A stretch of DNA of 10,413 bases from Chlamydiota bacterium (lineage in GTDB: Bacteria > Chlamydiota > Chlamydiia > Chlamydiales > SM23-39), in assembly GCA_048498835.1 (NCBI GenBank), contig JBEHXF010000060.1:1-10413 (forward strand), read 5' to 3'. This document shows, in pieces, positions 1 through 10,413 of this stretch. A program made the translations under genes and the position numbers. Below the pieces are notes generated by a model that was not told where the DNA came from, ran no database searches, and saw only the letters and a program-made list of their open reading frames with translations. Numbering within the stretch: the first letter of the stretch is position 1; each line of letters begins with the position of its first letter.

Positions 1-1
1 C

Positions 2-496
2 GATCCTCAAGAGGCGATCCTCGACGTCCTCGGCGGGGTCGAATACCAAATTGATTTTTCAAAGCGCTTTTCGATCAGCCCTCTTTTCCACATCCAATAC
101 GCAGCCGATTGGGTGAGTAGCTACCAGGAAACGGGCGCAGGACTCTATAACTTAAAAGTGAGTTCTCACACCCTCCAATCGCTCCTCAGCTCACTCGGAC
201 TTCGTTTCGATTATCAGCAACAGGCCGGCGCTACCACCATCCGTTACGAACTTCTCGGCGAATGGCTCCATGAATTCATGAGCAAAAACCAATCCGTCTA
301 CTTCACTCCATTCAGCGTCACGAGTCTTCCCACTCCAGTGGCTATCGCTGATGCACCCCGCAATGGCCTTCTCGTCGCCTTCGATATGCTCACCACTTTT
401 TCCAACGGTTTGAACATTGAAGCAAATGCCACCTATCAATGGAACCCGACGTTCTATGACACCTTTTTCTACCTAGGATTAGGTAAAGAATATTAA
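2..496 (+). CDS. Autotransporter outer-membrane beta-barrel domain protein, C-terminal part (5' end outside window)
   Basis: The frame is open from position 2 (DPQEAILDVLGGVEYQIDFSKRFSISPLFHIQYAADWVSSYQETGAGLYNLKV...), so the GTG at 113 in the track is internal. The motifs YQETGAGLYNL, SLLSSLGLR and EWLHEF and a final amphipathic strand ending in an aromatic residue (FYLGLGKEY) are typical of the autotransporter beta-domain. Stop is TAA at 494-496. Confidence 0.8.
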   Translation, partial: DPQEAILDVLGGVEYQIDFSKRFSISPLFHIQYAADWVSSYQETGAGLYNLKVSSHTLQSLLSSLGLRFDYQQQAGATTIRYELLGEWLHEFMSKNQSVYFTPFSVTSLPTPVAIADAPRNGLLVAFDMLTTFSNGLNIEANATYQWNPTFYDTFFYLGLGKEY

Positions 497-672
497 GGGG
501 GTATTCTGTAATGAATTTTCAAAAGAAAGTATGTAGAGAAAAAATTCTGAATTTTGATTTCTTTCCCATTTCTTTTCTGTGGAACTCTGTGATTGTCTTT
601 TCTTCAGCACTTCAAAAAAGATTTATTAAACCTCCTGTAAGAGATTTTCTTTTTTGACTTGCTCCGTTTTCA

Positions 673-701
673 TTGATGAAATGTAAAAAATAAATTATCC
701 T
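673..701 (+). promoter_or_regulatory. Candidate sigma70-type promoter for the P4H-pyruvyltransferase pair
   Basis: TTGATG (673-678), 17 nt spacer, TATCCT (696-701), lying just upstream of the RBS. The region is AT-rich, so a chance match is possible. Confidence 0.3.
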
Positions 702-713
702 TTTCTCCCCAAA

Positions 714-719
714 AGGAGG
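714..719 (+). promoter_or_regulatory. Shine-Dalgarno site
   Basis: AGGAGG 5 nt upstream of the ATG at 725. Confidence 0.75.
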
Positions 720-724
720 CGGCG

Positions 725-1387
725 ATGAGGCGTAGTCTAGTTTTGTTTCTAGTCTGCTGTTGTGTTAGGCTCACAGCTTGGCAAGTAGAAATCTTGTCGG
801 AGTCTCCGAAAATTGTTCTGATTCACGATTTTTTGTCGGATGACGAGTGCGCTTATCTCATCGAACTGGCCCGACCCATCTTAAAACGATCTACGGTTGT
901 CAATGAATCGGCTAGTGGAGCCAGTAAAGTGGATAAGCGGAGGACAAGTGAAGGGGCTTTTCTGAGCAACTACTACAATGAAAGTAAATTGCAAAAAATC
1001 GAAAAGAAGCTCAGCGCTTTAACCGATTATCCAAGAGAAAACGGAGAATCAATCCAAGTGTTGCACTATGGCATCGGCGCGGAATATCGCCCTCACTACG
1101 ATTATTTCAACCCTCAAACGCCCGGAGGAGCATCCCACCTAAAACGAGGGGGACAGAGGTTGGCAACAGTGATTATGTATCTCAATACCCCGATTGAAGG
1201 AGGGGAGACCGTCTTTCCGCAAGCTTCTATTTCGGTCACTCCGAAGAAAAGAAACGCCCTTCTTTTCTATAATTGTCTTCCTTCTGGTGAAACAGATCGG
1301 CTATCTCTCCATGGCGGGGCGCCTGTGGCTGCAGGAGAAAAGTGGATTGCGACAAAATGGTTCCGAGCCAAAAAATTTAGGATGTAA
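725..1387 (+). CDS. Prolyl 4-hydroxylase-like 2OG-Fe(II) oxygenase (P4Hc) with predicted N-terminal signal peptide
   Basis: P4H-type motifs: SPKIVLIHDFLSDDEC, RTSEG, EsIQVLHY, the Fe ligand motif HYD, ATVIMYLN..EGGETVF, distal His in SLHGG and 2OG-binding Lys in GEKW. The N-terminus MRRSLVLFLVCCCVRLTA is basic then hydrophobic. Strong RBS. Confidence 0.92.
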   Translation: MRRSLVLFLVCCCVRLTAWQVEILSESPKIVLIHDFLSDDECAYLIELARPILKRSTVVNESASGASKVDKRRTSEGAFLSNYYNESKLQKIEKKLSALTDYPRENGESIQVLHYGIGAEYRPHYDYFNPQTPGGASHLKRGGQRLATVIMYLNTPIEGGETVFPQASISVTPKKRNALLFYNCLPSGETDRLSLHGGAPVAAGEKWIATKWFRAKKFRM

Positions 1388-1390
1388 AAG

Positions 1391-2206
1391 ATGAATGTTT
1401 TTCTCTCTTTCATACTCTTTTGCTTTTGCGGATTGTCTCTCTACTCGCAGCTGCCCCTATTTTATTGGGATGCAAGGCCAAGCCTCGGATTTGAAAACTT
1501 CGGTGACGCGCTTTCCGAAGCGCTTGTTGAAAGGATGGTTGGAGCAAAAGTTTCGATTGCGAATCAACCCTTTTCAGGCGAGCAAAAGCTATTGGGAATG
1601 GGTTCGATTCTGAACTATGCCCAAACAGGCGATCTCATTTGGGGAACAGGCGTGAATGGGAAAGCTAAGTCGTATCGATTTGAGTCTCTTGATGTTCGAG
1701 CTGTACGGGGTCCTTTAACCAGAGAATTTCTGTTGAGTAGAGGAATTGCTTGCCCCGAAGTTTATGGGGATCCCACTCTATTGTTACCGATTTATTTTCC
1801 CGAATTTATCAAACCTGAGTCGCCCTCTCAGGACTTTATCATCATTCCTCACTATTCCGATGAATCGTTATTTTCTCATTTATCAAACGTCGTCAGCGTG
1901 AAAGAACATTGGAGCGTAGTGATTGAGAAGATTCTCTCGAGCCGATTCGTTATTTCTAGCTCTCTTTCTGGAATTATCGTAGCTGAAGCTTTTGGAATTC
2001 CCGCCCGATTATTGCAGATAGAAAATAAGACCAATACAGAAGATCTGTTCAAGTATAGGGACTATTATCTGGGAACCAATCGAGCCAACTTTTCCTATGC
2101 GACTTCAATTGAAGAAGCTCTTGAGATGGGTGGCGAACCACTGCCAACTTGCGATTTAGACAAATTAATCGGCGCTTTTCCGTTCGAAATTTACAGATCG
2201 CGTTGA
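1391..2206 (+). CDS. Polysaccharide pyruvyltransferase family protein (ExoV/GumL-like)
   Basis: Motifs NFGD, GSIL, WGTG, AVRGPLT, YGDP, IIPHY, SSSLxG..AEAFGIP and FKYRDYY. Hydrophobic N-terminus. Starts 3 nt after the P4H stop. Confidence 0.88.
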   Translation: MNVFLSFILFCFCGLSLYSQLPLFYWDARPSLGFENFGDALSEALVERMVGAKVSIANQPFSGEQKLLGMGSILNYAQTGDLIWGTGVNGKAKSYRFESLDVRAVRGPLTREFLLSRGIACPEVYGDPTLLLPIYFPEFIKPESPSQDFIIIPHYSDESLFSHLSNVVSVKEHWSVVIEKILSSRFVISSSLSGIIVAEAFGIPARLLQIENKTNTEDLFKYRDYYLGTNRANFSYATSIEEALEMGGEPLPTCDLDKLIGAFPFEIYRSR

Positions 2207-2640
2207 GAAAAAATTTGCTCACAGTGACGGCAGCGGAGATGAAAGTGTCCGTTGCTCTGTTCCACGGTGAAGTGAGCCGGGAGTCGCTCGCCTCGGGTGA
2301 TGCAGGTGAGATTCGGGCAGAGAAGCAGGCCCTGAATCGAGGAGGGAATCGAAACGGGAAATTTTTGAGAAACTTTGTAATTTTCGATGATATTTACGGT
2401 CGCTTTTGGAGCAAAGACGGCGATCTGCGAAGCTAAAACAGCTGTCAGATGTAGATCTTCTACTTTGATGATATCTTTCAGCCCCATCGAATCACTTTTA
2501 AGATTGAGTCCGATTGTCACCTGCCGTTCTTCTTCGTTAAGCCGCAATAGACGGACGATTTTCAGGGCTTGGCCTGCTGTAATGTGATCGATCACCGTGC
2601 CCGTTTTAATGGCAGAAACCGAGAGAGTTTTTTGTTTCAT
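2191..2640 (-). CDS. pyrI: Aspartate carbamoyltransferase regulatory chain
   Basis: LSVSAIKTGTVIDHI, KDIIKVE, APKATVNII and the Zn-binding CPNxxC...CxxCE. ATGA overlap with the pyrB stop. Confidence 0.97.
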   Translation of the reverse strand: MKQKTLSVSAIKTGTVIDHITAGQALKIVRLLRLNEEERQVTIGLNLKSDSMGLKDIIKVEDLHLTAVLASQIAVFAPKATVNIIENYKVSQKFPVSIPSSIQGLLLCPNLTCITRGERLPAHFTVEQSNGHFHLRCRHCEQIFSQRDL

Positions 2641-3533
2641 TTTCCCTCTAAAAGGTGAGCGAGTACAGCCATCCGAACGGCCAGGCCATTTGCCGCTTGT
2701 TGAAAATAGTAGGCATGAGAGGTGTGATCAATTTCCGTTTCGATTTCATCGAGGCGAGGCAAGGGATGAAGAATGCGCAAATTCGATTTGGCTTTTGTCA
2801 GATGCCGTTTTTCCAAACGACAAAAATGAGTTGGGGATTCGGTCGAAGAAAAGCGCTCTTTTTGAATCCGGGTCATGTAGAGAATATCAGTTTTGGGCAA
2901 AACTTCTTCCAAAGAGCTGTGGAAGGAGAATTTGACCCCTTTTTTTCTCAATTCATGAGCGATGGAGTCGGGGAGCTGAAGCGGTTCAGGGGAGACAAAG
3001 AAGAGGCGGACGGCGTAATGGGCAAGTGCTTGCGTAAGCGAATGGACGGTGCGCCCATATTTGAGATCTCCAGCTATAGTAATGGCCAGATCGTCGATTT
3101 TTCCTTGCGTTTGCCGAATGGTGTAGAGATCGAGGAGTGTTTGGGTAGGATGTTGATTGGCTCCATCGCCTGCATTGATCACCGGTTTATCGGTCGCCTC
3201 TGCAGCAACCCGCGCCGCTCCTTCTTGCGGATGGCGGATCACGAGGAGATCGGCGTAGGCTCCAATCACTTTCATCGAATCATGCAGCGATTCACCTTTT
3301 TTTGCCGACGTGGTGGCGCTGTCAGAAAATCCAATGACCTGACCGCCGAGTCGCAGCATCGCCGATTCAAAGGAAAGGCGAGTTCGAGTCGATGGCTCAA
3401 AAAAACAGCTCGCTAGAATCTTCCCCTTGCAAAGATCCGATCCCTTTTTCGAAGGCATAGCCTCTGCGAGTTTCAAAAGATATTCAATCTCTTCTTTGGT
3501 GAGATCGGAAATGGAGATGAGATCTTGTTTCAT
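2637..3533 (-). CDS. pyrB: Aspartate carbamoyltransferase catalytic chain
   Basis: FFEPSTRTRLSFE, KKGESL, INAGDGANQHPTQTLLD, GDLKYGRTVHS, YMTRIQKER and HPLPR. The ATG at 3533-3531 is preferred over the TTG at 3536 because it forms a TGATG overlap with the GT9 stop. Confidence 0.98.
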   Translation of the reverse strand: MKQDLISISDLTKEEIEYLLKLAEAMPSKKGSDLCKGKILASCFFEPSTRTRLSFESAMLRLGGQVIGFSDSATTSAKKGESLHDSMKVIGAYADLLVIRHPQEGAARVAAEATDKPVINAGDGANQHPTQTLLDLYTIRQTQGKIDDLAITIAGDLKYGRTVHSLTQALAHYAVRLFFVSPEPLQLPDSIAHELRKKGVKFSFHSSLEEVLPKTDILYMTRIQKERFSSTESPTHFCRLEKRHLTKAKSNLRILHPLPRLDEIETEIDHTSHAYYFQQAANGLAVRMAVLAHLLEGK

Positions 3534-4549
3534 CAAATAATATTTAACATGTTTCGCGCTCTGTTGACAACTTCTTCCGGTCCAATTTGCAGAAGACAGA
3601 ACGGACGTTCACACTTTCGCTTGAGGCACGGCTGACAAGTGGGTGGTTTTGCAATCGCTAGAGCGCGGGGAGCGAGGTGTGGGCCGCAGAGCTTTGGATC
3701 TGTCGCAGAATAAAGAGCGATTACCGGGACGTTTAGAGCGCAAGCGAGATGGACGGGGCCTGTATCGTTGCTGATGAGAAGATCGATTTGATTTAACAGC
3801 GCTGCAAAGGATCGAAGAGGCAAACTTGCATCGGCAAGAGTGGCTCCTGGAATGAGCTTGGCAACAGCAGCCATTACCTCTTGCTCATCTTTTGTTCCGG
3901 TGATCAGAATCTTACAGCCTAAATTCTGCAACATTCGACCGACGCTGGCAAAATGCTCGACAGGCCACCTCTTAAAGCCATCTTTCGAGCCAGGATGGAG
4001 AGCGATCCAACGTCCTTCCGGAAGGGGAGGGATCTGTTCTGTTGAAAAAAAGGAAAGAGTTTCTGTGTGTCGTTTACCGCCGACCGCTTCCACCATTTCG
4101 AGTCTACGGACAATTTCGTGACTTTTGCTGTTATTCAAAGGGTGAGTTAGGAGTGCATCGAGCCCTTTATTGATGCCCACTGTTCCGACGAGGCGAGAAG
4201 CGCCAATGACCGAACAGAGGGGGAGGATCCATCGCTGAGAAGCATGTAAAACTAGAACGGTATCGATTTGCTCCGCTCGCAATCTTTTCCATAACATCCA
4301 AGGTTTTGCCAGCAGGAGGGTTTTGTTGACCCACGGATTCTTGCGAAGCGCTTGTTCTCCGATGGGGCTTGTGAGGAGAACAATGTGTGCCTCAGGGAAA
4401 GAAAGTCGGAGCGACTGCAGTGCAGGGGTAGCCCAGAGGGAATCTCCCAGCGCCGTTGTCGCTACGACAAGAAAGCGGTGTTGAAGCGGATGTTTGGGAA
4501 GAAGCCACCGTAGAAAAAGAGAGAAAAAGAGAAGAATTTTATTTTTCAT
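3533..4549 (-). CDS. Glycosyltransferase family 9 (ADP-heptose:LPS heptosyltransferase-like)
   Basis: TALGDSLWATPALQSLR, HPGSKDGFKRWP, ISNDTGPVHLACALNVPVIALY and a C-terminal CQPCLKRKC..FCL Cys cluster, all typical of GT9/WaaF-like enzymes. Confidence 0.92.
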   Translation of the reverse strand: MKNKILLFFSLFLRWLLPKHPLQHRFLVVATTALGDSLWATPALQSLRLSFPEAHIVLLTSPIGEQALRKNPWVNKTLLLAKPWMLWKRLRAEQIDTVLVLHASQRWILPLCSVIGASRLVGTVGINKGLDALLTHPLNNSKSHEIVRRLEMVEAVGGKRHTETLSFFSTEQIPPLPEGRWIALHPGSKDGFKRWPVEHFASVGRMLQNLGCKILITGTKDEQEVMAAVAKLIPGATLADASLPLRSFAALLNQIDLLISNDTGPVHLACALNVPVIALYSATDPKLCGPHLAPRALAIAKPPTCQPCLKRKCERPFCLLQIGPEEVVNRARNMLNII

Positions 4550-7500
4550 AGAGCGGCAAAATCGGGAGTTGGTCGGTATTGAGTTCAGCTAAGCATTGTA
4601 AAAAGACGACAGCAAGCTGGGCATTGGTGATCAAGGGAATGTGATGATCGATCGCGAGGCGCCGAATTTTAAATCCCTCGCTATTGGGTTGTGTTCCGCT
4701 GCTTGGAATATTGAGAATCAGATCGATTTTTTGCTGCGCAATCAAAGTGGCGATATTCGGCTCATATTTTTCGCCAACTTTATAGACTGAAACCGAGCCG
4801 ATGCCCCGCTTGGCTAAATAATCGTGGGTCCCTTCGGTCGCGGAGAGATCCCACCCTTGCTCTTCAAGCGCTTTGAGCGCGGGGAGGAGTTTCATCCGGA
4901 AATCGGCGCTCACGCTGACGAGGAGGCGCTTGCCCCGTACTGCTTGTTCGGTGGAGAGCCAGGAAGCGAAAAACGATTCGAGGTAATGTTCACTGACATT
5001 GGCCACTTCGCCCGTTGAGGCCATTTCAACGCCGGTGACCGGATCTGATCCTTTCAATCGTCTGTAGGAAAAGAGAGGCGCTTTAACCCCGACATAATCG
5101 AGTTCCAATGTTTCATAGCTCTTCGGCTGATACACACCTAAAATGACTTCTGTCGCAAGCTCAATGAAATTGACCTTGGTCACCTTGGAGACAAACGGCA
5201 AGGAACGAGAGGCTCGCACATTGCATTCGATCACTTGAATCGCGTTATCTTTGGCGATGAACTGGATATTGAAGGGGCCGGAGATTTGTAGAGCTGCAGC
5301 GATCTCTCGTGCTGTTTTTTTGGCTCGTCGAATGGTTTCGAGATAGAGTCTTTGTGGCGGAAGGACGATGGTCGCATCGCCTGAATGGACGCCTGCGTTT
5401 TCTACGTGTTCAGCAATCGCCATCACAACCACTTCGCCCTGGCTTGCGACTCCATCGATCTCGAGCTCTTTGGCGTTTTCAATAAATTTAGAAAGGACGA
5501 TTGGATGATCGGGAGAGACAATAGCCGCTTCTTTTAAGTAGCGGTCGAGCTCTTCTTCACTGGTCACGACATTCATCGCAGCGCCAGAAAGAACGTAGCT
5601 CGGGCGGATCAAGAGGGGATAACCCACCTCTAGACCGAACTCTTTTGCCTTTTTTAGACTGGTGACCCGTTGCCAGGGAGGCTGATCGATATTAAGCTGG
5701 TGTAAAAGCGTCGAAAATAAATCGCGGTTTTCAGCGCGATCGATCATCACAGCGGGCGTTCCTAAAATCGGATAGCCCTTTTCATGCAGGGGAAGCGCTA
5801 GGTTATTCGCAATCTGCCCGCCGACCGAAACCACTAAACCACGCGGCCGCTCAAAATCGGCGATGTCACAGACCCGTTCAAAGGTGAGTTCTTCAAAATA
5901 GAGCCGGTCTGATTCATCGAAATCGGTGGAGACTGTTTCAGGATTGGAATTGATTAAAATGGTGGGTACGGCATGCTTGCTCAACGTGCGCGCTGTATTG
6001 ACAGCGGACCAGTCGAATTCGACCGATGAGCCAATTCGGTAAGGGCCAGAGCCTAAAACGATCACCCCTTTTTTCTTCGACGGTTCCACATCGTGCGCCT
6101 GAGCCCAATAGGTCGTGTAGAGATAGTTCGTTTCGGCATCGAATTCGCCGGCGAGCGTATCGATTTGCTTGATGAAGGGGGTGATTTTTAACTTTTTGCG
6201 CTCACTTCGAACTTCTTCTTCGCTTAAGTTCTGCAGCCGTCCAATCGCCGCATCGGAAAAACCGCGCCGCTTGGCTGCGAGAAGCCACTCTTTTTTTAAC
6301 GGCGCCCGCTTAAAGTCTTGCTCAAAGGTCCATAGATCGTAGAGTTGCTGTAAAAACCAGCGATCGATTTGTGACCAATCGTGAGCTTGTTCTACATCAC
6401 CGCCCGATTTGAAATATTGATAGAGGGCAAATAAACGCCGATCGGTCGGCTTTTGGATATCGAGATACGGCGCATCGATTTTCTCCGGCGGGTCATTGAT
6501 CCCATCTGAGCCGAGATTGAGCATCCGAATCCCTTTTTGAAGCGCCTCAGGAAACGTGCGACCGATCGCCATCACTTCGCCGACGCTCTTCATTTCGGTG
6601 CCGATGACCCGCTCAGCTGATTTTAGCTTTTGGATGTCCCAGCGGGGGATTTTCACGACGATGTAATCGAGGGCTGGCTCAAAAAAAGCGCTGGTTTTTT
6701 TTGTGATCGCATTTGCCACTTCATCCAGGCTGTAGCCCAGGGCGAGCTTAGCTGCGACAAACGCCAGCGGATAACCCGTTGCCTTTGATGCAAGCGCGCT
6801 CGAGCGAGACAGTCTCGCATTCATCTCGATCACCCGATAATCGCTCGTCTTTGGATCGAGAGCAAATTGGACATTGCATTCGCCGACGATGCCGAAATGG
6901 CGGGCCGCTTTGATGGCCACTGTCCGCAATAAATGGTATTCGTGATTGGAAAGTGTCTGAGAGGGAGCTACGACGATGCTCTCACCTGTGTGAATGCCCA
7001 TCGGGTCGAAGTTTTCCATATTGCAAATCGTAAGTGCCTGATCTTTGCAGTCGCGGACGATTTCATATTCGAGCTCTTTCCATCCCTTCAAATACTCTTC
7101 AATGAGGATCTGTGGCGCCCCTGTCAGAGCTTCTCTTGCTCGCTCTTTCAGTTCGGCTTCCGACTCCATTTTTCCTGAGCCAAGACCGCCCAATGAAAAC
7201 CCCGAGCGCATCATCACTGGATAGCCGATTTCTCGAGCTGCGTTTAATGCTTCTTCTACAGTTGTGGCAGCGAAACTTTTAGGTGTCCGAATGCCGATTT
7301 CTTCTAAATTCTTTTTAAAAAGATCTCGGTCCTCAGTTAAACGGATCGCTTCGACAGGCGTACCCAATACTTGCATCTGATATTTTTTTAAGATGCCCCG
7401 TTTTTCTAGCTCTAACCCTAAGTTTAGAGCTGTTTGCCCACCAAAACTGAGTAATAAAGAACCTGGTCTTTCCGCTTCGATGATCCGCTCGACTGTCTCG

Positions 7501-7697
7501 ACATTCAGCGGCTGCAAATAGACTCGATCGGCCATGTCCCGATCGGTCTGGACGGTGGCGATATTTGGATTGACGAGGATCGTTCTAAGTCCCTCCTCTT
7601 TCAGCGCTTTAATCGCTTGCGAGCCAGAATAATCGAATTCACCCGCTTGCCCAATTCTCAAGCCGCCGGAACCCAAAATTAAGACGCTCTTTTTCAT
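4539..7697 (-). CDS. carB: Carbamoyl-phosphate synthase large chain
   Basis: 1052 aa with IGQAGEFDYSG, NMENFDPMGIHTGES, EMNARLSRSSALASKATGYP, MKSVGEVM, NSNPETVSTD, RPSYVLSG, AGVHSGDA, EMASTGEV and a C-terminal MGS-like domain. Confidence 0.99.
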   Translation of the reverse strand: MKKSVLILGSGGLRIGQAGEFDYSGSQAIKALKEEGLRTILVNPNIATVQTDRDMADRVYLQPLNVETVERIIEAERPGSLLLSFGGQTALNLGLELEKRGILKKYQMQVLGTPVEAIRLTEDRDLFKKNLEEIGIRTPKSFAATTVEEALNAAREIGYPVMMRSGFSLGGLGSGKMESEAELKERAREALTGAPQILIEEYLKGWKELEYEIVRDCKDQALTICNMENFDPMGIHTGESIVVAPSQTLSNHEYHLLRTVAIKAARHFGIVGECNVQFALDPKTSDYRVIEMNARLSRSSALASKATGYPLAFVAAKLALGYSLDEVANAITKKTSAFFEPALDYIVVKIPRWDIQKLKSAERVIGTEMKSVGEVMAIGRTFPEALQKGIRMLNLGSDGINDPPEKIDAPYLDIQKPTDRRLFALYQYFKSGGDVEQAHDWSQIDRWFLQQLYDLWTFEQDFKRAPLKKEWLLAAKRRGFSDAAIGRLQNLSEEEVRSERKKLKITPFIKQIDTLAGEFDAETNYLYTTYWAQAHDVEPSKKKGVIVLGSGPYRIGSSVEFDWSAVNTARTLSKHAVPTILINSNPETVSTDFDESDRLYFEELTFERVCDIADFERPRGLVVSVGGQIANNLALPLHEKGYPILGTPAVMIDRAENRDLFSTLLHQLNIDQPPWQRVTSLKKAKEFGLEVGYPLLIRPSYVLSGAAMNVVTSEEELDRYLKEAAIVSPDHPIVLSKFIENAKELEIDGVASQGEVVVMAIAEHVENAGVHSGDATIVLPPQRLYLETIRRAKKTAREIAAALQISGPFNIQFIAKDNAIQVIECNVRASRSLPFVSKVTKVNFIELATEVILGVYQPKSYETLELDYVGVKAPLFSYRRLKGSDPVTGVEMASTGEVANVSEHYLESFFASWLSTEQAVRGKRLLVSVSADFRMKLLPALKALEEQGWDLSATEGTHDYLAKRGIGSVSVYKVGEKYEPNIATLIAQQKIDLILNIPSSGTQPNSEGFKIRRLAIDHHIPLITNAQLAVVFLQCLAELNTDQLPILPLYEK

Positions 7698-8743
7698 AAC
7701 ATCTCGTAGAAGTGATCGAACAGATAATCTGCATCGGTTGGGCCGGGATTTGCTTCCGGGTGAAACTGCACAGCAAAGAAAGGGGCTCTTTTATGCTTAA
7801 TTCCTTCCACCGACTGATCGTTTAAACTTCGAAAGAGTACTTTCCAATCGCGAGGCAAGCTCTTCTCATCGATCGCATAGCCGTGGTTTTGAGAAGTGAG
7901 GACACATTTTCTCGCATCGAGATCCATGCACGGATGATTTTGTCCCCGATGACCGAACTTTAGCTTATACGTTTTCGCTCCGATCGCCAGAGCCATGATC
8001 TGCGCGCCTAAACAAATGCCAAACGTCGGCTTTTTCAATTTCAATGCTTTTTGCAGCACCGCAATGGTCTTCTTGCACACCATCGGATCGCCCGGGCCAT
8101 TCGACAAAAACAATCCGTCGAATTCTTCACCCGTATAATCATAATCATACGGCACCCTAACCACTTCGATCGGATATCTACCCAGACAGCGCAAGATGTT
8201 TTGCTTCATCCCGCAGTCGACCGCCACAACCCGCTTTTTCCCATGCCCAAAAACTTCTCGCGCCGGATTGCTCACCATCGACACTAAATCGCTCTGATTT
8301 GGATCGACGAACTTTCTCGGTTTCGCATCGCCCATCACAATCGCACCCAGCGCAACGCCACTTTTTCTGAGCCGCTTGGTCAATTCCCGTGTGTCCACTC
8401 CCGTAATCAACGGAGTTCTCTGCTCCTCCAACCACCGTACAAAAGAACACTCTGAGTCCCAGTGGCTCGCCACTTCGCTCACGTGACCCGTCACCACGCC
8501 CGCCGCCTGCACCTTCTCCGACTCCCAAGTCGTGCGACTTGGCACGCCATAATTGCCCACCAGCGGATAGGTAAAGGTCAAGATTTGGCCAGCATAAGAA
8601 GGATCGGTCAGCGACTCGACATAGCCGGTCATCCCCGTTGTGAACACCGCTTCGCCAAAATAGACACCCTCTTGCCACTCTGGTGAAAACCCAGAGAAGA
8701 CTTCTCCACTAGACAAAATCAATTTCGAAGGAACAAGCATCAT
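7694..8743 (-). CDS. carA: Carbamoyl-phosphate synthase small chain (glutaminase)
   Basis: GEAVFTTGMTGY..LTDPSY, SNGPGDP, GICLG (catalytic Cys), SQNHGY and QFHPE (His-Glu). ATGA overlap with the carB start. Confidence 0.98.
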   Translation of the reverse strand: MMLVPSKLILSSGEVFSGFSPEWQEGVYFGEAVFTTGMTGYVESLTDPSYAGQILTFTYPLVGNYGVPSRTTWESEKVQAAGVVTGHVSEVASHWDSECSFVRWLEEQRTPLITGVDTRELTKRLRKSGVALGAIVMGDAKPRKFVDPNQSDLVSMVSNPAREVFGHGKKRVVAVDCGMKQNILRCLGRYPIEVVRVPYDYDYTGEEFDGLFLSNGPGDPMVCKKTIAVLQKALKLKKPTFGICLGAQIMALAIGAKTYKLKFGHRGQNHPCMDLDARKCVLTSQNHGYAIDEKSLPRDWKVLFRSLNDQSVEGIKHKRAPFFAVQFHPEANPGPTDADYLFDHFYEML

Positions 8744-8757
8744 GGCAAATTCACGGC

Positions 8758-8786
8758 AGCATATCTCAACAAATCAATTTATGCAA
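8758..8786 (-). promoter_or_regulatory. Candidate sigma70/sigma66-type promoter for the carA operon
   Basis: On the - strand: TTGCAT (8786-8781), exactly 17 nt, TATGCT (8763-8758), then 14 nt to the carA ATG. It lies just outside the left inverted-repeat arm. Confidence 0.45.
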
Positions 8787-8801
8787 ATCGCGAAGAACTT
8801 C

Positions 8802-8882
8802 ACCGCAGAGAATGTGAGTTAGAGAGAAAAATTCACCACAGAGATAGGCCACCACAGAGGCGGGGAAGCCCCGCACCCCAAA
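8802..8882 (+). repeat. Left inverted-repeat arm of the GxxExxY cassette
   Basis: Contains ACCGCAGAGAAT (8802-8813), ACCACAGAGATA (8835-8846) and ACCACAGAGGCGGGGAAGCCCCGCACCCCAAA (8851-8882). Each block has a reverse-complement partner in 9277-9351. Internal hairpin GCGGGG-AAG-CCCCGC at 8860-8874. Confidence 0.93.
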
Positions 8883-8886
8883 AGAA

Positions 8887-9267
8887 TTAGACCTTTATAC
8901 GATGGATTCCTTCTTTCAATATTTTAACATTTAAATTGATTAGAAGGCCGATCTTACAACTTGAAAGTTTCAAATAGGAAAGTAATTGAGCTTCATGAAT
9001 TGGCAATAGCGAGCTGACAGACTTGATCTAAACGATAACTTGATTTTCTATAATCAAGTCTATTCGATATCCGCAATCTAGAATTTTGTTTTTGTAGGAA
9101 ATTGATAAAGGTTTCTGTTGTTCAAATTTCAGACCTTTTAATTCTAGTTCGTATGTCAGACAAGTTTCATAGACAGATTCTAATAATCCGGGGCCTAAAG
9201 CTCGGTGGACTTCAATCGCTGCGCCAATGATTTCACTTGTCAGGGAATCTCTTTGTACTTCAATCAT
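8887..9267 (-). pseudogene. GxxExxY family protein (PD-(D/E)xK nuclease-like) with one in-frame TAG at codon 80
   Basis: IIGAAIEVHRALGPGLLESVYE (GxxExxY) and YRIDLII. After the TAG at 9030-9028 the same frame continues IKSVSSLLPIHEAQLLSYLKLSSCKIGLLINLNVKILKEGIHRIKV to TAA at 8889-8887, which is the typical family C-terminus. Full length is 126 codons plus stop. Confidence 0.9.
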
Positions 9268-9276
9268 TTTTTTCTC

Positions 9277-9351
9277 TTTGGGGTGCGGGGCTTCCCCGCC
9301 TCTGTGGTAGTTTATCTCTGTGGTAAATTTTTTTTCTTTATTCTCTGCGGT
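9277..9351 (-). repeat. Right inverted-repeat arm of the GxxExxY cassette
   Basis: 9277-9308 is the exact reverse complement of 8851-8882 (32 bp). TATCTCTGTGGT (9313-9324) and ATTCTCTGCGGT (9340-9351) pair with the outer left blocks. Hairpin at 9285-9299. Confidence 0.93.
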
Positions 9352-9359
9352 AACATGTT

Positions 9360-10244
9360 TTAGGGAGCGCGGCAGCAGAAGGAGACGGCAGGGTTGCGCA
9401 CGAGCATGGAGGTGGTGGTGAGGGGATGGGACTGGGTGATGGTCGCGAGAGCGGAGAGCCAGTGTGGTTCGAGATTGAGCGCGGGACAGCGATAGGCGTT
9501 GAGTCCATAGGAGCGAAGGGGTGGGAGGTAGAGATGCTCGATTTCATAGAGCGTTTCAATGTGGTCGGAGGTGAAGGAGAGGGGAATGACGACGATGTTC
9601 GGGCGGGACCAGGAGGGGTTATCGCAAAGTTCATTGGTGTAGGGACGGAGCCATTCACCGCGGCCGAACTTAGATTGGTAGGAGAGTTGAGTGGCGGCGA
9701 GGGGAAAAGCGGCGCGGATAAGGTGATAGGAGGCTTCGCATTCCGATTCGTAAGGGTCGCCTTTGCAGGAGAAAGATTGAGGAAGGCCATGAGCGGAGAA
9801 GAGGAGTGTCGTTTGGGATTCGGGAAGGTTGTGAGCGGTGAGGAAGTGGCGGATGTGGTGTTGGAAGGCCGCGATGTAGGCTGGGTGGGTTGCGTAGGAG
9901 TGGATCCAACGGAGTTTGAGGAGTGTGCGGCAAGAGAGGTGTGTGGCGAGGAAGCGGGCGATGCTGCCTGTCGTGGCGTAGGAGAATTGGGGAAAGAGCG
10001 GGAGAACTCGGATGATGGAGGCGGGACAGGCTTCGAGGCGAGCGAGTGAGTCGGCGTGAGTGGCGGGGAGATAGCGGTGAAAGGTGAGTGCGTTGAGGTG
10101 AGAGGCTAGGGCTTCTGTATCGAAATAGATGGGTGAGCGGCCGCCGATGAGCTGATAGTCTTCGGCTAGAGTGAGCGCTCGTTTGCGAGCGATGCGGCCA
10201 AAGAGCCAATTGTGAAGAGGCGTGGGTAGACGGGTTCGGACGAC
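9360..10244 (-). CDS. hemH: Ferrochelatase, 5'-truncated at a junction (absent from the ORF track)
   Basis: Hand translation gives one uninterrupted frame: VVRTRLPTPLHNWLFGRIARKR...GGRSPIYFDTE...FHRYLP...PLFPQFSYATTGS...LLFSAHGLP...GDPYESEC...YQSKFGRGEWLRP...IPLSFTSDHIETLYEIE...FCCRAP, with TAA at 9362-9360. SPIYFDTE and FHRYLP resemble chlamydial HemH. The N-terminal NxGGP motif is missing. Confidence 0.93.
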   Translation of the reverse strand, partial: VVRTRLPTPLHNWLFGRIARKRALTLAEDYQLIGGRSPIYFDTEALASHLNALTFHRYLPATHADSLARLEACPASIIRVLPLFPQFSYATTGSIARFLATHLSCRTLLKLRWIHSYATHPAYIAAFQHHIRHFLTAHNLPESQTTLLFSAHGLPQSFSCKGDPYESECEASYHLIRAAFPLAATQLSYQSKFGRGEWLRPYTNELCDNPSWSRPNIVVIPLSFTSDHIETLYEIEHLYLPPLRSYGLNAYRCPALNLEPHWLSALATITQSHPLTTTSMLVRNPAVSFCCRAP

Positions 10245-10247
10245 TCT

Positions 10248-10413
10248 TTGGTGGATAAGCCGTTTGACGAGCCGGGGTGGTTGTATGAAATCAAATGGGA
10301 CGGCTATCGGGCGATCGCATTGTGCGACAGGAAGGAGCTGAATATTATTTCGCGCAACAATAAATCGTTCAACGAAAAATTTTACCCTGTTTACCAGGCG
10401 GTGAAGGAGTGGG
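10248..10413 (+). CDS. ligD: Internal fragment of an ATP-dependent DNA ligase (LigD-type ligase domain)
   Basis: Reads LVDKPFDEPGWLYEIKWDGYRAIALCDRKELNIISRNNKSFNEKFYPVYQAVKEW, including nucleotidyltransferase motif I KxDG (Lys at 10293-10295) and SRN. The expected preceding PMLAT is absent, and the frame runs off the window end. Confidence 0.85.
   Translation, partial: MVDKPFDEPGWLYEIKWDGYRAIALCDRKELNIISRNNKSFNEKFYPVYQAVKEW

Follow-up and report, generated by a model that had tools for sequence, protein, structure and literature searches.

An inactivated GxxExxY gene between inverted heptamer arms in a chlamydial genome, and evidence for a nuclease–repeat pairing across its family

Genes of the small GxxExxY family (TIGR04256/PF13366) often lie between two inverted arms made of tandem heptamers of the type CRCNRAG, and related arms occur as gene-less copies elsewhere. 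The window, by which we mean the whole 10,413-nt stretch of Chlamydiota DNA analyzed here, contains one inactivated copy of such a nuclease-plus-cognate-repeat system. That the GxxExxY protein recognizes the repeat unit in some form is in our judgment very likely. The reading we prefer goes further: the nuclease recognizes its own arms and drives their spread, while the gene is an occasional passenger. We give this reading a probability slightly above one half (about 0.55).

An earlier note, made from the letters of the window alone, had described an A+T-rich, nuclease-like open reading frame between two structured inverted repeats, and its account of the local architecture proved accurate (Table 1). 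With gaps allowed, the arms pair over their full length with an 84% match, and 8827–8882 and 9277–9332 are 93% complementary across 56 nt. Besides the perfect core and three ACCRCAGAG units, each arm contains a GCGGGG-AAG-CCCCGC hairpin that folds with −7.3 kcal/mol as DNA. The downstream arm continues from its units through the spacer variant AGGCCAC to the hairpin and then to CACCCCAAA, and the upstream arm carries the spacer variant AAACTAC. As read from the sequence, CAGAG precedes the hairpin and ACCCCAAA follows it. Between the core and the gene lie 4 nt on the side of the stop codon and 9 nt on the side of the ATG, and the stop codon of hemH lies 8 nt outside the upstream arm. The counts of G+C given for positions 9061–9120 (18/60) and 9421–9480 (37/60) were correct, and the reading frame as a whole has 34% G+C compared with 46% for the genome. 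The translated frame matches TIGR04256 with 152.5 bits (cut-off 35) and PF13366 with 145.5 bits (cut-off 22), and contains the name-giving motif as GLLESVY. Folding of a 566-nt transcript predicts the single long stem that the note had envisaged (z = −12.5; none of 100 shuffled sequences was as stable).

Table 1. Positions of the main features in the window
Feature	Position	Strand	Remark
Downstream arm (relative to the gene)	8802–8886	+	ACCRCAGAG units at 8802, 8835 and 8851
Perfect 32-bp core	8851–8882	+	Complementary to 9277–9308; extends no further
Hairpin of downstream arm	8860–8874		GCGGGG-AAG-CCCCGC
GxxExxY gene	8887–9267	−	126 codons; broken by in-frame TAG
In-frame TAG, codon 80	9028–9030	−	Position of the conserved Glu in D70..E80xK82
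Codon 10 (Thr, helix 1)	9238–9240	−	Suggestive covariation with base 5 of the CRCNRAG unit
Upstream arm	9272–9351	−	ACCRCAGAG units at 9351, 9324 and 9308
Hairpin of upstream arm	9299–9285		GCGGGG-AAG-CCCCGC
hemH (ferrochelatase), 3′ part	9360–10100	−	Upstream co-directional neighbor
carA	7694–8743	−	Downstream neighbor of the GxxExxY gene

The cassette is sited between hemH and carA, not in an rRNA gene. The candidate carA promoter that the note had proposed was not recovered: a consensus scan of 8700–9450 returned one site, inside the reading frame, with 1.5 expected by chance. A promoter and terminator scan stayed at chance level, and Rfam gave two chance-level matches, none near its gathering score. 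There is no DDE gene within the arms and no cas gene in the window. Following carA are carB, a glycosyltransferase, pyrB and pyrI, all four named from their translations; the run from carA to pyrI spans 2191–8743 on the minus strand. The enzyme encoded within this pyrimidine synthesis operon resembles family-9 LPS glycosyltransferases (3533–4549, under curated cut-offs), and carA itself was matched in just 22 of the 41 genomes searched. On the plus strand, 725–2206 encodes a secreted-type 2OG-Fe(II) oxygenase (PF13640) followed by a polysaccharide pyruvyl transferase (PF04230). At the contig end, an open frame at 10248–10413 (+) looks like the beginning of a LigD-type, ATP-dependent DNA ligase domain; it opposes the strand of the long hemH frame and may be left over from a gene or result from an assembly join.

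The GxxExxY copy in the window is broken. Its in-frame TAG replaces the Glu of the D..ExK motif, a residue kept by 118 of 120 aligned homologues, and the PD-(D/E)xK catalytic site is not intact. We considered recoding of TAG and ruled it out, since this codon closes 233 of the 1131 long frames in the same genome. Because TAG is an ordinary stop in this organism, the window copy either is a pseudogene or contains an assembly error.

Most homologues retain the site. Among 120 aligned sequences, D70 is present in 120, E80 in 118, K82 in 117, Q94 in 117 and Y98 in 119; Y33 is found in all 120, and C36, the sole conserved cysteine, in 107. The conserved QLxxY resembles the QxxxY motif of the RecB family. 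We modeled the intact paralogue from contig C4 of the same genome (pLDDT 90.6). The model has a PD-(D/E)xK fold, and enzymes of this type occur throughout its list of structural matches, which also includes tRNA splicing endonucleases. The closest match is Cas4 SSO0001 (4ic1; Z 8.4, rmsd 3.1, 98 aligned residues), tied with BpuSI (Z 8.1); a Z of 8.4 scarcely exceeds the background best of 7–8, which counts against our preferred reading. Searching the PDB by sequence gave 0 matches, and Foldseek matched nothing at E ≤ 0.001. Model and alignment show a minimal PD-(D/E)xK fold with catalytic residues intact in most members of the family. The likeness to Cas4 has limits: GxxExxY proteins have about 125 residues, whereas Cas4 has about 200, and with one conserved cysteine they lack a four-Cys Fe–S site. 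PD-(D/E)xK enzymes hydrolyze DNA and are not known to carry out strand transfer by themselves; this too weighs against the preferred reading.

Inverted arms around homologous genes, which the note had proposed to look for, were found. For each gene we compared the 200 nt upstream with the 200 nt downstream and scored their inverted similarity, with a threshold of at least 30, in loci from many bacterial phyla and two archaea, a sample that the search pattern biases toward close relatives. From 141 loci we removed 10 (four copies from a high-copy genome, two near-duplicates and four partial genes) and another 10 at contig edges. The threshold was reached at 87 of the remaining 121 loci, compared with 6 of 566 geometry-matched control pairs from these loci, and at 46 of 70 loci in a further set (3 of 73 at the edges). 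The 34 loci that stayed below the threshold count against our reading, and so does a chlamydial subgroup that is among the failures of the further set. This subgroup, with the motif GGPGLLE (L276–L286 and L016; L276–L286 come from genomes G208, G123, G187, G096, G109, G104, G116, G146, G089 and G178), has no inverted arms, with scores of 15–22, and is possibly a domesticated form. At 78 of the 121 loci, at least two CRCNRAG units stand on each side and point toward the gene. These units are mostly spaced by 8–10 nt. The arms share the outer end TT(C/A)AC-C, and across many phyla they begin with an identical TT(C/A)ACC; some members of the family have no hairpin. One narrow pattern scan alone gave at least 597 confirmed family matches. 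In-frame stops occur at 7 of the 121 loci, and no neighboring genes are conserved.

Gene and repeat also co-occur across Chlamydiota, where 53 of 200 genomes carry the gene in a patchy distribution. The array pattern ACCRCAGAG-N(1–9)-CRCAGAG is present in at least five copies in 34 of the 53 genomes with the gene compared with 7 of the 147 without, and in at least ten copies in 25 with compared with 2 without; this contrast overstates significance because the genomes are kin and not independent. The reversed pattern was absent from all 201 genomes. Fewer than five copies of the tested pattern in 19 of the 53 gene-bearing genomes, and arrays without a full-length gene in 7 genomes, speak against our reading.

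The genome to which the window belongs (1.97 Mb, 88 contigs, 97% complete) contains further copies of the arm, for which the note had proposed a search. Its place in Chlamydiota agrees with the protein tree, where GxxExxY homologues of its relatives group with named Chlamydiota loci. A profile search returned 48 matches compared with 0 in the shuffled genome. Open reading frames of 150 codons or more make up 84% of the DNA, yet only 2 of the 48 lie inside such frames. As many as 21 are found no more than 500 nt from the end of a contig; 48 is therefore a minimum, and the assembly of some clusters may be faulty. Three GxxExxY genes are present, each with its own type of inverted arm: CACAGAG with the hairpin in the window, CACCGAG on contig C4, and a CAGGAT-rich type on contig C2. 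The window cassette also has a gene-less twin (C8:22939–23056) with the same spacer variants AGGCCAC and AAACTAC arranged alike between unrelated flanks; among 21 counted spacers each variant occurs twice, only in the window arms and in this twin. Elsewhere, BIME-like mosaics string together modules of all three arm types, also in mid-contig, and include tandem arms in the same direction. Mosaics at C12:8796–8960, C53:6560–6760, C58:10435–10730, C62:13–380 and C65:5420–5800 add GTGCCC arrays and TTTTTGCTGCGCAAAAA palindromes to the three GxxExxY arm types. We looked for other candidate movers in this genome and found no RAYT (PF01797), DUF559 or four-helix-bundle gene; the single GIY-YIG match (PF01541) is a 611-residue frame that is probably UvrC. 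As far as these family profiles reach, RAYT, Ssn, DUF559 and four-helix-bundle proteins were rejected as the mover in this genome.

The earlier note had named three findings that would speak against an element: no other copies of the arm, no inverted flanks around homologous genes, and a gene fixed at this locus in relatives. The first two are answered above. As to the third, hemH lies upstream at 6 of the 13 carA loci examined in relatives, and the gene is absent from all 6; in G007 the hemH–carA spacer measures 37 nt. The RAYT/REP-like layout is thereby supported. In G010 (locus L054), a gene-less palindrome of about 190 nt with a related arm type occupies the hemH–carA site of the window cassette, which reflects either shared ancestry with loss of the gene or a second insertion.

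An actively mobile, autonomous element is a different matter, and this reading was not supported. The window copy is catalytically broken, and by eye no target-site duplication was apparent; at hemH–carA, cdd–parC and radA–FAD gene, the spacers of relatives were too divergent to place an insertion junction. The gene is found on 8 of 72,556 plasmid records, 6 of these larger than 400 kb, on none of 50,697 phage records, and at two loci in a low-sensitivity scan of IMG/VR. Upstream of parC in relatives of Pelobium (Sphingobacteriaceae), 14 of 30 loci carry it with a dN/dS of about 0.065, a rough value as dS is near saturation, and here the gene is maintained in place under purifying selection. 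Distances of the gene and of parC do not correlate; dS is saturated, with 17 of 28 pairs usable. The same site is empty in G252 and holds a gene-less palindrome in G229. At L240 and L241, a gene of the 23S-IVS family (PF05635 match for L240) flanked by short AAACAT/AATGTT-type repeats stands where relatives carry the GxxExxY cassette, a hint that small genes bracketed by repeats may form a wider class. At L226 and L227 (cdd–parC), two tandem gene-less palindromes lie beside a gene whose downstream arm is missing, a case of local multiplication close to the gene. Besides the query, 2 of the 21 Bacteroidaceae radA loci that have both neighbors carry the gene, and their units differ.

The sole high-copy genome, G034, has 67 matches. 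Of its full-length copies, 13 were examined and 11 directly follow an IS5-family transposase; the copies share at least part of this transposase, and most end at its terminal repeat. The cassette lies between the transposase and the right end of the element (e.g. L034:1–2761, L039, L042–L050). Dozens of internally deleted cassettes, some in tandem, are scattered in IS5 debris, and L039 has tandem copies of a second clade. The 67 matches were therefore rejected as evidence for autonomous high-copy transposition, since the copies examined hitchhike on the IS5-family element or lie in its debris; near-identical gene copies were found only within this element. Gene-less palindromes are more numerous, with up to 174–182 arm matches in some genomes. 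Those of G204, G131 and G098 have unrelated A+T-rich flanks and no evident duplication. In G154 and G194 several gene-less copies have common flanks, so the palindromes there ride in larger repeats. On these observations, the GxxExxY gene itself moves rarely.

We then compared the repeat unit with the protein. From 194 loci, 111 had enough units and 91 of these had a clear unit class together with Ser or Thr at residue 10. Residue 10 and base 5 of the heptamer combine as Thr/G 62 times, Ser/A 21, Ser/G 7 and Thr/A once, and the pattern persists with the downstream arm alone, which is distant from the codon. Genes with G-type and A-type units have the same G+C content. For the contrast-pair analysis, one duplicate row was taken out of the 91-locus table. 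With about 12 pairs per tree over 31 trees, Thr belonged to the G member in 8.6 pairs and to the A member in 0.07 (median p 0.008), and residue 10 ranked first of 301 residue features, with the next column scoring 4.7. This p value fails correction for 301 features. On well-supported branches alone, the 3 remaining pairs are not significant (p 0.5), the trees being quick IQ-TREE and FastTree reconstructions with few supported forks. The effect is weak in held-out loci, with Thr at 1 of 10 A-type and 5 of 13 G-type loci. Unit types track protein clades across host phyla; the CACGAAG clade, for example, comprises Planctomycetota, Thermodesulfobacteriota, Lentisphaerota and Acidobacteriota. Such clade-level agreement could be explained by plain linkage of gene and arm. 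We regard the covariation as suggestive, a good lead rather than a result. Residue 10 precedes the conserved His of AIEVH by 11 positions on one helix, and at this distance the two probably share the same face. Thr at codon 10 of the window gene agrees with its G-type unit CACAGAG. The suggestion in the note that the protein may recognize, cut or spread its own repeats gains indirect support from this covariation in its first part, recognition.

In the mechanism that we propose, the protein would bind the CRCNRAG unit, and residue 10 on helix 1 would contribute to the reading of base 5. Binding would most likely take place on arms that are single-stranded or have been extruded as a hairpin. 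The protein would then nick close to the outer end TT(C/A)AC-C, which is conserved. The pair of arms would be copied by host repair or recombination, usually without and rarely with the gene, and the copies would land in A+T-rich spacers, often right after a stop codon. The gene would persist mainly by vertical descent, as 1–8 divergent copies per genome. The intact C4 paralogue, which has Thr at residue 10 and a G-type unit, could serve the window arms in trans. A bolder reading takes GxxExxY proteins for a new class of minimal (about 125 residues) element-mobilizing enzymes with a Cas4/RecB-like fold and a helix-1 residue-to-base code for the heptamer, which would themselves excise or insert the arm-bounded unit, possibly by way of the near-invariant Y33 or Y98. 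We hold this to be doubtful; if true, it would account for a whole class of heptamer palindromes scattered through many bacterial phyla and some archaea.

The preferred reading has to be weighed against three others. The protein might be a domesticated host enzyme, a site-specific nuclease for single-stranded DNA that, like SsnA, modulates recombination or incoming DNA, and repeat spread would then be a side effect or have another cause. The conserved gene upstream of parC and the scarcity of the gene on plasmids and phages agree with a host role, as does the effect of SsnA on transformation in Neisseria, which the relevant passage of PMC11893778 describes as a reduction. However, the gene is patchy in Chlamydiota, often present as several divergent paralogues per genome, interrupted by stops at some loci and free of fixed neighbors. 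These features fit a selfish module better than one host role, and we consider the host enzyme unlikely. It is also conceivable that the cassettes are moved as passive cargo. The arms would then serve as operators for autoregulation or as MITE-like ends, and both the cassette and its gene-less copies would be carried by IS transposases. The copies of G034 that follow an IS5-family transposase and share its end agree with this explanation, and in G154 the cassette sits between two IS5-like ends and five gene-less copies have common flanks. The identical TT(C/A)ACC start of arms in many phyla and the conservation of the catalytic residues argue against it, and we find it very improbable.

The third explanation operates on RNA. 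Intervening sequences of 23S rRNA contain a small, A+T-rich four-helix-bundle reading frame (PF05635) that is looped out by a long RNA stem, and the GxxExxY cassette likewise places a small A+T-rich frame within a long stem. Its arms might pair in the transcript, and the stem might be cut out or bypassed, by RNase III or the protein itself, so that the operon remains functional. In accord with this idea, the predicted stem is very stable, the upstream gene is co-directional at 50 of 67 loci with its stop codon within 25 nt of the arm at 30 of these 50, two relatives have a 23S-IVS-family gene with short repeats at the parC-upstream site, and tRNA splicing endonucleases are among the fold matches. 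A stem, however, requires complementarity alone and would leave the conservation of one heptamer across phyla unexplained, along with solo arms, tandem same-direction arms in mosaics and the residue–base covariation; moreover, the downstream gene is opposite at 26 of 71 loci with a call. Unlike the rRNA intervening sequences, the cassette has protein genes as neighbors and codes for a nuclease fold, and its heptamer-array arms disperse on their own. We judge this explanation to be quite improbable.

Under the preferred reading, with a nuclease that drives the spread of its own arms, the closest counterparts are two known systems. The Ssn/NTS–SRM pairs, as portrayed in the sections of PMC11893778 that bear on gene and repeat, combine a small single-domain nuclease gene with a repeat on both sides, many gene-less and mainly intergenic repeat copies, co-occurrence of gene and repeat across genomes, and variant repeats that pair with variant proteins. 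The protein of the window is not a single-domain GIY-YIG protein; the fold is GIY-YIG in Ssn and PD-(D/E)xK in GxxExxY. According to the same sections, SRMs are single hairpins of 20–50 nt (PMC11893778), whereas in GxxExxY cassettes the conserved part consists of heptamers arrayed in tandem within inverted arms, to which some lineages have added the small hairpin. Nuclease activity has been demonstrated for SsnA (PMC11893778, in the part on the enzyme); GxxExxY is known here from sequence and a model. REPtrons and TIRtrons, in the parts of PMC3733652, PMC3116915, PMC8266576 and 10.1101/119735 that treat their organization, resemble GxxExxY in that a low-copy gene, inherited largely vertically, lies between inverted repeats, gene-less doublets are dispersed, a genome may have several gene–repeat pairs, repeat modules form mosaics, and plasmids rarely carry them. 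The window arms likewise recur as intergenic doublets and mosaics. The protein belongs to PF13366 and has a hydrolytic nuclease fold in place of an HUH/Y1 tyrosine transposase, and neither the GTAG nor the CGTC of REPs abuts the hairpin. By analogy, GxxExxY would work like both systems, and its protein family places it outside either.

The entry for PF13366 in PMC3424549 tables the family as of unknown function with multiple transfers, and the description given there does not mention flanking arms. A literature search that covered mainly open-access journals, in their main texts, found no paper on the GxxExxY–repeat pairing. The pairing is real and apparently unpublished; the supplementary gene–repeat tables of PMC11893778 could bear on its novelty. 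New here are the gene-less twin, the IS5 origin of the high-copy case and the residue–base covariation. The window copy is dead and is not the copy to study. The family, a large orphan one, gains a candidate substrate in the CRCNRAG arrays, a candidate specificity residue and a testable target. If the preferred reading is true, GxxExxY would be the third, unrelated fold, after HUH (RAYT) and GIY-YIG (Ssn), to be paired with its own dispersed palindromes. Such a pairing would bear on how dispersed palindromic repeats come to spread, and it might be a source of sequence-specific nucleases of very small size.
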